A stretch of DNA of 64,000 nucleotides. It comes from Chlorobiota bacterium. GTDB taxonomy: Bacteria; Bacteroidota; Ignavibacteria; OLB7. Location of the stretch: positions 1,908 through 65,907 of the forward strand of contig JAGWAZ010000001.1 in NCBI GenBank assembly GCA_021296135.1. Direction: 5' to 3'. Below, piece after piece: positions 1 to 64,000 of the stretch (the stretch's first letter is position 1; each line of letters begins with the position of its first letter). Under the pieces are notes generated by a model. It did not search any database. It saw only the letters and a program-made list of their open reading frames with translations, and was not told the origin of the DNA. The translations under genes and the position numbers were made by a program.

Positions 1-726
1 GACTACCTGAGGCTTTCAGGTGCGCTCACCTACAGCTATATCGCTGTTCTACCGATCATCCTCCTCTACGAAATTGGAATTCGTCTCGTGAACAGTGGTA
101 GCCCGTATGGCATTCACATCAGCGCAGAGATTCTCATCAAGCGAGTGCTGAGCCTGATCGGACTCGGAGATACACTCTGGTTTGCGCTCCTGATACTGCT
201 GCTCGGAGCGGCCATTGTTTTCTACGAACGACGCCATAACTTGGAAATCCGTCCTCGTTACTTTGGATTCATGGCGGGTGAAAGCGCCATCTATGCGGTT
301 CTCCTCGGTTCAATCGTCTCAATGTTTGTAGGAACGCTCTTCGGAATGGCCTCTTCGCCGGTTGCGCTGCAGATACCTGGCGGAGGAGAGCCTTCCTTTA
401 TGACGCAAATTGTTCTTTCTCTGGGTGCAGGAGTCTACGAGGAGTTCATCTTTCGTCTTGTCCTCGTTACCGCACTCTACGGTCTGCTTTCCCTTTTCAA
501 CATGGATCTTCGGCTCCGGTATGTGATTGCGGCCGTTATCGGCGCCCTGATTTTCAGCGCAGTCCACTACACCGGGTCTCTTGGAGATGCCCTCACTCTC
601 TCAAGTTTTACGTTCCGCTTTCTGATGGGGCTTGCGCTGAACGCGCTCTTTCTGCTGAGAGGATTCGGCATAGCAGCAACCACACATGCCCTGTATGATA
701 TCTATGTGACGATTTTGCAGGCATAG
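1..726 (+). CDS. CPBP-family (CAAX/Rce1-like) intramembrane metalloprotease, 5' partial. The reading frame is open from base 1, so the gene probably starts upstream of the window.
   Basis: Frame 1 has no stop from position 1. Motifs EEFIFR, FSAVHYTG and HALYD match the CPBP signature (EExxxR / FxxxH / HxxxD). The protein is multi-pass hydrophobic. Confidence 0.6.
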   Translation, partial: DYLRLSGALTYSYIAVLPIILLYEIGIRLVNSGSPYGIHISAEILIKRVLSLIGLGDTLWFALLILLLGAAIVFYERRHNLEIRPRYFGFMAGESAIYAVLLGSIVSMFVGTLFGMASSPVALQIPGGGEPSFMTQIVLSLGAGVYEEFIFRLVLVTALYGLLSLFNMDLRLRYVIAAVIGALIFSAVHYTGSLGDALTLSSFTFRFLMGLALNALFLLRGFGIAATTHALYDIYVTILQA

Positions 727-882
727 AATGCGGCAGAATGGCCGGTAGCCGCGCGTCTTCAGCCTGTGCAGGGGCTATATCAACAAAAAGACAATTCATC
801 ATATTGGTGGCCTGTAGCCGCTTTGCACGAGAGAAACAGGCAAGATGGGTACGAACTTTAAAAAAACGGTACAATAACTGGT

Positions 883-912
883 AGAACGAAAAGTCCTCGA
901 AAATTTGTGCGA
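883..912 (-). terminator. Rho-independent terminator candidate downstream of tRNA-Arg / rpsT
   Basis: Inverted repeat gtcctcgaaaat..atttcgaggac, followed on the minus strand by ttttcgttct. Confidence 0.4.
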
Positions 913-927
913 TTTCGAGGACTCTTG

Positions 928-1001
928 TACACCCGAGAGGATTCGAACCCCTAACCTTCTGATCCGTAGTCAGATGCTCTATCCAGTTGAGCTACGGGTG
1001 C
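928..1001 (-). tRNA. tRNA-Arg (anticodon ACG)
   Basis: The reverse complement reads GCACCCGTAGCTCAACTGGATAGAGCATCTGACTACGGATCAGAAGGTTAGGGGTTCGAATCCTCTCGGGTGTA. It folds as a cloverleaf: 7-bp acceptor stem (G1-U72 wobble), D arm, anticodon loop CTACGGA with ACG central, and a GGTTCGAATCC T arm. CCA is not encoded. Confidence 0.85.
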
Positions 1002-1031
1002 AGGTTTTCAGCCTATATTGGATGGGACGGA

Positions 1032-1292
1032 TTATGCGTTGTCGAAGTTTGCGATCAACCGGGCGAACTGGCTCTTCCGGTTAGCGGCAAAGTTCTTGTG
1101 GATGATGCCCTTCGTGGCCAGACGATCAAGAATCTGCTGAGCCTCGCGACTCTTCGCAATAGCTTCCTCCTTGTTCTCTGCCTGACGCACAGCCTTGATG
1201 GCACGACGCATCTTGACTTTCTGGAATCCGTTGTAGGCCCGGCGCTTTGCCGACTGACGTACACGCTTCTCTGCTGACTTATGTTGAGGCAT
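1032..1292 (-). CDS. rpsT: 30S ribosomal protein S20
   Basis: 86-aa basic protein MPQHKSAEKRVRQSAKRRAYN..., a typical S20 N-terminus, matching by length and composition. Confidence 0.9.
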   Translation of the reverse strand: MPQHKSAEKRVRQSAKRRAYNGFQKVKMRRAIKAVRQAENKEEAIAKSREAQQILDRLATKGIIHKNFAANRKSQFARLIANFDNA

Positions 1293-1446
1293 AGATTCTC
1301 ACCGTTAATTGAAAAGAGCTATAAAATTACGCCAAGAAACCGGCTCAAACAACCGGTTTATTCATAAAAGGATGTATCACAGTTTTCTGTCTCCCCTTTT
1401 GATCGTAGCTTTATGGGCTATTCCGTAATCGGTCAATATAAGCTGC

Positions 1447-2109
1447 ATGGAAAAAACAGCCCGAACATATCGGTTTGTGAGCAAGCAAGTCATGAGGGCA
1501 AGGGGAGGACATATCCTCGTGCTCCTGATGTCTCTCGTGCTCTTTCCTGTTGACCTGTTCGGCAGACAGACGACAAATCTGGAACAGTTTCAACGTTGTG
1601 CTGAGGTCGTTGCGGACACTCTTTTTGCTCGAACCGGCGACCCTGATCAACTCTGCGTACGCATCGTCTCACACCAGGCTGACTGGATTCTCGACCAGGC
1701 CTGCAATGACGTAGCTGCTCTGAGAACGTTAAGCCTTGTTCAGTGTCAGGCACCCTATACAAACGAACTTCTGATTGCAATCACCGATATCGGCGTTCGG
1801 TACGTAGAACTCGAGGATGCGGATTTCTATTGGCGTGAAGTCACACTCGGAGTAAGCGCCTCGGTTCCCGTAATCGATGCATCCGCCCAAAAGAGATCGC
1901 GAGTAACCGAACGATTCGGTTATGCACTGAACGATACCGTTGATGCGTCGAGTATAGCTGAGATAGAGTCACCAGGATATGACTTTACCGTCGGTACCAC
2001 AATCAGGCTGAACAGATCAAGTTTCTGGAAAAGTGTTGCAGAGCCGGCAATTGTCATCGGAACATCGGTCGTCATGGTAATTCTTCTTTTCACGGCAAGG
2101 AGTCAGTAA
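1447..2109 (+). CDS. Hypothetical protein with hydrophobic N- and C-terminal segments. No family recognised. The start is uncertain (alternative Met at MSLVLF).
   Basis: 220-aa ORF divergent from rpsT, with coding-like composition and no recognisable motif. Confidence 0.35.
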   Translation: MEKTARTYRFVSKQVMRARGGHILVLLMSLVLFPVDLFGRQTTNLEQFQRCAEVVADTLFARTGDPDQLCVRIVSHQADWILDQACNDVAALRTLSLVQCQAPYTNELLIAITDIGVRYVELEDADFYWREVTLGVSASVPVIDASAQKRSRVTERFGYALNDTVDASSIAEIESPGYDFTVGTTIRLNRSSFWKSVAEPAIVIGTSVVMVILLFTARSQ

Positions 2110-2188
2110 TCCCCTTGATGCATTTTTTTCCAGATGTAGATTCAGCCATGACGTCAAGAACGTCGAATTCAGCATAAATTATTCGCTT

Positions 2189-2860
2189 ATGATAAAGTCG
2201 GTTGCAGCCCTCACACTTCTTCTCCCGGTGATAACTGGATGTGGTGAATCAAGGTCGTCAACAAAGGACCTTTCCACCGAAGAACGTTTCAGGCTGGGGA
2301 AAGAGGCGCTTGATAAGGGTAATCATCAGAAAGCACAAGAGTACTTTGAAGTTATTCTTTTGCAGGATCCGGCAAGCGAGTACGCCGACGATGCGCAATT
2401 CTACCTTGCCGAATCCTTTTATCAGACCGATGAATACAGGGTAGCTGCTTTTCATTACAGCAGAGTGCTCAACGATTTTCCCGGCAGCCCCTTCTACAAA
2501 CAAGCGCTCTATATGACCGGCAAGTGTTACTACAACGTATCACCACAATACGAACGGGATCAGCGGCAGACGGATAACGCCATTCGTCAGTACAAGGCCT
2601 TTGTCCAGTTCTACCCCACCGATTCGCTTTCAAAGCATGCTCGTGAGCGGATCCTGGAGCTTCGTTCGCGCCTGGCACAACGAGATTATTCGGTTGCGCA
2701 ACACTATCTTGATCGTGGAGAATACAAGGCCGCGGAGATTTATTTCAAACGGGTCATCGATCGATATCCAGATACGAAGTACTATGCTCTTGCTCAGAAA
2801 GGAATGGAAGAGGCTTCGAGGGAGATCACAACAATTGAAGCAAAGGATAAAGGAAGTTAA
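2189..2860 (+). CDS. bamD: Outer membrane protein assembly factor BamD-like TPR lipoprotein
   Basis: Lipoprotein signal ...LLLPVITGC. TPR-like repeats rich in Y/F/A (EYFEVILLQDP..., YKAAEIYFKRVIDRYPDT). Confidence 0.65.
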   Translation: MIKSVAALTLLLPVITGCGESRSSTKDLSTEERFRLGKEALDKGNHQKAQEYFEVILLQDPASEYADDAQFYLAESFYQTDEYRVAAFHYSRVLNDFPGSPFYKQALYMTGKCYYNVSPQYERDQRQTDNAIRQYKAFVQFYPTDSLSKHARERILELRSRLAQRDYSVAQHYLDRGEYKAAEIYFKRVIDRYPDTKYYALAQKGMEEASREITTIEAKDKGS

Positions 2861-2863
2861 CAT

Positions 2864-3397
2864 ATGACCGACAGGATAGACGTTCAGAAGCGCGTAAGTG
2901 ATTCCCAGGTGGAGATGACCGAGTTGGTCCTGCCGAACGATACGAACCAGCTCGGGAACCTTCTTGGCGGACGCCTGATGCACTGGATTGATGTAGCTGC
3001 TGCGCTCGCGGCAATGCGCCATACCGGTGAGGTCTGTGTTACTGCAGCTATCGATAACATGAGTTTCCACGCGCCAATAAACCTTGGATCGATGGTAATC
3101 CTGAAGGCCTCGGTAAATCGTGCGTTCAGTACATCAATGGAAGTGGGAGTCCGTGTTGAAGTTGAGAACCCGAAAGATGGCACGAGCTTCCACGCCAACA
3201 CCACCTATCTGACGTTTGTTGGCATTGACGATCACAATAAACCCTTGCCTGCCCCTCCTATTATCCCTGAATCGCAAGAAGAACTTCGTCGTTTTGAATC
3301 GGCAGGTGTTCGCAGACAGATTCGTCTTGAGGAGCGGAATCGACTTAACAGCCTTCATTCTTCCCGCTATACATCCAACAAAGAGGTAGAATCATGA
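2864..3397 (+). CDS. Acyl-CoA thioesterase (hotdog fold, YciA-like)
   Basis: Motif ...LVLPNDTNQLGNLLGGRLMHWIDVAAALAA... is typical of YciA/acyl-CoA hydrolases. The 3' end overlaps the next gene by 4 bp. Confidence 0.75.
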   Translation: MTDRIDVQKRVSDSQVEMTELVLPNDTNQLGNLLGGRLMHWIDVAAALAAMRHTGEVCVTAAIDNMSFHAPINLGSMVILKASVNRAFSTSMEVGVRVEVENPKDGTSFHANTTYLTFVGIDDHNKPLPAPPIIPESQEELRRFESAGVRRQIRLEERNRLNSLHSSRYTSNKEVES

Positions 3398-5103
3398 AAT
3401 CGGTGCGATGTCCCTGGATAGTCCCAATCGTTCTTCTGATCTCCGGCAGTTTCCAGGCATTCGGTCAGGCTCACGGTGAGCACGACGACCATCTTCACTC
3501 TCTGATCGATGGTGATTATCCTGTCTGTGGGACACATCTCATGTGGCAACTTCAAGTAAACGAGGAGAAACTTGATGATAAGGGAAGGGAATTGCTGCGC
3601 CAGTATCGCGTAACCGATCAGCCGACCATGCAGCGCAACATCGTCAGCTATGACGGGCACTTCAGAATCCACTACGACATTGATGGCAAACATGCTCCAA
3701 GCCCTGTTGATCAGGATAGCAACGGTATTCCCGATTATATCGACTCGGTCGATTTCTATATGGAACTGGCCTGGAAGAAGGAGATTGAGGAATGTGGATT
3801 TGCTCCTCCACCCCCGGATAACATCCGTCCCGGTGTGGGTGGAATAGATGGTCTCGTCGATGTCTTTGTACAGGCACTCTCCAACAGTATCTACGGTTTT
3901 GCTCTACCGGAACCGGGCGGAGAGATTGGTTCAAGAAGCGTTGGCTACCTTATTCTTGACAACGATTATGTCGGATATCCGACTCCCGGTATCGCCGGAC
4001 TGCGCGTTACGAGCGCACATGAATTTCATCATATTGTGCAGTTCGGTGCATATATCAACGACTATTCACAGGGAGCAATTTTCGAAGCGACGTCGACATG
4101 GATGGAATTCAAAGTACATCCCGATCTGACCGATTATCGCCTCTATTTCAATAGATTCCTCAAGCAACCACATGCCTTCTCGTTCGCTACCAACGACGTA
4201 AGCGATGGCATCACAGGATATGCTCATATGCACTACCTGCAATCTCTCGTTCAACAGCTTGACCCCAAGATTGTCAGGGAAATATGGGATCAGTTCAAAA
4301 GCAGTGGAAAGGCCTTTGATGCAATCGATGCCACACTTCGAGCCCGGAATGCCGGAATCAACCTGACCAACAGCTTTTGCACGTTTGCACGATGGAGCTA
4401 CTTCACTGGTTCAAACGCAGTCGATACAATGTTCTTCGCAAAAGCTGATCTCTATCCAACTATCAGATCAGTCTCAACCTTGATTCTCGACGAAGACCTG
4501 GAGAAAGTGATTCCGAACTCCCTCTCCCCACTTTCATTTGGCTTGTGGAGACTCGTTGTGCCTCGTTCCGATCAGTTCGACCCGGACACAGTTGATTTCC
4601 TGATAACAAACGCTCGATCAATGCTCGGGACCGGCGGCCCTTCGGTCAGTAGACCGGAAGACTTCACACTCTTTGTCAGTCAGTCGCCTCGGGGTGGCTA
4701 CACACCAATACTCTACCGTAACGACACACTCTACTATCGACTCGATGCTCCTCACCAGGACTTTTGCGTTGAGACATTCTTCAACGGTAGCCGCGGCATT
4801 CTGGTTACTGTCAACCCTTTGCCTCAACCCTTTGTGAATGATGGAGCCGACCAGATGGTGTTCGCTGTAGACCTGAGCGGTATCGCCATCACGAGAGTGG
4901 AGCTTGACATCTATTCGGCATCAATGACAAAAGTTGCCCGAGTTGAGAGAAATGGCCTTGAGACTCGGGAGAATGTTCAAGGCGTTATCTGGGATGGCAG
5001 GACATCTTCGGGAGAATTTGCCCCAAGTGGTGTCTATATCTATACGCTTGCGATCAATGGCAGCGCACCATCGGTCGGGAAATTTGCTGTTGTCAGGAAA
5101 TGA
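3394..5103 (+). CDS. Secreted HExxH zinc metallopeptidase-like protein with a T9SS C-terminal sorting domain. Family unassigned.
   Basis: N-terminal signal peptide. SAHEFHHIVQFGAY carries HExxH. The C-terminal ~80 aa (...GVIWDGRTSSGEFAPSGVYIYTLAINGSAPSVGKFAVVRK) matches the Por_Secre_tail pattern. Confidence 0.55.
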   Translation: MKSVRCPWIVPIVLLISGSFQAFGQAHGEHDDHLHSLIDGDYPVCGTHLMWQLQVNEEKLDDKGRELLRQYRVTDQPTMQRNIVSYDGHFRIHYDIDGKHAPSPVDQDSNGIPDYIDSVDFYMELAWKKEIEECGFAPPPPDNIRPGVGGIDGLVDVFVQALSNSIYGFALPEPGGEIGSRSVGYLILDNDYVGYPTPGIAGLRVTSAHEFHHIVQFGAYINDYSQGAIFEATSTWMEFKVHPDLTDYRLYFNRFLKQPHAFSFATNDVSDGITGYAHMHYLQSLVQQLDPKIVREIWDQFKSSGKAFDAIDATLRARNAGINLTNSFCTFARWSYFTGSNAVDTMFFAKADLYPTIRSVSTLILDEDLEKVIPNSLSPLSFGLWRLVVPRSDQFDPDTVDFLITNARSMLGTGGPSVSRPEDFTLFVSQSPRGGYTPILYRNDTLYYRLDAPHQDFCVETFFNGSRGILVTVNPLPQPFVNDGADQMVFAVDLSGIAITRVELDIYSASMTKVARVERNGLETRENVQGVIWDGRTSSGEFAPSGVYIYTLAINGSAPSVGKFAVVRK

Positions 5104-5744
5104 ACAAGGGGCGGACCAATGGAGTAAAAACTCTGCAAATCATCTCCGATAAGGTATGCAAAGCATACGATCTGCGTCCTGTTCTGACCGATATCTCTCT
5201 TACCATTGAACGTGGAACCACACTCGGAATAACCGGTCGCAACGGCTCTGGAAAATCGACGCTGCTAAAGATCCTTGCAAACGTTCTTGAAAAGACCTCA
5301 GGAAGCGTTGAGTGGATGATTGGCAATGAGCGTATCAAGGAAGAAACGTTGCCCAGACACCTCGGCTATGTAGCTCCCTATCTCGAACTCTACTTGGAGT
5401 TCTCCATCGTTGAGCTGCTTAAAATTCTTGGCCGGATTCGTGGAGTGTCACCCGATATGGACTATGTCTCTCATCTCCTTGAACGCTTTGAGCTCGCCGA
5501 CAGAACCAAAGAGAGGATTGAGTCGTTCAGTTCCGGAATGCGGCAGCGCGTAAAGTATATTCTTGCGCTTTCACACCACCCGGACTTCCTGATGCTCGAC
5601 GAGCCAATGACAAATCTGGACGAGGACGGACAGGCTATTGTCCGGAAAACGATCTCACGTGAAGCGTTCGAAAGAATTACTGTGATTGCAACGAACGAAA
5701 AGGAAGACCTAAGTCTCTGCACACACCGGATTTCGCTTGATTGA
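5100..5744 (+). CDS. ABC transporter ATP-binding protein with no adjacent permease
   Basis: Walker A GRNGSGKST, signature FSSGMRQR, Walker B FLMLDE. Overlaps the preceding gene by 4 bp. Confidence 0.75.
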   Translation: MNKGRTNGVKTLQIISDKVCKAYDLRPVLTDISLTIERGTTLGITGRNGSGKSTLLKILANVLEKTSGSVEWMIGNERIKEETLPRHLGYVAPYLELYLEFSIVELLKILGRIRGVSPDMDYVSHLLERFELADRTKERIESFSSGMRQRVKYILALSHHPDFLMLDEPMTNLDEDGQAIVRKTISREAFERITVIATNEKEDLSLCTHRISLD

Positions 5745-5796
5745 GATTCGAGAGGTGGGTGTGAGATATGAGTAATGAGCAAACGTAGTATAGGAC

Positions 5797-5877
5797 TATC
5801 AGCTTTCAGCTTTGACTCTCGACCGCTTGACTCTTAGACTCACGACTCACGACGCTTCGACCCTCGACTCCTACAGC
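5797..5877. repeat. CGACTC-rich dispersed repeat, copy 1
   Basis: Sequence cagctttgactctcgaccgcttgactcttagactcacgactcacgacgcttcgaccctcgactcc. It shares CCCTCGACTC/GACTCTT cores with the copies at 13566, 23960 and 59238. Confidence 0.6.
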
Positions 5878-6066
5878 ATCGCACGTACGAAGTACAGCCG
5901 AGACATTGTGTGGATCGTGGACATCTTCGAGGAGAAGATGGAGATCAAACTGGTGTTGTTCCAGAACGCGCCGCAATCGCTCTACGCGACGGACAGTACG
6001 GTTTGTCTTCGCATCAATCGCAACCGATTCATCGAAGCCGAGCCGGTCGTTAGGCTTCTTCACCAC
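5806..6066 (-). pseudogene. trmH: Truncated N-terminal stub of a SpoU/TrmH-family tRNA/rRNA 2'-O-methyltransferase. Only ~60 conserved residues remain; the stub ends inside the repeat.
   Basis: ...RLRRVLEQHQFDLHLLLEDVHDPHNVSAVLRTCDAVGVEG matches the TrmH N-terminal motif (RQPDL..VHKPHNVSAIIRTADAVGV). The ORF stops after 86 aa, whereas full-length TrmH is ~220 aa. The remaining sequence is repeat followed by an opposing gene. Confidence 0.55.
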
Positions 6067-6069
6067 TCT

Positions 6070-8415
6070 CTACTGCTCCTCTTCAACACGTTCCTGATCA
6101 TATCTCTCGACATGATCGACGTTCGGAATCTTCTTCAACCGCTCTATCAAGCGCCCGAGATGGTCGGTATGACGAACAAGAACGGTGACAATCCCCTCAA
6201 AGAGTGAATCTTGCGATTCGATGTTAACGCTTCGGATGTTCGTGTTTCGGTATGAGACGATGGCGTGGGTTATGTCGTTCAGCATGCCGGGTCGATCTTC
6301 CCCACTCACTCTGAGAGCTGTTATGAACTCAGAGCCATCATCTTTCCCGGCCCAATCAACATCAAGAACACGACCACGATTGCTCTGCTGTTCCAGCATA
6401 TTGATTGCATTCGGGCAGGAAGTTCGATGAATAGTTACTCCTTTTCCGGCTTTGATAAATCCAATAACCTGATCTCCCGGAATCGGGTTGCAACAGCGTG
6501 CATAATGGTACTTCATCCCGGTCAACCCGCCATCGACAACAATCCCATCGGCATTGGTCTTGCGAGCTTCGTCAACAAAACGATTATAGATCACCTTACC
6601 GCTTACCCCGCCAGGATCATCTTTCTGCGTTGGTTGCGACTGATAGTTCAGCACCATGGCCACGGCCTGTTCCGGAGTGAACTTTCCGAACCCTATGTCA
6701 TAGAAAAGATCGCTCCGGTTTTCGTATTTTAGTACGTGTGCAACCCGCTCCAACTCATCATCGTTGATATGGACTTTCTCCTTCTTGATTCGTTTCTGCC
6801 ACACCTCTTTTCCCTGCTGAATCATTGAACGACGCTGTTCGTTCAACCAACGACGAATCCCGCTCCGGGCCTTGTGGGTAACAGCAAACTTCTCCCAATC
6901 AAGGCTTGGCGTCTGATTTTTCGACGTAAGAATTTCGATCTGATCACCGGAACGGAGTACCGTGTCGAGCGGCACAATCTTGCCGTTGACCTTTGCCCCG
7001 ATACAATGGAACCCAACTTCGGAGTGGATATCATAGGCAAAGTCAATAGGTGTGGAGTTCTTTGGAAGAATTCGCAACTCCCCTTTAGGCGTAAAGACGT
7101 AAATCTCATCCTGGAAGAGATTTAGACGGAAGCTCTCCATGACCTCATGAGGAGCCTCTTCAGCTTCAGCACGCTCAAAGACATCCCGTATCCATTCCGC
7201 CCACTCCTCGAGTTGTCGATCTTCCTTCCAGATATTGAGCGACTGTTCCTTGTAAATGAAATGTGCGGCAACACCCTTCTCTGCTATCTCGTGCATTCCC
7301 CTTGTTCGTATCTGTACCTCAATCCGTCTACCATCCGGACCAATCACGGTTGTATGGATAGATTGATAGCCGTTCTTTTTAGGAACCGAGATATAATTCT
7401 TGAAACGCTCGGGAACGGGAGTATAGATTTCCGATATGATGCCGTAGACCGTAAAGCAATCGTTCGGATTATTGGTATCGAGTATGATACGGATGGCGAC
7501 AAGATCATGAATTTCATCGACTGACTTGTTCTGCACCCGCATCTTGTTATAGATGGAATAGAGATGTTTGGCTCTCCCAACTATCTCGAACCCTATGTTC
7601 TCACTTTCCAACCGCCCACGAATCGGTCTGATCGTCTGCTCTATGTATGTTTCCCGTTCCTTGCGTTTCGTCTTGAGGACACGTTTCAATTGGCTGTATG
7701 CCTCAGGGTTCAGGTATTTGAAGGAAAGGTCTTCCAGTTCCCACTTCAGATTTCCGAGTCCGAAGCGGTGGGCAAACGGAGCATAGATGTCAAGCGTCTC
7801 ACGAGCCATTCGCTTCTGCTTCCGAGAGGTAAGGAACTTCAACGTCCGCATGTTGTGGAGTCGATCGGCAAACTTCACCAGAATGACACGGACATCATTC
7901 ACCATTGAAAGGAGAAGCTTTCGATAGCTTGCAGCCTGAGTTACCTCGTGGCTGTTAAAGACCCCGGTGATTTTGGTAACACCATCTACAATTTCCGCAA
8001 CAGCAGGCCTGAACTCTGCACGAATATCGTCGAGAGTGTATTGAGTATCCTCGACCACATCATGGAGAAGAGCCGCCGCAATCGAGATGTCATCAAGCGG
8101 AATTTCACGCGCAAGAATCAACGCAACTTCGTGTGGATGCGTGTAGTACGGCTCGCCCGAAGCCCTTGCTGTATTCTTGTGCGCATCGTAGCAGATATAG
8201 AGAGCACGGGTAATCAGAGATTCATCCCAAGTACGCAGGTTACCACGGCAGGCCTCAATCAATGCTGCCAATCGCGTCTTGAACTCCTCTCGGTGATCGA
8301 GATGAATCGACTCGGCCTTTGTATCAACGTTTGGACGCCGGCTGTTCACTCCCTTATAGGAGCCATTACGTCGTGTTGACTTTGCAGTGTTCGTATGTTT
8401 TTTGGTCTCTTTCAC
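6070..8415 (-). CDS. rel: Bifunctional (p)ppGpp synthetase/hydrolase (RelA/SpoT family)
   Basis: 781 aa. HD motif HDVVEDT, RelA/SpoT synthetase region, and TGS and ACT-like C-terminal domains. Confidence 0.9.
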   Translation of the reverse strand: MKETKKHTNTAKSTRRNGSYKGVNSRRPNVDTKAESIHLDHREEFKTRLAALIEACRGNLRTWDESLITRALYICYDAHKNTARASGEPYYTHPHEVALILAREIPLDDISIAAALLHDVVEDTQYTLDDIRAEFRPAVAEIVDGVTKITGVFNSHEVTQAASYRKLLLSMVNDVRVILVKFADRLHNMRTLKFLTSRKQKRMARETLDIYAPFAHRFGLGNLKWELEDLSFKYLNPEAYSQLKRVLKTKRKERETYIEQTIRPIRGRLESENIGFEIVGRAKHLYSIYNKMRVQNKSVDEIHDLVAIRIILDTNNPNDCFTVYGIISEIYTPVPERFKNYISVPKKNGYQSIHTTVIGPDGRRIEVQIRTRGMHEIAEKGVAAHFIYKEQSLNIWKEDRQLEEWAEWIRDVFERAEAEEAPHEVMESFRLNLFQDEIYVFTPKGELRILPKNSTPIDFAYDIHSEVGFHCIGAKVNGKIVPLDTVLRSGDQIEILTSKNQTPSLDWEKFAVTHKARSGIRRWLNEQRRSMIQQGKEVWQKRIKKEKVHINDDELERVAHVLKYENRSDLFYDIGFGKFTPEQAVAMVLNYQSQPTQKDDPGGVSGKVIYNRFVDEARKTNADGIVVDGGLTGMKYHYARCCNPIPGDQVIGFIKAGKGVTIHRTSCPNAINMLEQQSNRGRVLDVDWAGKDDGSEFITALRVSGEDRPGMLNDITHAIVSYRNTNIRSVNIESQDSLFEGIVTVLVRHTDHLGRLIERLKKIPNVDHVERYDQERVEEEQ

Positions 8416-8462
8416 TCAACTTCAAATGTGGGGTTGACACCTATCTACCTTGACTCCGAGCT

Positions 8463-9986
8463 TTACGTCTGATTGTAATAGACCTGATTTATTTTCTTTT
8501 CGATGTAGGTTAGGAAGGCCCCTTCGCTTAATGGTTCACCACATATTTCATTTGTTAGTTCAGCCGGACTTTTCGCTTTTCCCCAGCGATGAACCTTCTC
8601 ACGCAGCCATGACAACAGATCCCCGAACTCCCCACGTTCTATCTGTTTATGGTGCTCGGGAAGATCTTTCAGCATGGCTTGGTAGAACATCGCCGCATAC
8701 AGTTTGCCAAGAGAGTAGCTTGGGAAATATCCATGACCACCGAACGACCAGTGTACGTCCTGAAGACATCCCTCAGCATCATTTGCGGGAGTAATCCCCA
8801 GGTACTCCTCCATTTTTGTATTCCAGGCTTCCGGTATATCGTCAACGTTCATCCGCCCGTTGATCAGATCATCCTCGATCTCAAATCTCAGAATGATATG
8901 CAGGTTGTAGGTCAACTCATCGGCCTCAACCCGTATCATACTCGATTTCATTACGTTGACGATTCTGAAGAAACTGTCGGCTGAGATATCGGAAAGTCGT
9001 TCAGGGAACTGCGATTGCAAGGATGGATAGGCCCACTTCCAGAACTCCAGACTCCGCCCTACCATGTTTTCCCAGAAGAGGGACTGTGATTCGTGAATAC
9101 CCATCGATGTTCCATCGGCCAGAGGAGTGCGGGAGTATGCTTTGTCGATACCCTGCTCATACATGCCATGGCCCGCTTCGTGGATCAGACCAAAGAGGCA
9201 GCTCCGAAGATCGTCCCTGTATACTCTCGTTGTTAAACGAACATCACGGATTCCGAATGACGCACAGAACGGATGGGTAGAGAGATCGACCCGACCATCG
9301 GTAAAGTTAAATCCGAGTTTCTTTATGACCTCACGTGCAAACGAAAGCTGCGCGCTGGGATCAAAATCCGTAAAGAGGACTGCATCGGAGATGTCTGCTC
9401 CAGACTGATCTATTTTGTCGAGGAGTCGTGCCGTTCCCTCTTGCAATCGTTCAAAGACCGGACGCAACTGTTCTACCTTCATCCCCGGTTCATACAGATC
9501 AATCAGTGCATCGTACGGATTCTCTTTGTATCCAAGGTATTGAGCGTGTCTCCTCTTGATATCAATGATCTTTGCAAGGTTATCCCGAAAGATCGAGAAG
9601 TCACTTTTGCTTCGCGCCTTTTTCCAGGATTGCTGTGCAAGTGAAGTGACCTTTGACATCTCCCGAACAAATTCATCCGGCAACTTTACTGCTTGCTCAC
9701 GTTCCCGGGAGAACTCACGCAGAGCCGCTATCTGCCACTCTGAAAGATCTGCCGCACTGCCATTTGATACCAACTCTTCAACAAGTTTGCCCGCTTTATC
9801 CGAGGTCATCATCTGGTGAATCAAGGCATTAAGCGTTGCAATCTGCTCGGCCCGTTCTTCGGCCGCTCCATCGGGCATGTACGTCTCCTGATCCCAGCCC
9901 AACACAGAAGAAGCAGCAGTAAGATCGCTGATTGTTCTGGTCGTTGACAGAAATTCATCAAAAGTCTGATTTGTCGTTGATCCCAT
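8463..9986 (-). CDS. M32 carboxypeptidase (Taq-like metallocarboxypeptidase)
   Basis: 507 aa. HEAGHGMYEQG (HExxH), HESQS and DIR-type M32 motifs. Confidence 0.8.
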   Translation of the reverse strand: MGSTTNQTFDEFLSTTRTISDLTAASSVLGWDQETYMPDGAAEERAEQIATLNALIHQMMTSDKAGKLVEELVSNGSAADLSEWQIAALREFSREREQAVKLPDEFVREMSKVTSLAQQSWKKARSKSDFSIFRDNLAKIIDIKRRHAQYLGYKENPYDALIDLYEPGMKVEQLRPVFERLQEGTARLLDKIDQSGADISDAVLFTDFDPSAQLSFAREVIKKLGFNFTDGRVDLSTHPFCASFGIRDVRLTTRVYRDDLRSCLFGLIHEAGHGMYEQGIDKAYSRTPLADGTSMGIHESQSLFWENMVGRSLEFWKWAYPSLQSQFPERLSDISADSFFRIVNVMKSSMIRVEADELTYNLHIILRFEIEDDLINGRMNVDDIPEAWNTKMEEYLGITPANDAEGCLQDVHWSFGGHGYFPSYSLGKLYAAMFYQAMLKDLPEHHKQIERGEFGDLLSWLREKVHRWGKAKSPAELTNEICGEPLSEGAFLTYIEKKINQVYYNQT

Positions 9987-10147
9987 AACGTTTGATAATG
10001 ATTATATCTAATAAGAAAACTTCGGAATAATAATCAAATCGGCATCAGGAAAGAAGAGGAGAACGAAAAAGAGCGCAGTACACAAAGATTCAGCATTAAC
10101 CTGAAAGCCCACTACTTTCTTACCTTACACTTTTACCTTTCTACCTT

Positions 10148-11395
10148 TTAATTTCTAACTTTCTCTGCCACCATTGAGATCCCCGTTTTGTCTGGCAACA
10201 AATACCTTTGCTGATACTCAATAGCCCCTTGCTGCAAAAAAGCTCCCTCGAACTGACCTCCATCTAAGTACTGTTTCTCTACCTGTCGAATCGCTCTATT
10301 GGAACTGAGCGAAGGGGCGGCACGATAGCATTGACATGTCCCTTGAATCAACATGCTGTCATTCATAACCACACCCTCTGCCAGCAGAACAGGCAACAGT
10401 GCATTGATAATGATATCGCTTGCTCGGGATGTTCCGATCAACGATTTTGAGCCAAAGCGAACAAGAAAAAGACCTCTGATCTCTTTGTACGGGCAATTTG
10501 ATGCGATTAACCGTGCGGCGTTTGTAAGTAGATCGTCGTTGTAAAGATCATAGACCAACTTTCCGCCAGCCCATATTCGTCGCTCCGGAGTGTTTGCAGG
10601 CCGCACTCTAAAATTCCACTCTGGGTCGACCGGATGGTCAGCTTCGGAGGGCAATATACTTCGCAAACGCGACTCGGATACGAATCTGGAAGCGACCGCC
10701 GTCAGGCGTTCAACCGGCAGACCGGATTGCGAAAAAAGATGAGAAAGGATCTCGTCAAACGTTGCCCCGATCAGTCTGTGACGGCCTGCAAAAAGCCTCT
10801 CGGCCACGCGTTTCATTGGTCCACGATTTGCGCTGAATCCAAGAGCATCGAATAGCCGGTACAGGAATTCGCGTTCTATTTGTAAGTCGTTGGTCAAACG
10901 CGGCTCTCTGCGGATAGCCTCGATTGCCCGGCACAGAAGTCGGCTCCAGGCCAACTCAACAAGGGGTTGTAGTGATAACTTCTTCTCCCCAAAGCTGAAA
11001 TCACTCGTCTCTTCTTTCTTCTCGTTTGAATCACGCCTGAGTACAATCGTTGGAATATCTAACCGAAGTCGTGCCTCATCAGGTGCCTGGGCCAATACGT
11101 GCAGAATAACATTGGAATATACGGGGTCTTCATGATGTTTGTGTGTGAACCAGTCCGATTCCCTCATGTGCATTTCAACCGGTCCGACAAACATGTTGCC
11201 GTCGATAAGAAGGATCCCGTTGAGGAAGTCGGGACCATCGGATTTGTTCCTCACACCGGGTGATAACAGACTAATTCTCTCTCCAGTAAGAGCATGAAAT
11301 GTGGTTCCGGGAACCGGAAGTTTCTGCCAGATAGTAAGCAGGTCATCTTCACAACCGATGGTGCGACCACAATCGATGGGTCCGGATGATTTCAT
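10148..11395 (-). CDS. DUF2851-family protein
   Basis: N-terminus ...LSPGVRNKSDGPDFLNGILLIDGNMFVGPVEMHMRESDWFTHKHHEDPVYSNVILHV is characteristic of Bacteroidota DUF2851. Confidence 0.55.
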   Translation of the reverse strand: MKSSGPIDCGRTIGCEDDLLTIWQKLPVPGTTFHALTGERISLLSPGVRNKSDGPDFLNGILLIDGNMFVGPVEMHMRESDWFTHKHHEDPVYSNVILHVLAQAPDEARLRLDIPTIVLRRDSNEKKEETSDFSFGEKKLSLQPLVELAWSRLLCRAIEAIRREPRLTNDLQIEREFLYRLFDALGFSANRGPMKRVAERLFAGRHRLIGATFDEILSHLFSQSGLPVERLTAVASRFVSESRLRSILPSEADHPVDPEWNFRVRPANTPERRIWAGGKLVYDLYNDDLLTNAARLIASNCPYKEIRGLFLVRFGSKSLIGTSRASDIIINALLPVLLAEGVVMNDSMLIQGTCQCYRAAPSLSSNRAIRQVEKQYLDGGQFEGAFLQQGAIEYQQRYLLPDKTGISMVAEKVRN

Positions 11396-11562
11396 GATGA
11401 TCTTGTGCTGAGGTTTGTTACAGGTAATATCTCTTTGCGGTTATAGTACGTTTCAGCCCGATTTCTTCTTTGCGCTCCTTGGAGACCTTTGCGGTTTTCT
11501 TCATTGGGAAGAGAAACCGCGAAGAATGCGAAGGGAGGCAAAGAATATCTATAAGGAGAAGA

Positions 11563-12402
11563 TTATAGAGCTGCCTCGGCCATTCTGACCCGCGCATCAG
11601 GATCTTCCTTCGCTAACTGAGCCACAAAATCGAGAGTGGCTTCGCGAGCTTTCTGTACAAAATCTTCACCGGAGCCTGCCTTGCTAATTCCACGAGAGAC
11701 ATTGACGAAGGCAACTCCTCCATCGTTTGCCTTGACCGTTCCCCCAGCATCTCCCCCTTGCGTTCCAACACCTGGAATCAGCAGAGGTATATTGGGGCCA
11801 ACACGACTCCGCACCTTCCCCAATTTATTCGGATGTGTTGCTCCAACAACAAATCCGAGTTGATCTCGAACACCGAACTCCTCAAGGCACCGGTCGATAA
11901 CGTTTACGTAGAGTGGTTTTCCGTCGGTCGTTATCCGCTGGAACTGCGCAGATCCAGGATTCGATGTCAGGGCGAGAACAAAGATGCACTTTCCTTCATA
12001 CCGGAAGTAGGTCTCAAGCGTATCGGTTCCCATGTAAGGATTGACCGTCAGCCCATCGAACCCCCAGAACTCGAACATTGCCTGAGCATAGTGATCAGCG
12101 GTATTTCCTATGTCACCTCTTTTGGCGTCTCCTATCGTGATGATATGCTCGGGAATAGCCTCCAGAGTTCCCTGTAGCGCCTCCATTCCCTTCATCCCGG
12201 CACTCTCGTAGAATGCGAGGTTCATCTTATAGGCAGAGCATAAATCGCTTGTCGCTTCGATAATGGCTTTGTTAAAGGCAAGAATCGGATTCGATTCCGC
12301 CTGAAGGTGATCGGGTATCCAGGCAAGATCGGTGTCGAGTCCAACGCAAAGGCGGGTTCCGTTCGTTTCGAGAAGGTTACTGTAGCGTTTGTTAAATGTC
12401 AT
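11563..12402 (-). CDS. pyrF: Orotidine 5'-phosphate decarboxylase (type 2, long form)
   Basis: DAKRGDIGNTA catalytic motif, 279 aa. Confidence 0.85.
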   Translation of the reverse strand: MTFNKRYSNLLETNGTRLCVGLDTDLAWIPDHLQAESNPILAFNKAIIEATSDLCSAYKMNLAFYESAGMKGMEALQGTLEAIPEHIITIGDAKRGDIGNTADHYAQAMFEFWGFDGLTVNPYMGTDTLETYFRYEGKCIFVLALTSNPGSAQFQRITTDGKPLYVNVIDRCLEEFGVRDQLGFVVGATHPNKLGKVRSRVGPNIPLLIPGVGTQGGDAGGTVKANDGGVAFVNVSRGISKAGSGEDFVQKAREATLDFVAQLAKEDPDARVRMAEAAL

Positions 12403-12416
12403 CTATAGCTTGTTGC

Positions 12417-12720
12417 TTACACCCTTATGTTACGACCGATTGATCTCTGGAATGTATGAAACATCCCGAAGAAAATAATGATCCGATACTCTTTGCATAC
12501 CTCTGCGCCGTAACGAACGATTTCATTGACCATGTTCTGAAGGTAGCTCCGAATCTGTTCGTTCTGATAGATCGGGTACTCTTTGGGATTGTTTCGAATT
12601 TCCGCGTCAATATCTGCGCCAAGCTGAGCATCCTGTTATACTGTGAACAGATTTGCTCCGCACGCCATACCAATGACTGCAATGCAAAGGTAGACTGAAT
12701 TGAGAATGTGATTTCTCATA
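12417..12720 (-). pseudogene. Degraded secreted-protein remnant. A signal-peptide-like ORF (MRNHILNSVYLCIAVIGMACGANLFTV) is followed by an in-frame TAA and a further 70 codons, ending 15 nt upstream of pyrF.
   Basis: One reading frame reads MRNHILNSVYLCIAVIGMACGANLFTV*QDAQLGADIDAEIRNNPKEYPIYQNEQIRSYLQNMVNEIVRYGAEV.... There is weak resemblance to the N-terminus of M48/BepA-like peptidases but no HExxH. At ~100 aa it is too short for an intact member. Confidence 0.3.
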
Positions 12721-12800
12721 GTTTTTGTGGTTGGTTGCCGTAGGTACTTGGCCCGAATGGTACGCAAGAGAGCGTAAGTGAACAAGAAAAAGTCACGTTA

Positions 12801-13562
12801 TCAGTACAAAGGTTGAAAGGCCGAGTTCTCATAATCGACATGGATCAGCGATAATCCCGTTGTCGGAGCCGCAACGCTTTGTCGCGACCTATCCTTTGAT
12901 TTCAATATTTCAGGCACTTCCTCTGCCCCACGAGCTCCCCTACCCACATCATACTGAACTCCTACCAGCAACCGCACCATTCCATAGAGAAACCTGTTTG
13001 CAGTAATGTGGAAGTCAAGGTGGATCCCACCATCATGCCATTGAGCGGAATAGACCTCACAAACTGCGTCCGGAGTGTCGGGATTGTGCTTGGAGAGGGC
13101 TGTATAATCATGCGTTCCCCTGAAGTACAAAGCGACATCGTTCATTGTGTTTACGTCGAGTTCAAAAGGGAGATACCAGGCATAGCGTGCTAAGAAAGGA
13201 TCCGGCTTTCTGATGATTCGGTAGCGGTAACTCCGCCTGCGGGCTGAATAGCGAGCATGGAATTCATCATCGACCGTTGAGAGGTTGGCTATTACGAGGT
13301 CGGAAGGAGACATACGCTGGAGGGCCTTGAGCAACTGGTCGTCGTCATAGCGTGTGCCCAGGTCTGCATGAGCAACCTGACCGTAAGCGTGTACGCCTGA
13401 GTCTGTCCTGCCCGCTCCCACTATCGTGATAGATCTATCGCCGCAGAGCCTTGATAACATTGTCTCAATGACCTCTTGCACAGTCCGGCCGCTTCCCTGT
13501 CGCTGCCAGCCAAGGAAATCAGTTCCGTCATACATGATCTGCATTGCAACTCTGCGCATCAT
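12801..13562 (-). CDS. truA: tRNA pseudouridine(38-40) synthase
   Basis: IMYDGTDFLGWQRQ and GAGRTDSGVHA motifs. The N-terminus is intact. Confidence 0.9.
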   Translation of the reverse strand: MMRRVAMQIMYDGTDFLGWQRQGSGRTVQEVIETMLSRLCGDRSITIVGAGRTDSGVHAYGQVAHADLGTRYDDDQLLKALQRMSPSDLVIANLSTVDDEFHARYSARRRSYRYRIIRKPDPFLARYAWYLPFELDVNTMNDVALYFRGTHDYTALSKHNPDTPDAVCEVYSAQWHDGGIHLDFHITANRFLYGMVRLLVGVQYDVGRGARGAEEVPEILKSKDRSRQSVAAPTTGLSLIHVDYENSAFQPLY

Positions 13563-13565
13563 AAC

Positions 13566-13632
13566 GTCAGCTCTTTGACCCCCGACTCTTCAACCCTCGA
13601 CTCTTTGACCCCCGACTCTTCGACTTCAACCC
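13566..13632. repeat. CGACTC-rich dispersed repeat, copy 2. It is internally a ~31-bp direct repeat, placed immediately upstream of the truA start.
   Basis: Sequence tcagctctttgacccccgactcttcaaccctcgactctttgacccccgactcttcgacttcaaccc. Confidence 0.6.
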
Positions 13633-13633
13633 A

Positions 13634-13666
13634 CAAAAAAACGCAGTCTACAGAGGAGACTGCGCC
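13634..13666 (-). terminator. Rho-independent terminator of rpmF
   Basis: Minus strand reads CGCAGTCTcctctgtAGACTGCG (8-bp perfect stem, 7-nt loop) followed by TTTTTTTG, 25 nt after the rpmF stop. Confidence 0.7.
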
Positions 13667-13690
13667 ATTAAATAATCTGCTTTTGACATG

Positions 13691-13876
13691 CTATGTCGAG
13701 ATTGTCTTGGTGAGAATAACTCGACCGTTGTAGTAACCACAGCTTCGACAAGCGGTGTGGTGCCTCTTGGTCTCACCACAATTCGGACACTTACCAATCG
13801 CCGGTTCCGACAATTTATAGTGAGTTCTCCTTTTATCTCTTCTTGACTTCGAAATTTTTCGTTTGGGATGTGCCAT
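13691..13876 (-). CDS. rpmF: 50S ribosomal protein L32
   Basis: MAHPKRKISKSRRDKRRTHYKL...CPNCGE...CRSCGYY, with the zinc-ribbon L32 pattern. Confidence 0.9.
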   Translation of the reverse strand: MAHPKRKISKSRRDKRRTHYKLSEPAIGKCPNCGETKRHHTACRSCGYYNGRVILTKTIST

Positions 13877-13915
13877 AAGCCTACCTCGTCCCTTTATGTT
13901 TCTGTTTATAGAGTT

Positions 13916-14491
13916 TTAGTTCAAGCTCGTTCCATCAGGAAAAAGTCCCTTCAGATTTGCCCACCGAGGATCGATCGTCTCGCCGTCACATTCACATGCT
14001 TCCTGGTTCAAGTTTGTTCCGCACATACTGCAAAGCCCTTTGCAATCTTCACCACAAAGATTTTTCATCGGGATCCCGAGTTGCAGTGTCTCCACCACCT
14101 CCTTATCGAGCGTAATCGCATGTTCATCGGCTTTGAGCGTGTATATCCCCCCAACGCCGTCATCCTTATCATGATTGTATTCTTCCGGCGATTCCCCAAC
14201 TACCCGGTAATAGAGTGAGAACTCCGCCTTAAAGTCTTGTTCTGTCTTGCATAAACATCGGTCGCATTCTCCCGTTTGAGTGGCAGAAACATCACTATGA
14301 ACATGATACTGCCCCCCAACCCTCGAAATAGTTCCGCTTACTCGTACAGTTCCGGAGTATGCATCCTCAACGCCCAATCCCTTGACGTCAGAATTGAAAG
14401 CGAACTGATATTCTTTCTCTTCAAGTCCGACAATCGGAATCACCAGAAGAGCCGAAGAATTATGCCTCTCCTTTCCCGGTTGTGGATTCAT
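13916..14491 (-). CDS. yceD: YceD/DUF177 family protein (large-subunit accumulation protein), in the conserved position upstream of rpmF
   Basis: 191 aa, CxxC...CxxC motifs. The yceD-rpmF gene order is conserved. Confidence 0.7.
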   Translation of the reverse strand: MNPQPGKERHNSSALLVIPIVGLEEKEYQFAFNSDVKGLGVEDAYSGTVRVSGTISRVGGQYHVHSDVSATQTGECDRCLCKTEQDFKAEFSLYYRVVGESPEEYNHDKDDGVGGIYTLKADEHAITLDKEVVETLQLGIPMKNLCGEDCKGLCSMCGTNLNQEACECDGETIDPRWANLKGLFPDGTSLN

Positions 14492-14634
14492 CGCAAAGCC
14501 CTCTCTCCTGCTCTTATCCAGATAGCAAATTATAAAGATACACCGAGGGGGTTCTGTGATACAAAAATTGTCTGAAACGAACTGTAGTCTCCGTATGCTG
14601 GTTACGGTGCCTGACAGGCTATTATTACCAGGCT

Positions 14635-17600
14635 TTAGGGCACAATCGCAATTTTCTTCAGACGAGAGTCGATTTCGGAACCATCAGTTGTCTTGAGAGC
14701 AACACGATAAAGATAGATCCCGGCCGGTAAAGGCTTTCCTCTACTGTCCTTACCATCCCACCTCGCTCCACCACCATGCCCCCGATTGACTTCAATCTCA
14801 CGGAGAAAAAGACCCGCCTGAGTATAGATCTTGATTAGAGCGATCTTTGGAAGCCCGGCAAAGGTCACAAATTCATCTTTGCTGAGAGAAAAAGGGTGTG
14901 GATAAACAAAAAGATTATCAAGATTATCCGAAGAGATCGTGAATCCGACAACACTTCCAGCCCCTTGATTCAGCAGATTGCCTGTGCTTGAACGGACACC
15001 TTTTATTGTGATGGTATAATCAAACCCAAACGGTCCAAGAAGATAATCCTCTTCCATTTGAAGAATCACTTTTCTGCTATTCTCGGAGTCAAACTCAATA
15101 GCAAGGATGGTCCCCGGAGGATCAACATGATAGTTATCAATAAGCCCTGCGCTCTTTTCTTCTACACTCTGATTGAAGGTGATAACAATCCGCTTTCCTT
15201 GCATCGGTTCGGCCTTGCCTGCAATAAAGATCTCGCCCGGCGCAGGATCAAGCATCTTCACACTCAGAACCTGACTGGTATCGGCCGGAGAGCCATAGAG
15301 ATCGCGAAGTAGTGACGTAAACCTGATCATCAATCTCTCACCAGAGTGATCCTCTAGTAGCGTCAGAAGCAGCGTGCGACCTCCTTGATATTGAATCGTC
15401 GAGACCCGGGCACCCTCGCTATCCTCTTCTCTGATAAGGGTTATCACTCCAGTTCGATAAAGTCCCTCGCGCAATTCCTCCGACGTTCTGATAACGATTT
15501 GCGTTCCGTTAATAGCCTCGGCTCCAATCGGTTTGACAGGATTATGAGTGAAGAGCCTGATCGCCTCACTGCCATTACTCTCGGAATCCAGAGCTTCGGT
15601 GTCCATAGCTGTGACGATATACCCGTAGTTGGCCTCAGCATCAAGACGTCCTGTGGAGGTACCAAGACCGGTATCAACAAACTGAGTCTGGTCAGTTTCA
15701 ACGATAAGCGAAAATGTGACCTGATTCTCAGGAACATCCAGGAATGCTCTGTAGACTCGATACTGTTCCGCTCCCTGAACACTATCCCATCGCAGGAAGG
15801 CAGTCGAATCGCTCAATGCCCAGCCATCAAGTCCTGCAGGAGGAGCCGGGCCATCAAAGGTTGGGTCGATCTGGTAGAAGCTGATACGGGTCCCGTCACC
15901 GGCACCGAGTTCATTCGTCCCGTCTTTATCAAAGTCGCGAATAATCGGTTGATTGATAATTGATCTCCCTCTCCACCAGAATGGTTTCAAGCGACCAAGT
16001 CCGGAATCCCACCGAAAGAGGTAGAGACTTGGAAAAATCGAGAGAGCGATTTCATCACCCGGCTTGCCATCAAGTTCCCCAGTCCTTATGCCTGTTCTGA
16101 AGTCTGTCGCTCCACGAACCCAGGCAACTCCCTCACGGGCCATTTCAAGAGCATCACCCCCTTCACTGAATCGCAGCGCCCTGATCGTCCAGAGAGGAGG
16201 TTCGTATTCTTTATCCTCATTGCGGAACAATGGTGCACGGTAGGCAAGCAGAAGTTCATCCCTGCCATTATTGTCGATGTCTCCGGCCGCAAACATATTT
16301 CTGTTATCCCCTTCTCGACCATCATTCTCCTCGAACCAGAGCAACGCAAACTGGTCTTCCCCCCGGTATTCGTACAGGACAAAGTCATCGTCAGTGTCAC
16401 TGAAAAGGATCTCCATCTTGCCATTGCCGTTCACATCACAGATTGCAATGTCACTTGCTCCGAGGATGTTCACCGCGGACCCATCCTCAGGAGATGTGGG
16501 GTTCTCAAGTCGGGCAATCTCCGAATAGGCCGACCCGTTCCACCTGCTGACAACATAGTATTGCTCATGCGTTCGACTATCCTCTCTATATCCGATTAAC
16601 TCATCCCGGCCATCGCCATCAAAGTCAAACAGTCCACTGAAATAAAAACTATTTGCCTCGGTCTCAGAAAACTTGACGCTCGCAAAAGGTTTTCCAGAAG
16701 GAGCTTCCTGTTCATAGAGAATACCAGTACCACTCGATTGACCAAGAATTTCGTAGAGCTTGTTTCCATCGGTGTCACCCACTCCCCGTGGAAGCCAGCT
16801 ATCAGTTGAGTCAGCCGGCACAAATGAGATACCATCGAACTGATAAAGAATAAGGGGCCCGAAAGCAAAATCATCAAGCCGGTTCATCAGGAGTTCCGGA
16901 GTCTCAGGATCGATAACTGAGGGTTGATCCGGAAGGACATAACCGTATGGTGCACTCCACGCACGTTTGCTCATACTTGTCAACGGGAACGACTCTGCCG
17001 GCACAGTTACGGAACGAGGTGATTCAGGCGATCCGATCGTTGAGACTAAACCAGCAGGGTTGCTTAGAGTGATGTACATATCATATGGAATTCCGGGCTC
17101 AATCTCTTCGTGCGTGATAAACCAGAAATGCGTGCGTGTCAACCCCGTTCGCTCCGCTTCCAACTCGTAAGGAAGATACGGAGCGTCTCCGCCAGATGGA
17201 CGAAGCCAGAGACGTGCATGAGTTCTGTCATCTGTTTTCAACCTCACACCAAGCACACGTCGGTCGTAGAGCCAGAGATTTTGGATAGTTTCGCTGAGAG
17301 GAACCGGAGGTGTTCGATCAACATAAAAGCGAATGCGTCGTTCATACCAACGGCCTTTTGTCAGGAGGAGCTGTAACCTGATTGTATAGATCGTATCATT
17401 CAGGGCCGATGTTGAGAACTCGGCAAGGGAGGAATTCAGAACGCCTTCATTACCACTCCCAATTGTTATCCAATCTGACGGGACTTCCCCCACTCCGTAA
17501 TCGAGACTCCAAGACTCGAGAAACGGAGTGACAACCGACCCAACGACATCTATAGTTGTATCGGCCGCAGCACCTTGGTCAATGCGTGGAGAGATAATCT

Positions 17601-19020
17601 CGAGAACTGCCGGTCCGGGCCATAACAAGGCCGCTTCCGCGTCAAGAATTCCAGCGCCGTAGTTTTCATCCCACCCTTTCGTTCCCAGATCGCTGGCCGA
17701 GAGCTCTAACGCTCCCTGTACTTCCTCAGGCTTCCATCCGGGATGGAGCGTGCGCAGCAGACCGGCTACACCGGCAACATAGGAGGAAGAGAATGACGTT
17801 CCGGTCACGGTACGATACTTTCCGTCGAGATCGGTTGTCAGGACATCCTGACCCGGAGCAACAAGCGACAATTGTGAACCGAAAGTGCTGAAGATGGTGA
17901 GTAGATCCTGATCGGTTGTCGCGCCAACAGAGATAACCTCTTCGAAGCCTGATGGATAGTGAGGATCAGGCACCCCATCGTTGCCACTGGAGGCAACCAA
18001 CACAACCCCACGCGCATACGCGTATCGTACAGCATCTTGAAGTAGGGGTGATCGATAGGTATCACCGAAACTCATGTTTATCACATCAACACCAATATTG
18101 GCAGCATAGATTATTGCCGCAGCAATGTCATCATCCTGTCCATCTCCTGTCGCATCAAAGGCTCGGATTGGAACGATGCGACATCCGGGGGCTATGCCTG
18201 CGATGCCGATTCCGTTGTTACGCGTCGCCCCTATCACTCCTGCCACATTCGTTCCATGCCCCTGTTCATCAAGCGGAACTCCATCCCGACCACTCCAATC
18301 CCCAAAGTTCGGGATGTTCTGGTCGACCATATCAAATCCTATTACGTCGTCAGCATAACCGTTTCCATCCTGATCTATTCCATCCAGATCACCCGCTACC
18401 CCCTCACGAACCTCATCAAGGGGCCAGGGATCAAATTGTCCGTTGCCGTTACGATCCTCGAGATGGTTAACCCAGACTGCGTCATGCAAATCAGGGTGTT
18501 TCCATTCAATCCCGGTATCGATAACACCAATGAGCACTGTGGTGTCTCCAGTCGTAATGTCCCAGGCTTCAACTCCTTTTATGCGTTGCAACGCCCACTG
18601 CTCGCCAAAAAGTACATCATTCGGTTCATCCACTTCAATACGATAGGTGTAGTTAGGAAAGAGTGCCATAACGCCTGGAACAGAATGCAGAGATCGAACA
18701 AAACTCTGATCGCAATCAAGAACCAAATATCTATCAAGCGTTCGGCTAGCAAGGAAAGCTCGACTCGGGTTGACCTCCAGCACAACAGTACTGAGATTGA
18801 CGGGAGTGCCGAGATCGGCAGCTCTTTGTAGAAGCCCTTCACTGAATTCCTTTACTTCGATCCCTGCATTGAGTTGAATGATCCATGAGCCGGACTCGGA
18901 TCCCTGAGCCAACAGAATTGCGCTTTTAAGGAAGAGGCTTACACATGCGAGGAGACAACACAGATACCTACATCGTGGCAAAGAACCTTGTCTCCTATGG
19001 AACGTTATCTCGATCATCAA
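14635..19020 (-). CDS. Very large secreted S8 (subtilisin-family) serine peptidase with a T9SS C-terminal sorting domain
   Basis: 1461 aa. Catalytic triad contexts VIDTGIEWKHPDL (Asp), HGTNVAGVIGA (His) and GTSFSSSYVAGVAGLL (Ser). The C-terminus ...GIYLYRVALKTTDGSEIDSRLKKIAIVP is a T9SS CTD. The N-terminus has a signal peptide. Confidence 0.8.
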   Translation of the reverse strand: MMIEITFHRRQGSLPRCRYLCCLLACVSLFLKSAILLAQGSESGSWIIQLNAGIEVKEFSEGLLQRAADLGTPVNLSTVVLEVNPSRAFLASRTLDRYLVLDCDQSFVRSLHSVPGVMALFPNYTYRIEVDEPNDVLFGEQWALQRIKGVEAWDITTGDTTVLIGVIDTGIEWKHPDLHDAVWVNHLEDRNGNGQFDPWPLDEVREGVAGDLDGIDQDGNGYADDVIGFDMVDQNIPNFGDWSGRDGVPLDEQGHGTNVAGVIGATRNNGIGIAGIAPGCRIVPIRAFDATGDGQDDDIAAAIIYAANIGVDVINMSFGDTYRSPLLQDAVRYAYARGVVLVASSGNDGVPDPHYPSGFEEVISVGATTDQDLLTIFSTFGSQLSLVAPGQDVLTTDLDGKYRTVTGTSFSSSYVAGVAGLLRTLHPGWKPEEVQGALELSASDLGTKGWDENYGAGILDAEAALLWPGPAVLEIISPRIDQGAAADTTIDVVGSVVTPFLESWSLDYGVGEVPSDWITIGSGNEGVLNSSLAEFSTSALNDTIYTIRLQLLLTKGRWYERRIRFYVDRTPPVPLSETIQNLWLYDRRVLGVRLKTDDRTHARLWLRPSGGDAPYLPYELEAERTGLTRTHFWFITHEEIEPGIPYDMYITLSNPAGLVSTIGSPESPRSVTVPAESFPLTSMSKRAWSAPYGYVLPDQPSVIDPETPELLMNRLDDFAFGPLILYQFDGISFVPADSTDSWLPRGVGDTDGNKLYEILGQSSGTGILYEQEAPSGKPFASVKFSETEANSFYFSGLFDFDGDGRDELIGYREDSRTHEQYYVVSRWNGSAYSEIARLENPTSPEDGSAVNILGASDIAICDVNGNGKMEILFSDTDDDFVLYEYRGEDQFALLWFEENDGREGDNRNMFAAGDIDNNGRDELLLAYRAPLFRNEDKEYEPPLWTIRALRFSEGGDALEMAREGVAWVRGATDFRTGIRTGELDGKPGDEIALSIFPSLYLFRWDSGLGRLKPFWWRGRSIINQPIIRDFDKDGTNELGAGDGTRISFYQIDPTFDGPAPPAGLDGWALSDSTAFLRWDSVQGAEQYRVYRAFLDVPENQVTFSLIVETDQTQFVDTGLGTSTGRLDAEANYGYIVTAMDTEALDSESNGSEAIRLFTHNPVKPIGAEAINGTQIVIRTSEELREGLYRTGVITLIREEDSEGARVSTIQYQGGRTLLLTLLEDHSGERLMIRFTSLLRDLYGSPADTSQVLSVKMLDPAPGEIFIAGKAEPMQGKRIVITFNQSVEEKSAGLIDNYHVDPPGTILAIEFDSENSRKVILQMEEDYLLGPFGFDYTITIKGVRSSTGNLLNQGAGSVVGFTISSDNLDNLFVYPHPFSLSKDEFVTFAGLPKIALIKIYTQAGLFLREIEVNRGHGGGARWDGKDSRGKPLPAGIYLYRVALKTTDGSEIDSRLKKIAIVP

Positions 19021-19104
19021 AAATTTCTTACAGACTGACAGAGTCAGAACATTGTTGCGCTTCGTCTATTTTCCCTGAACAATCATACTCAGGTACAAGT
19101 ATTC

Positions 19105-19854
19105 TTACAATGAAATTGTGGTTCCATCTTCAGCACAGAGCCATTCTACTGGCCCCTGGTGTTCAAGATGTTGAAAATCATCTTCTCGATAAGGAGGGAT
19201 ATGGGTAAAAATGACGCGAGAGATACTCGCTCTCTCTGCACTAATCAGTACCTGTGAAAGATCGACGTGGGCTGACTCGCAGATCAGAATGTCTGTTCCC
19301 GACAACTCTGCCCCAAGATCAACTTCAGATGCAATGTCTTGACTGAAGAGAATCTTTCCCTCTCCTGACTCTACAACAAAACCGAATGATGGGAATGGGA
19401 TACTGATTTGAGATGCTTCATCTGCATGTCTATCGAGATGGGATGTCCGAAAAGGACGGAGGCGCCACTGATCCGGCAACTCTATCGGTCCCATCTGCTT
19501 CATAGCCAACTCAAACGGACGTCGGGATTCAAGCAACCATGATTGCCTGAGAACATAAGCAAAGAAATCGAGTGAGCCGGGCGGAAGGATCAGAGTAGCT
19601 GGCTCGACCCTTTGATTCAGTATCCATCCCATTACCAGGTTTGGAAGTCCTGTCCAGTGATCGGCATGAGTATGGCTGATAACTACGTGAGTCACGTTGT
19701 TTAGAGGCACTTCGTCTCGCAACATCGCACGAGAGCACCCCTCACCGGCATCGATAAGAATTGAATTTCCGTCCGAAAAGAGAAGGCTCGTCGCACTGGC
19801 TCCCCGACTTGCTGATGGATGACCGGCCCCGGTACCATGCAAGATGATCTTCAT
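19105..19854 (-). CDS. MBL-fold metallo-hydrolase
   Basis: VISHTHADHWTGLP (HxHxDH). The start is chosen at MKIILHGTGAG, giving a 4-bp overlap with the upstream gene. Confidence 0.7.
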   Translation of the reverse strand: MKIILHGTGAGHPSASRGASATSLLFSDGNSILIDAGEGCSRAMLRDEVPLNNVTHVVISHTHADHWTGLPNLVMGWILNQRVEPATLILPPGSLDFFAYVLRQSWLLESRRPFELAMKQMGPIELPDQWRLRPFRTSHLDRHADEASQISIPFPSFGFVVESGEGKILFSQDIASEVDLGAELSGTDILICESAHVDLSQVLISAERASISRVIFTHIPPYREDDFQHLEHQGPVEWLCAEDGTTISL

Positions 19855-20627
19855 TCTACAAGTACTGTGAACGCGCCACACTCACATGCTTTGGTTACTC
19901 CCTCCCTTGCCTTTGAAGCCTCTTCACGTGATTCGTATGGCCCGACAACAAGTGCGTATTGGGTTTTGCCATTTACGTCTTTCGGAAAAATTTCAGGCTG
20001 AAGCGACCTGGCACGCAATTGAGCGAGGCGCCGTTCTGCTGCTTCTTTCGTTGGAAACAGACCAACCTGCAACGCATATCCTCTGAATTCCTCTTCATCT
20101 TCCTTTGCCTCTCCCTCTTCTTTTGTGCCTGCATCTTCCGATTTACTACTCTCGCTCTCACTAACCCTCTCATCTTCGGTCTCAAACTGCCAGGAGGCGA
20201 CCCCCTCAAGCACCGAAAAAGCCCTGGCCTTATAGGGAGATTGCGGATAATTTGTTGTAAGCATTGAATACCAGGTCCAGGAAGCCATGGAATCCCGCTT
20301 GTCAATATACCTTCGTACAAGCTGATAGGCTGCCTCGTCTGCCCACGGCCCGGTCGGTTCAAGAGCAATCACCTCACGATAGAGGTTCAAAGCCCGATCA
20401 TCCGGTGTCATTTGTGCTCTGACGTAAAGAGCAGCAGGGACAAAGCGAGCATTCCGTTTTAACGGCTCGATAAGCCAGTATGCTGTATCGGTCTGACCTT
20501 CTTCATACAGCTTGAGGATATCCAATGCCTGCTCTTCGTAACTCTGTCCCGATAGCTGAACAGCACTGCATAGTATAACACAGGCTGCTCCAAGAATATA
20601 TCGTCTCATTTTTTGCGTTCTCTCCAT
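19851..20627 (-). CDS. TPR-like protein with a C-terminal SPOR (peptidoglycan-binding) domain
   Basis: Signal peptide. An acidic E/D-rich linker is followed by RGYALQVGLFPTKEAAERRLAQLRA...YALVVGPYESREEASKA, which is SPOR-like. Confidence 0.55.
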   Translation of the reverse strand: MERTQKMRRYILGAACVILCSAVQLSGQSYEEQALDILKLYEEGQTDTAYWLIEPLKRNARFVPAALYVRAQMTPDDRALNLYREVIALEPTGPWADEAAYQLVRRYIDKRDSMASWTWYSMLTTNYPQSPYKARAFSVLEGVASWQFETEDERVSESESSKSEDAGTKEEGEAKEDEEEFRGYALQVGLFPTKEAAERRLAQLRARSLQPEIFPKDVNGKTQYALVVGPYESREEASKAREGVTKACECGAFTVLVE

Positions 20628-20671
20628 GCTTTTGTCTCTTTGCGGTGAATCTCTGACCAGGAGTAAGCTTT

Positions 20672-22039
20672 TTATCGGATCGCCAATTCCAATGGAATGA
20701 CTTTCGGCTTCCCGGTCTCATCGACTTGCGAACCAAAGAGCGTTGCCGAGGTGGCTCGGCCAATGTTAACGTGAATATACTCCCCCACATCGACGTCTCC
20801 TTTCGGAAAGATTACCGTATGGTTTTCTCTTGTTCTTCCCTTCCACTCTGCAGGATCACGTTTGCTCGGTCCTTCTACCAATACCTCGGACGTCTTCCCG
20901 ACTTGCTCTGTATTCTTTTCAAGCGAGATACGATTCTGCTGCTCAATAATCTCCTGAAGGCGTCGTGTCTTTACCTTTTCCGGCACGCTATCCCCCATTG
21001 CCCACGCTTTAGTCCGTTCACGCGGTGAATACTTGAACATGTAGGCGCCGTCATATCGAACCTCACACATAACTTGAAGGGTCTTCTGATGATCTTCTTC
21101 CGTCTCGGTTGGAAAACCGGCTATAATGTCCGTAGACAATGCAACTCCCGGTATCAACTCACGAATCTTGTCAATCCGTTCCAGATAATGTTCTACTGTA
21201 TACGTTCTGTTCATCAACTCAAGAACGCGGTTCGACCCTGACTGGACGGGCAGATGAATGTAGTCACAGATATTTTCCCACTCAACCATCGTTTCAATCA
21301 GCTTGTCTGACATATCCTGCGGATGCGATGTGGTGTATCGAATCCGCATCATGGGATCAACCGCTGCAGAGGCTGCCAGGAGATCGGCAAAATCCCTTTC
21401 TTCCCATCGGTAGCTGTTGACGTTCTGTCCAAGCAACGTCACCTCACGAAATCCGTGATCGCTTAAATACTTCACCTCATCAACAATTGAAAGCAACGAC
21501 CGACTCCGCTCCCTTCCTCGCGTAAAAGGAACTACGCAGAACGTGCAAAACTTATCGCACCCTCTCATTACGGAGATCCAGGCCGATATTCCCTCAGTCC
21601 GAAGCGGTGTGATATCATCATACGTCTCCACGCGTGAAAGCTTTACGGCCAATCCCCTTTCACCATACTGTGCCTCACTCACAAGCTCCGGTAAGAGGCG
21701 ATACTGATCTGGACCGACAACAATGTCAACTATTGATTCCTCGGTCAAAAGATCTTTCCGCATCCGCTCGGCCATACAACCGAGCAATCCTACGACAAGC
21801 TCTGGTTTGCGCTTCTTGTGGTGAGCAATGTTGGCAAGCCTGTGATGAATACGCTGCTCGGCATTATCCCGTATAGAGCATGTGTTCAGAAGAATCAGGT
21901 CAGCCCCTTCAATCTGCTCGGTTGGTGAGAAACCCTCTTTATCCAGAACCGAAAGGACAATCTCGGTATCGGCCACATTCATCTGACAGCCGTACGTTTC
22001 CACATAAACACGTTTGTTCGTATTCGTTGTCATTCTCAT
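20672..22039 (-). CDS. miaB: tRNA-2-methylthio-N6-dimethylallyladenosine synthase
   Basis: N-terminal UPF0004 domain VYVETYGCQMN. Radical-SAM CxxxCxxC (CDKFCTFC). TRAM C-terminus. Confidence 0.85.
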   Translation of the reverse strand: MRMTTNTNKRVYVETYGCQMNVADTEIVLSVLDKEGFSPTEQIEGADLILLNTCSIRDNAEQRIHHRLANIAHHKKRKPELVVGLLGCMAERMRKDLLTEESIVDIVVGPDQYRLLPELVSEAQYGERGLAVKLSRVETYDDITPLRTEGISAWISVMRGCDKFCTFCVVPFTRGRERSRSLLSIVDEVKYLSDHGFREVTLLGQNVNSYRWEERDFADLLAASAAVDPMMRIRYTTSHPQDMSDKLIETMVEWENICDYIHLPVQSGSNRVLELMNRTYTVEHYLERIDKIRELIPGVALSTDIIAGFPTETEEDHQKTLQVMCEVRYDGAYMFKYSPRERTKAWAMGDSVPEKVKTRRLQEIIEQQNRISLEKNTEQVGKTSEVLVEGPSKRDPAEWKGRTRENHTVIFPKGDVDVGEYIHVNIGRATSATLFGSQVDETGKPKVIPLELAIR

Positions 22040-22109
22040 CTTGGTAAGGGTATCGTATCAATCGTTCGCTTATCATTCATGCAGGCAAGATGTCCGCGCT
22101 CTGCATTTC

Positions 22110-22802
22110 TCATCCCTCATTCCTCATCCCTTCAATCTCCTCCCATCCATCCAGTCGTTCACGAGGAGGCAATGCTTGCAAGAGATTGACAATCAACTCA
22201 GTATTCGTTTGCAATTCTTCAAGATTCCCGTTGTTTTTGATGACAACGTCAGCACGCCTTACTTTTTCTTCAGCAGGGATTTGCATCGCGTCCCGCTTAC
22301 GAATCTCTTCTACATCAACTCCGTCTCGCTCGGCAGCCCGCCTGAAGCGGAGATCAACGTCTGCATCAACAACAACGATATAATCGAACCGTTCCTCGCC
22401 CCCTGACTCATAAATCAGGGCTGCTTCACAAACAACAATCGAGGCCCCGTTGTCAATTACTTCTTTCGCTCTGATCCCTTGCTCGGCAATTGTTCGCGGG
22501 TGAACAATTTCGCTCAGCTTCTGAAGGCGTTCACGATCATTGAAGACCAATTCAGCAAGACGTTTACGATCGAGCCTCCCATCGGAGTAAACACTCTTGC
22601 CAAACTCACGGAGAATTGCATCCTTCATCGAAGGATCATTCTGCATAAGCTCTTTGGCAATAGCATCCGCACTCAAGACCGGGATGCCCGCTTTCCGAAA
22701 CAGATCGGCCACTTGTGACTTTCCGGCACCAATTGATCCGGTAAGGCCAATCAGCAGATACTCTCCATCCCCCTGATTCTTTTGCATACTCATCGGACGC
22801 AA
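22110..22802 (-). CDS. coaE: Dephospho-CoA kinase
   Basis: LIGLTGSIGAGKSQV P-loop with CoaE-like length. Confidence 0.8.
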   Translation of the reverse strand: MRPMSMQKNQGDGEYLLIGLTGSIGAGKSQVADLFRKAGIPVLSADAIAKELMQNDPSMKDAILREFGKSVYSDGRLDRKRLAELVFNDRERLQKLSEIVHPRTIAEQGIRAKEVIDNGASIVVCEAALIYESGGEERFDYIVVVDADVDLRFRRAAERDGVDVEEIRKRDAMQIPAEEKVRRADVVIKNNGNLEELQTNTELIVNLLQALPPRERLDGWEEIEGMRNEG

Positions 22803-23011
22803 AAATAGCGATCTGAACCGGGATCCGTATTTTTTCTGTCACGAAACGTGTTACGCACAACAGAAGGAGACAGGATTCGTCACCTTGTTCGGTCTCATGC
22901 AAATATAGCGTCCAACCGGTGTGTTAGAGTAGTTGTAGTGCAATATGAGACATCTTTGCAGATAAGAATTATGCATACACAAATTATAGAATAAATACGG
23001 AGAGACTGGCA

Positions 23012-23386
23012 ATGGCAGAAATGCTTGTTGATCAGAGCAACGATACAACGTTTGAGACTCCGTTGAACGTTTCGGAAAAGGCGTTGAAGGAGATACGGAA
23101 GATCCGGGAAAGCAACGATATACCGCAAGAGTACGGTCTGCGAGTCGGGGTCAAAGGGGGTGGTTGTTCCGGACTAACCTACTCGCTTGCCTTTGATGGA
23201 GAGAAACGTGATGGAGACAAAGTTCTTGGGTTTGAGGATGTCTTCCTCTATGTTGATAAGAAGAGCCTTTTCTACCTGATGGGATGTGAAATCGATTTTT
23301 CTGATGGATTGAATGGACGTGGCTTTACCTTCAACAATCCGAATGCCACTCGCACATGTGGATGCGGATCGAGTTTTGGGGTATAA
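23012..23386 (+). CDS. erpA: Iron-sulfur cluster insertion protein (IscA/HesB/ErpA family)
   Basis: 124 aa. GGGCSGLTYSL...CGCGSSF conserved cysteines. Confidence 0.8.
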   Translation: MAEMLVDQSNDTTFETPLNVSEKALKEIRKIRESNDIPQEYGLRVGVKGGGCSGLTYSLAFDGEKRDGDKVLGFEDVFLYVDKKSLFYLMGCEIDFSDGLNGRGFTFNNPNATRTCGCGSSFGV

Positions 23387-23759
23387 GCGACTACCCCATG
23401 CTTCCGCATGGGGCTACCAACTGAGCGTCGCTATGCGACTGATTTTCATACGCTCCCTTAATCCCATCGAAGAAGCTATGACCATATATCCAGCCCCAGT
23501 CGAGCGTCAGACCATCTTTCAGCGTGTCAACGTTGCCGGCAGATCACAGCCGATCTGGAATGTGGAGTCATGTCCCTGCTAGACCGGATACATCCAAGTC
23601 GGCTGACCCCAGAGAAGAAGGGAACAAGAAGTGCAAGCTTTGTTCGTCATGTCATTATTATCACCTATTGTTTTATAATGAGTGATAGGTTATGGCGGAG
23701 GAGCCACTTGGTCTTGTCGGACGGGCTCCTTCGCCGTTTTTATGGATTCTGTTCATAGT

Positions 23760-23975
23760 TTATCGTGCAATAGTCACCTGTACCTGTACTGATTCTGATC
23801 TGTCTCCGAGGCTCACTTGAACCAGATAGGCGCCGGATTCCGTAGCCCGCCCAACGAACCGTCCGTGGTCAACGAGCACCTCGGTTGAAAGAACCTCCTG
23901 TCCGAGAACATCGGTGATCTGAAGGCTCACCTCCTCTCCCGCTCTGTCCGTCCCCCGATGCCGGATCCGGCACAA
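23760..23975 (-). pseudogene. Orphan T9SS C-terminal sorting domain: a ~70-aa remnant with no upstream cargo domain
   Basis: ...VSLQITDVLGQEVLSTEVLVDHGRFVGRATESGAYLVQVSLGDRSESVQVQVTI matches the Por_Secre_tail pattern (I.D..G..V...SG.Y.V.V...K). Only ~40 bp lie between it and the next gene, and a CGACTC-type repeat fragment sits directly upstream. Confidence 0.5.
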
Positions 23976-24005
23976 CTTTCACTCTTAGACTCCATGACTC
24001 TCCAC
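23960..24005. repeat. CGACTC-family repeat fragment, copy 4
   Basis: Sequence cacaactttcactcttagactccatgactctccacc. It shares the gactcttagactc core with copy 1. Confidence 0.4.
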
Positions 24006-24015
24006 CCAAATCAAC

Positions 24016-24873
24016 TCACATTTGAATAACGCTCGCCCGATACAATCTCTGAAGCTCAATTGTCAATTTACCTGGTACTTTCCCTTTGATTTTTTCTCCC
24101 TCAACGCTCTTGACCGGTAGAATCTCACGTACCGAGTTTGTGATGAAAACTTCGTCTGCGTCCTTTAATGTTTGCAGTGGAAATCGTTCTTCGTAGATGT
24201 CGATCTCCTGTGCAACTCCAATCTCAAGAATACGTTCCCTGGCAATGCCGGGCAAAATCCCAAGATCAAGCGGAGGCGTTAACAGCCGACCATGATTGTT
24301 ACAGAAAATATTGCTCATCCCCCCTTCTGCAACATATCCATCATTTGTTAAAAAGACTCCTTCAGTAGCTCCTTTGGCCTGCGCAGCATCAAGACTAAGA
24401 ATCTCTACCAGATAGTTCAGTGATTTTAGTCGTGTCTGAAAAGGTGAAGGCTGATGTGTGTATAGTGTTGTTTTAAGGTTGATAGGTTTTGGTTGGACTT
24501 CATTTTGCAATAACGGTCTACCATAGATAAAAATCGTACTCTCTACTCTTCTACACAACGTATCTCTGTGATCAATTCCTCGCGAAACAGTTAAACGAAG
24601 CCGTGCATCGCTCCATTGATTTGCTTCGATAACCGCATAAATCATCTCCTCAAGGCACTTTCGTTCAGGTAACTCAAGCTTGATACGTGCAGCCGAAGCA
24701 TAAAGCCTCCTCAGGTGTCTGTCGAGTAAACATGGAATAGCCCTGTAGAGCCTCATGGTCTCAAACAAACCATCTCCATAGAGGAATCCCCGATCAAACG
24801 GAGATATTCTGGCTTCACTTGCGTTGACAAGTGCATCGTTCAACCATACAATACCTTCTGCCCCTTCTATCAT
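24016..24873 (-). CDS. Class IV aminotransferase: aminodeoxychorismate lyase (PabC)-like or branched-chain aminotransferase family
   Basis: Fold-type IV PLP enzyme pattern (...FLYGDGLFETMR..., ...EVFITNSVREILPV). Lies downstream of pabA/pabB. Confidence 0.65.
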   Translation of the reverse strand: MIEGAEGIVWLNDALVNASEARISPFDRGFLYGDGLFETMRLYRAIPCLLDRHLRRLYASAARIKLELPERKCLEEMIYAVIEANQWSDARLRLTVSRGIDHRDTLCRRVESTIFIYGRPLLQNEVQPKPINLKTTLYTHQPSPFQTRLKSLNYLVEILSLDAAQAKGATEGVFLTNDGYVAEGGMSNIFCNNHGRLLTPPLDLGILPGIARERILEIGVAQEIDIYEERFPLQTLKDADEVFITNSVREILPVKSVEGEKIKGKVPGKLTIELQRLYRASVIQM

Positions 24874-25046
24874 AAACGATCTGTTGTGATGATATGATGC
24901 TCTGAATTCACCGAGATAACATGACGATCATATGAATGTCTTGAATCCTTGTTTTATAATAAAAATAGATGGATCGCACCGATGGCCCTTGGATATGGCG
25001 GGTCGCTACGCGACTTTGTATCGAGTAACTCCGCCAGGGAGTGTGG

Positions 25047-25613
25047 TTATAGGGCGTTAAGAAAATTTGAGAGCAACTTCTTTCCCCCTTCCGTCATGAT
25101 GGATTCAGGATGATATTGCACACCAAAGATCGACATTTCCCGATGTTCAATTCCCATTATTGCTTCATCGTCACTCCAGGCTGTTATGGCAAGTGATGGA
25201 GGGAACGATGCACGCTCGAGAACAAGCGAATGATAACGTGTGGCAGTAAATGGGTTGGGTAGGCCTTTATGAATTGATCGCTCGTCATGAAAGACAGGTG
25301 ATGTCTTGCCATGCTTTACCTTTTTTGCACGAACAACCTTCCCTCCAAAAGCCTGGCCGATTGCTTGCAGCCCAAGACAGACTCCCAGGGTAGGAATTCT
25401 TCCGGCTGCAAGGGATATCAAATCCAGAGAGACCCCTGCCTCGTTCGGTGTGCAAGGACCGGGTGAGATTACGATGTGGGATGGAGCCATTGCCAGGGCC
25501 TCAACAGCAGACATTGCGTCGTTACGGATAACCTTTACCTCTACGCCAAGTTCGCCGAGATATTGCACAAGGTTGTATGTGAACGAATCGTAGTTGTCGA
25601 TAACAAGAATCAC
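25047..25613 (-). CDS. pabA: Glutamine amidotransferase component II of aminodeoxychorismate/anthranilate synthase
   Basis: [26 protein letters not shown] catalytic Cys, HPES. Overlaps pabB by 4 bp. Confidence 0.8.
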
Positions 25614-27103
25614 ACTGGTTCGGTCTCCCGCAATGCTTTGAGCATCGCCTCTGCCTTGCGTATTGATTCCTTGTATTCATACTCCGGCACCGAATCAGCA
25701 ACAATGCCAGAGCCAGCTTGAGCATATGCTGTCCCATCCTTCACCAAAAGTGTGCGAATAGCGATATTCAATTCAGTATCCCCATTGAATCCAACCCATC
25801 CGATTGAACCGGTGTAAAGTCCTCTGGAATGCGGTTCCAGTTCCTCGATAATCTCCATCGCTCTTGCTTTGGGAGCTCCAGTAATTGTCCCTCCAGGGAA
25901 AACGGCTCGTATTGCATCGAAGGTGTCCTTTCCACGCCCAAGCTTCCCACGAACATTCGAGACGATGTGGATCACATGGGAATACTTCTCGACGGACATG
26001 AACTCATCTACGTGAACAGAACCATACTCCGAAACTCGTCCGAGATCGTTTCGCTCCAGATCAACCAGCATCAAGTGTTCCGCCCTCTCCTTCTCATTGC
26101 CAATCAACTCATTGACCTTTGCCATATCCTCTTTATCACTCCCTCCACGTTTCCTTGTTCCAGCTATGGGGCGTGTGGAGAGTTCTCTTCCCTCCACTTT
26201 CAACAGAAGCTCGGGAGATGAACTGACAACTGCATATGATTTAAAGTCCAGGAATGCCATGTACGGGGCAGGATTTATCTGCCGAAGCGCTCTGTACAGG
26301 GTAATTGGATCAGAACTGAACCGCCTGGAAAAACGAACGGAGAGATTAACCTGGAACAGATCACCGGCATAGATATAGTCGATCGCCTTTGAGACTAGCC
26401 GTTCAAACTCATCGGAAGTAAGATTTGCCTCATCAGGGCTTGTGCCTAATGGCTCGCCTTCGTTTATCGATGGTTCCGGATAAGAAGCCGATTCAAGAGC
26501 CACCTCAAGGGCTTTCTCCACACTATCAAGCTGAGCACACAACGTTTGAAATGACTCGGCATCATAAGCATTGGAATCGGACAAAGCGATGAGGTGGGTC
26601 TTGTTCTTTTCGTGATCAAGCTCTACAAAGAAGGTCGGCACAATAAGGTCAATCACCGGAAGTTTCAAATCATCCTCTGTCTCCTCAGGAATCTTCTCGA
26701 CAAATCGGGCCAGATCGTACGAAAAGAGACCAATGCCCCCCCCGGAAAAGTTGTTTAGTGAAGGATGGGAGTATAGCCGGTATCGACCGAAAAAATCACG
26801 TAGCAGCTCAAATGGATCTCTCCCCTGTCCGGAAATTTTTGCTTCTCCAACGCTGATTTCGTAGGTACCATCACGACGAAAGAGGAAGCGCATGGCCTCG
26901 CCGCAGCCAACATAAGAATACCTTCCCCCCTTGCCACTCTCAAGGACAAATCCCTTGTCTTCAGTGCAAAGGATTTCATACAATCTGAACGGGTCGGGAA
27001 GAGAGTCAAGCGTTCTGACGACAGGAATCAGATTGAACTCAGCCAACAATTGATAAAAGCTCTCTTCAGAAGGGACTGTACGAGTTGACTTTTCGCTGGA
27101 CAC
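25610..27103 (-). CDS. pabB: Aminodeoxychorismate synthase / anthranilate synthase component I
   Basis: Chorismate-binding domain motifs (...IAGTRKRG..., [10 protein letters not shown]...). Confidence 0.8.
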
Positions 27104-27108
27104 GTGTG

Positions 27109-27402
27109 CTAATGTGCTTGCAGTTTTTCTGACTTAGGAATGAAAAACAGAAATGCAAGATAGAGAAATGGAACGAGTAGAAAGGTAAAGAAAGCGAGAA
27201 AGAGCGTTACCACACGGAGAATAGAGCACCAATGCTCAGGCCTCTGCGAAGAACATATCGGTTGGCCGGATCGGGCGGAGTCAGCATCCAGAAAAAGAGA
27301 TAAAGGGGTAGTCCCGGCCCCTATGAAGAGCAACGCGAGAAAGATTATGCGAAGAAGAAGTTTTGGAACGCCAAGATAAGACCGAGAGCCCGGCCACAAC
27401 AT
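27109..27402 (-). CDS. Small hydrophobic hypothetical ORF immediately upstream of pabB. Possibly spurious.
   Basis: 97-aa ORF with two hydrophobic stretches and no homology recognised. Confidence 0.2.
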   Translation of the reverse strand: MLWPGSRSYLGVPKLLLRIIFLALLFIGAGTTPLSLFLDADSARSGQPICSSQRPEHWCSILRVVTLFLAFFTFLLVPFLYLAFLFFIPKSEKLQAH

Positions 27403-27523
27403 CGGCGATCATCCTCTCATCTGATCTGTAGAGTTTCTTTGCAGGTACGATTGGGAAATATCATCACATCAACAATTGGGATATGGAATCTTCGAAAGCT
27501 ACGAAGCATAGGTGATGCATGTT

Positions 27524-28093
27524 TCAACTTGGTGTGATAAAGCGTGACTCAGTCACAATACCGTCGAGAGTGATATCGAGGTGATCGACTGGAATGGAAG
27601 GAAAAATCTGGAGATCAAAGGCAACACCAATTGTAGGGCGAGGATTTTGGGTCAGGAATTGGTCGTAATACCCCTTCCCATACCCAATCCGATTACAGTT
27701 TTCATCTGCAGCTACAAGGGGAACAAAGACGAGATCACATTGATCCATGTCAAAGCGTTCTGCATTGACCGGTTCGGGAATTCCACGTGATCCGGTCATA
27801 TACTCTGTATCTTCGGTTATCTCAAATTGATGACTTCCACTATCAGGCTGTACTCTCATGAGGCCCACTTTCTTGCCCATTCCCCAAGCCAGAGAGATCA
27901 ATGGTTTGAGATCGACTTCTGACTGAACCGGTAAATAGACATGGATCCCTCGCGCGTCAAGGAATCGGTCATCTTCGGATAACGTCTCGCAGATATAACG
28001 ACTCTTTTCCGTCCGTTCCTCAGGTGTGAGCTGATCCCTCTGCTTCAGCGCTATCGCCCGAATTTCGGCTTTCGTTGTGGGAGTAGTATTCAT
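27524..28093 (-). CDS. 5-formyltetrahydrofolate cyclo-ligase
   Basis: 189 aa, MTHFS-like pattern (..IRAIALKQRDQLTPEER.., GYGKGYYD). Confidence 0.7.
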   Translation of the reverse strand: MNTTPTTKAEIRAIALKQRDQLTPEERTEKSRYICETLSEDDRFLDARGIHVYLPVQSEVDLKPLISLAWGMGKKVGLMRVQPDSGSHQFEITEDTEYMTGSRGIPEPVNAERFDMDQCDLVFVPLVAADENCNRIGYGKGYYDQFLTQNPRPTIGVAFDLQIFPSIPVDHLDITLDGIVTESRFITPS

Positions 28094-28105
28094 ATCAAAG
28101 CATGG

Positions 28106-29446
28106 TTATGCAAAATCAGTGCATTGCGCTCCGGAAGCATCCCCAATCTGCTTTGCAAACTCCGGATGTGTGGCAAGCTCACCAACTGCATTAATAAGGG
28201 CATGCATATCACTTTCATTGTTAAAGATGCCTATAGTTGCTCGCACCGCACCCGGTTTAGGAGCATCGGGATTTTCCAATATTGCCTGGAGGACTACTTC
28301 AGGATTGTCACAATCAAGGAGTTTCGAAACATATGGATGAGCACAGAAACAGCCGTTCCTTGTAGCTATGCCGTAAGTGTCATTCAGTAGAGAAGAGACA
28401 CCCTCGTCGAAGTAGCCATCTATGTTAAAAGAGAGTACGGCAAGACGCTCATCCGGCGGGATATTCCCCAACATTTTCACTCCCGGGATGTTTTCAAGAC
28501 GTTCCTTGGTCATTCGAAGCAACCCCAGTTCATGCTCACGTATCCAATCCATTCCGATTTCATCGAGCCATTCCAGCGTCTTACCAAAAGCAACCACCCC
28601 AGGGATATTTGGAGTCCCCGCAAGGTGACGATCCTGACCTTCGGCCCAGATGACATTGTTGTTGGTCACAAACTGCACAGTGCCGCCGCCAGGTATATAA
28701 GGCGTTGTCGCATCACATGTTTTCCGGGGAGCAACGAGAAATGCGGCTCCAAACGGAGCATAAGCCTTGTGACCAGCCGCCGCAAAGAAATCGATATGTT
28801 CGTCGTTATCACACGACTTTATATCGACCTTTTTGTGCGCAAGGAGCTGGGCACCATCGACAAGAATTTTTGCTCCATGCTCGTGAGCAAGTCGAGCGAT
28901 TGCGTGAATATCCGGAAGATACCCGGTCACATTGCTTGCTCCGGTCACAGCAACCAGTTTTACTCGATGAGACTTGATCTTCTTTTGCAGGTCATTGTAA
29001 TCGAGTTTTCCATCGCTATCAACCAGAACCTTAACCACCTCCCCTCTTCTTCTATGAGGAAGGTCGTTTGAGTGATGCTCCATTTCGGTAACGAGTGTGG
29101 CCCCCTCCACATCCTGCATGATATAGCTTGCAATATCAATGGCTGTTGTCGTGTTGAGAGTAAAGATCACCTGGTTCCGATCGTGCTCGCCGCCAATAAA
29201 TCTCAAAATCGTGTCGGTGACGCTATCAAAGAGTTCCGAGGCCTTTTGTGAGAGATAATGATTTCCACGGTGGATGTTTGCATAGTAGTGTTGGAGAAAG
29301 TCACGATAAAAATCGAGGATATTGGACGGAGGATGCGTGCTGGCCCCGTGATCGAGGTAGATAATCCTGCGCGAGTTGCCGACAGGAGAGATGAATTCCT
29401 GGTCTGTAACAGGAAACAAATTCCTCATTGATTCGAGCTTCTGCAT
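28106..29446 (-). CDS. Class V aminotransferase-fold PLP enzyme (cysteine desulfurase / SufS-CsdA-like)
   Basis: IYLDHGASTHPP, PLP-lysine region ...FFAAAGHKAYAPFGAAFLV..., 446 aa. Confidence 0.7.
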   Translation of the reverse strand: MQKLESMRNLFPVTDQEFISPVGNSRRIIYLDHGASTHPPSNILDFYRDFLQHYYANIHRGNHYLSQKASELFDSVTDTILRFIGGEHDRNQVIFTLNTTTAIDIASYIMQDVEGATLVTEMEHHSNDLPHRRRGEVVKVLVDSDGKLDYNDLQKKIKSHRVKLVAVTGASNVTGYLPDIHAIARLAHEHGAKILVDGAQLLAHKKVDIKSCDNDEHIDFFAAAGHKAYAPFGAAFLVAPRKTCDATTPYIPGGGTVQFVTNNNVIWAEGQDRHLAGTPNIPGVVAFGKTLEWLDEIGMDWIREHELGLLRMTKERLENIPGVKMLGNIPPDERLAVLSFNIDGYFDEGVSSLLNDTYGIATRNGCFCAHPYVSKLLDCDNPEVVLQAILENPDAPKPGAVRATIGIFNNESDMHALINAVGELATHPEFAKQIGDASGAQCTDFA

Positions 29447-29669
29447 ACGCTGGAAACAAGCTATTGAACATGAGAATTATCTACCAACAGGAAAGATACT
29501 CAGTCGCCCCAAATCAGCAATTATGCGCCAGAACGTATCAGGAGTAATGTTTCACTTGTAAGCAACGTTAAGGATGGCGAACTTCACGCAGTCTATATGC
29601 TGACCGAGCCATTTTGAATTGGCCTAAGAGTCTAAGCCTTGAGCCTTTCCGTCAAAGAGTAATTCTCAC

Positions 29670-30449
29670 ATGAGCCAAGAAACCGGAATCCTCAAAAAGT
29701 CCCTCGTTGAGTTTGGACGTTATGCCCATTTCATCGGCACCTATTTCAAAACAGCATTGAAGCCTCCCTATGAGTGGAGACAAGTGTTCAGACATATTGA
29801 CGAATTGGGGACGTATTCTACGCCATTGGTAATGGTGACAAATTTCCTGATTGGAGCTATTCTTGCCTTTCAAGCCCGCCCGACAATGGAGGAGTTCGGA
29901 GCAGCAGGTTACCTTCCTGCCCTTGTCACACGATCACTGGTTATCGAGCTTTCACCGGTTATCACAGCACTAATTGTCGCCGGTCGCGTCTCATCCGGTA
30001 TTGGTGCCGAGCTCGGTTCAATGAAAGTAACTGAACAGCTTGAAGCGATGGAATGTTCCGGAGTCGATCCATATAACTACCTGGTAACAACAAGAATTAA
30101 CGCTCTGATCCTGCTGATGCCGATTCTCACAATGATTGCCGACTTTGTCGGAATTTTTGGAGCATATGTCGCAGAGTGGATTGCAACGGGTGCAACAATG
30201 GAACTTTTTTATCAGCAAGTACAGGAGTTCCTCTATTTCTGGGATATTGTACCAGGAGTGTTTAAAACAACGTTCTTTGGATTCATAATAGCCTTGATAG
30301 GTGCATACAAAGGATTTAACGCAACATCCGGAACTCAGGGCGTGGGAAGAGCGACAACATCGGCCGTTGTGGTAGCTTCCCTCTGGATATTAATCATAGA
30401 TCTGATATTGGTCAAGATAGTGGTTGATTACCGCCCTGATCTCTACTAA
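29670..30449 (+). CDS. mlaE: Mla-type ABC transporter permease
   Basis: 259-aa polytopic protein with an MlaE-like signature, followed by MlaF and MlaD homologs. Confidence 0.8.
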   Translation: MSQETGILKKSLVEFGRYAHFIGTYFKTALKPPYEWRQVFRHIDELGTYSTPLVMVTNFLIGAILAFQARPTMEEFGAAGYLPALVTRSLVIELSPVITALIVAGRVSSGIGAELGSMKVTEQLEAMECSGVDPYNYLVTTRINALILLMPILTMIADFVGIFGAYVAEWIATGATMELFYQQVQEFLYFWDIVPGVFKTTFFGFIIALIGAYKGFNATSGTQGVGRATTSAVVVASLWILIIDLILVKIVVDYRPDLY

Positions 30450-30485
30450 GCAAGAAGTCGATAGCGAGCTTGGTACTAACGTTCA

Positions 30486-31211
30486 ATGATTGTTATACGC
30501 GATCTATATAAAGCCTTTTCCGAGACATTACGACCTCTACAGGGAGTCCATCTCGTTGCTGAAGAGAAAACAAATACGGTCCTTATCGGTAAGTCTGGTT
30601 CTGGGAAATCGGTCTTACTCAAGAGCATAGTCGGACTACTGGAGCCGGACAAGGGAAGCATTCTTGTGGACGAAGTCGAGGTTGTTGATTCAAGACAAGA
30701 TACGCTTCAGAAAATTCGCCATAATGTCGGTTACGTCTTTCAGAGCGGTGCGCTCTATGATTCGCTGACAGTCGGTGAGAATCTTGCCTTTCCACTTGAG
30801 AAGACGAGGGACTTATCTCGCGGAGAAATCAATGACCGCGTAGCATATTATCTTGAACAGGTGGGATTACCCGAAAAAATTGGCCGGATGCCCTCGGAGC
30901 TTTCGGGCGGTCAACGGAAAAGAATCGGTGTGGCCCGGACAATCGTTACAGAGCCGAAATACCTTCTCTATGATGAACCGACAACAGGACTTGATCCGTT
31001 AACGACAAAGGAGATTGCTGAATTTATAGTGAAGTTACGAGATGACCTTGACATTACCGGTATTGCCGTGACGCATGATCCTTACTGCCTCCAAATCGTT
31101 GCAGATACTGTTGCCTACATTGATGAAGGGATCATCAAGTTTAGCGGACATACAGATGAGGCACGTCAGACGGCTGATCCCTTTCTGAAAGCGTTTTTCC
31201 AAACAGTATAA
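30486..31211 (+). CDS. mlaF: Mla-type ABC transporter ATP-binding protein
   Basis: Walker A GKSGSGKS, signature LSGGQRKR, Walker B LLYDEP. Confidence 0.8.
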   Translation: MIVIRDLYKAFSETLRPLQGVHLVAEEKTNTVLIGKSGSGKSVLLKSIVGLLEPDKGSILVDEVEVVDSRQDTLQKIRHNVGYVFQSGALYDSLTVGENLAFPLEKTRDLSRGEINDRVAYYLEQVGLPEKIGRMPSELSGGQRKRIGVARTIVTEPKYLLYDEPTTGLDPLTTKEIAEFIVKLRDDLDITGIAVTHDPYCLQIVADTVAYIDEGIIKFSGHTDEARQTADPFLKAFFQTV

Positions 31212-31248
31212 TTGATGAGAATCAAGCGTTAACTATTATTGAATTTGT

Positions 31249-32316
31249 ATGAATACTCAAGAAACACAACAAGGTTCTTCGGTCATAGAAGAGAGTCCAT
31301 TTCAGGGCAAGCGACGTAGACGGATCAATCGTTCGTTACGGGTAGGGCTCTTCTTCCTGATTGCACTGGTTCTGTTAGTCCTGCTCGTCTTTGTCCTCGG
31401 TGACCGTCGGAACCTGTTTGGTAATACGTTCAATATTACTGCACAGTTCGAGAACGTTGAGGGACTCCGCTCGGGAGCCGCAGTCTTCATCAGCGGGATT
31501 CGTGTTGGAAGTGTTGATGCGGTCAACCTTGTTGCAGACACTACCCTGAAAGTTCGTGTGAAGATGACGATCGAAAAGAAGTATCATGAGTTGATTACAA
31601 CCTCCTCAGTTGCCGCAGTCGGCCAGATCGGTCTGGTTGGGGACAAACATGTGGAGATATCAACACCCGATGTCTCCGCCCCGATAGTGGCCAAAGGTTC
31701 GGAGATCAAAACAAACTCTCCCCTTGCCTATACCGATATTCTTGAAGAAGCAAACCAGGCGGTTGCAAACACAGAAAGCATCACTGCTTCTCTTGATACG
31801 CTCTTTTTCAGATTTCGCAGGGGTGAAGGCACGCTCGGAAAGTTTCTGACCGATGATGCTGCCTACAATGAACTGGTCGGCGTCGGAGCTTCGGCACAAG
31901 AGCTTTTCGATGAGACAACACGTCGGTTTGCACAGCTCGCCGTAATCCTCCGTGCAACAGCCAAGAACGTTGACAACATAACACGAGAAAGCGAACAGTT
32001 GATTCAGGATCTTGGTGAAGGGAAAGGAACGGTCGGTGCTTTGCTCTATGACCGCTCTCTCTACGACTCGCTTGAATCATTGGTAGAAACCCTGAACCGG
32101 ACTGCGGACAACGCTGGAATGGCTGCGCGCGAATTCGGAACAAACATGCGTGGCCTCAGAGATAACTGGCTGCTCGGCGGTCTCTTCAGTGGCAGCGAAG
32201 CTGATGAAAGAGACCTTGAACTCATGCAGAATGAAATTAATATTCAGAAAGAGGAGCTGCGCAGACAGGAAGAGCTCTTGAAGCAGAGGGAAAGAGAGCT
32301 TCTTACAAATCCGTAA
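31249..32316 (+). CDS. mlaD: MlaD/MCE-domain protein with a C-terminal coiled coil
   Basis: N-terminal TM segment, MCE domain (..LRSGAAVFISGIRVGSV..), C-terminal E/Q/R-rich coiled coil. Confidence 0.75.
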   Translation: MNTQETQQGSSVIEESPFQGKRRRRINRSLRVGLFFLIALVLLVLLVFVLGDRRNLFGNTFNITAQFENVEGLRSGAAVFISGIRVGSVDAVNLVADTTLKVRVKMTIEKKYHELITTSSVAAVGQIGLVGDKHVEISTPDVSAPIVAKGSEIKTNSPLAYTDILEEANQAVANTESITASLDTLFFRFRRGEGTLGKFLTDDAAYNELVGVGASAQELFDETTRRFAQLAVILRATAKNVDNITRESEQLIQDLGEGKGTVGALLYDRSLYDSLESLVETLNRTADNAGMAAREFGTNMRGLRDNWLLGGLFSGSEADERDLELMQNEINIQKEELRRQEELLKQRERELLTNP

Positions 32317-32492
32317 CGCTGCGTACAAGCAGGAGAGGATGGTTGCTCGGTTTCCCCATTTTCTCCCTATCTTTAAGGATTCAAAATCGGAACGCCTGTC
32401 GTACTGGCTAACCACAACTGATGAGGGAAGATATCCGACCATGAGCTATAACCGACAGGCAAACGCTCATGGTCTTTTCGTTTATAGCCTTA

Positions 32493-34507
32493 TGGAAAAC
32501 ATTAAGATCACGCTTCCCGATGGGAAGTCACTGGAATTTGAAAGGGGTATCACGGGCTTGGAGATTGCCCGTTCGATATCTGGAGGCCTGGCACGAGCAG
32601 CCGTGGGAATTATTGTTAACAATGAACCCTATGACTTGTCCCGTCCAATCAACGAGGCGGCTCACATCAACATCTTGAAGTTTGATGATAAAGAGGGGAA
32701 GGCTATCTACTGGCATTCCTCGGCTCATCTGATGGCCGAAGCGGTTGAAGCTCTGTATCCCGGAACCAAGTTCGGCATAGGCCCTCCCGTCGAGAATGGT
32801 TTTTACTACGACATGGACATTCCAGATTATCAATTAAGTACTGAGGATCTGGAGCGGGTCGAAAAGAAGATGATCGAGCTTGCTAAACAGGACAATCAGT
32901 TTGAGCGAATTCCGATCTCGTGGGGTGATGCCATTGCCTACTTCAAGGAGAAAGGGGATGAGTATAAACTTGAACTTCTCGATGAGTTCAAGGATCGAGA
33001 GATCACGTTCTATCGACAGGGGAACTTTACCGATCTCTGCCGTGGCACTCATGTTCGGTCAACCGGAATGATAAAGGCTATAAAGCTAACCTCGATTTCG
33101 AGCGCCTATTGGCGTGGTGATCAGTCCCGTCAACAACTTCAGCGTGTATATGGCATCAGCTTTCCAAAGAAGAAGATGCTTGATGAGCACATGGTGATGT
33201 TGGAAGAGGCGAAGAAACGGGATCATCGCAAGCTTGGGCGTGAGCTTGAACTCTTTCACATCACACCGGAGGTTGGTGTTGGCCTCCCACTCTGGCTTCC
33301 AAAGGGAACAATGTTGCGCGAGACGCTTGAGAATTTTCTCCGCGGGGAACAGAAACGCCTTGGCTACCAGCCTGTGGTAACGCCACATATTGGCAATCTG
33401 GAATTATACAAGACGAGTGGACACTACCCTTACTATGCCGATAGCCAGTTCTCACCCATTGAACTCGATGAAGACGAGAGCTATCTGCTGAAACCAATGA
33501 ACTGTCCACACCACTGCCATATATACAAGAGCAAACCGAGGAGCTATCGCGATCTCCCTCTTCGACTTGCAGAGTTTGGCACTGTCTATCGTTATGAAAA
33601 ATCGGGTCAGCTTAACGGCCTTACGCGAGTTCGTGGCTTTACTGTTGACGATTCACATATTTTCGCCGGACCCGACCAGGTTAAAGAGGAAGTGAACAAA
33701 GTGCTTGAGTTGATCAAGTTTGTGATGAACTCCCTCCAATTCCAAGACTTCTCTATTCGACTCTCATTCAGCGATCCGGAGAATCGAGAGAAGTATGTTG
33801 GATCAAAGGAATTGTGGGATCAGGCGGAGCGCGAACTACTTGAGGTTGCTGAGTCGAACGGCCTTGACTACCAGATCGATCCGGGCGAAGCAGCCTTCTA
33901 CGGGCCAAAGATCGACTTCATGGTAAGGGATGCCATCGGCAGAGAGTGGCAGCTTGGCACTGTGCAGCTTGACTACAACCTGCCGGAACGCTTTGATCTT
34001 GAATACACGGGTCAGGATGGAGAGCGCCATCGTCCCGTTATGGTGCATCGTGCTCCTTTCGGTTCTATGGAGCGCTTTATTGGAGTACTTATCGAACACT
34101 TTGCCGGGAATTTCCCGTTCTGGCTTGCACCGGTTCAGGCAATGGTCCTTCCGATCTCAGAACACTATCTCGATTATGGAGAACATGTTCGTGACATCTT
34201 ATCGAACGCAGGCTACCGTGTTGAGATCAACGAACGTGGTGAGAAAATCGGATATAAAATTCGAGAGGCGGAAGTGCAGAAGATTCCGTATATGCTGATC
34301 GTCGGCGAGAAAGAGAAGGAGGCTAACTCTGTTGCGGTCCGCATTCATGGACAGGGAGATCAGGGATCATCAACGGTTGAAGAGTTACTGGCCGAGTTCT
34401 CTCATCTGAACAGACCGGAGTCGATCAGGTCACAACCAGTGGAGGAGACTGCTATTGAAATCCATCACCATGAAGCAATTGAGCATGTTGCGCCGGATAC
34501 GAGATAG
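32493..34507 (+). CDS. thrS: Threonine--tRNA ligase
   Basis: Start chosen at MENIKITLPDGK (cf. E. coli MPVITLPDGS). HSCAHLL editing motif as SSAHLM. Class II motifs. Anticodon-binding domain at the C-terminus. Confidence 0.9.
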
Positions 34508-34688
34508 GTGCTGGTGAACGGATCTTAGGTTGAGAAACAGAGAGCCATACTGTCGACTATAGTGGCATGATGTCACCTATAGGAAGCGTTCAGTAATACA
34601 AACATCCTCCGACTCTGTCGGTTCCAGGATCAGCTTCTGTTGCAGGTTAAGGCGTTCAATCTTGATCCTCGTTTGGCTTGCAAGCGAA

Positions 34689-35270
34689 CTAAGACCGACT
34701 CGCATATTCGGCAATCCGTTCTTTCAAGGACAGAATCACGTAGTGGAAGATCACCGAGTGGATGCTCTCGCACGTACACATATCGTTCAACGGCACATGA
34801 ACTCCTTCCTGGGCTACCTTCTTTACTTTTCCCCCATCAAAACCTGTAATTCCAATGGTCTTCATTCGGCTCTCGTTAGCGTAGTCGATTGCGTTCAATA
34901 GATTTGGACTGTTGCCTGAACCTGAAATGGCAACAAGCAGATCACCCTCGCTACCATATGTACGTAGTTGCTGAAGAAAAACCTGGTCGTATCCTTCGTC
35001 GTTAGCAAGGGCGGAGAAGAAGGGCAGATTATCAGTCAGCGAAAGTGCACGAAGTCTCTTTTGCTGATCCGGGTTGGCCAACGTTCCCTTGGCAAGGTCC
35101 TGGGCAAAATGACTTGCGTTAGCAGCAGAGCCGCCGTTACCGATCACAAAGACCGTTGCCCCACATTCAAACGCATCGTAGAGGGCTTCAACAAGCCCTT
35201 GTACCTCATCCATACTAACCGACTGGAGCGCTTCGAGCGTGTATGCTCTGTAATCCCTGAAGTTCATCAT
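34689..35270 (-). CDS. gmhA: SIS-domain phosphoheptose isomerase (GmhA/DiaA-like)
   Basis: VFVIGNGGSAANASHFAQDL SIS motif, 193 aa. Overlaps the purL stop by 4 bp. Confidence 0.7.
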   Translation of the reverse strand: MMNFRDYRAYTLEALQSVSMDEVQGLVEALYDAFECGATVFVIGNGGSAANASHFAQDLAKGTLANPDQQKRLRALSLTDNLPFFSALANDEGYDQVFLQQLRTYGSEGDLLVAISGSGNSPNLLNAIDYANESRMKTIGITGFDGGKVKKVAQEGVHVPLNDMCTCESIHSVIFHYVILSLKERIAEYASRS

Positions 35271-37513
35271 GCCATTACGTTCTTAAATCCTAATCGCCGC
35301 TCAATTGCCGTATTGTATCGTTCGGCCATCTCAGAAACGTTTGTTGATATGTAGGAGCCAATACGAAAATCCCCATCTGTTACCAGACCAAGAGGAGAAT
35401 ACGGAACAGAATGTGTTTGGGCAATGGCTTTTATCTTCTCTTCGTTTTCAAGAGAGAAGCTGATGACAACTCGTGATTGTGATTCTCCGAAAAGGGCTGA
35501 TATCGGATCTTCAGTCTCAAAGCCAACATCGGCTCCAAGAGTTTGCTCTTTACTGTTGATACTACTCTCTGCCAACGCTATAGCAAGACCACCCTCAGAA
35601 CAATCATGAGCAGAAGAGATGTATCCATTCTGAATAGCTGTAAGGAGAGTTAGATGAAGTCTTTTCTCTACCTCAAGATCTATCGCCGGTGCATCACCTG
35701 CAACTTTTTCAGTCAGGGTTGAAAGAAGCTCACTTCCTCCAAGTTCGTTCCCGACTTCTCCAAGCAACGCAATCAGATCACCTTTGTTCTGAAAACCAGC
35801 AGGAGTAATGTGGTTGAGATCTTCAATCAGACCGAGCATTCCAATCGTTGGTGTAGGATAGACCGCCTTCTCTTGTGATTCATTATGGAACGAGACGTTT
35901 CCTCCGGTCACCGGCGTATCAAAGGAGCGACAAGCATCTCCAATGCCTCGAACTGCTTTTGCAAACTGCCAGTATACTTCAGGGTTATAGGGATTGCCGA
36001 AGTTCAGACAGTTCGTGATTGCAAGCGGAGTAGCACCTGAGCAGACAACGTTCCGTGCTGCTTCCGCCACTGCTATAGCTCCTCCACGATATGGATTCAG
36101 GTAGACATATCGACTATTGCAATCGGTCGCTACGGCAAGTCCTTTTCCGGGGACTTCTTTCAGTCGAAGCACGGCTGCGTCGGAATCAAATGATTGTACG
36201 GTATTGGAACGGACCATCGAATCATACTGATCGTAGACCCATCGTTTGCTCGCGATATTTGGCGATTCCAGCAGTTGGTTAAAGGCGTCGGACGGCGTGA
36301 TACTTCCAATCAACTCGCGAGGGTTGGCCGCCAGGGTTTCATTCAGATATACCGGTTCTTGTTGTTCTCTGATATAGACAGGAGCACCACCACCAAGCAC
36401 AAGGCTCTCAACCGGAATATTTGCAACCCTCTCACCGTTATGATGGAGCTGGATAAAACCATTATCCGTCGTTGTTCCTATGCGTGCAATCGGTACATCC
36501 CATTTCTCGCAGATCGCCTCGGCCTGCGCTATATCCTGCTCTTCGATAACGAGCAACATTCGCTCCTGTGATTCACTGAGCATGATCTCATAGGCTGACA
36601 TATCAGCCTCCCGCAAAGGAACAAGATCGAGGTTGATATTCATTCCCGTTCTTCCCTTCTGGCTCATCTCTGAGGTTGAGCAACTTATTCCAGCCGCTCC
36701 CATATCCTGCATACCAATCACAATACCCGAAGCAATCAACTCAAGGCTTGCCTCCAGAAGCATCTTCTCATAGAATGGATCACCAACCTGAACAGTCGGG
36801 CGCATGTCTTCTGTCTTCTCGTCAAACTCACGCGAGGCGAGGAGAGAAGCGCCGTGAATACCATCCCGACCAGTTCGAGCGCCAAGGATCATTACGGCTT
36901 TTTTCGGAGCGCCACTGGTTGCCGAAGCAGTCTGATCAGCCTTGAGGATACCGACTGCCATCACGTTAACAAGAGGGTTGTCACAATAGCAATCCTCAAA
37001 GAAGACCTCTCCGCCAACGGTTGGAACGCCGAATGAGTTTCCATAGTTACTAATTCCTTTTACAACACCCTCAAAGAGAAATCTTGTTCGCTGATTGTCG
37101 AGTCGTCCGAATCGAAGTGAGTCGAGAGCTGCAATTGGCCGTGCACCCATTGTAAATATATCGCGCAGGATGCCACCAACACCGGTCGCAGCCCCTTGAT
37201 ATGGCTCAACAGCTGAGGGATGATTATGACTTTCAATCTTGAAGGCAACGGCATAGCCATCCTCAATATCAACAAGACCGGCGTTCTCCTCTCCGGCCTC
37301 AACCAAAAGCCTACTGCCGCTTCGAGGGAGTGTCTTAAGTTGTGCGATAGAATTCTTATAGCTGCAATGCTCACTCCACATCACGGAGTAAACGCCAAGT
37401 TCAGTATAGTTCGGAACGCGATCAAGCAATTCGCAGATGCTCTCATACTCCTGCTCGGTCAACCCAAGATTCTTTGCGTCCTCGACAGTAGTTGTATGTG
37501 TGTCAGGATTCAT
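35267..37513 (-). CDS. purL: Phosphoribosylformylglycinamidine synthase subunit II
   Basis: Start chosen at MNPDTHTTTVEDAKNLGLTEQEYE. AIR-synthase-related repeated domains (..GAATGVGGILRDI.. and ..ATDCNSRYV..). Confidence 0.9.
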   Translation of the reverse strand: MNPDTHTTTVEDAKNLGLTEQEYESICELLDRVPNYTELGVYSVMWSEHCSYKNSIAQLKTLPRSGSRLLVEAGEENAGLVDIEDGYAVAFKIESHNHPSAVEPYQGAATGVGGILRDIFTMGARPIAALDSLRFGRLDNQRTRFLFEGVVKGISNYGNSFGVPTVGGEVFFEDCYCDNPLVNVMAVGILKADQTASATSGAPKKAVMILGARTGRDGIHGASLLASREFDEKTEDMRPTVQVGDPFYEKMLLEASLELIASGIVIGMQDMGAAGISCSTSEMSQKGRTGMNINLDLVPLREADMSAYEIMLSESQERMLLVIEEQDIAQAEAICEKWDVPIARIGTTTDNGFIQLHHNGERVANIPVESLVLGGGAPVYIREQQEPVYLNETLAANPRELIGSITPSDAFNQLLESPNIASKRWVYDQYDSMVRSNTVQSFDSDAAVLRLKEVPGKGLAVATDCNSRYVYLNPYRGGAIAVAEAARNVVCSGATPLAITNCLNFGNPYNPEVYWQFAKAVRGIGDACRSFDTPVTGGNVSFHNESQEKAVYPTPTIGMLGLIEDLNHITPAGFQNKGDLIALLGEVGNELGGSELLSTLTEKVAGDAPAIDLEVEKRLHLTLLTAIQNGYISSAHDCSEGGLAIALAESSINSKEQTLGADVGFETEDPISALFGESQSRVVISFSLENEEKIKAIAQTHSVPYSPLGLVTDGDFRIGSYISTNVSEMAERYNTAIERRLGFKNVMA

Positions 37514-37559
37514 TCTGAATGAATACGATTCAATTTTGCTAAATAATAGTTTTGACTTT

Positions 37560-38027
37560 TCACCATGAGATACCAAGTAACACAAGAGGAACTGCAGGAC
37601 TGCCACGACCTTGCCTAAGGAGATTGTATAGTTCCCCCTCGTAGTACGCTACTCCCGAAGACATTTGGGACTGCAATTCTTTCATCGGGAGAATTTCGAC
37701 TCCAACGTCAATGACATCGCCAACAAAGAAGGCCATGTGCTTGACGAAAAGGTCATATGCAACAAATGAGTACTTGCCGAACTGCACTTCAACAGCAACT
37801 CTGTCCTTAACAAAATCAGTCTGGTTGTATGAATAGATCGGCTCTAATCCGGCTTCAAGGATTTCACTTTTTTGTTTCTCTATTGGCATTGTCAATATTT
37901 TGCGGATTAGGCGATGATCAGAAGTAACCCAGTATGAAGTACGAGATTCATGCCATTCATTTTTCTCGAGCTTATCCTTGAATAGACGATTGAGTGCAAT
38001 AGGACTATAAAGGAGTTTTCCTCTCAT
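37560..38027 (-). CDS. Putative Type II restriction endonuclease (BglII/BamHI-like fold). Start uncertain (alternative 38072).
   Basis: Small (~155-170 aa) protein directly downstream of the MTase on the same strand. Segment TDFVKDRVAVEVQFGKYSFVAYDLFVKH resembles the BamHI active-site region (D..EFETGN) and the BglII D/E/Q catalytic arrangement as I recall them. This is not verified. The gene is low-GC. Confidence 0.45.
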   Translation of the reverse strand: MRGKLLYSPIALNRLFKDKLEKNEWHESRTSYWVTSDHRLIRKILTMPIEKQKSEILEAGLEPIYSYNQTDFVKDRVAVEVQFGKYSFVAYDLFVKHMAFFVGDVIDVGVEILPMKELQSQMSSGVAYYEGELYNLLRQGRGSPAVPLVLLGISW

Positions 38028-38171
38028 TGTCTTTTCCTTCGACACTTTTGTACGACGATTTCTCTGCATCAATGTTCTGAATAACGGCTAGAATTTCCTG
38101 CCAAATTTGTGGTTTATGAACGAGTATATGTTCTCGACCATTGAGGTGTGAATATTGCTCGACTATTCGCA

Positions 38172-39062
38172 TTAGTAGCCTCCGTTCGGCAATGTAGGGT
38201 TGTAGACCGGTTTGTTGATGGGACGTGTTTTCAGAGCCCCGTTTTTTAATGCTGTTACACGCTCTTCGGCTATTTTGATATACTCTAACTCAACATCACA
38301 GCCATATCCAATTCGCCGATGTTTCATAGCAGCTATGATCGATGAACCGACTCCCATATATGGGTCCAGCACTCCATCCCCTTGTTGAGTCATAGATAGA
38401 ACCAGACGTTCAACAAGCTCAACAGGGAACTGACAAGGATGAATTGTTTTCTCAACGTGATTAGACTTTACGTTGGGAATTTCCCAAACATCGCTCGGAT
38501 TTTTACCCAAGGGATTTCCAGACAATTGCCCTTGCTTCGGGCCTTTGAAATGTTTTTTCTTAGGATATTTCGATTGTACTCTGACAGGATCGACGTCAAA
38601 GAAATAGTCGTCAGATTTAGTGAACCAGAGTATTGTTTCGTGCCGTCCTGAAAACCGATGAGTACAGTGGAGACCGTGTCCGAAATGCCATATAATCCTA
38701 TTCCTCAACTTAAGGTCAAGTTTTTTGAATAAAGGATAGAGCACGATATCAAGAGGAAAGAGCTCTTTATCGTTAGCAATATGGTTTCCTACTTGCCAAC
38801 AAAGTGAACCACTTGGATGTAAAACCCTTACACATTCTTGAATAACCTGAGACTGTTCATTTAAATAGTCACCCAAATTTGTTCGCTCTTCATACGATTT
38901 GCCGATGTTGTACGGAGGAGATGTAACAATCAACATCATACTATCATCCTGAATCCGTGGCATAAACTCGAGGTTGCTCTCACACGCGATTACAGGTTCA
39001 GGATAATCATATAGATCAATCCCTAATTGTTCATGATTTTGAGATGTATCGTTCATATTCAA
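38172..39062 (-). CDS. DNA methyltransferase of the N4-cytosine/N6-adenine family (pfam01555-like, beta-class). The SPPY motif favours an N4-cytosine enzyme.
   Basis: Motif IV LIVTSPPYNIG near the N-terminus and motif I VLDPYMGVGSSIIAA near the C-terminus (beta permutation). AT-rich relative to the flanking genes. Confidence 0.8.
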   Translation of the reverse strand: MNMNDTSQNHEQLGIDLYDYPEPVIACESNLEFMPRIQDDSMMLIVTSPPYNIGKSYEERTNLGDYLNEQSQVIQECVRVLHPSGSLCWQVGNHIANDKELFPLDIVLYPLFKKLDLKLRNRIIWHFGHGLHCTHRFSGRHETILWFTKSDDYFFDVDPVRVQSKYPKKKHFKGPKQGQLSGNPLGKNPSDVWEIPNVKSNHVEKTIHPCQFPVELVERLVLSMTQQGDGVLDPYMGVGSSIIAAMKHRRIGYGCDVELEYIKIAEERVTALKNGALKTRPINKPVYNPTLPNGGY

Positions 39063-39118
39063 TACCTCATAGAGAATATACCGCCACCGAGCTCTTGATA
39101 GAAAATGATAATATTCCT

Positions 39119-40546
39119 TTAATTTTGCCTCTCCCTAACTCTCTGCTCCGTTCTAATCGCAGCAGCAACGGCAACTCTCATTACCTCCTCATCAATCACT
39201 TGTTCTGGCTCCGTCCAGTGCTTCTTGAGGTAACCCGTAGAAAAATTACCAACGCGGAACTCTTCGTTTCTTAAGACTGCTCGGCAGAATGGAATAGTTG
39301 TTGCGACTCCTGCAATGTAGTATTGATCCAGAGCTGAAAGAGTACGTTCAATTGCTTCGTTGCGGTCTGATCCCCAACAGATAAGCTTTGCAATCATCGG
39401 ATCGTAGTATAGTGAGATCTCCATGCCAGGGTAGATAGAGGAATCGACCCGAATATGCTCTCCTTCAGGTTCATGTATATCAAAAATTGTTCCAATGCTC
39501 GGCAGGAAGTTGTCGTAGGAATCTTCTGCACAAACCCGACACTCTATTGCATGACCATTGAATTGAATATCCGAATTCTTCAACGGCAACTCTTCTCCCC
39601 TCGCAACGCGGATCTGCAACTCTACCAGATCAAGTCCCGTCACCATCTCGGTGACCGGGTGCTCAACCTGGAGTCGCGTGTTTACTTCGAGGAAGTAATA
39701 GTTACCGGATGAATCGAGCAGGAATTCGAGCGTTCCTGCGTTTGTATAGTTGGCAGCAGCGACAAGCTTCCTGGCACTGGCAAACATTCGAGCACGGAGA
39801 TCAGCATTGAGGGCAACCGAGGGAGATTCCTCAATCACTTTCTGATGACGCCTTTGGATCGAACATTCACGTTCTCCAAGGACAAGCACATTCCCATGAT
39901 TGTCGGCGACAACCTGGATTTCGATGTGACGAGGCTCTTCAATGTACTTCTCAAGAAAAACCTCATCATCGCCAAACGCAGTCATTGCTTCACCTTGAGC
40001 CGCTCGTAAACCACTTTCAAGTTCTGAAGTTTCCCGAACGACTCTCATTCCTTTACCGCCTCCACCAGCAGCAGCTTTCAGCAGTACGGGATAGCCGATC
40101 TCCTCTGCGGTCCCATAAGCCTTATCAATAGAAGAGACTCCGGATGTTGTTCCCGGTATCACTGAAACCCCTGACTCGATAGCCAGGCGACGGGCGTTTG
40201 TTTTGCTTCCAAAGCCCTTAATTGCCTCGGGTGCCGGCCCAATGAATGTGATGCCTGTATCATTGCATCTCTTGGCAAAATCGGTGTTCTCACTCAAAAA
40301 GCCATACCCGGGGTGAAGCGCATCGGCCCCAGATTTCCTGGCTATTTCGAATACCAAATCCATATCAAGATAGGTCTCACCGGGGGTTAATCCGGGTAAC
40401 CGATAGGCTTCCGTTGCCTCACCAACATATGGTGCTGGCGTATCGACATCGGAGTATATCGCAACTGTCTCAATTCCCATACGATGAGCCGTCCGAATAA
40501 CTCGGTGCGCAATTTCACCTCGATTTGCTATGAGGATTTTTTTCAT
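39119..40546 (-). CDS. accC: Biotin carboxylase (acetyl-CoA carboxylase subunit)
   Basis: MKKILIANRGEIA, ATP-grasp motifs, 475 aa. Confidence 0.85.
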   Translation of the reverse strand: MKKILIANRGEIAHRVIRTAHRMGIETVAIYSDVDTPAPYVGEATEAYRLPGLTPGETYLDMDLVFEIARKSGADALHPGYGFLSENTDFAKRCNDTGITFIGPAPEAIKGFGSKTNARRLAIESGVSVIPGTTSGVSSIDKAYGTAEEIGYPVLLKAAAGGGGKGMRVVRETSELESGLRAAQGEAMTAFGDDEVFLEKYIEEPRHIEIQVVADNHGNVLVLGERECSIQRRHQKVIEESPSVALNADLRARMFASARKLVAAANYTNAGTLEFLLDSSGNYYFLEVNTRLQVEHPVTEMVTGLDLVELQIRVARGEELPLKNSDIQFNGHAIECRVCAEDSYDNFLPSIGTIFDIHEPEGEHIRVDSSIYPGMEISLYYDPMIAKLICWGSDRNEAIERTLSALDQYYIAGVATTIPFCRAVLRNEEFRVGNFSTGYLKKHWTEPEQVIDEEVMRVAVAAAIRTEQRVRERQN

Positions 40547-40730
40547 CGATTGTTCTCTAACTCAATAACCCTCTATTTCCATAAATACTGGCTAACCCTC
40601 GTTCTTTCTATTTGGAATCTTTCTTCATCGTTGCATTGTTAGGAGCTTCTCCATCTAACGCATGGAAAAAACCGCCAAGGGCACAAAGGAAGGCTAAAGA
40701 TTGTTGAGATGAGCGTTGCTATACGGTCCC

Positions 40731-43091
40731 CTATTCCAACTCAACAATAGTAACCCCCGCACCTCCTTCTGTCAATGTTCCAAGGCGGTACGATAGAACA
40801 TGAGGATGATCCTTCAACAGCTCATGCGTCCGTTGTCTTAAAACCCCAGTTCCTTTACCGTGAATTATTTCCAGACGGTTAAGCCCTCTGCTCAACGCCG
40901 CAGTCAACGCATGATCAATTTCTACAGAAGCTTCTTCTGAGTACATTCCACGCAAGTCAATTCGTTTGCTTGCTTCGTCAGCGTTTACAATGGCTTCGCG
41001 CGAGGAACTTTCAGTCCGGCGTTTCTCTGATCGGGTCATTTTTTCAAGATCAGATACATGGGATCGCATCCGCAAAGGACCGAACTGCACCACGACGTTC
41101 CCATTCTCATCCGGCTCAACATCAATCTCGCCAATCTCCTGTCCATCTATCAACCTAACAGCATCTCCTTTATAGAAACTCTCCGAATCGCTTACCCCAG
41201 CCTGCTTTTCGGTTTGCACCTCAATCCCTCTCCGCGCCTCCTCGATTGTGCGTCGCATCTCTCTGACATTCTCCTTTGAGGCGCCAGAACGAATCTCTCT
41301 CAGTGTATTCTCGATCAACCCGTTTGCATTCGCCAGGATCTCACGTGCCTCAGATCTGGCAGCAGTGACTATCTCCTCCCGTTTTGACCGTAACCGCTCT
41401 CGCTCTTCACGTAATTGATCACGCACCGCCTTCGATTCTCCAAGTGCTTTTTGATGCTCGGTCTCAAGGGATCTGCTCTCATGTAACGATACTTCAAGCT
41501 GTTCAATCAACCCAGTCATATCATTACGATCCTGTCCCAGATTTGTGCGGGCGGCCTCGATGATTTCATGATCAAAGCCGAATCGAGCTAATAACTCAAA
41601 AGCATAGCTATTGCCAGGTACGCCAACAAGGAGTCGGTAGGTTGGCAAAAGCGTCTCTGTATCGAACTCCATTCCAGCATTCTCAACACCTTCATTCTCA
41701 TAGGCATAGACTTTCAACGCGCTATGGTGCGTTGTTGCCAGAACAATCACTCCTCTCTTGAGAAGCCGATGAAGGATTGCAGCAGCCACCGCTGCACCTT
41801 CATCCGGATCAGTTCCGGTGCCAAGTTCGTCGAGAAGTACGATGTCCCCTTCTTTTGCGCTCTGCATAATCTCCTGCACTCGGATCATGTGAGCACTAAA
41901 AGTCGACAAATCATTCTCAACAGACTGATGATCACCAATATCGCTGAAAAGTAATGCCGGATGAACAAGAGCTTTGTTTGCCGGAGGATGGATGCCTGTT
42001 AACGACATCATGGTAATCAACCCTAACGTTTTGATCGCTATGGTCTTGCCACCAGCATTAGGACCCGATATGATCACACAACGCTTTGTGTTGTTGAATT
42101 CAATCGACATCGGCACAACATGCTCAAGGTGAAGTTGTAGCAAAGGGTGGACTGCATTCTCCATCACAATGGTATGCCCCTCGGAAATCTCTGGCTCAAC
42201 ACAACCATACTCTTCTGCATACCGTGCACGGGCAGCAACCGAATCAATCAATTGAACACACCAGACTGATTCGCGGAATTCTTCAGCTTCGGCTCCGATC
42301 TCCTCGGTCAATGTTCTCAGAATACGTTCGACTTCTCTCCGCTCGGCAAATGTCAATTCTGCGATTTGATTGTTCATATCGAATATCTCTGCGGGCTCAA
42401 GATAGACCGTGGCACCGGTATTCGATTCCCCATGAATGATACCCGGAATCTTTCTTTTATACTCGACGCGCACAGGTAAGACAAGCCTTCCCTCCCGCAG
42501 AGTGATGTATTCCTCGGTCAGCAACTCATCATCGGCAACTCTCCTCAGAATCTTTCCAAGCCGCTCGCGTAGAGCACCCGACTTGGCAATGATGTCTCTT
42601 CGAATGGTGAAAAGCTCTCGAGAAGCCGCATCCTTTACCTCGCCGTTATCACCTATCGCATCGGAAATATGCTTTTCGAGAAGCTTATTTGTGTGAATAC
42701 CCGATGCCAGTCCACTCAGTAGTGGTGCCACATCAGAGCGCGAAGAAAAGAAGCTTCTCACCCGCCGAAAGCCCTGGATTGTTGTATAAATTGCCCCGAG
42801 GTCTTCACCGGCAAGCCATGCTCCTGAGGTTTGTGACAGGGTTAACGCTTGTCGGATATCATAAATTCCGTTAACGGGAATCTGTTTATCCTTTTGGAGA
42901 ATTGATCGCGCCTCTCCAACCATCCTAATTTCACGACGAACTGTCTGGTGATCGTTCAGCGGTTGAGCTTCAAGGATATGCTCCACACCCAAGGACGAAG
43001 AGGCATACCCTGAGATATGCTCAAGGATGCGTCCGTATTCAAGCAGCTCAAGACTCGACTCGATTAATCTGTTTCGGGTCTCTTCGCTCAC
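40731..43091 (-). CDS. mutS2: Endonuclease MutS2
   Basis: 786 aa. Walker A GPNAGGKT, C-terminal Smr domain. Confidence 0.85.
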   Translation of the reverse strand: MSEETRNRLIESSLELLEYGRILEHISGYASSSLGVEHILEAQPLNDHQTVRREIRMVGEARSILQKDKQIPVNGIYDIRQALTLSQTSGAWLAGEDLGAIYTTIQGFRRVRSFFSSRSDVAPLLSGLASGIHTNKLLEKHISDAIGDNGEVKDAASRELFTIRRDIIAKSGALRERLGKILRRVADDELLTEEYITLREGRLVLPVRVEYKRKIPGIIHGESNTGATVYLEPAEIFDMNNQIAELTFAERREVERILRTLTEEIGAEAEEFRESVWCVQLIDSVAARARYAEEYGCVEPEISEGHTIVMENAVHPLLQLHLEHVVPMSIEFNNTKRCVIISGPNAGGKTIAIKTLGLITMMSLTGIHPPANKALVHPALLFSDIGDHQSVENDLSTFSAHMIRVQEIMQSAKEGDIVLLDELGTGTDPDEGAAVAAAILHRLLKRGVIVLATTHHSALKVYAYENEGVENAGMEFDTETLLPTYRLLVGVPGNSYAFELLARFGFDHEIIEAARTNLGQDRNDMTGLIEQLEVSLHESRSLETEHQKALGESKAVRDQLREERERLRSKREEIVTAARSEAREILANANGLIENTLREIRSGASKENVREMRRTIEEARRGIEVQTEKQAGVSDSESFYKGDAVRLIDGQEIGEIDVEPDENGNVVVQFGPLRMRSHVSDLEKMTRSEKRRTESSSREAIVNADEASKRIDLRGMYSEEASVEIDHALTAALSRGLNRLEIIHGKGTGVLRQRTHELLKDHPHVLSYRLGTLTEGGAGVTIVELE

Positions 43092-43540
43092 AATCCCTCT
43101 CCAGCAAGAATCTCACGTACAATTCCTTGAACGCGACCTCCGTCAGCACGCCCACGCACCTCAGCCATCGCTTTCGGCATCAGATGTTTGAAGTCTTCCA
43201 TTCCCTTTGCTCCGACTTCATCTGCGATTTTCGAGACGACCTCTCGAATCTCTTCATCGCTTAGCTGTTCTGGAAGATACTCTTTGAACACCAGGAGTTC
43301 TGCCTGTTCTTTCTCTGCAAGATCGGTCCTTCCCGCCTGCGAAAACTGCTCTATTGCATCCTTGCTCATTTTCGCCTGTTTCTGAACCGTTTTCAATTCA
43401 GCCTCCTCGGTAACCTCTTCACCAGATTTCTGCAATTGAAGCAACGCTGCACGCAACGTTCTGAGGGCAGCAACTCTCGTTGTGTTCCCCTCTTTCATTG
43501 CAGCCTTCATATCTTCAATTATCTTTTCGGAGATTGTCAT
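43088..43540 (-). CDS. GatB/YqeY domain protein
   Basis: 150 aa, with the typical YqeY pattern ...KEGNTTRVAALRTLRAAL.... Overlaps mutS2 by 4 bp. Confidence 0.8.
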   Translation of the reverse strand: MTISEKIIEDMKAAMKEGNTTRVAALRTLRAALLQLQKSGEEVTEEAELKTVQKQAKMSKDAIEQFSQAGRTDLAEKEQAELLVFKEYLPEQLSDEEIREVVSKIADEVGAKGMEDFKHLMPKAMAEVRGRADGGRVQGIVREILAGEGL

Positions 43541-43696
43541 TTGTTCTATCCTTTAGGGATTCAATTCTATTTTCAACGTAGCAAGAATATAGAAGGTAGT
43601 AGGTAGCATAGAGGAAGAAATAAACTATCCTATGCTACATTTCACCTTCTATTTCCTACCTTCTTTCCGAATGTTGAAATTACCAATTACAGACCG

Positions 43697-44614
43697 ATGA
43701 AGCGCGTTCTCTCGCTGTTACCAAGCACAACAGAAATCATGTATGCACTTGGTGCGGAAGATGCTCTTGTCGGAGTGACCCATGAATGTGATTTTCCGAG
43801 AGGGACCGCTTCTAAACCAGATGTAACCTCAGCTGAAATCCATCCTGAACTTGAGAGTCAGGAAATTGACCGACTTGTGCGTCAGCAGCTCGAAGACTCA
43901 GGAAGCCTTTACGGGCTTGACATGGATCTAGTTCGCGAATTGCGGCCCGAGATTGTTCTGACTCAACAACTCTGCACAGTCTGTGCTGTCGGTTTTGAGA
44001 CTGTTCAAAAGGCAATGGCTTCACTCTCTGAACCTCCGGAGGTCATCAACATAGAACCAAAGAACATGAACGACGTTTTCAAGTCAATCCGGGATATCGC
44101 TCAGCTGACTCAACACGAAGAAGCAGGGGCTGTTCTGATTGATAAACTTCGTTCTTCATTGGAGAACATTGAGAAGGCTAATGGGCCACGCCTTCTTTTT
44201 CTTGAATGGCTTATCCCTCCATTTTCAGCCGGGGACTGGATACCTGAGATAATCGAAGCTGCTGGCGCCCTTCCTGTTCTTGCAAACCCTGGTTCGCACT
44301 CACGCCAACTCTCGTGGGAGAAAATTGAGCAAGCAGAGTTTGATGTCATTGTCGTATCATGTTGTGGCCTCGAGGTTGACCGAGCGATCCGGGACATAGG
44401 GCAATCTCAGGAACTACAGTGGCTTCTGAACAAACGCAACGATCCTCCTCTTTTCCTATTCGATGGCAATCATTTTTTCAGCCGACCTGGCCCACGCCTC
44501 GTGGAAAGCGCTCAGTTGCTGGCAAAGGCTCTCAATGGCGAAAGTTCAGATAATCTCCGTGCGTCTATCTGCAAGCCGTTCATTTACCTACAAAAAAGGG
44601 AAGACATCGCATGA
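43697..44614 (+). CDS. BtuF/FhuD-like (Peripla_BP_2) cobalamin/siderophore-type binding protein without an obvious signal peptide
   Basis: MKRVLSLLPSTTEIMYALGAEDALVGVTHECDFP matches the class III SBP N-terminus. Confidence 0.55.
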   Translation: MKRVLSLLPSTTEIMYALGAEDALVGVTHECDFPRGTASKPDVTSAEIHPELESQEIDRLVRQQLEDSGSLYGLDMDLVRELRPEIVLTQQLCTVCAVGFETVQKAMASLSEPPEVINIEPKNMNDVFKSIRDIAQLTQHEEAGAVLIDKLRSSLENIEKANGPRLLFLEWLIPPFSAGDWIPEIIEAAGALPVLANPGSHSRQLSWEKIEQAEFDVIVVSCCGLEVDRAIRDIGQSQELQWLLNKRNDPPLFLFDGNHFFSRPGPRLVESAQLLAKALNGESSDNLRASICKPFIYLQKREDIA

Positions 44615-44653
44615 TGCCTTCCCTGACACAGTCGGTACAATTGGAACTCTATT

Positions 44654-45544
44654 CTATCCTTCCAACGCATTAGCACCAGAGACAATCTCAAGAATTTCTG
44701 TTGTAATTGCTGCCTGACGAGCCTTGTTATATTCAAGCTTCAAATCACGCGCAAGGTCTTTTGCATTCCTTGTCGCGTTGTCCATGGCTGTCATCCGTGC
44801 TCCATGCTCTGCTGCATTTGACTCCAGCAGACCGTTCCACATCTGAGTATTGAGATGTTTTGGAATCAATGCGTTCAATAACTCAACAGAGGATGGCTCA
44901 AAAATATACTCGATGTTATAGCCAGAAGCGGTCTTGGCACGTTCTCCGCTAACAATTGGTTCAACAGGAAGGAACTGATTAACGGCAATTTTCTGCCTGA
45001 TAACCGAACGGAATTCATTGTGTATCAACTCAACCTTATCGTAATGCCCCTCCAGGAACTTGTCCTGAATTTCGCCAACGATCTTCTGAGCAACTGCAAA
45101 GTTCAGATCGTTGAAGATACCCGGATATTTATTGACAACGTTATAGCCACGCTTATCAAAGAAATCGACAGATCGTTTACCAACGCAGATCAGCTCTACA
45201 GCTCCAGCCTTATTCACCTCTCCATAGGTATTGCGAACTCGGTGCTGAGCCGCTTTCAGAACGTTGCTGTTGAAAGGACCACAGAGACCACGATCAGCCG
45301 TAACAACTACAATTCCAACTCGGTGGGTCTCACGCTGTTGAAAGTATGGGCTGATAGCCGTCTCCATTGACTCGGCCAGGTGTCCGAGAATCTCCCGGAG
45401 CTTCCCTGCATAGGGTCGTGCCTGAATGATTGCATCCTGCGCACGCCGCAATTTCGCAGCGGCAACCATCTTCATTGCCTGCGTAATCTTGGCCGTGTTT
45501 TGAACACCACGGATACGAGTCCGGATTTTTCTGTACTGTCCCAT
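44654..45544 (-). CDS. atpG: ATP synthase F1 gamma subunit
   Basis: MGQYRKIRTRIRGVQNTAKITQAMKMVAAAKLRRAQ... Confidence 0.9.
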   Translation of the reverse strand: MGQYRKIRTRIRGVQNTAKITQAMKMVAAAKLRRAQDAIIQARPYAGKLREILGHLAESMETAISPYFQQRETHRVGIVVVTADRGLCGPFNSNVLKAAQHRVRNTYGEVNKAGAVELICVGKRSVDFFDKRGYNVVNKYPGIFNDLNFAVAQKIVGEIQDKFLEGHYDKVELIHNEFRSVIRQKIAVNQFLPVEPIVSGERAKTASGYNIEYIFEPSSVELLNALIPKHLNTQMWNGLLESNAAEHGARMTAMDNATRNAKDLARDLKLEYNKARQAAITTEILEIVSGANALEG

Positions 45545-45545
45545 T

Positions 45546-47117
45546 CTATGCTACTGTCGCCATTTCTTGTTCGGTGACAGTAAAGCCGGCAGAGAAATCG
45601 TTGAGTGTGCTGTTCAAAAGATTTGTGACCTCTTCGTTAAGCACTTTTTCCTTTGCAATTTTCGGAAGCAACTCAGGCTGCTTCATCTTGACATACTCAA
45701 GATATTCTTTTTCAAAACGCTTTACGTCCTCAAGGGGAACCTTATCCAAGTATCCACTGGTTCCGGCATAAATGACCGCTATCTGCTCTTCGACAGGCAT
45801 AGGCACATACTGCCTCTGCTTCAGGAGCTCCACAAGACGCGAACCGCGAAGGAGTAACTGCTGGGTCGATTTATCGAGATCGGAACCGAATTTGGCAAAG
45901 GCCTCAAGCTCACGATACTGCGCAAGATCGAGCTTCAACGTACCTGCAATCTTCTTCATCGCTTTGATCTGGGCGTTTCCTCCTACGCGAGATACCGAGA
46001 TACCAACATCGATAGCAGGACGAACACCGGCGTTGAAGAGACCGGGCAAGAGATAGATTTGACCATCAGTGATTGAAATCACATTTGTCGGAATGTAGGC
46101 CGATGGATCGCTTTCCTGAGTTTCGATAACAGGCAAGGCAGTTAATGAACCACCGCCATACTCAGCGTCGAGCTTAGCAGCACGTTCGAGAAGACGTGAG
46201 TGAAGATAGAAGACATCACCCGGATAGGCTTCGCGTCCCGGAGGACGACGGAGTAGCAGGGAAATCTGACGATAGGCGGCCGCCTGCTTCGTCAAATCAT
46301 CATATACAGCCAATGCATGGCGACCCGAATCACGGAAGTACTCTCCCATAGCGGCACCGGAGTATGGTGCAATAAACTGAAGCGGAGCCGGGTCAGAGGC
46401 GTTTGCAACAACGACGGTCGTGTAGTCAAGCGCACCGTTGTTCTTTAACGTCTCAACAACGTTGGCAACTGTCGATGCTTTCTGACCAATGTTGACGTAG
46501 ATGCAATAGACCGGATCGATACCAAGTTCTTTTGCCTCCTCCGTGTGCGTAAACCTCTGATTGATAATCGTATCGATCGCGACCGCCGTCTTTCCTGTCT
46601 GGCGGTCACCGATAATCAACTCACGTTGCCCGCGACCGATCGGAATCATTGCGTCGATGGCTTTCAAACCGGTCTGCAACGGTTCATTCACAGGATATCG
46701 CGTGATGACGCCTGGAGCTTTCCGCTCGATAGCAAGGACATGGGGTGTATCAATCGGACCGTGTCCATCAAGTGGGGCGCCAAGCGGATTGACCACACGC
46801 CCCAGAAGGGCCTCACCAACCGGGACCTGTGCGACCTTACCGGTACGCTTGACTGTGTCTCCTTCCTTGACAAGCTTGTCACCTCCAAAGAGAATCACAC
46901 CGACGTTATCCTCTTCAAGGTTCAATGCCATTCCCATGACGCCGTTTGGAAACTCTACAAGCTCTGAGGCAAGCACATTTGATAATCCGTAGAGACGAGC
47001 AACACCATCACCTACCTCAAGGACGGTGCCAACATCAAAGAGATCGACTTCGCTGTCGAATCCACTTAACTGTTTCCGGAGAATCGCCGATACTTCATCG
47101 GGACGGACTTCTACCAT
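45546..47117 (-). CDS. atpA: ATP synthase F1 alpha subunit
   Basis: [19 protein letters not shown]-loop, 523 aa. Confidence 0.95.
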
Positions 47118-47167
47118 TATTCTTCAGCCGTTATCGTTAATGTCTAATTGAATATTGTTCTATGCCA

Positions 47168-47731
47168 TTACAATGTCGGAGTCCAGGAACTTGCTTCTGC
47201 AGCAAGCGTTTCGTGGAGCCGTTCAAGTTGTCTGCTGACAGAGGCATCAATCATCAGATCATCGATTCGAGCAGTGAAACCACCGATCAAATCCCTGTCA
47301 AGATGATAATCTGCTTGTATACTCTGCCCGGTTAGCTCAGTAAGTCGTTGCTCGATTTGACTTTTAATCTTATGGTTCAACTCAGTAGCACTCGTGATTT
47401 TTGCGGGGGAGATGCCCCGCTCTTTCTCCAGCTGTTTGCGAAATGAGAGGAGAACGCCCGGTATAATCGCAGCTCTTCCTTTCTTCGTCATCAGTTCAAG
47501 AAAACTGAGAACCAGGTTGCTCACCTTATCCTGAAAGATATCAGCAATCAGCTTTGCCTTCGTTTCAACGGGAATTGTTGGTTTGGCAAGAAGATTCTGG
47601 AGATCACGGGAACCTTCTATTGCATAGTCAAGCGTCTTGAAGTCCTCAACTACCGTCTCAAGGTTTCCTTGCTCGTGTGCGACCTCCAGTACCGCCTTTG
47701 CATATCGGTGTGAAGCTCTTGTTTCAATCAT
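47168..47731 (-). CDS. atpH: ATP synthase F1 delta subunit (OSCP)
   Basis: 187 aa, positioned between atpF and atpA, with an OSCP-like N-terminus. Confidence 0.8.
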   Translation of the reverse strand: MIETRASHRYAKAVLEVAHEQGNLETVVEDFKTLDYAIEGSRDLQNLLAKPTIPVETKAKLIADIFQDKVSNLVLSFLELMTKKGRAAIIPGVLLSFRKQLEKERGISPAKITSATELNHKIKSQIEQRLTELTGQSIQADYHLDRDLIGGFTARIDDLMIDASVSRQLERLHETLAAEASSWTPTL

Positions 47732-47755
47732 AATCTCCTTTCTGCTTCTACAGGC

Positions 47756-48244
47756 TTAGTTCGTCACTTCAGTTGCTTCATTCAGATATGCTTCGACGAG
47801 TCGCTGACCACGTTCCTGGTCGATCGATTCTTTGAGTATTTTTTCCGAAGCACTGACAGCTAAGGCTGCAACTTCAGAGCGCAGCTGATTCAGTGCTTCT
47901 TTCTTGCTACGATCAATTTCAACCCTGGCACGATCTATCAACTCTCGTGCCTCCTCATCGGCCTTGCCCATTGCCTCATCACGAACTTTCTGGGCATATT
48001 CTCTACTTTCGCGGAGCAATTCCTGAGCTTCCGCTTCAGCCCGGGCCATTGCCCGGCGATTATCAGCAATGAGCTGTTTTGCCTCTTCTCTGGCCTTTTT
48101 AGCCTGTTCAATCGCATCATTGATTGTACTCTCTCTCTTTTCAAGAGCTTGAGTAATAGGCTTCCATCCCAGCTTGGCGAGGACAAAAAGAAGGATCAAA
48201 AAGTTGATGATGGTCCAGATTATGGGACCGATGTTAATATCAAC
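47756..48244 (-). CDS. atpF: ATP synthase Fo subunit b. Start uncertain: alternatives at 48298 and 48367.
   Basis: Start chosen at MFVDINIGPIIWTIINFLILLFVL. Single N-terminal TM segment followed by an A/E/R-rich coiled coil. Confidence 0.7.
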   Translation of the reverse strand, partial: VDINIGPIIWTIINFLILLFVLAKLGWKPITQALEKRESTINDAIEQAKKAREEAKQLIADNRRAMARAEAEAQELLRESREYAQKVRDEAMGKADEEARELIDRARVEIDRSKKEALNQLRSEVAALAVSASEKILKESIDQERGQRLVEAYLNEATEVTN

Positions 48245-48392
48245 AAACATGAGTTCGGTCTGAATAGTGACAAGATTTAACCCCACCTCATCAGCCATAC
48301 CTGAAGTATTCAGTGAATGACTGATGTGAATAAGCGGTCTGCCAGAACCCTCTAACAGGCCGCTCAATCAGGCTGTAAACAGGACTGCTCTC

Positions 48393-48626
48393 TTATGTAA
48401 CGAAAACCAGAAGAACGCAGATAACCAACGCAAAGAGGGCAATACCCTCGATAAGAGCGGCAGCGATAATCATTGTTGTACGGATATCACCAATAGCCTC
48501 CGGTTGACGTCCCTGCGCTTCAAGAGCAGCAGCAGCAAGACGGCCGATACCAAGACCCGGGCCAAAGACTGTGAGTGCTGCGCCAAGACCCGCAGCGAGA
48601 TAGGCCAATCCTTTTACTTCCATCAA
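48393..48626 (-). CDS. atpE: ATP synthase Fo subunit c
   Basis: 77-aa hairpin proteolipid with GLGAAL...GRQPE...IIAAALIEGIALFALV. Confidence 0.85.
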   Translation of the reverse strand: MMEVKGLAYLAAGLGAALTVFGPGLGIGRLAAAALEAQGRQPEAIGDIRTTMIIAAALIEGIALFALVICVLLVFVT

Positions 48627-48814
48627 AACCTCCGACAGATATGAAGATGTGTTCTGAAAATGACATCAATGTTAAAGACTTATAAAGTTACGGATGATCG
48701 TTCGTTTGCCGAACGGAGCATACTTTCAAAAAGGTTTCATTACGTGAACCATGACGAGCCAATTAAAGCCGATCTAATGGGCTGTTGCATGTTTCTCCTC
48801 CTCAATGGTATTTG

Positions 48815-49300
48815 AAATCACAAGCGGTATCATCCCAAACTTTGAACAAGATACGGATACGCCCGTTTTCAAGTTTATAGGCATACTGAAACTTCGCCGA
48901 ACGATATTTATGCTTTACTTTGGACCTTGGAGATTTAATGCGTCGGCCTTTCTTACCATTTTTCATCCAGTCAAAGAATCTTTAGTAAGCAAGGTGAATA
49001 CGGAATAATCACAGCATCAAGGGTGTCGTGTGTATCCATGCCCAGTACTTCTTTGTGTGTTTGAGCAATTTAGTAAGGTGAGGCTTAAGGCGATACCTGC
49101 CCGCATATTTTCCGAATATGCGATAATACCGCTTCTCCAAACGCAGAAAGTGGTTGTGGACATCCGCAAGTTCGTCGAGCATATTTGCCCAAACGTTTGT
49201 TCTTGGGATGACTGCGTATCTGATGTTTGTCGGTTCGCATCGTATACTCCAGCACCGTTCCTGATACCACTCGATTGGGCAGAACGCCCTGGGGCCTTTA
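48815..49300 (-). pseudogene. Degraded ORF of ~160 codons in a single frame, interrupted by two in-frame stops. It may be a remnant of a mobile element or intron-associated gene. Identity unknown.
   Basis: The minus-strand frame reads ...PIEWYQERCWSIRCEPTNIRYAVIPRTNVWANMLDELADVHNHFLRLEKRYYRIFGKYAGRYRLKPHLTKLLKHTKKYWAWIHTTPLML*LFRIHLAY*RFFDWMKNGKKGRRIKSPRSKVKHKYRSAKFQYAYKLENGRIRILFKVWDDTACDFKYH*. It is basic and W/Y/R/K-rich, as nucleic-acid-binding mobile-element proteins are. No intact ORF remains. Confidence 0.3.
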
Positions 49301-49369
49301 AACGGAAGAACCCGTCATCAGTGAGTGGCTGATGACGAGGCTCCCGTTATGTTCATCCAACACTGTGGA

Positions 49370-50515
49370 TTACTCAAAGAGTTGAAGTTCCCCGTCCTTG
49401 ACAATAAGTACAACCGGGTCATACATTGCCTCTCCGTTAGAATCGAAAGAGAAGTCACCTAAAATCGTGGGAAAATCCATAGTCTGCGCGAGTGCGTCCC
49501 GAATCGCGGTTGACTCTGTCGATTGCGCTTTCCCAATTGCATCAGCGAGAATATAGAGGGTTGCATACGATTGCGCTGCCCATAGTTCAGCCTCAATACC
49601 GTATTTCGCCCGATAATTCTGAATGAAGGCTTGGTTTCCCGGTGTGTCAGACATACTGGACCACCCGCTGAAAGATATCGCCCCCTCGGCAGCATCTCCC
49701 GCTTTTTGTACTTCGTCTCTGCTCAACTCGGGAACAATAAAGTGAACAGATTCGGGGATACCGATCTCGCGCCCTTGAATGAGAATCTGCCTCACCTCTG
49801 GTCCCAGTGCAGAGATGAAGAGTGCGTCAGGCTCCATGTCCATTATCTTGGTTAATTGCTCAGAAAAATCGGTATCGCCGGTTTGGAAGGTTTCGACCGT
49901 CAGAATCTCGACTCCATTCTCCTTTAGTGCTTCCCCGATTTCCTTGTTGCTACTTGTAGAGTAGACATCAATGCTATCATATATCGCCGCCACTTTTTTA
50001 TAGCCGAGTTTCTCCCGCGTCGCCATCACACCATTGGGAATCAGTATATCTGTGGCGAGAGGCGCACGGAAGATAAAATCTCCAATCCCGCTCAAACCAG
50101 CAGCAGAGGAGACCGAGCTAAAAGCTACCACCCCATTCTCTTGGGCAATCGGAAAAGCATCTTTGAGCTGAGTTGAGATAGCTATTCCGACGATGGCAGG
50201 TACGCCGCGATCGACCAATTGCTGCACAGCTTCCTTCGCTCCCGCTACGGTGCTCTGATCGTCAACGATGTCGAACGTGATGTTCAGGTTCGCATCACTG
50301 AGCATGTTAATCTCCTCTCGTGCTAACTCAAAGCCGCGTCGCATTGGGAAGCCATACGATTCGTTTTGCCCTGTCAACGGTACGACAACACCGATCGAAA
50401 TCTCTTCAACAGTAGTCACCGGAGGCATTTCCTCCCCTTCACAACCGGAAACCCCCACAGCCAAAGCAACAATTGCCAATACAGATGCGAATGCTATAAG
50501 TCCTTTTGTCTTCAT
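49370..50515 (-). CDS. LivJ/LivK-like (Peripla_BP_6) branched-chain amino acid ABC substrate-binding lipoprotein, with no cognate permease/ATPase nearby
   Basis: Lipoprotein signal ...LAVGVSGCEGEE. Type I SBP fold pattern. Sits inside the atp operon. Confidence 0.7.
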   Translation of the reverse strand: MKTKGLIAFASVLAIVALAVGVSGCEGEEMPPVTTVEEISIGVVVPLTGQNESYGFPMRRGFELAREEINMLSDANLNITFDIVDDQSTVAGAKEAVQQLVDRGVPAIVGIAISTQLKDAFPIAQENGVVAFSSVSSAAGLSGIGDFIFRAPLATDILIPNGVMATREKLGYKKVAAIYDSIDVYSTSSNKEIGEALKENGVEILTVETFQTGDTDFSEQLTKIMDMEPDALFISALGPEVRQILIQGREIGIPESVHFIVPELSRDEVQKAGDAAEGAISFSGWSSMSDTPGNQAFIQNYRAKYGIEAELWAAQSYATLYILADAIGKAQSTESTAIRDALAQTMDFPTILGDFSFDSNGEAMYDPVVLIVKDGELQLFE

Positions 50516-50693
50516 GTTGTATCTCCTTTGTTATTATAATGAAGGGTCAGGCAGTGCCCATCAAGAAAAACATCACCGCCCTCAACCAGATTCCGTTATC
50601 GTCAGAAAAAACGAGTTTTTGTTATGAAGCCACTTAATATACTCCAAAAATCGCTTTGAAGCCAAGTATTCCAACTTAATCGGCGTGAAAAAC

Positions 50694-51767
50694 TTAACCG
50701 TAGTCATGGGAGTGCATACCCATGCTTGCAAAGACTGCAACGAGAATCGTGAAAATGTAAGCCTGAATAAAGGCTATAAGTATTTCAAGCAGGTTAATGA
50801 AGAGCGAAAACGCGACGGAGACCGGGGCAAATTCAAGGCCGAGAACAAAAATCAACCCGATCAATGAAAGAAGAACAACGTGCCCACCCGTCATGTTCGC
50901 AAAGAGTCGAACGCAAAGAGCAAAAGGTTTTGCAAAAAGACCCAGGATTTCGACCGGAACCATAATCAGCCACATAGCTATAGGTGTTCCTCCAGTCAAG
51001 TGTTTGAACCAAGCCATTATTCCAGCATCCCGAATCGCCGCATATTGGATGACAAAGAAGGCGACAATTGCAAGACCAGCAGTAACACTCAAACTTCCTG
51101 TTGCAGAGTGCCCTCCGGGAATCAGTCCGAGAAGGTTCATCACGAGGATAAACGTAAAGAAGGTGAACAGGATCGGAGTAAGCGACCTTCCGACTTTTCC
51201 ACTTCCCACGTTCGGAATCACCAGATTGTCTCTGAGATATTCTATCAACCCCTCCATTGCGTTGAAGAACCCTTTATGAGCACGACCTCCCAGCTTTTTA
51301 GCTTTGCGTCCCATCGGAATAAAGATGGCAAGCAGAACCAGCATTGCGAGCCACTGAAATGCAACGAGACTGGTGATCGATATATCGAGCGCTGGAGTTT
51401 GATGATCTGAGACGCGCACAATCGTCTTGTGATCTTCCCTTTCTCTATTCGTCCAGTCCTTCTTGACTTCTTCTGGCAAATGATACTTCAGAATATACTC
51501 CCCCTCTTGTTCCATTGCATCCACGTTCGCATAGAAATGGAATCCATCATCAATGAGGATAACCGGCAAATCGACAATGTGAAGAGGGCCGACCTCGATC
51601 TCGCGGTGATCCCCAAGAGTACCGATCAGTGCCTGAAACGGCCCCTCTTCCTTACCATGTCCCTCATCTGAATGCTGATCAGTATTGTGTCCAGGCTCAT
51701 TCTCTGCCAGAAGCTCATCAGCCTGGGCAATCAGTTCATGGTTGACGTCAAGTTTCGGATCGTTCAT
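50694..51767 (-). CDS. atpB: ATP synthase Fo subunit a with a ~130-aa hydrophilic N-terminal extension
   Basis: C-terminal half carries the a-subunit helices (...LCVRLFANMTGGHVVL... conserved Arg). The N-terminal acidic extension is common in Bacteroidota/Chlorobi atpB. Confidence 0.85.
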   Translation of the reverse strand: MNDPKLDVNHELIAQADELLAENEPGHNTDQHSDEGHGKEEGPFQALIGTLGDHREIEVGPLHIVDLPVILIDDGFHFYANVDAMEQEGEYILKYHLPEEVKKDWTNREREDHKTIVRVSDHQTPALDISITSLVAFQWLAMLVLLAIFIPMGRKAKKLGGRAHKGFFNAMEGLIEYLRDNLVIPNVGSGKVGRSLTPILFTFFTFILVMNLLGLIPGGHSATGSLSVTAGLAIVAFFVIQYAAIRDAGIMAWFKHLTGGTPIAMWLIMVPVEILGLFAKPFALCVRLFANMTGGHVVLLSLIGLIFVLGLEFAPVSVAFSLFINLLEILIAFIQAYIFTILVAVFASMGMHSHDYG

Positions 51768-51871
51768 GTATCCCTGATATGAATAAAGTATGTTAGTACC
51801 TTCTCTCCTGCGAGGATCACCCGGATCACTGTGCTAAAGCAGGGCGCTAACTTGTAGAGTTCTCTACGCTT

Positions 51872-51927
51872 ACTTTGCACTTCTAACTTCCTACTTCCAA
51901 CTTCTAACTTCCTACTTCTAACTTCCA
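51872..51927. repeat. Heptamer tandem repeat (ACTTCNA/ACTTCCT) x7-8. On the atp coding strand it reads GGAAGTAGAAGTTAGAAGTTGGAAGTAGGAAGTTAGAAGT.
   Basis: Plus strand reads acttcta acttcct acttcca acttcta acttcct acttcta acttcca. It lies ~110 nt upstream of the atpB start and overlaps the last codons of the atpI-like gene. Confidence 0.7.
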
Positions 51928-52295
51928 ACGTGTTTGGACATGACCTTGACAAGAAAGACAATTTCCTGAATCAGAAAGACGAAATAGAATCCCAACAGGA
52001 AGAAGGTCAATGTCTGCGGATCAAATCCCTCGGTCAATAAATAGGCAAAGACCAGCAGCATTATCAACACCCGTGCTCCCATCCCCCCGAAGTATGCAGC
52101 CATGAAGACGAAGTTCTCTTTATCTATCGACCACTCAATAATCCACAACCCGACAACAGCATTGATAAAGGCCATAGCGCCGGCAGCATATATGGCGCTT
52201 CGAGTATCATCGAACCAAGCAATAACCGGGTACGCAAGTAAGGCTGCCAGAATACCGGCCAGTATCAGAACCGGTTTCGGGAAACGGAATCTCAT
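51918..52295 (-). CDS. atpI: ATP synthase protein I-like small membrane protein
   Basis: 125-aa, 4-TM hydrophobic protein immediately upstream of atpB. Confidence 0.45.
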   Translation of the reverse strand: MRFRFPKPVLILAGILAALLAYPVIAWFDDTRSAIYAAGAMAFINAVVGLWIIEWSIDKENFVFMAAYFGGMGARVLIMLLVFAYLLTEGFDPQTLTFFLLGFYFVFLIQEIVFLVKVMSKHVGS

Positions 52296-52306
52296 GCGGT
52301 GCGTAG

Positions 52307-52597
52307 TTAATCCTCTAACCCTTTGGCTGACGCGTCCATCTGATCGTTACTTCGTTTATCCACCGACTTCTGTTTTGACGTTCCAATATTCAGAGCAGTT
52401 CTGATAAAACTCATCATCCCACCAGTTGCACCGAAAACAAGACCGGCAAGCAATAACCACGGTTGCGTCTCAAACTTTGTATCCAACCACCACCCTAAAG
52501 CCGCAAAAGCTAAAATGGTAGCAGTTAACTGGATCCCTATGCCAAGAAGCGAACTGACTTTCCTTACGTCGTTGCCTGCACCAAATGACTTCATCAA
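52307..52597 (-). CDS. AtpZ/AtpI-family small membrane protein (F1Fo-associated)
   Basis: 96-aa, two-TM protein with ...LGIGIQLTATILAFAALGWWLD..., at the head of the atp cluster. Confidence 0.45.
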   Translation of the reverse strand: MMKSFGAGNDVRKVSSLLGIGIQLTATILAFAALGWWLDTKFETQPWLLLAGLVFGATGGMMSFIRTALNIGTSKQKSVDKRSNDQMDASAKGLED

Positions 52598-52901
52598 AGC
52601 TCACCGTGAACGTTGTGAACTCATGACTCCTGACTCCTCGTATCCTGAAAGGGACAAAACTACGGAAGGGAGACTCTTCATCGAACCCTTTTCTCCCAAC
52701 ACTTTGTATCCTGAGCTGAAAACGAGGGTAAAAGTTGAAAGCGTTACTGAGAGCAATGTTTCCTCTTCTTTACATGTAATCCCTTTCACAGCTGTGGTAA
52801 CACTTGCAATTTACACTTTGTTTGTACCAACCTAAATAGCTATAATGTATTCTAATAGTACCAGCCTTAGTTATCCAACAGTTGCACAAAATCCACTGCT
52901 C

Positions 52902-53612
52902 ATGGCATTTTCCGTCTTGGTTATTGATGATGAAGAGGATATCATACGACTTCTTCGTTATAATCTTGAAAAAGAGGGGTATTCGGTCGATACCGCACCA
53001 AACGGGATTGATGCTCTGAAAAAGGCCGGAACCAACTCTTATGACCTGATTATTCTCGATATCATGATGCCTGGGATGGACGGCTATGACGTTTGCAAGA
53101 AACTGCGCACACATCCAACTCACTTACAAACCCCGATTATCTTCCTTACCGCCCGTGTTGGAGAACTTGATGAAATCCTCGGTCTTGAGCTTGGTGCAGA
53201 CGATTATATCCAGAAACCGATCTCTCCTCGTGTCCTCCTCGCCCGCGTGAAGCGAATTCTTCGTCGGAAGGATGAACTTGTGAAGACCGAAACGGTGGTT
53301 GCACCGGAAATTCTGCGGATTAACGGACTTGTGATCAATCGGCAGAACTATACGGTCAACGTTGAGGGGATTGAGAAGTTTTTTCCGAAAAAAGAGTTTG
53401 AGCTTCTCGCCTTCCTTGCGGCGAACCCCGGAAGAGTCTTTTCGCGAGACGAGCTTCTTAGTCGTATATGGGGTGAAAGCGTTCAGGTTGTAGAACGAAC
53501 AGTAGATGTTCACGTATCAAAAATACGTGACAAACTCGGTACGCTAAGCGATCATATCGAGACTGTCAAGGGAGTCGGCTATCGATATCAGATTATAACT
53601 TCAAGGACGTAG
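52902..53612 (+). CDS. OmpR/PhoB-family response regulator
   Basis: Receiver domain VLVIDDEEDI...DLIILDIMMPGMDG, winged-helix C-terminus ...RVFSRDELLSRIWG.... Confidence 0.85.
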   Translation: MAFSVLVIDDEEDIIRLLRYNLEKEGYSVDTAPNGIDALKKAGTNSYDLIILDIMMPGMDGYDVCKKLRTHPTHLQTPIIFLTARVGELDEILGLELGADDYIQKPISPRVLLARVKRILRRKDELVKTETVVAPEILRINGLVINRQNYTVNVEGIEKFFPKKEFELLAFLAANPGRVFSRDELLSRIWGESVQVVERTVDVHVSKIRDKLGTLSDHIETVKGVGYRYQIITSRT

Positions 53613-53680
53613 AAGGAGAGTAGCCTACACACGCACACATTATGGCACCGTTAAAATTTGCTGAATTATAGATAGTCCTG

Positions 53681-54871
53681 TTGCCCATTCAACGATTCTT
53701 GCGTAACATAGTTGACAAATTACCTGGAAACACCCTCATATTGCAGCAGACACCTGTCGTCAACCAAGAGCCATCTGACTCGAAACGCGGAATCGTCATG
53801 CAACGCTCTCTCCTTCAATGGCGACGCCAAATCACAATGGTTCTCACCATAAGCTTCTGTGCGGTGGTGAGCCTGATTTTTGTCCTCCTGATAACAACCG
53901 GCCTCTCTGGAGCAATAACATCAATCTGGTTTTGGTCAAGCCTGTGTCTGTTATCATTGCTTCTTTTTCTGCATTTCACCTTTCGATCTTTTCTGTCAGG
54001 ACTGCGCAACGACATTGTGGCGCTGACCTCAAAAGCGCTATCACATAACGAACAGATCAAGCACTCCGAGTTTAGGAACAGAATCTTATCATTAGTCGAT
54101 CTTGAGCGATTGTCCGATGCAATTGAGAGCATTGCGGAGAAAGCAACAAAGGACATTTCCGAACTGAAACGACTTGAACAGGTACGAAGTGAATTTCTGG
54201 GAAACGTTTCGCATGAACTCCGTACTCCGATTTTTTCTATACAGGGATACCTTGAAACGTTAATCGATGGTGCAATTGATGACCCGGAGGTGCGGGATGA
54301 ATTTCTTGAGAAGGCGCATAACAACATGCTCCGGCTCCATTCACTTCTGAACGATCTGATTGAAGTCTCGAGAATTGAATCGGGGGCCATGAAAATGAGC
54401 TTCCGTTATTTTGATTTGTTGGCACTCGCCACAGGAGTAGTCTCTGCAATGGAATCGACTGCTAACATGGCTGAGATCACCTTTTATTTGGAGGCAAAAG
54501 GAAAGGATCGTGACGGAAAGATCATGGCGCTTGGGGATAGAAAGCATATAGAACAGGCATTGGTCAATCTTGTTGATAACGCCATAAAATACAACCGGCG
54601 TGGTGGCGAGGTCAGAGTTGCCCTTGCTTCTATCGATTCAACAGTCCACGTAAGCGTAAGTGATACTGGCATCGGAATTCCGCCGGAGCATCTCAACAGA
54701 ATCTTTGAGCGTTTTTACAGAGTCGATAAAGGCCGATCACGTGATGTGGGAGGTAGCGGCCTCGGTCTTGCAATTGTAAAACATATCATCGAAGCACACG
54801 GCTCTCAAATTGCCGTTCAATCCCTTCCTGAAACAGGGACTTCCTTTAACTTCGCTCTTTCTCGTGACTAA
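53681..54871 (+). CDS. Sensor histidine kinase. Start uncertain: alternative Met at 53798.
   Basis: TM segments, H-box LGNVSHELRTP, N-box LVDNAIKYN, G-boxes DTGIGIP and GGSGLGLAIVK. Confidence 0.8.
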   Translation: MPIQRFLRNIVDKLPGNTLILQQTPVVNQEPSDSKRGIVMQRSLLQWRRQITMVLTISFCAVVSLIFVLLITTGLSGAITSIWFWSSLCLLSLLLFLHFTFRSFLSGLRNDIVALTSKALSHNEQIKHSEFRNRILSLVDLERLSDAIESIAEKATKDISELKRLEQVRSEFLGNVSHELRTPIFSIQGYLETLIDGAIDDPEVRDEFLEKAHNNMLRLHSLLNDLIEVSRIESGAMKMSFRYFDLLALATGVVSAMESTANMAEITFYLEAKGKDRDGKIMALGDRKHIEQALVNLVDNAIKYNRRGGEVRVALASIDSTVHVSVSDTGIGIPPEHLNRIFERFYRVDKGRSRDVGGSGLGLAIVKHIIEAHGSQIAVQSLPETGTSFNFALSRD

Positions 54872-54984
54872 CCAAGCTCCTCCACATACCCTTCGTAACC
54901 GTTGCTATTCTATGTAGCCGCTGTATATTTATTAGTTTGTAATTGATTCTAAGAGTATTCACCAACGATATAAAACGAAGACCT

Positions 54985-57135
54985 ATGGCCTTCATGGAAA
55001 AACTCCGGCGCAATGTGTTTGGAGTAATTGGTACAATATTCCTGTTTGTTATTCTCATCGTCATGGTATGGGGTGATGCCTCGCAGGGTGGCGGTGGCTA
55101 CTTTGATCCGTCAGCAAACGTTGCCGGGACTGTCAATGGAGAGAAGATAACCTATAGTGAGCTTTCCAGCTTAACTGAGCTCTATACGAACTTTGAGCAG
55201 CAGATAAAAGGTCAGACTGAAGTCGACCGTGATCAGATGCAGGAGCAAGCATGGAACTTTCTTGAGCTTGAGCAACTATATATCCAAGTTGCGGACCAGA
55301 ATGGAGTAACTGTTTCTGATAAGCAACTGCAGGACCATATGTTTCTTTTTCCCTCGCAAAGATTGCAAGCTATTACTCGTGATAGCACGGGTAACTTTAA
55401 CCAAGCACTATATTGGGAATTCCTATCGGACCCTGAAAGGCTACTTGTTTCAAACCCACCTGAGCAAATCGTTTTCTTTAAAAGCTTGATTCAGCTTGCT
55501 GAACGAGAAGCCCGACTTCAAATTATCCGGTTACAACTAACTGGTTTAATCGGCTCTCTTTATCCACGCTCTCCGGTTCTGCTCAGGGACGAGTATGATA
55601 TGCAGAATACCCAGGCAAGGGGCAGCTTCGTTCTGTTTGGCTCAAATATGATCCCCGATGCTCAAATTGAAGTAACAGAGGAGGAGGCCAAGGCATATTA
55701 TGACGGTCATGTTGCTCAATACAAGCAGGAGGCATCCCGTGTTGTTCGCTACGTCATGTTGCGTCTTGGACCATCAGATAAAGACAGTTTAAAGGTTCAG
55801 AAAAAGTTTACCAAGTACATAAATGCAATGGAAGGGGCAACCACTCCTGAGCAACAGGATTCGGTTTTTGGCCAGTTGGCAGCTTCATCAGACTTCACAA
55901 CGCAGAAGTTTACCGGAGTCGGCTTTGTTCATGCAAAAGAGCTCCCGATTGAAATCCGTGACACAATCATGAAGTTGACAGCTCCGGCCGTCATTGGTCC
56001 TGTTGTGGTCGGACGAAAAAGGTATTACATCAACCTGATGGAGACCACCGAGACCGAGGCAAAGAACAATGTCCGAGCACAGCATATTCTTTTGAAATCA
56101 GCCGAAGAGAACGACAGTATCAAGTCAATTGCCGATGACCTGGCCGAACGGGCACGGAACGGAGCCGACTTTGCTGCGCTGGCAAGGGAGCATAGCGAGG
56201 ATTCGGCCTCCGCAGTAGAAGGTGGAGATGTCGGTTGGATTATGGACACAACACAATTTGCTGTCGAGTTCAAAGATGCAGCCCTCAAGGCATCAAAGGG
56301 AGACATTGTCGGTCCGGTGCGTACGGTCTTTGGGTATCATGTCATAAAAATCACAGATCAGGATCGGCGCGGCTACAAGCTTCGGGCCTTTAACTTTGAT
56401 GTGGCAATTTCGAGCGCCACACGGAATAAACTCGCTCGTCAGGCAAGCCAGATCAGAAAGAGTCTCGAGGAAGGGGAAAATTTTGATTCCGTTGCAGCAA
56501 GAAACAGAATGAGAGTTATTGACAGCTCGCCACTGACCTCACCGAACAATCCCGTTGCAGGCTCCTGGAAGTTGGCTGCATTTACCTTCAGGGGCGATCT
56601 GGACGAAGTAAGTGAAGTGATTACCACAGATGACGACGCACGAATCGTTGCTCAAATTTCAAAAATCACTTCTGCCGGCCCAATCCCTTTTGAGGAGAAG
56701 AAGGAAGAGATTATTGCCTATCTCAAGAACAGGAAGAAAGTCGATATGTTGAAAGGGCAAGCAGAGAAGGTTCGTGCCGGACTTTCGACCGGCGATGACC
56801 TGGCAAAAGCATTGACAATTGACTCGACGGCATCACTGCGTGAATTCACGAACGTTTCGCCGACCGGAACGTTCCCTGATGTTGGTCAGGATCCAATACT
56901 GGCAGCAAAAGTCTTTGGTATGAAGCCAGGCGAGATCTCAAACGCAATTAAAGGGGCGCGAGGTTACTATATTGTCAAACTCGACAGTCTTTCATTGCCA
57001 GACGATGCAAAGTACGATGCAGAGAAAGGAGAGTTCGTAAAGCAAACGATAACACAAAAGCGTCAGAACCTCGTAACTAGGTGGTTCATTGACTCCCACA
57101 ACAAGTCAACGATTACTCGGAATTGGAGTAATTAG
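54985..57135 (+). CDS. PpiD/SurA-like periplasmic chaperone with a parvulin-type PPIase domain
   Basis: N-terminal TM anchor. SurA_N-like region. Parvulin motif ...GGDVGWI....FGYHVIKI. Confidence 0.7.
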   Translation: MAFMEKLRRNVFGVIGTIFLFVILIVMVWGDASQGGGGYFDPSANVAGTVNGEKITYSELSSLTELYTNFEQQIKGQTEVDRDQMQEQAWNFLELEQLYIQVADQNGVTVSDKQLQDHMFLFPSQRLQAITRDSTGNFNQALYWEFLSDPERLLVSNPPEQIVFFKSLIQLAEREARLQIIRLQLTGLIGSLYPRSPVLLRDEYDMQNTQARGSFVLFGSNMIPDAQIEVTEEEAKAYYDGHVAQYKQEASRVVRYVMLRLGPSDKDSLKVQKKFTKYINAMEGATTPEQQDSVFGQLAASSDFTTQKFTGVGFVHAKELPIEIRDTIMKLTAPAVIGPVVVGRKRYYINLMETTETEAKNNVRAQHILLKSAEENDSIKSIADDLAERARNGADFAALAREHSEDSASAVEGGDVGWIMDTTQFAVEFKDAALKASKGDIVGPVRTVFGYHVIKITDQDRRGYKLRAFNFDVAISSATRNKLARQASQIRKSLEEGENFDSVAARNRMRVIDSSPLTSPNNPVAGSWKLAAFTFRGDLDEVSEVITTDDDARIVAQISKITSAGPIPFEEKKEEIIAYLKNRKKVDMLKGQAEKVRAGLSTGDDLAKALTIDSTASLREFTNVSPTGTFPDVGQDPILAAKVFGMKPGEISNAIKGARGYYIVKLDSLSLPDDAKYDAEKGEFVKQTITQKRQNLVTRWFIDSHNKSTITRNWSN

Positions 57136-57281
57136 TCGTCCCTTAAAAATTAACATTCAAGTTCTATATGGTTCTATTTGTGCAGAGCTCCTTGCGCAGT
57201 AATACAGACAAAACGATATATTGCTTTTTGAACCAAGACAAGCATCGTCAGACTACGTTAAGCCTGTCAACTGAGACCAAA

Positions 57282-57320
57282 AGAAGCGGGAGTGCCTGAT
57301 CGCACTCCCGCTTCTTTTCT
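57282..57320. terminator. Bidirectional rho-independent terminator between convergent genes
   Basis: agaagcgggagtgc-ctgatc-gcactcccgcttct, a perfect 14-bp stem flanked by T runs on both strands. Confidence 0.7.
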
Positions 57321-57363
57321 GATCTGGAAAAACTTGGCTGCCTACCTTCTACCAACTGCACCC

Positions 57364-57987
57364 TCAATTCGTAAAACTCGCGTTCACAATCGTCAACTCA
57401 TCGGGATAAGTCACATCCCTAAACGGCATGTCTACCGTTACTCTTGCAGTTAGTTTCAGTCGTGAGCTTGATCCTGATACGCCACCAATGGCAAAGGCAA
57501 GGTTAAAAAGATCATCATAACCCTTATCGGCAAAGAATTGAAGCAAATCGAGATTCATTATGAGCTGGTTGGTAACGGTCTCACCCGTTCCCGGGATCTT
57601 CCACCCTGAAGCAACACCATTGATTGTCATTTTATCATCGATGTAGAGATTCCATTCCAACCTTTTGATGATAAGATCGGTACCTTCGTTCGTCGAAGTA
57701 CCAGTGTTGGGATTCTTCGTGAGAACATCAAGTGCAAACGACACAGGAAATTTTTTGCTGTTATAAGCATTCAAGACCTTTAGTCCGTCGATTACACTCA
57801 AGTTTGAAGGGGACGAAAGTTTTGAGATGTCAATGCCCCCTGCCTGAAAGTTATGGACATCACCGAGCTTGAACTGCAGTTGTTTCAGTGAGTTCAATGC
57901 GTTGGCTGCATCCCTGATTGTCTGACATCCGGGAAGAATGATTATGCCGGTTACAATGGCAATGATGATTGCTTTCGTACTTCTCAT
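57364..57987 (-). CDS. Hypothetical lipoprotein
   Basis: Start chosen at MRSTKAIIIAIVTGIIILPGC (lipobox LPGC). ~200 aa with a beta-rich composition. Confidence 0.45.
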   Translation of the reverse strand: MRSTKAIIIAIVTGIIILPGCQTIRDAANALNSLKQLQFKLGDVHNFQAGGIDISKLSSPSNLSVIDGLKVLNAYNSKKFPVSFALDVLTKNPNTGTSTNEGTDLIIKRLEWNLYIDDKMTINGVASGWKIPGTGETVTNQLIMNLDLLQFFADKGYDDLFNLAFAIGGVSGSSSRLKLTARVTVDMPFRDVTYPDELTIVNASFTN

Positions 57988-58060
57988 ACTCCTTTCGCTG
58001 TTGTTCGTGAACAGATTGCGGGAAGATACAAAACGGAAAGACTCATGAAACGGTAAAGTC

Positions 58061-59014
58061 TTATCGATTAAGCAACACATAGTTGTGAAACCCACCAATC
58101 TGTCTCCCACCAAGCACCCCTTGTTCCAGGGCTGTCAGCAGCCTGTACTTCAACCGCTCATGTTTCTGTTTAGAACGATTTGTCTGTCTGTCCCGCTTTC
58201 CATAGTTCAACTCTCCTCCCCAATCAAAATCGGCGATCCGTTCGTTCATTACCCCAGGATGAGTCCCCTCAAACCGGGTTAAGAGCCCAAGTGGGCCGTA
58301 GTCAAACTGTTTCTCACGGTCGCGATAGAGTTCCTCGGCCTGTGCCTTCCCTTTGTGAATTGTATCGAGCGCACGGTTTTTATTCTGCATTGTGTACGGA
58401 GGACGGACCCAGCCGTAATGAAAGATCCGTGCATCGACTGAAGCAACACTGAGTTTGTACGTTCCCTCCTGTTGACGATAGTTACGCCCGTCAAAGCCAG
58501 GTATACGTCGGAACGACTGAGCCGATTCCCAAGAGTGAATATCAGGGTCGTTCCGCACAATCCGAATTTCGTGTGGATACCATCCGTGAGAGCGATGGTA
58601 ATGATAATAATCACCCCAGAAGTGTAGATATCTAAACAGAAGACCCTCTACCTCACGATCCTCCAGCAACTCTCTGCATCGTGATTCGATGATATGCACA
58701 TCATCTTCATGCACTACCTCATCAGCTTGCAGATAAAAGAGCCAATCACCACTACAGGCGGCTTTTGCTACATCGGTCTGATGGGCATTCTCAGTGCCAT
58801 TCGGGTAACGCTCAAGATCCCAAACAGTATTGATCACTCGGATTTTATTCGACCCGATGGCATCAATCTCCTCTTGCGTTCTGTCATCCAAATCACAATC
58901 TCCCAACGCAACCACAAACTCATCAACAATCGGAAGTATTGAACGGATAGACTGACCTATTGGATAATAGAGTTTTAAGGCGTTCCTCACCATTGTGAAG
59001 CCACTGATTTTCAT
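58061..59014 (-). CDS. Glycosyltransferase family 2-like protein
   Basis: N-terminal FTMVRNALK...VDEFVVALGDCD...WLFYLQADEV pattern is typical of the small GT2-like proteins annotated in Bacteroidota. Confidence 0.5.
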   Translation of the reverse strand: MKISGFTMVRNALKLYYPIGQSIRSILPIVDEFVVALGDCDLDDRTQEEIDAIGSNKIRVINTVWDLERYPNGTENAHQTDVAKAACSGDWLFYLQADEVVHEDDVHIIESRCRELLEDREVEGLLFRYLHFWGDYYHYHRSHGWYPHEIRIVRNDPDIHSWESAQSFRRIPGFDGRNYRQQEGTYKLSVASVDARIFHYGWVRPPYTMQNKNRALDTIHKGKAQAEELYRDREKQFDYGPLGLLTRFEGTHPGVMNERIADFDWGGELNYGKRDRQTNRSKQKHERLKYRLLTALEQGVLGGRQIGGFHNYVLLNR

Positions 59015-59074
59015 ACGCTCAGACTTGTTTCTGGTTTTGATATTGCTATCATGCTTCCTTCATCGTATGCGTGT

Positions 59075-59770
59075 TTAGAAGTAACGCTCAGTTATCATCC
59101 CGGCAGTAATTTTTCCAGAAAGGATAACCAGCGGGATCCCACCTCCAGGATGAACACTCCCTCCAACCATGTAGAAGTTCTCTAACTCCTTACGATGGTT
59201 TCCCTGACGGAAGAAAGCCGAGAGCATAGAACTTTCAGCCATCAGCTTTCGATCCCCGACTCTTAACCCTCGACTCATACTTTCAACTCTCAGTTATGAG
59301 CTTTCAGCTCTCGATCCCCGACTCTCGACCCTCGACTCATGTTTGACGAAGCCCCATAGATTGCTCCGTCGACGGCATGATAACGCTCTTGAAGTTCATA
59401 AAATGTTATCAACGATTGCGACAGGATGCAAGGTTGAACTCCAAACTGTGCGAGACGATCCCAGACTAACCTTGCCGATTCGCTTTTGTACTCTTCATTC
59501 TCGAAAAGATCGGCTCGCGATGGAGCATTCACCAGAAGGTACCAGTTCTTTTCCGGCTCCCTTGCAAGAGATTCATCGCTGTGCGATGAGATCGAACGAT
59601 AGATTATCATCTCTTGAGGTAAACCCGAGCTTACCGAGCATGGGCAAAAGCTTGGCATTGCGAAATGAGAATACCTGATGTACTCCCCGGAACGGACTGA
59701 ATAGGAAACAAAACACCCATCCCCTAACTTTCTACTTCCTATATTCTATTCCGTCAAACTCACTTTATCG
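59075..59770 (-). pseudogene. Remnant of a phytoene desaturase (CrtI)-family FAD oxidoreductase. Only the C-terminal ~200 aa survive. It carries a frameshift and is interrupted by a tandem CGACTC-family repeat. The N-terminal ~300 aa are absent.
   Basis: Segments ...NWYLLVNAPS...LITFYELQERYHAVDGAIYGASSNM | [repeat] | ...SSMLSAFFRQGNHRKELENFYMVGGSVHPGGGIPLVILSGKITAGMI align to the CrtI C-terminus (...YYVLAPVP...FRDQLNAYHGSAFSVEPVLTQSAWFRPHNRDKTITNLYLVGAGTHPGAGIPGVIGSAKATAGLM). The repeat replaces the region between them. oppB starts 100 bp beyond on the opposite strand. Confidence 0.55.
59238..59340. repeat. CGACTC-rich dispersed repeat, copy 3: two tandem ~59-bp units inside the crtI-like remnant
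   Basis: Sequence cagctttcgatccccgactcttaaccctcgactcatac ... cagctctcgatccccgactctcgaccctcgactcatg. Confidence 0.65.
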
Positions 59771-59872
59771 AGAAGGGGTCTTATGATACTTGCATAGAGA
59801 GCCATCCCCTCACTATCTTCGTTTTGTTCGGGGGAAAAGGAAGATACCCCGATTTGTTTTTGATCACGACCT

Positions 59873-60811
59873 ATGACCACATATATCATTCGGCAGAGCA
59901 TTTACGCGGTCTTTATTATTCTGGGAGTGCTGACTGTCACGTTTTGCATTATCCGGATACTCCCCGGTGATCCGACTCGACTTGCACAGGGACAGCGTGC
60001 GGACCTCCAGTCGATGGAAGCGCTTAAGAAGGAATGGAAGCTTGATAAGCCGATTTACGTTCAGTATGTATACTTCCTCTCGAATGCCATTCAAGGCGAT
60101 TTCGGTCGAAGCTACTCAACAAATCGTCCGGTTACAGAATCGATTCTCGAACGGATTCCACGAACTGCACTCCTGGCCGTCAGTGCAATGGTTCTTGCAA
60201 CGATCATCGGCGTCCTCATCGGTATTCTATCAGCCTGGAAACCCTATACGCTCTTCGACAACGCAGCAATGGTCTTTGCGTTGCTCGGCATTTCGGTCCC
60301 GGTCTTTGTGCTCGGCGCCCTCTTCGTTCTTTTCTTCACTGAAAAGATGCACTTGATTGGGGGGACGGGATATATCACCGAGTTAAACAGAGTACAACTC
60401 GATCGTTTGATTCTCCCGATGGCTGCTCTGGCTGCACGTCCCCTTTCCATCTTTGCCCGCATTACCCGGAGTTCCATGCTCGACACAATGAGCATGGACT
60501 ACATCCGAACGGCCCGTGCAAAAGGGGTCTCGGAGCAGAAGACGATTCTGACTCATGCACTTAGGAATGCCCTGAACCCTGTTGTTACAACGATATCGGC
60601 TTGGCTTGCAGCAACTCTTGCTGGCACATTCTTTATCGAACAGATTTTTAACTGGCCCGGTGTCGGGCTGTTGGCATTCAACGCAGTCACACAGTATGAC
60701 TTCCCTATAATCCAGGGAGTCGTCATCTTTACAGCAATCATTTTTGTCGTTGTCAACCTCATCGTCGACATCATATACTCGTTCCTCGATCCACGAGTTC
60801 GACTTGGATAA
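59873..60811 (+). CDS. oppB: Oligopeptide/dipeptide ABC transporter permease (OppB/DppB family)
   Basis: 312 aa. BPD_transp_1 EAA-like motif ...IRTARAKG.... Confidence 0.8.
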   Translation: MTTYIIRQSIYAVFIILGVLTVTFCIIRILPGDPTRLAQGQRADLQSMEALKKEWKLDKPIYVQYVYFLSNAIQGDFGRSYSTNRPVTESILERIPRTALLAVSAMVLATIIGVLIGILSAWKPYTLFDNAAMVFALLGISVPVFVLGALFVLFFTEKMHLIGGTGYITELNRVQLDRLILPMAALAARPLSIFARITRSSMLDTMSMDYIRTARAKGVSEQKTILTHALRNALNPVVTTISAWLAATLAGTFFIEQIFNWPGVGLLAFNAVTQYDFPIIQGVVIFTAIIFVVVNLIVDIIYSFLDPRVRLG

Positions 60812-60884
60812 ACAGTAAGACCGAAGATAGAGCGACTCGCAGTTCCAAACACCATGGTCAACAGCCTAGAAGAATCAACACCGC

Positions 60885-61958
60885 ATGTTCTCACGAACAA
60901 TACCGATGCCTGAGGCGGTTCCACAAAAACCAAGCCAATCTCTCCGGTGTCTTGCCTGGAAGAGATTGAAACGGAACAAGCTGGCAATGACCGGAATGTG
61001 GATCATCGTCGTGATGGCCCTTACTGCCATCTTCGCCGACATAATTGCGCCACACTCCCCCTACCGTCAGATTGTCGATTACTCGAATCAGAATGAAGGC
61101 TTTACCGGAAGTGTCCTTATTAAGCAATCGACCGGTGGCTATGATGAGGAATATATCCCGGTCAAATCGTGGTCTCTCTCAGGCGATACAGTTCACTACG
61201 TCGATTCGTTTAACCGTGAACAATCAATTGCTACAGCCGGTCTCGTCGGCGAAAATCAGGACGACTGGTATTGGAAGCCCTTATTTTTGCTTGGAACTGA
61301 CAAGTTTGGACGTGACCTGCTGACACGATTAATTTATGGCACACGAATTTCTCTTGGCATTGGTTTCCTTGCTGAATTAATTGCTCTTACGATCGGGGTT
61401 ACGTTCGGGGCGTTTGCCGGCTACTTTCGTGGTGGGATTGACTCGGCTATTATGTATGTAGCCAACGTCGTCTGGAGTTTTCCATACATTCTTCTGGTAA
61501 TTGCTCTCTCCCTTGCAATCGGTGTGGGTTTTGTTCCAACGTTTGTTGCCATCGGCGTTGCCTCCTGGGTAGATATGTGTCGTATTGTGCGGGGTCAGTT
61601 CTTCTCCCTACGTGAGACAGAATATGTCGAGGCAACTCGTGCACTCGGTTTCAAGGCAGGCCGAACGATTTTTCGTCATATCTTACCTAACTCACTCGGG
61701 CCGATAACGGTCATTGCAACGGCCGGCTTCGCAATGGCAATTATCGCCGAAGCATCCCTTGCTTATATTGGCATTGGCATACAAAAACCTCAACCAAGTT
61801 GGGGATCAATGATATTTGAGGGACGAATAAATGTTTCAGCCGGCATAAACATCGGGCAGATGATCTACCCTTGCATCTGCCTCGCTTTAGCGGTCTTTGG
61901 TTTCAACCTGTTTGGGGACGGATTGCGTGATGCTCTCGATCCCAAACTTCAGAAATAG
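60885..61958 (+). CDS. oppC: Oligopeptide/dipeptide ABC transporter permease (OppC/DppC family)
   Basis: 357-aa polytopic protein with OppC-like N-terminus ...LRCLAWKRLKRNKLAMTGMWIIVV.... Confidence 0.8.
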   Translation: MFSRTIPMPEAVPQKPSQSLRCLAWKRLKRNKLAMTGMWIIVVMALTAIFADIIAPHSPYRQIVDYSNQNEGFTGSVLIKQSTGGYDEEYIPVKSWSLSGDTVHYVDSFNREQSIATAGLVGENQDDWYWKPLFLLGTDKFGRDLLTRLIYGTRISLGIGFLAELIALTIGVTFGAFAGYFRGGIDSAIMYVANVVWSFPYILLVIALSLAIGVGFVPTFVAIGVASWVDMCRIVRGQFFSLRETEYVEATRALGFKAGRTIFRHILPNSLGPITVIATAGFAMAIIAEASLAYIGIGIQKPQPSWGSMIFEGRINVSAGINIGQMIYPCICLALAVFGFNLFGDGLRDALDPKLQK

Positions 61959-61995
61959 TCGATAGAACTCGGTACATCACGATACGTTAACGTAT

Positions 61996-63012
61996 ATGGC
62001 AAAGCTCCTTGAAGTCGATAACCTTCGAACCTATTTCCATACCGATGACGGAATAGCCCGCTCGGTTGATGGCGTACGATTCTCAGTTGATCGGGGTGAA
62101 ACCCTCGGTATTGTCGGTGAATCCGGATGTGGGAAATCCGTTACCGCTCTTTCAATCATGGGACTTGTCCCTAACCCACCCGGAAAAATCGAAGGGGGTG
62201 TAATTTTATTCGATGGAGAGAACCTCCTGGAGTTTACTGAACACCAGATGCGCCATGTACGTGGTAATGATATTTCGATGATCTTCCAGGAACCGATGAC
62301 ATCCCTGAACCCTGTCTTCACAATCGGGCATCAGATTGATGAGGCCGTTATCCTACACCAGAACGTCAGCAAGCATGAAGCTAAGAAACGTTCCATTGAT
62401 ATGCTCCATCTGGTTGGAATCCCTGCTCCCGAACAGCGGTACGGTGAATACCCCCATCAGCTCTCAGGTGGGATGCGCCAACGAGTAATGATTGCAATGG
62501 CCCTCTCCTGCAATCCTAAACTCCTTATTGCTGACGAACCGACAACAGCGCTCGATGTGACTGTCCAGGCTCAAATCTTGGAGCTTATAACAAAGCTCCA
62601 GGACGAAATGGGAATGGGTTTAATTATCATCACACATGATCTTGGGGTTATAGCTGAAGTCTGTGATCGCGTCGCAGTGATGTATGCCGGAAAGGTTGTC
62701 GAATATGCCAATGTCGATACCATTTTCCATCGTCCGCGCCATCCATACACAATTGGGTTGTTGAACTCCATTCCACGTTTAGGCGAAGTTGTTGAGGAGT
62801 TGGCAACGATTGAAGGGATCGTTCCCCCTCCAACTCAATGGCCTATCGGTTGCCATTTCTGTACTCGATGTCAATGGGCGGATGATCTTTGCTGGAACGA
62901 TGAGCCTCAACTCGTTGAGATTGAAACGGGTCACCAGGTTGCCTGCTGGTACATGGACAAGGTAATGGCTGAGGCAGCCCTTCCGACTGAGGACAAGGCT
63001 ACAGAAGAATAG
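61996..63012 (+). CDS. oppD: Oligopeptide/dipeptide ABC transporter ATP-binding protein (OppD/DppD)
   Basis: Walker A GESGCGKS, signature LSGGMRQR, Walker [14 protein letters not shown]-terminal oligopeptide-transporter extension. Confidence 0.85.
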
Positions 63013-63118
63013 AAGTTGCTATGATCTTCAATGCTGAACGACGTGGGGTATAAAATACGCCTGCCATGTAGTCGTTTTTGAAGAGACCTGTTTGTAGTAA
63101 TACAAAGTCTTCTCGAGC

Positions 63119-63850
63119 ATGATTGTACGACATTTTTTTTTCATAGTCTCTCTCTTACTTTCGGGTACTCTCCTTTATGGACAAGTACCCGGTGTACCTT
63201 CGACCGTCCCTGATTTACCGGAAGCAACCCCTGCAGACGACTCCCTCTATATTTTTACGCCGGCACGGCCGTTGATCAACACCGATGGTCTGCGGACTTC
63301 GCTGCCAAGTGCTTTTGGATTGAATGCCCTATTCAGCAACAGTGGCTACGGACTTGGAGTATTTTATGAACGGAAGTTCTCCCCATCCTTTTCAGGTTTT
63401 CTCGACATTGGAGTTACCGGTGCACGGAAAGGTGATGAATTCCAGGTCTTTAACAGAAATCCAAACAGCGTTCACTTCCAGACCTACTTTGTTCCGAACA
63501 AGGTGAACCGTATATGGCAGGCTCCCATTATGCTTGGAGTGAAGCAACACGTCTTCACACACGTTTTCTTCGACAATTTTCGGCCATTTGTGAATGGAGG
63601 TGCAGGTGGTTCGGTGATTCTGACAACCCCGTACGATCAGGAGTTCTTCGGTGCTTTCGGCGATGCCCAACTTCATGTAGCCCCGGGCGGATTTATTGGA
63701 ATCGGCACAGAGTTTACAGAAAAAAGCCCCGGTCCCTCCTTCAACGCTCGTTATTACTATCTACCGGTAAAGTCTGGCATTGAAAGTCTGGTTGATGAAC
63801 CAATTACCGACTTTGGCGGATTGTTTCTGACGGTGAACCTGCCGCTTTGA
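63119..63850 (+). CDS. Putative outer-membrane beta-barrel protein
   Basis: Signal peptide, alternating hydrophobic pattern, aromatic-rich C-terminus ending ...LFLTVNLPL. Confidence 0.45.
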   Translation: MIVRHFFFIVSLLLSGTLLYGQVPGVPSTVPDLPEATPADDSLYIFTPARPLINTDGLRTSLPSAFGLNALFSNSGYGLGVFYERKFSPSFSGFLDIGVTGARKGDEFQVFNRNPNSVHFQTYFVPNKVNRIWQAPIMLGVKQHVFTHVFFDNFRPFVNGGAGGSVILTTPYDQEFFGAFGDAQLHVAPGGFIGIGTEFTEKSPGPSFNARYYYLPVKSGIESLVDEPITDFGGLFLTVNLPL

Positions 63851-64000
63851 GCAAGATGTCCGCCACCACCTCCGTTAGCAATTCTTTTCTTTTTCGTAAT
63901 AATCGCAACGCTTTGAGTAAGGGAATAGAAGGTGAGTTCCGAATATTCTTTCTTCAAACCCTAACAGCCCGTTGAAAAAGTTGGGAAGTAAGGAAAGAAT

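What the first reader, a model, noticed from the sequence alone, without database searches (positions are those of the whole stretch)
13566..13632. Dispersed CGACTC-rich repeat family in a single orientation at four loci, three of them at truncated genes
Four loci (5797-5877, 13566-13632, 23960-24005, 59238-59340) share degenerate ~30-35-bp units built on CAGCTYTYGAYCCCCGACTCTTNAACCCTCGACTC. The units are often locally tandem and all lie in the same plus-strand orientation.

Three of the four copies sit exactly at the edge of, or inside, gene remnants:
- a trmH N-terminal stub;
- a crtI-like pseudogene split by the repeat;
- an orphan T9SS C-terminal domain.

Only the truA-upstream copy has intact neighbours. 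This pattern suggests a non-autonomous mobile or recombinogenic element (MITE/REP-like) that has driven local deletions. The alternative is a preferred breakpoint sequence.
Basis: seen in the sequence. Interest (0 to 1): 0.6.

Follow-up and report, generated by a model that had tools for sequence, protein, structure and literature searches.

The report
Variable short tandem repeats, not a MITE
The "CGACTC" repeats are short, degenerate tandem-repeat tracts built from 15-base units; one changes unit number between strains of a sponge-associated bacterium, and they sit in non-coding and decaying DNA, so they are ordinary slippage-type repeats, not a mobile element.

Summary
Three of the four loci are related beyond chance: 5799-5871, 13568-13634 and 59231-59340. 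The fourth (23960-24005) is only the best background-level match.

The repeat is a head-to-tail array of 15-nt units, GAGTCGRGGGTYRAA on the minus strand, each made of a 7-mer and an 8-mer of the form GRGTYRA(A). It has no terminal inverted repeats, no hairpin, no clear target duplication and no Rfam match.

The flagged truA-upstream copy fills the whole gap between the rpmF terminator and the truA ATG. It is a VNTR: eleven assemblies of the same population carry 72-, 87- or 102-nt versions that differ by whole units.

The crtI copy is a fixed 110-nt insertion (48 + 62 nt) in a gene that is already truncated. The spoU copy abuts a deletion junction inside a 6-nt match (GAGTCG) between the gene and the repeat unit. 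Relatives have intact spoU followed by a (GAGTTGA)n array in the same intergenic gap.

Related tracts lie just outside the window, one of them in the opposite orientation, and a fourth gene remnant (M48) has no repeat.

Best reading: slippage-prone minisatellite-like tracts that give microhomology for rearrangements in an eroding symbiont genome. They resemble MIRU-VNTR loci and are not MITE/REP elements. Modest interest.

The parts
13568..13634 (-). Flagged locus: a tandem array. On the + strand it reads tail CAGCTCTTTGA (13568-13578); three 15-nt units at 13579-13593, 13594-13608 and 13609-13623; and a partial unit at 13624-13634. On the minus (gene-sense) strand the units read GAGTCGGGGGTCAAA / GAGTCGAGGGTTGAA. 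The array is a VNTR.
   Evidence: TRF reports period 15, 2.9 copies. The terminator-to-ATG spacer is 72, 87 or 102 nt in 11 other assemblies (7, 1 and 3 assemblies; the window itself has 72). The alleles differ by whole 15-nt units plus G/A changes inside units.
13635..13666 (-). Intrinsic terminator of rpmF (10-bp stem plus T7). The array starts directly after its T-run.
   Evidence: The same terminator is conserved in relatives.
12801..13562 (-). truA, intact. Its ATG lies 5 nt after the array. An open frame that runs through the array ends in a TGA overlapping this ATG (ATGA).
   Evidence: Pfam PseudoU_synth_1 at 4e-35; frame analysis.
59231..59278 (-). Unit A of the insertion in the crtI-like remnant: 48 nt, ACTTTCAGCC...CCCTCGACTCAT on the + strand. 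It equals 16 codons and is open in the reading frame of the crtI piece downstream of it.
   Evidence: The protein alignment with homologs places the insert between SSN and SML-SAFF.
59279..59340 (-). Unit B of the same insertion: 62 nt, ACTTTCAACT...CCCTCGACTCAT. It breaks the frame and brings in stop codons. Two SNPs vary among strains; there is no length variation.
   Evidence: (family D1).
59075..59700 (-). crtI-like (phytoene desaturase family) remnant: only about the last 175 residues, split by the 110-nt insertion. The N-terminal part of the gene is absent.
   Evidence: The best intact homologs are only 43% identical or less.
5799..5871 (-). Degenerate member of the family. On the + strand: (TCAGCTT)x2, then GACTCTCGACC.., (GACTCAC)x2, then ..TTCGACCCTCGACTCC. 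It fills the space between the spoU stub and the end of the convergent ABC-ATPase gene.
   Evidence: (family D3). Length is invariant, with one SNP, among 6 assemblies.
5865..5870 (-). Deletion junction. GAGTCG is at once native spoU sequence (codons Gly-Val-G..) and the start of the repeat unit.
   Evidence: Codon alignment with spoU of three relatives.
5866..6066 (-). spoU/trmH N-terminal stub (about 67 of 213 residues). The called ORF (5806-6066) runs on through the repeat.
   Evidence: Pfam SpoU_methylase positions 2-38 of 142; synteny with relatives; alignment.
23960..24005 (.). Doubtful fourth locus. It shares CTCTTAGACTC with 5799-5871 and lies exactly between the aminotransferase stop (24016) and the start of a T9SS C-terminal-domain remnant (23760-23975, minus strand). 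It is not statistically separable from background.
   Evidence: (E=26).
12425..12760 (-). Context: an M48 peptidase remnant (first 69 residues, with an in-frame stop) that has no CGACTC repeat at its junction.
   Evidence: Relatives have a 266-313 aa M48 gene between truA and pyrF.

Best explanation
The loci are minisatellite-like tandem-repeat tracts, not a transposable element.

**Anatomy.** The basic building block is a purine-rich heptamer or octamer, GRGTYRA(A). Two of these form a 15-nt unit, GAGTCGRGGGTYRAA, read on the minus strand.

**Shown.**
- The tracts gain and lose whole units: the truA-upstream tract has three length alleles in one bacterial population.
- They pick up point changes inside units.

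**Inferred.**
- The unit gains and losses occur by slipped-strand mispairing.
- The tracts persist where DNA is unconstrained: intergenic gaps after terminators, between convergent genes, and inside dead genes.
- New copies arise by microhomology-primed template switching or ectopic recombination from an existing tract. An example is the 110-nt insertion in crtI, which follows a gene sequence that mimics a unit end.
- The tracts offer short direct repeats for microhomology-mediated deletion. An example is the loss of the 3' two-thirds of spoU between a native GAGTCG and a tract that already lay downstream, where relatives carry a (GAGTTGA)n array.

**Host (inferred).** A Kapabacteria-type symbiont of the sponge Petrosia ficiformis. 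Its genome shows several gene remnants and many other hypervariable short-period arrays in this region.

**Function.** The tracts most likely have no dedicated function. At truA the tract simply forms a length-variable leader or spacer.
For: Tandem architecture and unit size.

Copy-number polymorphism at 13568-13634:
- spacer alleles of 72, 87 and 102 nt (7, 1 and 3 assemblies), always differing by whole 15-nt units;
- the flanks are 99.5-99.9% identical.

Other short-period arrays of the same genome also vary between strains:
- the heptamer array at 51879-51929 differs by 35 nt;
- the octamer arrays just right of the window differ.

No transposon features: no TIRs, no stable fold, no Rfam family.

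Low copy number of the strict core:
- only the two known loci were found in the one searchable metagenome that holds this organism;
- no copies in viral contigs.

Loose family in the surrounding 80 kb: 7 matches at 6 places against 0.19 expected, one of them on the other strand.

spoU locus:
- relatives have intact spoU plus a (TCTCAAC)x6 or x14 array in the same gap;
- the spoU junction lies within the shared GAGTCG.

crtI locus: a clean 110-nt addition with no residues lost, fixed in all six sequences compared (the window and five assemblies), with SNPs inside it.

Gene decay is independent of the repeat: the M48 remnant has none.
Against: - The copies at 13568-13634 and 59231-59340 share about 35 nt at about 85% identity, including the non-periodic tail AGCTGA. 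They were therefore copied from one another and did not arise independently. The copying mechanism is inferred, not shown.
- The units at 59231-59340 have sharp, repeated ends (ACTTTCA...CGACTCAT), as a discrete element would.
- Two, possibly three, of the loci sit at rearrangement junctions. That is more than random placement in non-coding DNA would give (roughly p about 0.02, post hoc).
- Only about 80 kb of a 3.4-Mb genome could be examined, so copy number, end conservation and presence/absence polymorphism across the genome are unknown.
- A heptamer of the same form (GAGTTGA) forms arrays in a relative whose TruA is only 66-68% identical. That could point to a shared function or a binding protein instead of neutral slippage.
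Confidence: 0.6

Rival explanations
1. A MIRU-like mobile minisatellite. A short, TIR-less unit inserts in one orientation at or next to ATG codons and then amplifies in tandem. It carries an open frame that is translationally coupled to the downstream gene, so insertion is tolerated.
For: - The loci are dispersed and each is locally tandem.
- The unit is 15 nt, so all three alleles keep the frame.
- An open frame runs through the whole truA-upstream tract and ends in a TGA overlapping the truA ATG (ATGA).
- Both crtI units begin with ATGA on the sense strand, and unit A (48 nt) is an in-frame, stop-free insertion.
- A review describes MIRUs as apparently mobile and as inserting at start codons with a -4 overlap (PMC12548453).
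Against: - The internal frame has no ATG or ribosome-binding site; the only candidate start is a TTG inside the terminator T-run.
- Two of three frames of the tract are open anyway, and ATGA has about a 1 in 4 chance, so the coupling signature is not significant.
- The copy at 5799-5871 and the tracts outside the window are not at start codons.
- No insertion-site polymorphism was seen among the assemblies.
Confidence: 0.15
2. A functional cis-element. The heptad arrays would be cooperative binding sites for a lineage-specific DNA- or RNA-binding protein (as 7-bp heptads are for ribbon-helix-helix repressors). Alternatively, they would be an orientation-dependent leader or terminator signal: G-rich and unstructured on the sense strand, C-rich and G-poor (like a Rho-utilisation site, rut) on the antisense strand.
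For: - The same heptamer form (GRGTYRA) is used in the sponge symbiont and, as pure (GAGTTGA)n, in relatives with 66-68% identical TruA, at the same spoU-downstream gap.
- The tracts follow terminators or sit between convergent genes.
- The C-rich strand of 67-110 nt with a 14-15-nt period resembles what is known of rut sites (own knowledge).
Against: - Length and sequence vary freely between strains.
- One copy lies inside a dead gene and another at a deletion scar.
- Orientation relative to flanking genes is not consistent once the tracts outside the window are included.
- More distant relatives have no such arrays at these positions.
- No promoter-like elements were found in the tract.
Confidence: 0.15
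3. A classical MITE or REP-type non-autonomous element, mobilised in trans by a transposase or RAYT.
For: - It is a dispersed family with similar left and right ends at several loci.
- One copy is a clean insertion into a coding sequence.
- REP-like hairpins of a different sequence do exist in this genome just outside the window.
Against: - No TIRs and no hairpin.
- At most a 3-nt ambiguous duplication (CAT/ATG) at the crtI site.
- Variable length.
- VNTR behaviour.
- No transposase was seen among the gene calls or Pfam hits inspected in this region, though not every ORF was scanned.
Confidence: 0.05
4. Chance low-complexity similarity with no common origin.
For: - Similar CCCCGACTCT-type tandem tracts occur in unrelated bacteria such as Zoogloea, Acidobacteriota and freshwater metagenomes.
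- The fourth locus is at background level.
Against: - Profile E-values run from 1e-6 to 4e-9 between loci, and the third locus is detected independently at E=0.007.
- The degenerate pattern gives 7 matches against 0.19 expected.
- The loci share the non-periodic tail.
Confidence: 0.05

Closest known systems
MIRU-VNTR loci (mycobacterial interspersed repetitive units)
   Same: - Homologous short units are dispersed at several loci, each as head-to-tail copies.
- Unit number varies between strains.
- They lie between co-directional genes, right at a start codon.
- They have no TIRs.
- The unit length keeps the reading frame.
- An open frame through the tract ends in ATGA at the downstream start (MIRU features from PMC12548453 and own knowledge).
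   Different: - The unit here is 15 nt (composites of 30-62 nt), against 46-101 bp for MIRUs.
- Only a few degenerate loci were seen.
- The internal frame has no credible start codon.
- Copies also lie in a pseudogene and at a deletion scar.
- The phylum is different (a Kapabacteria/Bacteroidota-Chlorobi group relative).
STRR (short tandemly repeated repetitive) heptanucleotide sequences of heterocystous cyanobacteria (own knowledge)
   Same: - Heptamer-based tandem arrays in non-coding DNA.
- A lineage-typical motif shared across genera.
- No known function.
   Different: - The motif differs: GRGTYRA against CCCCAGT and the like.
- Here 7-mers and 8-mers alternate to give a 15-nt unit.
- The tracts are short and degenerate, and abundance is unknown.
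MITEs (Correia, RUP, Nezha and others) and REP/BIME elements
   Same: Small, non-coding, dispersed and mostly intergenic; one copy interrupts a gene.
   Different: They have no terminal inverted repeats, no palindromic hairpin, no clear target-site duplication and no fixed length, and they evolve by changes in unit number.
Rickettsia palindromic elements (RPEs; own knowledge)
   Same: A short repeat inserted inside a protein-coding sequence of a host-associated bacterium. The 48-nt unit A is in frame and free of stop codons.
   Different: RPEs are palindromic and 100-150 bp long. Here the second unit destroys the frame, and the gene was already truncated.

Membership tests
MITE | Terminal inverted repeats | tested here: not met
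   The inverted-repeat search around all three loci found only the rpmF terminator and two chance 9-10-nt pairs.
MITE | Target-site duplication flanking the element | tested here: inconclusive
   Only the crtI site can be mapped. No residues are lost. At most a 3-nt CAT/ATG could be duplicated, and only if the original protein was one residue shorter than its homologs.
MITE | Many copies of near-constant length | tested here: not met
   Lengths are 48, 62, 67-97 (alleles) and about 73 nt. The strict core occurs at only two loci in the one metagenome that holds this organism. The whole genome was not searchable.
REP/BIME (RAYT-associated) | Imperfect palindrome that forms a stable hairpin | tested here: not met
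   Fold z-scores range from -0.7 to +1.1 on both strands of all three loci.
REP/BIME (RAYT-associated) | A RAYT (tnpA_REP) gene in the genome | not testable with these tools
   Only about 80 kb of the 3.4-Mb genome could be fetched.
VNTR / minisatellite | Head-to-tail copies of a short unit | tested here: met
   TRF reports period 15 with 2.9 copies at 13578-13621, periods 14 and 7 at 59308-59338, and periods 7 and 22 at 5829-5870.
VNTR / minisatellite | Unit-number polymorphism among strains | tested here: met
   At 13568-13634 the spacer is 72, 87 or 102 nt across 11 assemblies. This is not seen at the other two loci.
MIRU-like interspersed repeats | Homologous units at several dispersed loci | tested here: met
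   Three loci lie in the window. Looser relatives lie at three more places within 80 kb.
MIRU-like interspersed repeats | Internal ORF whose ends overlap the stop and start codons of the flanking genes | tested here: inconclusive
   The open frame ends in ATGA at the truA start, but it has no credible start codon of its own. The feature is absent at the other loci.
MIRU-like interspersed repeats | Same orientation as the flanking genes | tested here: inconclusive
   All three loci in the window are G-rich on the sense strand of their neighbours. The two tracts at window-equivalent 64920 and 66581 are not.
STRR-type heptamer repeats | Tandem heptanucleotide unit | tested here: inconclusive
   A 7-nt sub-period is present (GACTCAC, CTCGACC and TCAGCTT; pure (TCTCAAC)n in relatives). 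The dominant unit here is 15 nt (7+8).
Known RNA families (Rfam 15) | A match at or above the family's gathering score | tested here: not met
   The window contains only one tRNA. The permissive scan of two loci gave only sub-threshold noise.

The most novel reading that the evidence does not exclude
The tracts are a mobile minisatellite: a TIR-less, hairpin-less unit that copies itself to new sites, preferentially next to ATG codons or unit-like microhomologies, by templated insertion. It then amplifies in tandem and actively remodels genes (in-frame insertion, frameshift, adjacent deletion) in a sponge-symbiont genome. That would be a MIRU-type system in a Bacteroidota/Chlorobi-group lineage, possibly with a heptad-binding protein partner conserved across Kapabacteria.
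Probability: 0.15. Interest if true: 0.55.

Novelty: new member of a known kind. Interest (0 to 1): 0.3.

Why it matters
This is a worked example of how short tandem-repeat tracts take part in genome erosion in an uncultured sponge symbiont.
- One tract is a ready-made strain-typing marker: a 15-nt VNTR between rpmF and truA.
- Two tracts mark a deletion and an insertion whose junctions show microhomology.

If the tracts prove to be numerous and discrete genome-wide, they would extend MIRU-like interspersed minisatellites to a new phylum. As it stands the finding is ordinary. It corrects a mobile-element call to a slippage-type repeat.

Tried and rejected
1. **Genome-collection scan with the core pattern.** The organism is not represented. 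The 15 hits are unrelated tracts, mostly a conserved Zoogloea intergenic hairpin, so no copy number could be obtained.
2. **Metagenome scan.** It returned only the same two loci from one sponge metagenome (LXNJ01), plus unrelated low-complexity tracts.
3. **Two viral-contig scans.** Nothing found.
4. **Protein search with the concatenated six-frame translations of the repeats, to catch spurious ORFs at other copies.** No hit at E of 10 or below. The approach lacks power for 15-25-residue matches.
5. **Fetching DNA left of the window through ORF 88-726.** The protein as I delimited it is not on record, so the look-up was wasted. The 569-aa gene then worked.
6. **Strict polypurine/polypyrimidine window scan.** Not informative, because the tracts are only about 70-75% pyrimidine on the + strand.
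7. **G-quadruplex idea.** G-runs exist, but the loops are 11-17 nt or longer (sequence inspection). Dropped.
8. **Promoter inside the truA-upstream tract.** No sigma-70-like match in the tract, and by inspection no Bacteroidetes-type -33/-7 match.
9. **GANTC/GAGTC methylation or restriction-avoidance idea.** CGACTC is not depleted in the window (51 observed against 39 expected). Dropped.
10. **Closer relatives with an intact crtI.** None exist in the protein collection; the next best hit is 43% identical. An empty-site comparison at that locus was therefore impossible.

Full report
**1. The observation**

To ask whether they are related beyond low complexity, I built a small profile from the copies at 13568-13603 and 59244-59340 and searched the whole window on both strands.
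- Apart from the input copies, the only hits below E=3 are at 5842-5870 (E=0.007), 13604-13624 and 5817-5849 (E=0.09).
- The fourth locus, 23992-24007, scores E=26, which is background.
- A local-alignment scan of every 66-nt window against the three good loci makes 23960-24005 the top non-family site, but only just: score 29 against 28, 27, 27 and 26.

Three loci are therefore real relatives and the fourth is unproven.

- TRF gives period 15 at 13578-13621, periods 14 and 7 at 59308-59338, and periods 7 and 22 at 5829-5870.
- On the minus strand the unit reads GAGTCGRGGGTYRAA. That is a 7-mer plus an 8-mer of the common form GRGTYRA(A), closed by a tail RAGCTGA.

**2. Host and neighbourhood**

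Exact-protein look-ups place the window in metagenomes labelled 'PetF' (JGI 3300002734), in LXNJ01 and in several ENA and Logan assemblies. One of these is a 3,403,529-bp contig, ena:ERZ18545484:ptg000715c.
- TruA homologs name the clade Candidatus Kapaibacterium / Ignavibacteriae / Chlorobi.
- A genome note on the sponge Petrosia ficiformis reports Kapabacteria MAGs (PMC12648040).
- The host assignment is an inference from these labels.

All genes flanking the three loci are on the minus strand, and the + strand has negative GC skew throughout. The tracts are therefore G-rich on the local sense strand.

**3. The flagged locus, 13568-13634**

On the minus strand the order is:
- the rpmF stop;
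- a clean intrinsic terminator (10-bp stem, T7);
- then immediately GTGGGTTGAAGTCGAA, (GAGTCGGGGGTCAAA)(GAGTCGAGGGTTGAA)(GAGTCGGGGGTCAAA), GAGCTGACGTT;
- and the truA ATG.

The tract fills the whole 72-nt gap. No promoter-like site lies in it.

Relatives with 62-70% identical TruA keep the rpmF terminator but have unrelated sequence of about 50-225 nt before truA. Some carry their own short purine-rich duplications.

The decisive result is strain variation. Eleven other assemblies of this organism were compared, all 99.5-99.9% identical in the flanks. The terminator-to-ATG spacer in them is:
- 72 nt in seven assemblies, as in the window;
- 87 nt in the complete genome;
- 102 nt in three assemblies.

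The differences are exactly one or two extra GAGTCRGGGGTCAAA units, plus G/A changes inside units. This is VNTR behaviour.

**4. The crtI locus, 59231-59340**

The minus strand encodes the last ~175 residues of a phytoene-desaturase-family protein in two frames. Aligned with homologs, the remnant reads ...GAIYGASSN | insert | SML-SAFFRQGN..., where homologs have SSN-S(K/R)x-SAF. No residue is missing, and the insert is 59231-59340, 110 nt long.

The insert is two head-to-tail units with the same ends on the + strand, ACTTTCA...CCCTCGACTCAT.
- Unit A is 48 nt, which is 16 codons, open in the frame of the crtI piece downstream of it.
- Unit B is 62 nt, which shifts the frame and brings in stop codons.

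All six sequences compared (the window and five assemblies) carry both units. Two SNPs lie in unit B.

The gene also lacks its N-terminal half, with no repeat involved. The nearest intact homolog is only 43% identical, so no empty site can be shown.

On the sense strand the gene sequence just before the insert, GTCAAAC, mimics a unit end (GTCAAAG at the truA locus, TTGAAAGT between units A and B). I read this as microhomology that could prime a template switch. This step is inferred.

**5. The spoU locus, 5799-5871**

Relatives show a conserved gene order: S8 peptidase, YceD, L32, TruA, M48 peptidase, PyrF, DUF2851, M32 peptidase, RelA/SpoT, SpoU (213-220 aa). In one relative (L056) and in a more distant one (L064) the convergent ABC ATPase follows SpoU.

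In the window SpoU stops being SpoU after ...RTCDAVGV. The codon alignment shows homology ending at GGA GTC G. This is at once native Gly-Val-Gly coding sequence and the start of the repeat unit GAGTCGAGGGT.

Two close relatives carry a pure heptamer array, (TCTCAAC)x14.3 and x5.9, about 120 nt downstream of an intact spoU. In one of them (L056) this is the same intergenic gap, before the convergent ABC ATPase gene.

The simplest history is a tract already present downstream, followed by a microhomology-mediated deletion that removed the 3' two-thirds of spoU. This is inferred. The tract's strand is opposite to that of the relatives' array, which the model does not explain. Length is invariant, with one SNP, among six assemblies.

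**6. The surroundings weaken both 'single orientation' and 'repeat drives deletions'**

- The M48 peptidase gene between truA and pyrF is reduced to 69 residues with an in-frame stop, and no repeat lies at its junction.
- I extended the region to 80 kb with DNA from the complete genome. The degenerate pattern (GRGTYRR[A])x2 or more then gives 7 matches against 0.19 in shuffles:
  - the five known units;
  - GGGTCGAGGGTTGAAGGGTCAA about 2.2 kb left of the window, on the opposite strand, directly after another terminator;
  - two copies of GGGTTGAAGGGTCGA to the right of the window, antisense to their flanking genes.
- These outside tracts adjoin long arrays of GGAGACAR/GGGGACAA octamers (period 8-16 nt), up to 412 nt long. 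The arrays right of the window differ in length between strains.
- A heptamer array upstream of atpB (51879-51929) differs by five units in one assembly.

The genome is therefore rich in slippage-prone short-period arrays. More distant relatives show none at these positions.

**7. Tests for other kinds of element**

- No inverted repeats at the ends.
- No fold better than shuffles, as RNA, on either strand.
- No Rfam family.
- No copy in viral contigs.
- Public genome and metagenome scans with the strict core returned only the same two loci of this organism. The other hits were unrelated tracts of similar composition in other phyla, which shows that such sequences arise repeatedly.

**8. Interpretation**

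The best-supported reading is a family of minisatellite-like tracts. They evolve by unit slippage (shown at one locus). They were copied between loci by an unknown route, most economically microhomology-primed template switching or ectopic recombination (inferred). They supply short direct repeats for deletions (inferred at spoU).

The closest known analogue is the MIRU-VNTR class. The analogy extends to an open frame that runs through the truA tract in all alleles and ends in a TGA overlapping the truA ATG (MIRU description in PMC12548453). That frame lacks a credible start, and the signature is not statistically compelling, so I do not file the tracts as MIRU-like elements in the strict sense.

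A functional heptad-binding or polarity element cannot be excluded, because the GRGTYRA form recurs in a relative. The free variation in length, the copy inside a dead gene and the inconsistent orientation argue against it.

**9. Verdict**

The MITE/REP reading is not supported, and the 'breakpoint sequence' alternative is partly supported. This is a new member of a known kind of repeat, of modest interest. The main gap is that only about 80 kb of the 3.4-Mb genome could be examined.

Noticed in passing
L074 4458-4869 (about 1.7-2.1 kb left of window position 1); L066 11837-11950 and 13498-13703 (window-equivalent about 64955-65068 and 66616-66821): There are long arrays of GGAGACAR/GGGGACAA octamers (period 8-16 nt; up to 412 nt, about 26 copies of the 16-nt unit). 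Each unit contains a Shine-Dalgarno-like AAGGAG or AGGGGA. They follow a terminator or REP-like hairpins and differ in length between strains. They could act as a sponge for the ribosomal anti-SD sequence or for a CsrA-type protein, or they could be plain hypervariable minisatellites.
   Followed up: partly
L058 2990-5420 (right of the window; not present in the window): A REP-like palindrome, ATAGCCCAGCCGTTTACGGCTGGG (7-bp stem), occurs about five times downstream of T9SS-CTD genes. The window has no match to it at up to 3 mismatches.
   Followed up: partly
window 12425-12760 (-): A remnant of an M48 family peptidase: the first 69 residues, 65% identical to the 266-aa gene of relatives, with an in-frame stop; the rest is deleted. 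No repeat lies at the junction.
   Followed up: yes
window 51879-51929: A heptamer array, (RGAAGTW)n on the minus strand, lies about 112 nt upstream of the ATP synthase subunit a gene. One assembly (L059) lacks 35 nt, which is five units.
   Followed up: yes
window 50565-50701: Assembly L059 appears to carry a tandem duplication of about 120-137 nt in the intergenic region upstream of the periplasmic-binding-protein gene. This was seen as overlapping BLAST segments.
   Followed up: no
window 10114-10164; 22104-22131; 52619-52638: Further short-period tracts that are pyrimidine-rich on the + strand lie in 5' intergenic regions of minus-strand genes (M32 peptidase, the miaB-like gene and the atp operon leader). 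All are purine-rich on the sense strand.
   Followed up: partly
L055 19024-19123; L056 11499-11539: Relatives carry perfect (TCTCAAC)x14.3 and x5.9 arrays downstream of spoU. In L056 the array begins at the stop codon of the convergent ABC ATPase gene.
   Followed up: yes
window 13563-13693 (-): The rpmF reading frame stays open for 43 codons beyond its TAG stop, through the terminator and the repeat. It ends in the TGA that overlaps the truA ATG. All three length alleles keep this frame.
   Followed up: partly
window 48627-49369: About 740 nt downstream of atpE (48393-48626, minus strand) has no convincing ORF and no Rfam match. It may be another gene remnant.
   Followed up: no
L066 14368-16743 (right of the window): The 933-aa FG-GAP/T9SS protein contains about 13.6 coding repeats of 168 nt. 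The neighbouring BNR/CTD genes and their downstream regions are tandem segmental duplicates with small fragment ORFs.
   Followed up: no
L003-L053 (unrelated organisms): CCCCGACTCT-type tandem or hairpin tracts occur in the intergenic DNA of unrelated organisms. Zoogloea has a conserved hairpin, GAGAGTCGAGA...CTCGACTCTCGAC. Acidobacteriota and several freshwater metagenome contigs carry similar tracts, some directly upstream of start codons.
   Followed up: partly

What the first reader, a model, noticed from the sequence alone, without database searches (positions are those of the whole stretch)
37560..39062. Low-GC two-gene Type II restriction-modification island between accC and purL
Two co-oriented genes sit in a tight housekeeping neighbourhood (mutS2-gatB ... 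accC | R-M | purL-gmhA) and are visibly more AT-rich than their flanks.
- The 296-aa protein has SPPY motif IV ahead of motif I, the beta-class permutation typical of N4-cytosine methyltransferases such as M.PvuII, M.BamHI and M.BglII.
- The adjacent 155-170-aa protein carries TDFVKDRVAVEVQFGKYSFVAYDL. This resembles the BamHI (D..EFETGN) and BglII (Asp/Glu/Gln) catalytic cores as I remember them.

Together they look like a horizontally acquired Type IIP defence module whose nuclease is small and may be divergent.
Basis: partly seen in the sequence, partly recalled or inferred. Interest (0 to 1): 0.55.

Follow-up and report, generated by a model that had tools for sequence, protein, structure and literature searches.

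The report
BstYI-type restriction-modification cassette, nuclease gene broken
This is an ordinary, horizontally acquired BstYI-family restriction-modification gene pair in which the methylase gene is intact but the nuclease gene is a frameshifted pseudogene, so it is a decaying defence module and not a small divergent nuclease.

Summary
A low-GC 1.5-kb insert (41.6% GC against 48.0 ± 1.7%) lies between accC and purL and is absent from that junction in the nearest sampled relative.

- **Methylase.** The 294-aa protein is an intact beta-class amino-methyltransferase (PF01555), with SPPY ahead of motif I.
- **Nuclease.** The "small nuclease" is the 3' piece of a broken gene. A 55-aa ORF (38005-38172) matches BstYI residues 1-38. 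The 170-aa ORF (37560-38072) matches residues 40-202 in another frame.
- **Repair test.** Removing the extra C at 38057 gives a 203-aa protein 70% identical to BstYI (PDB 1SDO, E=1e-90). The catalytic Asp119/Glu128/Gln130 are kept.
- **Not a sequencing error.** At least five independent metagenome assemblies carry the same insertion. Two carry a second frameshift. One lacks the insertion but has lost the nuclease start codon.
- **Population.** The methylase is intact in all of them. No full-length nuclease more than 76% identical was found among 5.8 billion proteins.
- **Homologues.** Intact homologues elsewhere have the same methylase-then-nuclease layout.

Verdict: a known kind of Type IIP system (probably RGATCY / m4C) caught during nuclease loss, leaving a solitary methylase. 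Low novelty.

The parts
38172..39056 (-). Methyltransferase gene (294 aa from ATG 39056; an alternative TTG at 39062 gives 296 aa). It is an intact beta-class N4/N6 amino-methyltransferase and the cognate partner type of BstYI-family nucleases.
   Evidence: Pfam PF01555, 170.5 bits, E=6.6e-50. PADLOC MTase_II, E=1.1e-82. It is 58-68% identical to the methylases sitting immediately upstream of intact BstYI homologues. It is 294 aa and uninterrupted in all 8 distinct contigs examined. NCBI lists it as MCE2502475.1, site-specific DNA-methyltransferase, Chlorobi bacterium MAG.
38910..38921 (-). Methylase motif IV, SPPY (aa 46-49).
   Evidence: The same TSPPYNIGK string occurs in the methylases next to intact homologues.
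38340..38366 (-). Methylase motif I region, DPYMGVGSS (aa 231-239). It lies C-terminal to motif IV, which is the beta-class order.
   Evidence: alignment to M.RsrI over aa 27-275.
37560..38172 (-). Complete remnant of the BstYI-type restriction endonuclease gene (a pseudogene). It would be 203 codons if the extra base at 38057 were removed.
   Evidence: The repaired translation aligns 1-202 with BstYI (1SDO), E=1.2e-90, 142/202 identical. The unrepaired pieces match BstYI 1-38 and 40-202 separately, and PADLOC REase_II PDLC03442 positions 1-47 and 39-202.
38005..38172 (-). 5' fragment of the nuclease gene: a 55-aa ORF. Its ATG (38172-38170) shares one base with the methylase stop codon (TAATG). 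Residues 1-38 are native; the last 17 are out of frame.
38057..38057 (-). Inserted C that shifts the nuclease reading frame. The inferred ancestral sequence is GAG AAA TGT CGT ACA (E K C R T).
   Evidence: The variant contig L006 lacks this base and then reads EKCRTK in frame. Cys39 is nearly invariant in the family.
37560..38072 (-). 3' fragment of the nuclease gene: 170-aa ORF from TTG, or 155 aa from the internal ATG at 38027.
   Evidence: Pfam Endonuc-BglII profile positions 40-162, E=1.5e-28. BstYI residues 40-202, E=1.3e-74.
37782..37817 (-). Catalytic core codons Asp119 ... Glu128-Val-Gln130. They align with BglII Asp84/Glu93/Gln95.
   Evidence: (alignment to BglII 82-95). All three are invariant in 24 family members.
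39118..39128 (.). Left copy of an 11-nt imperfect direct repeat (10/11), overlapping the accC stop codon. Possible insertion scar.
   Evidence: family D6. My estimate of the chance probability is about 5%, so this is only suggestive.
37529..37539 (.). Right copy of the same 11-nt repeat, in the spacer between the nuclease stop codon and the purL start.
   Evidence: family D6.

Best explanation
A BstYI-family Type IIP restriction-modification cassette was inserted by horizontal transfer between accC and purL. The methylase gene sits upstream and is translationally coupled to the nuclease gene through a TAATG overlap. The host is an uncultivated Chlorobi/Ignavibacteria-group bacterium.

The nuclease gene has since been inactivated. 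In this window the cause is a single-base insertion at codon 39, which leaves a 55-aa and a 155-170-aa ORF. The methylase gene remains intact.

Shown: the gene identities, the frameshift, its presence in independent assemblies, other independent lesions in sister variants, and the absence of the cassette from the nearest relative.

Inferred:
1. The ancestral enzyme cut R^GATCY, as BstYI does.
2. The methylase makes N4-methylcytosine in RGATCY. It has motif SPPY, and BstYI is not blocked by adenine methylation of GATC, so a protecting amino-methylase should act on cytosine.
3. The nuclease is now dead and the methylase survives as a solitary enzyme.
4. Nuclease-first decay is the expected order, because losing the methylase while the nuclease is active kills the cell.
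For: **Identity**
- Pfam, PADLOC and PDB matches.
- A fold search with a model of an intact homologue ranks BstYI, then BglII, then BamHI.

**The split is real**
- The two nuclease ORFs tile BstYI residues 1-38 and 40-202 in different frames.
- The same insertion is present in contigs from ERZ15614635, SRR35761419, ERZ23495265, ERZ15614304 and a 3.4-Mb contig of ERZ18545484.

**Independent further lesions**
- L003 and L007 have an added deletion of T at 37711.
- L006 lacks the insertion but has a 9-bp deletion that removes the nuclease ATG. No canonical start is left before a GTG that gives 161 aa.

**Population and homologues**
- The methylase is 294 aa and intact in all variants.
- No full-length nuclease more than 76% identical exists among 5.8 billion proteins; only 155/161-aa fragments of this allele are on record.
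- Inactivation looks recent: the repaired protein keeps all 79 family-invariant residues.
- Intact homologues have the same methylase-then-nuclease overlapping layout.

**Horizontal origin**
- The island has the lowest GC in the window.
- In the relative L011 (accC 81% identical), accC is followed directly by purL across a 112-bp spacer.

**Literature**
- BstYI recognises RGATCY (PMC2731914).
- M.BamHI and M.BglII are N4mC methylases, and M.BstYI possibly is (PMC2890505).
- BstYI is insensitive to 6mA (PMC10734518).
- Restriction-modification genes are often pseudogenised and insert between housekeeping genes (PMC4760077).
Against: - Methylase activity and specificity are not measured. The best-scoring solved relatives of the methylase are adenine enzymes (M.RsrI), and NCBIfam gives only sub-threshold 'adenine-specific' hits.
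- RGATCY is not specifically avoided in the window: 49 observed against 72 expected, ratio 0.68, against a median of 0.82 and interquartile range 0.61-0.98 for palindromic hexamers. There is therefore no genomic footprint of past restriction pressure.
- The 155-aa C-terminal ORF stays open in two of the three allele types, so a residual function is not formally excluded.
- Too few substitutions exist to show purifying selection on the methylase: 3 non-synonymous and 2 synonymous.
Confidence: 0.82

Rival explanations
1. The system is fully functional and the frameshift is an assembly or sequencing error, so a normal 203-aa BstYI isoschizomer is made.
For: A single extra base is the only lesion in this window. 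Removing it restores a protein with every family-invariant residue.
Against: The identical insertion recurs in at least five assemblies from different studies and assemblers, including a 3.4-Mb contig. The site (TCGTCG) is not a homopolymer. Sister variants carry different additional or alternative lesions. No intact near-identical protein is on record.
Confidence: 0.03
2. The nuclease is expressed through programmed +1 ribosomal frameshifting or phase variation, which would give regulated, low-level restriction.
For: The two ORFs overlap by 68 nt, and a +1 shift anywhere within 38005-38090 would give a full-length product.
Against: There is no slippery or homopolymeric tract and no stop or rare codon at the shift site. 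Intact homologues need no frameshift. The L006 variant lacks the shift but has lost the start codon, and L003 and L007 add a second frameshift. None of this fits a conserved recoding signal.
Confidence: 0.02
3. The truncated 155-aa product, or the 55-aa and 155-aa fragments together, keeps a function such as weak or nicking nuclease activity or RGATCY-specific DNA binding.
For: The C-terminal ORF holds Asp119/Glu128/Gln130 and the C-terminal half of the fold. An AAGGA sequence lies 7 nt upstream of the internal ATG at 38027. This ORF is still open in allele types A and C.
Against: The missing 48 residues contain 12 family-invariant positions. In the model of an intact homologue they form strand 2-9, helices 12-19 and 21-33, and strand 40-43 of the core. 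Allele B truncates the C-terminal ORF to 114 aa. All three SNPs seen in the nuclease region are non-synonymous, as expected for relaxed constraint.
Confidence: 0.05
4. The whole cassette is inert: the methylase is also silent or inactive and simply has not yet accumulated visible lesions.
For: Nuclease inactivation appears recent, so an unselected methylase could still look intact. No sigma-70-like promoter match lies in the 62-bp spacer upstream of the methylase. This is weak evidence, because promoters of this phylum are not covered by the scan.
Against: The methylase is full length with all motifs in every variant. The three disruptive lesions all fall in the 613-bp nuclease gene and none disrupts the 885-bp methylase gene. 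The chance of that under equal rates is about 0.07 (my calculation).
Confidence: 0.1

Closest known systems
BstYI restriction-modification system of Geobacillus (Bacillus) stearothermophilus Y406 (R.BstYI, PDB 1SDO/1VRR/2P0J; recognises R^GATCY)
   Same: The repaired nuclease has the same length (203 aa) and aligns end to end without gaps at 70% identity. Asp119/Glu128/Gln130 are conserved, as are Lys133 and Ser172, which I recall as specificity-related residues. It is partnered with a PF01555 methylase. The family-wide layout is methylase followed by nuclease.
   Different: The nuclease gene here is frameshifted and non-functional. The host is a mesophilic-looking Chlorobi/Ignavibacteria-group MAG, not a thermophilic Firmicute. 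Specificity is inferred and not measured.
BglII (AGATCT) and BamHI (GGATCC) restriction endonucleases
   Same: Same structural group. The Pfam family is named after BglII. The D...ExQ core aligns with BglII Asp84/Glu93/Gln95. The fold search ranks BglII and then BamHI after BstYI.
   Different: The similarity is only remote: BglII E=3e-4 by sequence and 19% identity in the fold alignment.
Solitary (orphan) methyltransferases derived from decayed restriction-modification systems, and pseudogenised R-M cassettes inserted between housekeeping genes (for example Candidatus Endomicrobium trichonymphae, PMC4760077)
   Same: A Type II cassette is inserted between conserved housekeeping genes. The nuclease is pseudogenised while the methylase is retained. 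The cassette is absent from the same junction in a relative.
   Different: The decay here is caught very early: one base in this window. It is also polymorphic in a natural population, with at least three allele types. The methylase is not conserved across species in the way Dam or CcrM are.

Membership tests
BglII/BstYI family Type IIP restriction endonuclease (Pfam PF09195) | Significant match to the family profile | tested here: met
   The 170-aa ORF scores 100.1 bits against a cut-off of 26, covering profile positions 40-162. The 55-aa ORF covers profile positions 4-35. PADLOC REase_II gives E=2.7e-79.
BglII/BstYI family Type IIP restriction endonuclease (Pfam PF09195) | Catalytic Asp ... 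Glu-x-Gln core (BglII Asp84/Glu93/Gln95) | tested here: met
   Asp119, Glu128 and Gln130 are present at window 37782-37817 and invariant in 24 homologues.
BglII/BstYI family Type IIP restriction endonuclease (Pfam PF09195) | One uninterrupted reading frame of about 203 codons with its own start codon | tested here: not met
   A 1-nt insertion at 38057 splits the gene. Every sampled variant has a lesion.
BglII/BstYI family Type IIP restriction endonuclease (Pfam PF09195) | Cleavage at R^GATCY | not testable with these tools
   Inferred only, from 70% identity to BstYI and conserved Lys133 and Ser172.
Functional Type II restriction-modification system | Adjacent cognate methylase and nuclease genes | tested here: met
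   Methylase then nuclease with a TAATG overlap. The same layout occurs at intact homologues L091, L093 and L095, whose methylases are 58-68% identical to this one.
Functional Type II restriction-modification system | Both genes intact | tested here: not met
   The nuclease is frameshifted and the methylase is intact.
Beta-class N4/N6 DNA amino-methyltransferase (Pfam PF01555) | Profile match, with motif IV (xPPY) N-terminal to motif I (AdoMet-binding glycine-rich loop) | tested here: met
   170.5 bits against a cut-off of 26.7. SPPY is at aa 46-49 and DPYMGVGSS at aa 231-239.
N4-cytosine-specific methyltransferase (M.BamHI / M.BglII / M.BstYI type) | Transfers a methyl group to N4 of cytosine | tested here: inconclusive
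   In favour: Ser-Pro-Pro-Tyr is the motif typical of N4C enzymes (established knowledge). M.BstYI is 'possibly' N4mC (PMC2890505). BstYI is insensitive to 6mA (PMC10734518). Against: the best solved sequence relatives are adenine enzymes (M.RsrI E=1.5e-32), ahead of an N4C enzyme at E=2.6e-20.
Conserved orphan methyltransferase (Dam/CcrM-like, regulatory) | Conserved at the same locus across related species without a nuclease gene | tested here: not met
   It is absent from the accC-purL junction of the nearest relative L011. A nuclease remnant is still attached. The GC content is foreign.

The most novel reading that the evidence does not exclude
The nuclease has been knocked out at least twice independently, by the insertion at 38057 and by the start-codon deletion in L006. 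In both cases the 155-161-aa C-terminal ORF with the catalytic core remains open. One could read this as selection for an attenuated or repurposed BstYI fragment, for example an RGATCY-binding or nicking protein, or a two-piece enzyme made from the 55-aa and 155-aa products, and not simple gene death.
Probability: 0.04. Interest if true: 0.5.

Novelty: new member of a known kind. Interest (0 to 1): 0.15.

Why it matters
**Annotation.** An automated or by-eye reading would log a working Type II defence system with an unusually small nuclease. In fact the locus contributes at most a methylation mark, probably m4C at RGATCY.

**Natural history.** It is a clean small example of how solitary methylases arise. 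The nuclease dies first, by different mutations in co-existing lineages, and the methylase persists. The same metagenome (ERZ18545484) also holds other genomes with intact BstYI-family systems, so the methylation could still influence DNA exchange in that community.

None of this changes current understanding of restriction-modification biology.

Tried and rejected
- **Metagenome pattern scans.** I made two exact-pattern scans of metagenome contigs. One used the ancestral, insertion-free sequence around 38057 and one used the catalytic-core DNA. Both returned 0 hits, so they added no further alleles. The JGI contig L003 was reachable only through the protein look-up.
- **Structure of the repaired nuclease.** I modelled the intact homologue P0014 instead: pLDDT 76, top fold hits BstYI, then BglII, then BamHI.
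- **Site avoidance.** RGATCY gives a ratio of 0.68, inside the interquartile range of all palindromic hexamers. This is uninformative.
- **Regulatory signal scan.** It found no terminator-like site and no convincing promoter in the spacers. The scan does not cover this phylum's promoters.
- **Junction alignment.** Aligning the island's edges with the L011 spacer showed only weak similarity near purL, so the exact insertion boundaries are not defined.
- **NCBIfam.** No above-threshold equivalog for the methylase and none at all for the nuclease.
- **Searches not run.** A second large protein search with the methylase was judged not worth its cost. REBASE is not available.

Full report
**What is in the sequence**

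On the minus strand between biotin carboxylase (accC-type, 39119-40546) and purL (true start ATG 37513) lie three ORFs, not two:
- a 294/296-aa ORF at 38172-39056/39062;
- a 55-aa ORF at 38005-38172;
- a 170-aa ORF at 37560-38072, or 155 aa from the ATG at 38027.

The 1.5-kb stretch is 41.6% GC. The window mean is 48.0% (sd 1.7% for windows of that size). It is the lowest-GC stretch of the whole 64 kb.

**The methylase**

- The 294-aa protein matches Pfam N6_N4_Mtase (170.5 bits, E=6.6e-50) and PADLOC MTase_II (E=1.1e-82).
- SPPY (aa 46-49) lies ahead of the AdoMet loop DPYMGVGSS (aa 231-239). This is the beta-class order.
- Among solved structures it aligns best with M.RsrI and other beta-class enzymes.
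- NCBI lists it as MCE2502475.1 from a 'Chlorobi bacterium' MAG. accC carries the neighbouring accession MCE2502476.1.

**The nuclease is one gene split in two**

- Pfam places the 170-aa ORF on positions 40-162 of the Endonuc-BglII profile and the 55-aa ORF on positions 4-35 of the same profile.
- PADLOC's 203-position REase_II model is covered at 39-202 and 1-47 respectively.
- Against the PDB, the unmodified ORFs match BstYI residues 40-202 (E=1.3e-74) and 1-38 (E=1.3e-10).
- The 55-aa ORF starts with an ATG that shares its A with the methylase stop codon (TAATG).
- Deleting one base anywhere in 38005-38090 fuses the two ORFs.
- Deleting the C at 38057 gives a 203-aa protein that aligns end to end with BstYI (E=1.2e-90; 142/202 identical).
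- Asp119, Glu128 and Gln130 align with BglII Asp84/Glu93/Gln95. They are conserved, as are Lys133 and Ser172.
- A model of an intact homologue (pLDDT 76) finds BstYI, then BglII, then BamHI in a fold search.

The nuclease is thus not small or divergent. It is a conventional BstYI homologue with a frameshift.

**The frameshift is real, and the nuclease is dead across the sampled population**

Exact-protein look-ups found the locus in many independent assemblies at 99% identity or more. Aligning them gives three allele types.

| Allele | Contigs | Lesion in the nuclease gene |
|---|---|---|
| A | window; ERZ15614635; SRR35761419; ERZ23495265; ERZ15614304; a 3.4-Mb contig of ERZ18545484 | extra C at 38057 |
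| B | JGI 3300002734; ERZ15614475 | as A, plus deletion of T at 37711, which cuts the 3' ORF to 114 aa |
| C | ERZ23495219 (L006) | no extra C, so the frame reads ...DAEKCRTKVSKEKT... as in the family (Cys39 nearly invariant); a 9-bp deletion (38171-38179) removes the ATG, and the first canonical start left is a GTG giving 161 aa |

- The methylase is 294 aa and uninterrupted in all variants. The only changes are R34W, L99V, I280M, Y294E and two synonymous substitutions.
- All three SNPs in the nuclease gene are non-synonymous.
- A search of 5.8 billion proteins with the repaired nuclease found thousands of intact 203-aa homologues, but none above 76% identity. Only 155/161-aa fragments of this allele are on record.
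- The repaired protein keeps all 79 family-invariant residues, so the inactivation is recent.

**Context and origin**

- Intact homologues (L091 in an Armatimonadota MAG; L093 and L094; L095 in a Bacteroidota MAG) all have a PF01555 methylase immediately upstream that overlaps the nuclease start. Those methylases are 58-68% identical to this one. The cassette architecture is the family standard.
- The nearest genome found with accC is an Ignavibacteria MAG (L011, 81% identity). It has the same ATP synthase - YqeY - mutS2 - accC - purL - SIS gene order. There accC is followed directly by purL across a 112-bp spacer, with no restriction-modification genes.
- Together with the foreign GC content, this shows a lineage-specific insertion.
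- An imperfect 11-nt direct repeat (10/11) brackets the island at 39118-39128 and 37529-37539. I estimate a chance probability of about 5%, so it is only a possible scar.

**Mechanism**

Shown:
- gene identities;
- the frameshift;
- several independent disabling lesions;
- an intact methylase;
- absence of the cassette in a relative.

Inferred from established knowledge and the literature:
- The ancestral enzyme cut R^GATCY like BstYI (PMC2731914).
- The methylase most likely makes N4-methylcytosine. SPPY is the N4C-type motif IV. M.BamHI and M.BglII are N4mC enzymes and M.BstYI possibly is (PMC2890505).
- BstYI is not blocked by adenine methylation (PMC10734518). A protecting amino-methylase should therefore act on cytosine.
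- Decay that starts with the nuclease is the expected route, because loss of the methylase with an active nuclease is lethal. Pseudogenised restriction-modification genes inserted between housekeeping genes are documented (PMC4760077).

The locus now most likely provides only a methylation mark.

**Rivals**

| Rival | Main evidence against | Confidence |
|---|---|---|
| Sequencing error | same lesion in many assemblies; non-homopolymer site; alternative lesions elsewhere | 0.03 |
| Programmed frameshifting or phase variation | no shifty site; allele C lacks the shift; allele B adds another | 0.02 |
| Functional truncated or split product | see below | 0.05 |
| Fully inert cassette | cannot be excluded without methylome data | 0.10 |

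The truncated or split product is not excluded, but several points weigh against it:
- The missing 48 residues carry 12 invariant positions.
- In the model they form two strands and two helices.
- Allele B breaks the 3' ORF.

**Tests that were uninformative**

- RGATCY occurs 49 times against 72 expected (ratio 0.68). This is within the spread for palindromic hexamers (median 0.82, interquartile range 0.61-0.98).
- Two metagenome DNA pattern scans returned nothing.
- The promoter and terminator scan gave nothing useful.

**Verdict**

This is a new but ordinary member of the BstYI restriction-modification family, caught early in nuclease loss. Interest is low. The modest value lies in correct annotation, and in a tidy population snapshot of how a solitary methylase arises.

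Noticed in passing
window 37529-37539 and 39118-39128: An 11-nt direct repeat (TTCAATTTTGC / TTTAATTTTGC, 10/11) brackets the island, 1589 bp apart. One copy overlaps the accC stop codon and the other lies between the nuclease stop and the purL start. It may be an insertion scar or microhomology, but I estimate about a 5% chance of it arising at random.
   Followed up: partly
window 35267-37606: The longest purL ORF (779 aa from GTG) overlaps the 3' end of the nuclease remnant by 47 bp. The NCBIfam match, the gene calls and the relative L011 (MNPDTRTTTVEDAK...) all place the true start at ATG 37513, giving 748 aa.
   Followed up: yes
L093 and L094 (ERZ18545484 contigs ptg000567l and ptg000677l), 3052-4612: The metagenome that yields the 3.4-Mb contig carrying this broken locus also contains two other large contigs with an intact BstYI-family methylase-nuclease pair (nuclease 75% identical). 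Working systems of the same family, and so presumably of the same specificity, therefore co-occur in the community.
   Followed up: partly
window 35818-39414: There is no RGATCY site in the 3.6 kb spanning the island and its edges. With one to two sites expected in the 1.6-kb island itself, this is not significant.
   Followed up: partly
whole window: The CTAG-containing palindromes ACTAGT, CCTAGG and TCTAGA are absent. GGGCCC (1 against 4.8 expected) and GCATGC (3 against 9.1) are the most depleted hexamers with a meaningful expectation. This could reflect other restriction systems or general CTAG avoidance.
   Followed up: no
L003, L006 and L007 versus the other loci; window positions 38550, 38553 and 37619: SNPs are shared in a mosaic pattern between allele types. 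L006 shares the two methylase SNPs with allele B and the 37619 SNP with some allele A contigs. This hints at recombination within the population or at old polymorphism.
   Followed up: no
window 927-1001: A single tRNA-Arg(ACG) gene on the minus strand is the only Rfam or ARAGORN RNA hit in the 64-kb window.
   Followed up: no

What the first reader, a model, noticed from the sequence alone, without database searches (positions are those of the whole stretch)
48627..50693. F1Fo ATP synthase operon interrupted between atpB and atpE by a 2-kb insert
The cluster order is atpZ-atpI-atpB | insert | atpE-atpF-atpH-atpA-atpG, all on the minus strand. In nearly all bacteria atpB and atpE are adjacent.

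The insert carries two things:
- a LivJ-like branched-chain amino acid binding lipoprotein with no ABC partners;
- ~740 bp (48627-49369) holding a degraded ORF with in-frame stops.

This suggests past insertion of foreign or mobile DNA into the operon. It raises the question of how atpE-G are transcribed: from a new internal promoter, or by read-through.
Basis: partly seen in the sequence, partly recalled or inferred. Interest (0 to 1): 0.5.

Follow-up and report, generated by a model that had tools for sequence, protein, structure and literature searches.

The report
Foreign gene inserted into atpB's end
A sponge-associated Kapabacteria-like bacterium carries about 1.9 kb of DNA from an unrelated co-resident lineage (probably Poribacteria) inserted into the last codons of its ATP synthase atpB gene; this is a cleanly resolved but ordinary case of horizontal gene transfer.

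Summary
On the minus strand the order is atpZ, atpI-like, atpB, 2,067 bp, then atpE-F-H-A-G. In 74 related or more distant genomes where atpE could be located, the atpB-atpE gap is only 31-506 bp and holds no extra gene.

The insert proper is about 1.9 kb (~50699 to ~48805):
- **Binding-protein cassette (50699-49280).** This is an intact orphan HAAT-family (Peripla_BP_6) lipoprotein gene with its own upstream region and terminator hairpin. It is 77% nucleotide-identical to loci from large-genome sponge-metagenome bacteria. The named homologs are Candidatus Poribacteria.
- **"Degraded ORF" (49240-48805).** This is a real pseudogene, the first ~150 codons of an IS605-family tnpB (best E = 3.7e-48). 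It has frameshifts and two stops, and it lacks the nuclease domains.

The DNA landed inside the 3' end of atpB:
- AtpB now ends ...HSHDYG*, and the stop codon comes from the insert.
- The orphaned original end (EEEKHATAH*, 48803-48774) survives downstream.
- The ancestral atpE leader (48773-48627) is intact. It carries a promoter-like element conserved across the lineage.

This is a new instance of a known kind of event, of modest interest.

The parts
52307..52597 (-). atpZ (ATPase_gene1), first gene of the upstream atp unit. The motif CCGTAGTTTTG lies 65 nt upstream of it, at 52655-52662.
   Evidence: Pfam PF09527, E = 3e-16; motif found.
51918..52295 (-). atpI-like small membrane protein, named by position only.
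   Evidence: No Pfam or NCBIfam hit. A protein of 107-133 aa without a Pfam hit sits at the same place in the relatives.
50694..51767 (-). atpB (Fo subunit a), truncated at its C-terminus. It ends ...MGMHSHDYG* in place of the lineage-conserved ...HD.HEEEGHA[AT]AH*. The last codon (GGT) and the stop (TAA, 50696-50694) come from the insert.
   Evidence: PF00119, E = 1e-54; alignment of 16 AtpB sequences; junction sequences.
50516..50699 (-). Upstream non-coding module that arrived with the binding-protein gene. It contains a sigma-70-like TGGGCA-16-TATAAT match (50560-50533), a conserved 26-nt core ACAAAAACTCGTTTTTTCTGACGATA (50622-50597) and a GGAG ribosome-binding site.
   Evidence: 71% identical to the region upstream of the homolog in L012. 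The core is 92-96% identical to the regions upstream of paralogs in L011. Promoter scan.
49370..50515 (-). Intact orphan HAAT-family (Peripla_BP_6) substrate-binding lipoprotein, 381 aa, with lipobox VSGC.
   Evidence: PF13458, E = 4e-52. 77% nucleotide and 73-75% amino-acid identity to L012 and L011. dN/dS is 0.23-0.26. The nearest solved structures are amino-acid-binding proteins such as 3td9 and 4nqr.
49301..49348 (-). Strong stem-loop just after the binding-protein stop codon. It is a likely terminator or 3'-end hairpin, with a weak U-tract.
   Evidence: An 88-nt segment folds at -39.5 kcal/mol, z = -5.0. The hairpin is also present downstream of homologs in L012 and L011. Homology to the donor cassette ends near 49280.
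48805..49240 (-). tnpB pseudogene (IS200/IS605-family OrfB). It covers residues ~1-150 of a ~387-aa protein. It has one +1 frameshift near 49189, two further indels and two in-frame stops, and it is cut off at the junction. The RuvC and zinc-ribbon parts are absent.
   Evidence: 49 homologs, best E = 3.7e-48. Full-length relatives carry PF01385 and PF07282. tblastn with P0297 matches its residues 15-150 to window 49234-48805. 71-72% nucleotide identity to L107 and L108, with the indels visible.
48774..48803 (-). Relic of the original atpB 3' end: GAGGAGGAGAAACATGCAACAGCCCATTAG, which reads EEEKHATAH*.
   Evidence: It aligns to the last 10 codons of atpB in L009 and L007. The degenerate pattern is unique in the window and appears in 0 of 100 shuffles.
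48627..48773 (-). Ancestral atpB-atpE spacer and atpE leader, left intact. It holds block 1 TGAAACCTTTTT (48739-48728), block 2 CCGTAACTTTA with the -7-like box TAACTTTA (48690-48683), and a GGAGG ribosome-binding site.
   Evidence: 84.6% identical to L009 over 48749-48301. The two-block element is conserved in 18 genomes with 48-49 nt spacing.
44654..48623 (-). atpE-atpF-atpH-atpA-atpG, the downstream atp unit. atpD and atpC are not in the cluster.
   Evidence: Pfam hits for the called genes; ORFs.

Best explanation
In an ancestor of this sponge-associated Kapabacteria/Ignavibacteria-like species, a linear fragment of about 1.9 kb of foreign DNA was integrated by illegitimate (non-homologous or micro-homology) recombination. 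It entered the last ~10 codons of atpB.

**What the fragment was.** It came from a Poribacteria-like bacterium living in the same sponge. It held:
- a complete gene cassette for an orphan HAAT-family binding lipoprotein, with its own upstream region and terminator hairpin;
- the 5' third of a neighbouring IS605-family tnpB.

**Consequences shown by the sequence.**
- AtpB lost its conserved acidic, His-rich tail and now ends in YG, with a stop codon supplied by the insert.
- The old atpB end persists as a 30-nt relic.
- The tnpB piece is dead.
- The binding-protein gene is intact.

**Consequences inferred.**
- The binding-protein gene now sits 178 nt behind atpB with no terminator in between. 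It is therefore probably transcribed as the fourth gene of the atpZ-atpI-atpB unit, perhaps also from its own promoter, and it ends at its strong hairpin.
- atpE-F-H-A-G are probably transcribed from the promoter-like element that precedes atpE throughout this lineage. The insertion left that element untouched, which would explain why an insertion into an essential cluster was tolerated.
- The binding protein most likely captures an amino-acid-like solute in the periplasm and passes it to a transporter encoded elsewhere, as its homologs in the donor lineage also lack adjacent ABC partners.
For: **The insert is derived.**
- Relatives with 67-80% AtpB identity share the flanking genes (SurA-like, HisK, response regulator, atpZ, atpI-like, then Peripla_BP_2, YqeY, MutS2) but have atpB directly followed by atpE.
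- The atpB-atpE gap is 31-506 bp in 74 genomes, against 2,067 bp here. None of the fetched atp loci has a LivJ-like gene there.

**The DNA is foreign.**
- Window 50699-49280 is 77% nucleotide-identical to L012/L013 and 76% to L011. The match includes ~180 bp upstream and ~90 bp downstream of the gene.
- The best protein hits (65-74% identity) are on contigs of up to 7 Mb. The named ones are Candidatus Poribacteria.
- Apart from the window species' own contig, no contig in the AtpB-relative list carries such a homolog.
- Kapabacteria and Poribacteria genomes are reported from the same sponge, Petrosia ficiformis (PMC12648040). One contig of this species carries the prefix PetF.

**tnpB remnant:**

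**Insertion inside atpB:**

**Fixed in the population:** contigs from other samples are 99.9% identical across the locus.

**The binding-protein gene is maintained.**
- It is full length relative to its homologs, and dN/dS is 0.23-0.26.
- The adjacent 430-bp tnpB piece carries five disabling changes.

**atpE promoter-like element:**
- 18 genomes share TGAAAnCTTTT, then 48-49 nt, then CGTAnnTTTG..GTCT, placed 65-85 nt before the atpE start codon.
- The same CCGTAGTTTTG motif lies 65 nt before atpZ.
- TAnnTTTG is the -7 consensus of Bacteroidota promoters. That consensus is from my own knowledge, not from a tool.
Against: - No transcript data exist, so both transcription statements are inferences.
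- The window's -7-like box reads TAACTTTA. It has lost the final G that most of the compared genomes keep, including all the closest relatives.
- The strict TAnnTTTG motif is rare upstream of other genes in the window, so its role as a general promoter box here is unproven.
- The hairpin after the binding-protein gene has a poor U-tract and was not called by the terminator scan. Read-through into atpE therefore remains possible.
- The donor is not identified. The best match has dS of about 0.57. The best-matching contigs carry no taxon name. No sampled genome shows this binding-protein gene next to this tnpB.
- Base composition gives no signal: GC is about 48-50% in both lineages.
- The junctions are ambiguous by 3-4 nt. 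The integration mechanism is assigned by exclusion, because no target duplication, terminal repeats or tnpA were found.
- Part of the tnpB decay may have happened before the transfer.
Confidence: 0.8

Rival explanations
1. IS200/IS605-type transposition. The binding-protein gene travelled as cargo of a tnpB-bearing insertion sequence that transposed into atpB, and the element's 3' part was deleted later.
For: - A tnpB remnant lies directly beside the cassette, on the same strand.
- Relatives of both the tnpB and the binding protein come from the same kind of large sponge-metagenome genomes.
Against: - The binding-protein gene lies upstream of the tnpB start, outside where the element's left end would be.
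- There is no tnpA, no right end and no sub-terminal hairpin pair.
- The tnpB is cut exactly where the atpB relic begins, and at most about two codons of the target are unaccounted for. A secondary deletion would have had to stop precisely at the original junction.
- None of the eight homolog loci examined has a tnpB beside the binding-protein gene.
Confidence: 0.1
2. Two or more separate events. The binding-protein cassette and the IS605-type element entered at different times, with later deletions.
For: About 40 nt (49240-49279) between the end of cassette homology and the start of tnpB homology match neither source. This is compatible with an IS left end that inserted next to the cassette.
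Against: - No other copy of this tnpB lies in the 64-kb window or in the close relatives' loci.
- All detected relatives come from the same Poribacteria-like pool as the binding protein.
- One fragment cut from a donor genome explains both with a single event.
Confidence: 0.07
3. Ancestral architecture, or an assembly chimera. Either the arrangement is old and was lost in relatives, or it is a mis-join of sponge-metagenome reads.
For: None beyond the arrangement itself.
Against: - The relic of the atpB 3' end lies downstream of the insert.
- Every relative examined lacks the insert.
- The non-coding flanks are homologous to another lineage.
- 13 contigs from independent assemblies, including long-read ones, agree at 99.9% identity.
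Confidence: 0.02

Closest known systems
Horizontally acquired gene islets in sponge symbionts (mobile-element-rich symbiont genomes with inter-phylum gene sharing, as reviewed in 'The Sponge Hologenome', PMC4850255)
   Same: - The DNA is absent from relatives.
- It is nucleotide-level similar to a different phylum living in the same host.
- A transposon-related gene remnant lies beside the cargo.
- The cargo belongs to the substrate-binding-protein class. LivK-type binding proteins rank second among detected bacterial protein functions in a sponge metaproteome (PMC6081418).
   Different: - The islet is very small: one gene plus a third of a tnpB.
- It lies inside the coding end of an essential ATP synthase gene.
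- Both junctions are resolved to within 3-4 nt, and a relic of the displaced coding end is preserved.
LivJ/LivK branched-chain amino-acid binding proteins of the HAAT ABC importer family (E. coli LivJ: PDB 1z15, 2liv)
   Same: Same Pfam family (Peripla_BP_6) and same length. The nearest solved structures are amino-acid-binding proteins.
   Different: - The similarity is distant: E = 6e-14 to E. coli LivJ, and 101 bits against the 477-bit NCBIfam cut-off.
- It is lipid-anchored.
- There are no livHMGF partners here or next to five of the homologs examined. In L011 eight paralogs stand in tandem next to a TonB-dependent receptor.
- The ligand is unknown.
TnpB (OrfB) of IS200/IS605-family insertion sequences, the RNA-guided nuclease ancestor of Cas12
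   Same: The remnant is homologous to the N-terminal ~150 residues of proteins that carry OrfB_IS605 (PF01385) and the Cas12f1-like TNB zinc ribbon (PF07282).
   Different: - It is a dead fragment with frameshifts and stops.
- It has no RuvC domain or zinc ribbon, no 3' end that could encode the guide RNA, and no tnpA.
Split atp clusters and internal atp promoters in other bacteria (for example, atpDC separated from atpBEFHAG in the Bacteroidota-Chlorobiota group)
   Same: The cluster lacks atpD and atpC, and atpE probably has its own promoter.
   Different: Here the break between atpB and atpE is widened by foreign DNA in one species only. Relatives have a 137-506 bp spacer with no gene in it.

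Membership tests
F1Fo ATP synthase gene cluster | Genes for subunits a, c, b, delta, alpha and gamma, recognisable by their family profiles, on one strand. | tested here: met
   PF00119, PF00137, PF00430, PF00213, PF00006 and PF00231.
F1Fo ATP synthase gene cluster | The atpI identity of the 125-aa protein at 51918-52295. | tested here: inconclusive
   No Pfam or NCBIfam hit. Only its position and its conservation in relatives support the name.
Horizontally acquired insertion | Absent at the same site in close relatives that keep the flanking synteny. | tested here: met
   L007, L009, L010, L015 and L017, plus 69 further genomes.
Horizontally acquired insertion | Nearest homologs lie in a different lineage, with similarity extending into non-coding flanks. 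| tested here: met
   77% nucleotide identity over 1,450 aligned positions, flanks included. Named homologs are Candidatus Poribacteria. The best-matching contigs carry no taxon name.
Horizontally acquired insertion | Base composition that deviates from the host genome. | tested here: not met
   Gene GC 0.498 against window GC 0.480. The donor-like loci are 0.48-0.50. This test is uninformative here.
Horizontally acquired insertion | Target-site duplication or terminal repeats at the junctions. | tested here: not met
   No flanking repeat was reported at the junctions. Only a possible 3-nt TAC occurs at both ends.
LivJ/LivK (HAAT) substrate-binding protein | A Peripla_BP_6 domain across the whole protein, scoring above the curated cut-off. 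| tested here: met
   178 bits against a cut-off of 31.7, covering residues 38-366.
LivJ/LivK (HAAT) substrate-binding protein | Reaches the cut-off of the NCBIfam high-affinity branched-chain amino-acid binding-protein model. | tested here: not met
   101 bits against a cut-off of 477.
LivJ/LivK (HAAT) substrate-binding protein | Encoded next to HAAT permease and ATPase genes (livHMGF). | tested here: not met
   None within 64 kb, and none next to the homologs in L011, L012, L014 and L109. The rest of the genome could not be searched.
TnpB / IS605 OrfB | Significant homology to proteins that carry the OrfB_IS605 and zinc-ribbon TNB domains. | tested here: met
   E = 3.7e-48. Full-length relatives have both domains. 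tblastn E = 4e-30 to residues 24-150 of P0297, and a second weaker match extends this to residue 15.
TnpB / IS605 OrfB | An intact reading frame that includes the RuvC nuclease and zinc-ribbon domains. | tested here: not met
   Three indels, two stops, and an end at about residue 150 of ~387.
Bacteroidota-type promoter upstream of atpE | A -7 box TAnnTTTG at a plausible distance from the gene, conserved among relatives. | tested here: inconclusive
   The strict motif is present in 10 of the 18 genomes compared, and the rest carry near-matches. The window has TAACTTTA. No start-site data exist, and the motif is rare upstream of other genes in the window.
Intrinsic terminator after the binding-protein gene | A GC-rich hairpin followed by a U-tract. 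| tested here: inconclusive
   The hairpin is strong (z = -5.0) and conserved in homologs. The U-tract is poor, and the scan did not call it.

The most novel reading that the evidence does not exclude
This family of orphan binding lipoproteins may be a mobile, symbiosis-associated trait. In Poribacteria-like genomes it is expanded into tandem arrays, and its members share a conserved ~190-nt upstream control module. Under this reading the family spreads between unrelated sponge-symbiont phyla together with IS605/TnpB elements. Its capture behind atpB would then give it constitutive, energy-linked expression, which selection has kept in this Kapabacteria species.
Probability: 0.2. Interest if true: 0.55.

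Novelty: new member of a known kind. Interest (0 to 1): 0.35.

Why it matters
**What the case shows.** Both junctions, the donor-type flanks, a decaying mobile-element fragment and the displaced end of the target gene are all still readable.
- It shows that an essential, highly expressed gene cluster can absorb foreign DNA. This appears to need two conditions: the break falls in a dispensable tail, and it lies upstream of an existing internal promoter.
- It gives a concrete example of gene flow between sponge-symbiont phyla (Poribacteria-like to Kapabacteria-like).

**What it points to.** It flags an expanded family of orphan binding proteins of unknown ligand that may matter for life inside sponges.

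**What it does not show.** It reveals no new kind of system.

Tried and rejected
- **Rfam.** A permissive search (E up to 1) over 40-56 kb found nothing.
- **tRNA scan.** The only tRNA is at 927-1001, so this is not a tRNA-targeted island.
- **Repeat search across 48.3-50.9 kb.** It found only short, chance-level repeats. There are no terminal inverted repeats and no target duplication.
- **Generic sigma-70 promoter and terminator scans.** The counts did not exceed shuffled expectation.
- **Pfam on the joined pseudo-ORF.** It gave only a sub-threshold DUF5640 hit. The homology search was needed to identify tnpB.
- **Metagenome scan with the binding protein.** It returned only three loci at 68% identity plus distant ones, and no closer donor.
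- **Cluster look-up for taxon names of the best hits.** It returned no names.
- **RNA structure in the cassette's upstream module.** RNAalifold gave -0.76 kcal/mol with little covariation, so the structure hypothesis was dropped.
- **Base composition as a transfer signal.** It was uninformative.
- **Enrichment of TAnnTTTG upstream of genes in the window.** It is weak: only 2 of 52 upstream regions carry it, and one of those is atpZ.
- **Protein with X at the stops.** I re-ran the search with the 101-codon open stretch.
Full report
**1. What is there**

All the genes below are on the minus strand:

| Feature | Coordinates | Evidence |
|---|---|---|
| atpZ | 52307-52597 | PF09527 |
| atpI-like 125-aa membrane protein | 51918-52295 | no family hit; named by position only |
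| atpB | 50694-51767 | PF00119 |
| 381-aa Peripla_BP_6 protein | 49370-50515 | PF13458, E = 4e-52 |
| apparently non-coding stretch (743 bp) | 48627-49369 | see section 4 |
| atpE | start ATG at 48623 | PF00137 |
| atpF, atpH, atpA, atpG | down to 44654 | Pfam hits |

atpD and atpC are not in the cluster.

The arrangement is not an assembly artefact. The identical binding protein is encoded on 13 contigs from independent assemblies, and one of them is a 3.4-Mb long-read contig. Six of these contigs were fetched, and they are 99.9% identical to the window across the locus. NCBI labels the organism 'Chlorobi/Chlorobiota bacterium'. Its nearest genome representatives are MAGs labelled Ignavibacteria or Candidatus Kapaibacterium. 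One contig comes from a JGI metagenome and carries the prefix PetF. Kapabacteria and Poribacteria MAGs are both reported from the sponge Petrosia ficiformis (PMC12648040).

**2. The arrangement is derived, not ancestral**

The closest relatives by AtpB identity are L009 (80%), L015 (77%), L007/L016 (76%), L017 (75%) and L010 (67%). Where contig length allows, they keep the whole neighbourhood: SurA-like, histidine kinase, response regulator, atpZ, atpI-like, atpB, atpE-F-H-A-G, Peripla_BP_2, YqeY and MutS2. In all of them atpB is followed directly by atpE.

Among 80 genome representatives plus these loci, atpE could be located downstream of atpB in 74. The gap from the atpB stop to the atpE start is 31-506 bp in those, against 2,067 bp in the window. 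None of the fetched atp loci has a homolog of the binding protein there.

**3. Where the inserted gene came from**

Window 50699-49280 aligns at 77% nucleotide identity to L012/L013 and at 76% to L011. The alignment covers about 180 bp upstream of the gene and about 90 bp downstream of it, including the hairpin after the stop codon.

The best protein hits outside the species itself are 65-74% identical. They sit on contigs of up to 7 Mb from sponge and marine metagenomes. The hits that carry a name are Candidatus Poribacteria. No sampled relative of the host therefore carries a close copy.

In the donor-like genomes the family is expanded and also 'orphan':
- L011 has eight paralogs in tandem next to a TonB-dependent receptor.
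- L012, L014 and L109 have single copies without HAAT permeases.

GC content does not separate donor from host, at about 48-50% in both.

**4. The 'degraded ORF' is a tnpB pseudogene**

I joined the frame with X at its two stops and searched with it. The search found 49 proteins (best E = 3.7e-48, 47-68% identity). Several carry PF01385 or PF07282, and one is named Candidatus Poribacteria.

An exhaustive phmmer search with the 101-codon open stretch found 58 representatives. Only the part of the query downstream of the frameshift matched, and it matched the N-termini of the targets. The targets include full-length proteins of 370-451 aa. These have both OrfB_IS605 and the Cas12f1-like TNB zinc ribbon, so they are TnpB.

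tblastn with one of them (P0297, 387 aa) places its residues 15-150 on window 49234-48805 and nowhere else in the window. Nucleotide alignment to two copies (L107, L108; 71-72% identity) shows a +1 frameshift near 49189 and two further indels. Two in-frame stops come on top of these. The true start is MRTDKHQIRSHPKNKRLG at 49240, in a different frame from the long open stretch. The nuclease half, any guide-RNA region and any tnpA are absent. Many database relatives are themselves truncated, at under 300 aa.

**5. The insertion went into the atpB coding sequence**

All 15 aligned relatives end AtpB with ...HD.HEEEGHA[AT]AH*. The window protein ends ...MGMHSHDYG*. The last codon GGT and the stop TAA belong to the stretch that aligns with the donor-type upstream DNA (GGTTAAGTTTTTCA...).

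The missing end is still present about 1.9 kb downstream. GAGGAGGAGAAACATGCAACAGCCCATTAG (EEEKHATAH*) lies at 48803-48774, immediately before the ancestral spacer. The degenerate pattern for this tail occurs once in the window and in none of 100 shuffles.

tnpB homology runs to 48805 and the relic starts at 48803, so the right junction is fixed to within 1-2 nt. The left junction lies between 50703 and 50699. A TAC stands at both ends, but this is too short to interpret. No longer duplication or terminal inverted repeat exists. At most about two target codons are unaccounted for, so this was a simple insertion.

**6. How integration most likely happened (inferred)**

The fragment starts in non-coding DNA upstream of one gene and ends in the middle of another gene. 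It has none of the ends of an insertion sequence. The most economical reading is that a random piece of donor chromosome was taken up and joined into a break in atpB by illegitimate recombination.

Transposition of an IS605-type element with cargo is less likely. The cargo lies outside the element's expected left end, and the tnpB stops exactly at the junction. A multi-step history cannot be excluded.

**7. Consequences for expression (inferred)**

*Binding-protein gene.* It starts 178 nt after the atpB stop, and no terminator is predicted in between. It brought a sigma-70-like promoter match (10 of 12 positions) and a ribosome-binding site. It is followed by a strong hairpin at 49301-49348 (the 88-nt segment 49285-49372 folds at -39.5 kcal/mol, z = -5.0), which is also present after homologs. 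It is therefore probably expressed with atpZ-I-B, from its own promoter, or both.

*atpE to atpG.* The last ~150 bp before atpE are the ancestral spacer, 84.6% identical to L009 when taken together with atpE. Across 18 genomes of the lineage (AtpB 52-80% identical) this spacer has two conserved blocks:
- TGAAAnCTTTT comes first.
- CGTAnnTTTG(C)..GTCT follows 48-49 nt later, 65-85 nt before the start codon.

The second block matches the Bacteroidota -7 promoter consensus TAnnTTTG. That consensus is from my own knowledge. The same CCGTAGTTTTG lies 65 nt upstream of atpZ. Several relatives also have strong hairpins between atpB and the first block.

The simplest reading is that atpE-G already had their own promoter before the insertion. 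The insertion fell just upstream of it, which would explain why it was tolerated.

Caveats:
- The window's box is TAACTTTA, with the final G lost.
- The strict motif is rare elsewhere in the window.
- The hairpin has a weak U-tract, so read-through is still possible.

**8. Is the cargo kept by selection?**

The gene is full length with a conserved lipobox Cys. dN/dS against three homologs is 0.23-0.26. It has no disabling change over 1,146 bp, while the adjoining 430 bp of tnpB has five. Some of that tnpB decay may predate the transfer.

The insert is fixed in all sampled populations. Within-species divergence (0.1%) is too low for a separate test.

Function rests on family membership only. 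It is a HAAT-type binding protein whose nearest solved relatives bind amino acids, but it is far below the LivJ model cut-off. No partner transporter lies within 64 kb. The ligand and the partner are unknown.

**9. Comparison with known things, and verdict**

This is horizontal acquisition of a small gene islet with a mobile-element remnant. That is a well-known phenomenon, and it is thought to be common among sponge symbionts (reviews listed). Substrate-binding proteins of this KEGG class rank second among detected bacterial protein functions in a sponge metaproteome (PMC6081418).

What is unusual is the site and the preservation. The insertion is in the coding end of an essential ATP synthase gene. 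The stop codon is donated by the insert. A relic of the displaced end survives, and the downstream promoter-like element is intact.

I found no paper linking tnpB to Poribacteria. I did not search the literature for this locus itself.

I rate this a new member of a known kind, with interest 0.35.

Noticed in passing
window 48683-48739 and 52655-52662; L007, L009, L010, L015, L017-L030 upstream of atpE: A two-block non-coding element precedes atpE in 18 genomes of the Kapabacteria lineage: TGAAAnCTTTT, then 48-49 nt, then CGTAnnTTTG..GTCT. A matching CCGTAGTTTTG lies 65 nt upstream of atpZ. This may be a shared atp promoter or regulator site. The window's atpE copy has A in place of the otherwise conserved final G.
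   Followed up: partly
L011 1490-11299: Eight paralogous orphan Peripla_BP_6 lipoprotein genes stand in tandem next to a TonB-dependent receptor gene, with no ABC permease or ATPase. This is a large expansion of the family in the donor-like genome.
   Followed up: no
window 50516-50699 (core 50597-50622); L011 near 4418-4443 and 8628-8653; L012 5820-6000: The ~190-nt upstream module of the cassette is shared by paralogs whose proteins are only 50-56% identical. The 26-nt core ACAAAAACTCGTTTTTTCTGACGATA is 92-96% identical and contains the inverted repeat AAAAAC/GTTTTT. It is probably an operator or promoter element. RNAalifold gave no convincing structure.
   Followed up: partly
P0241-P0289; L107 5001-5699; L108 3584-4120: Most relatives of this tnpB in the Poribacteria-like genomes are themselves truncated (100-300 aa of ~387) and scattered between unrelated genes. 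This points to an old, decaying IS605-type population.
   Followed up: partly
window 50694-51767 (AtpB residues 1-135 and the C-terminus): Subunit a in this lineage has a conserved ~135-residue N-terminal extension ahead of the Pfam ATP-synt_A domain (MNDP...LIAQ...GDHREIE.GPLHIVDLPVILIDDGFHFY). It also has a conserved acidic, His-rich C-tail, HEEEGHA[AT]AH. Neither has an assigned function. The window species has lost the tail.
   Followed up: no
L007/L008 1-3660: In the relative GCA_020635205.1, genes matching Mu transposase domains (DDE_2, HTH_Tnp_Mu_2) and a Peptidase_S24 repressor-like gene replace the SurA-like and histidine-kinase genes upstream of the atp cluster. This neighbourhood has been hit by mobile DNA more than once in the lineage.
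   Followed up: no
window 47756-48367: The mechanical ORF for atpF (203 aa, TTG start) is longer than the called gene in other assemblies (180 aa) and than those of relatives (163 aa). The real start is probably downstream of 48367.
   Followed up: no
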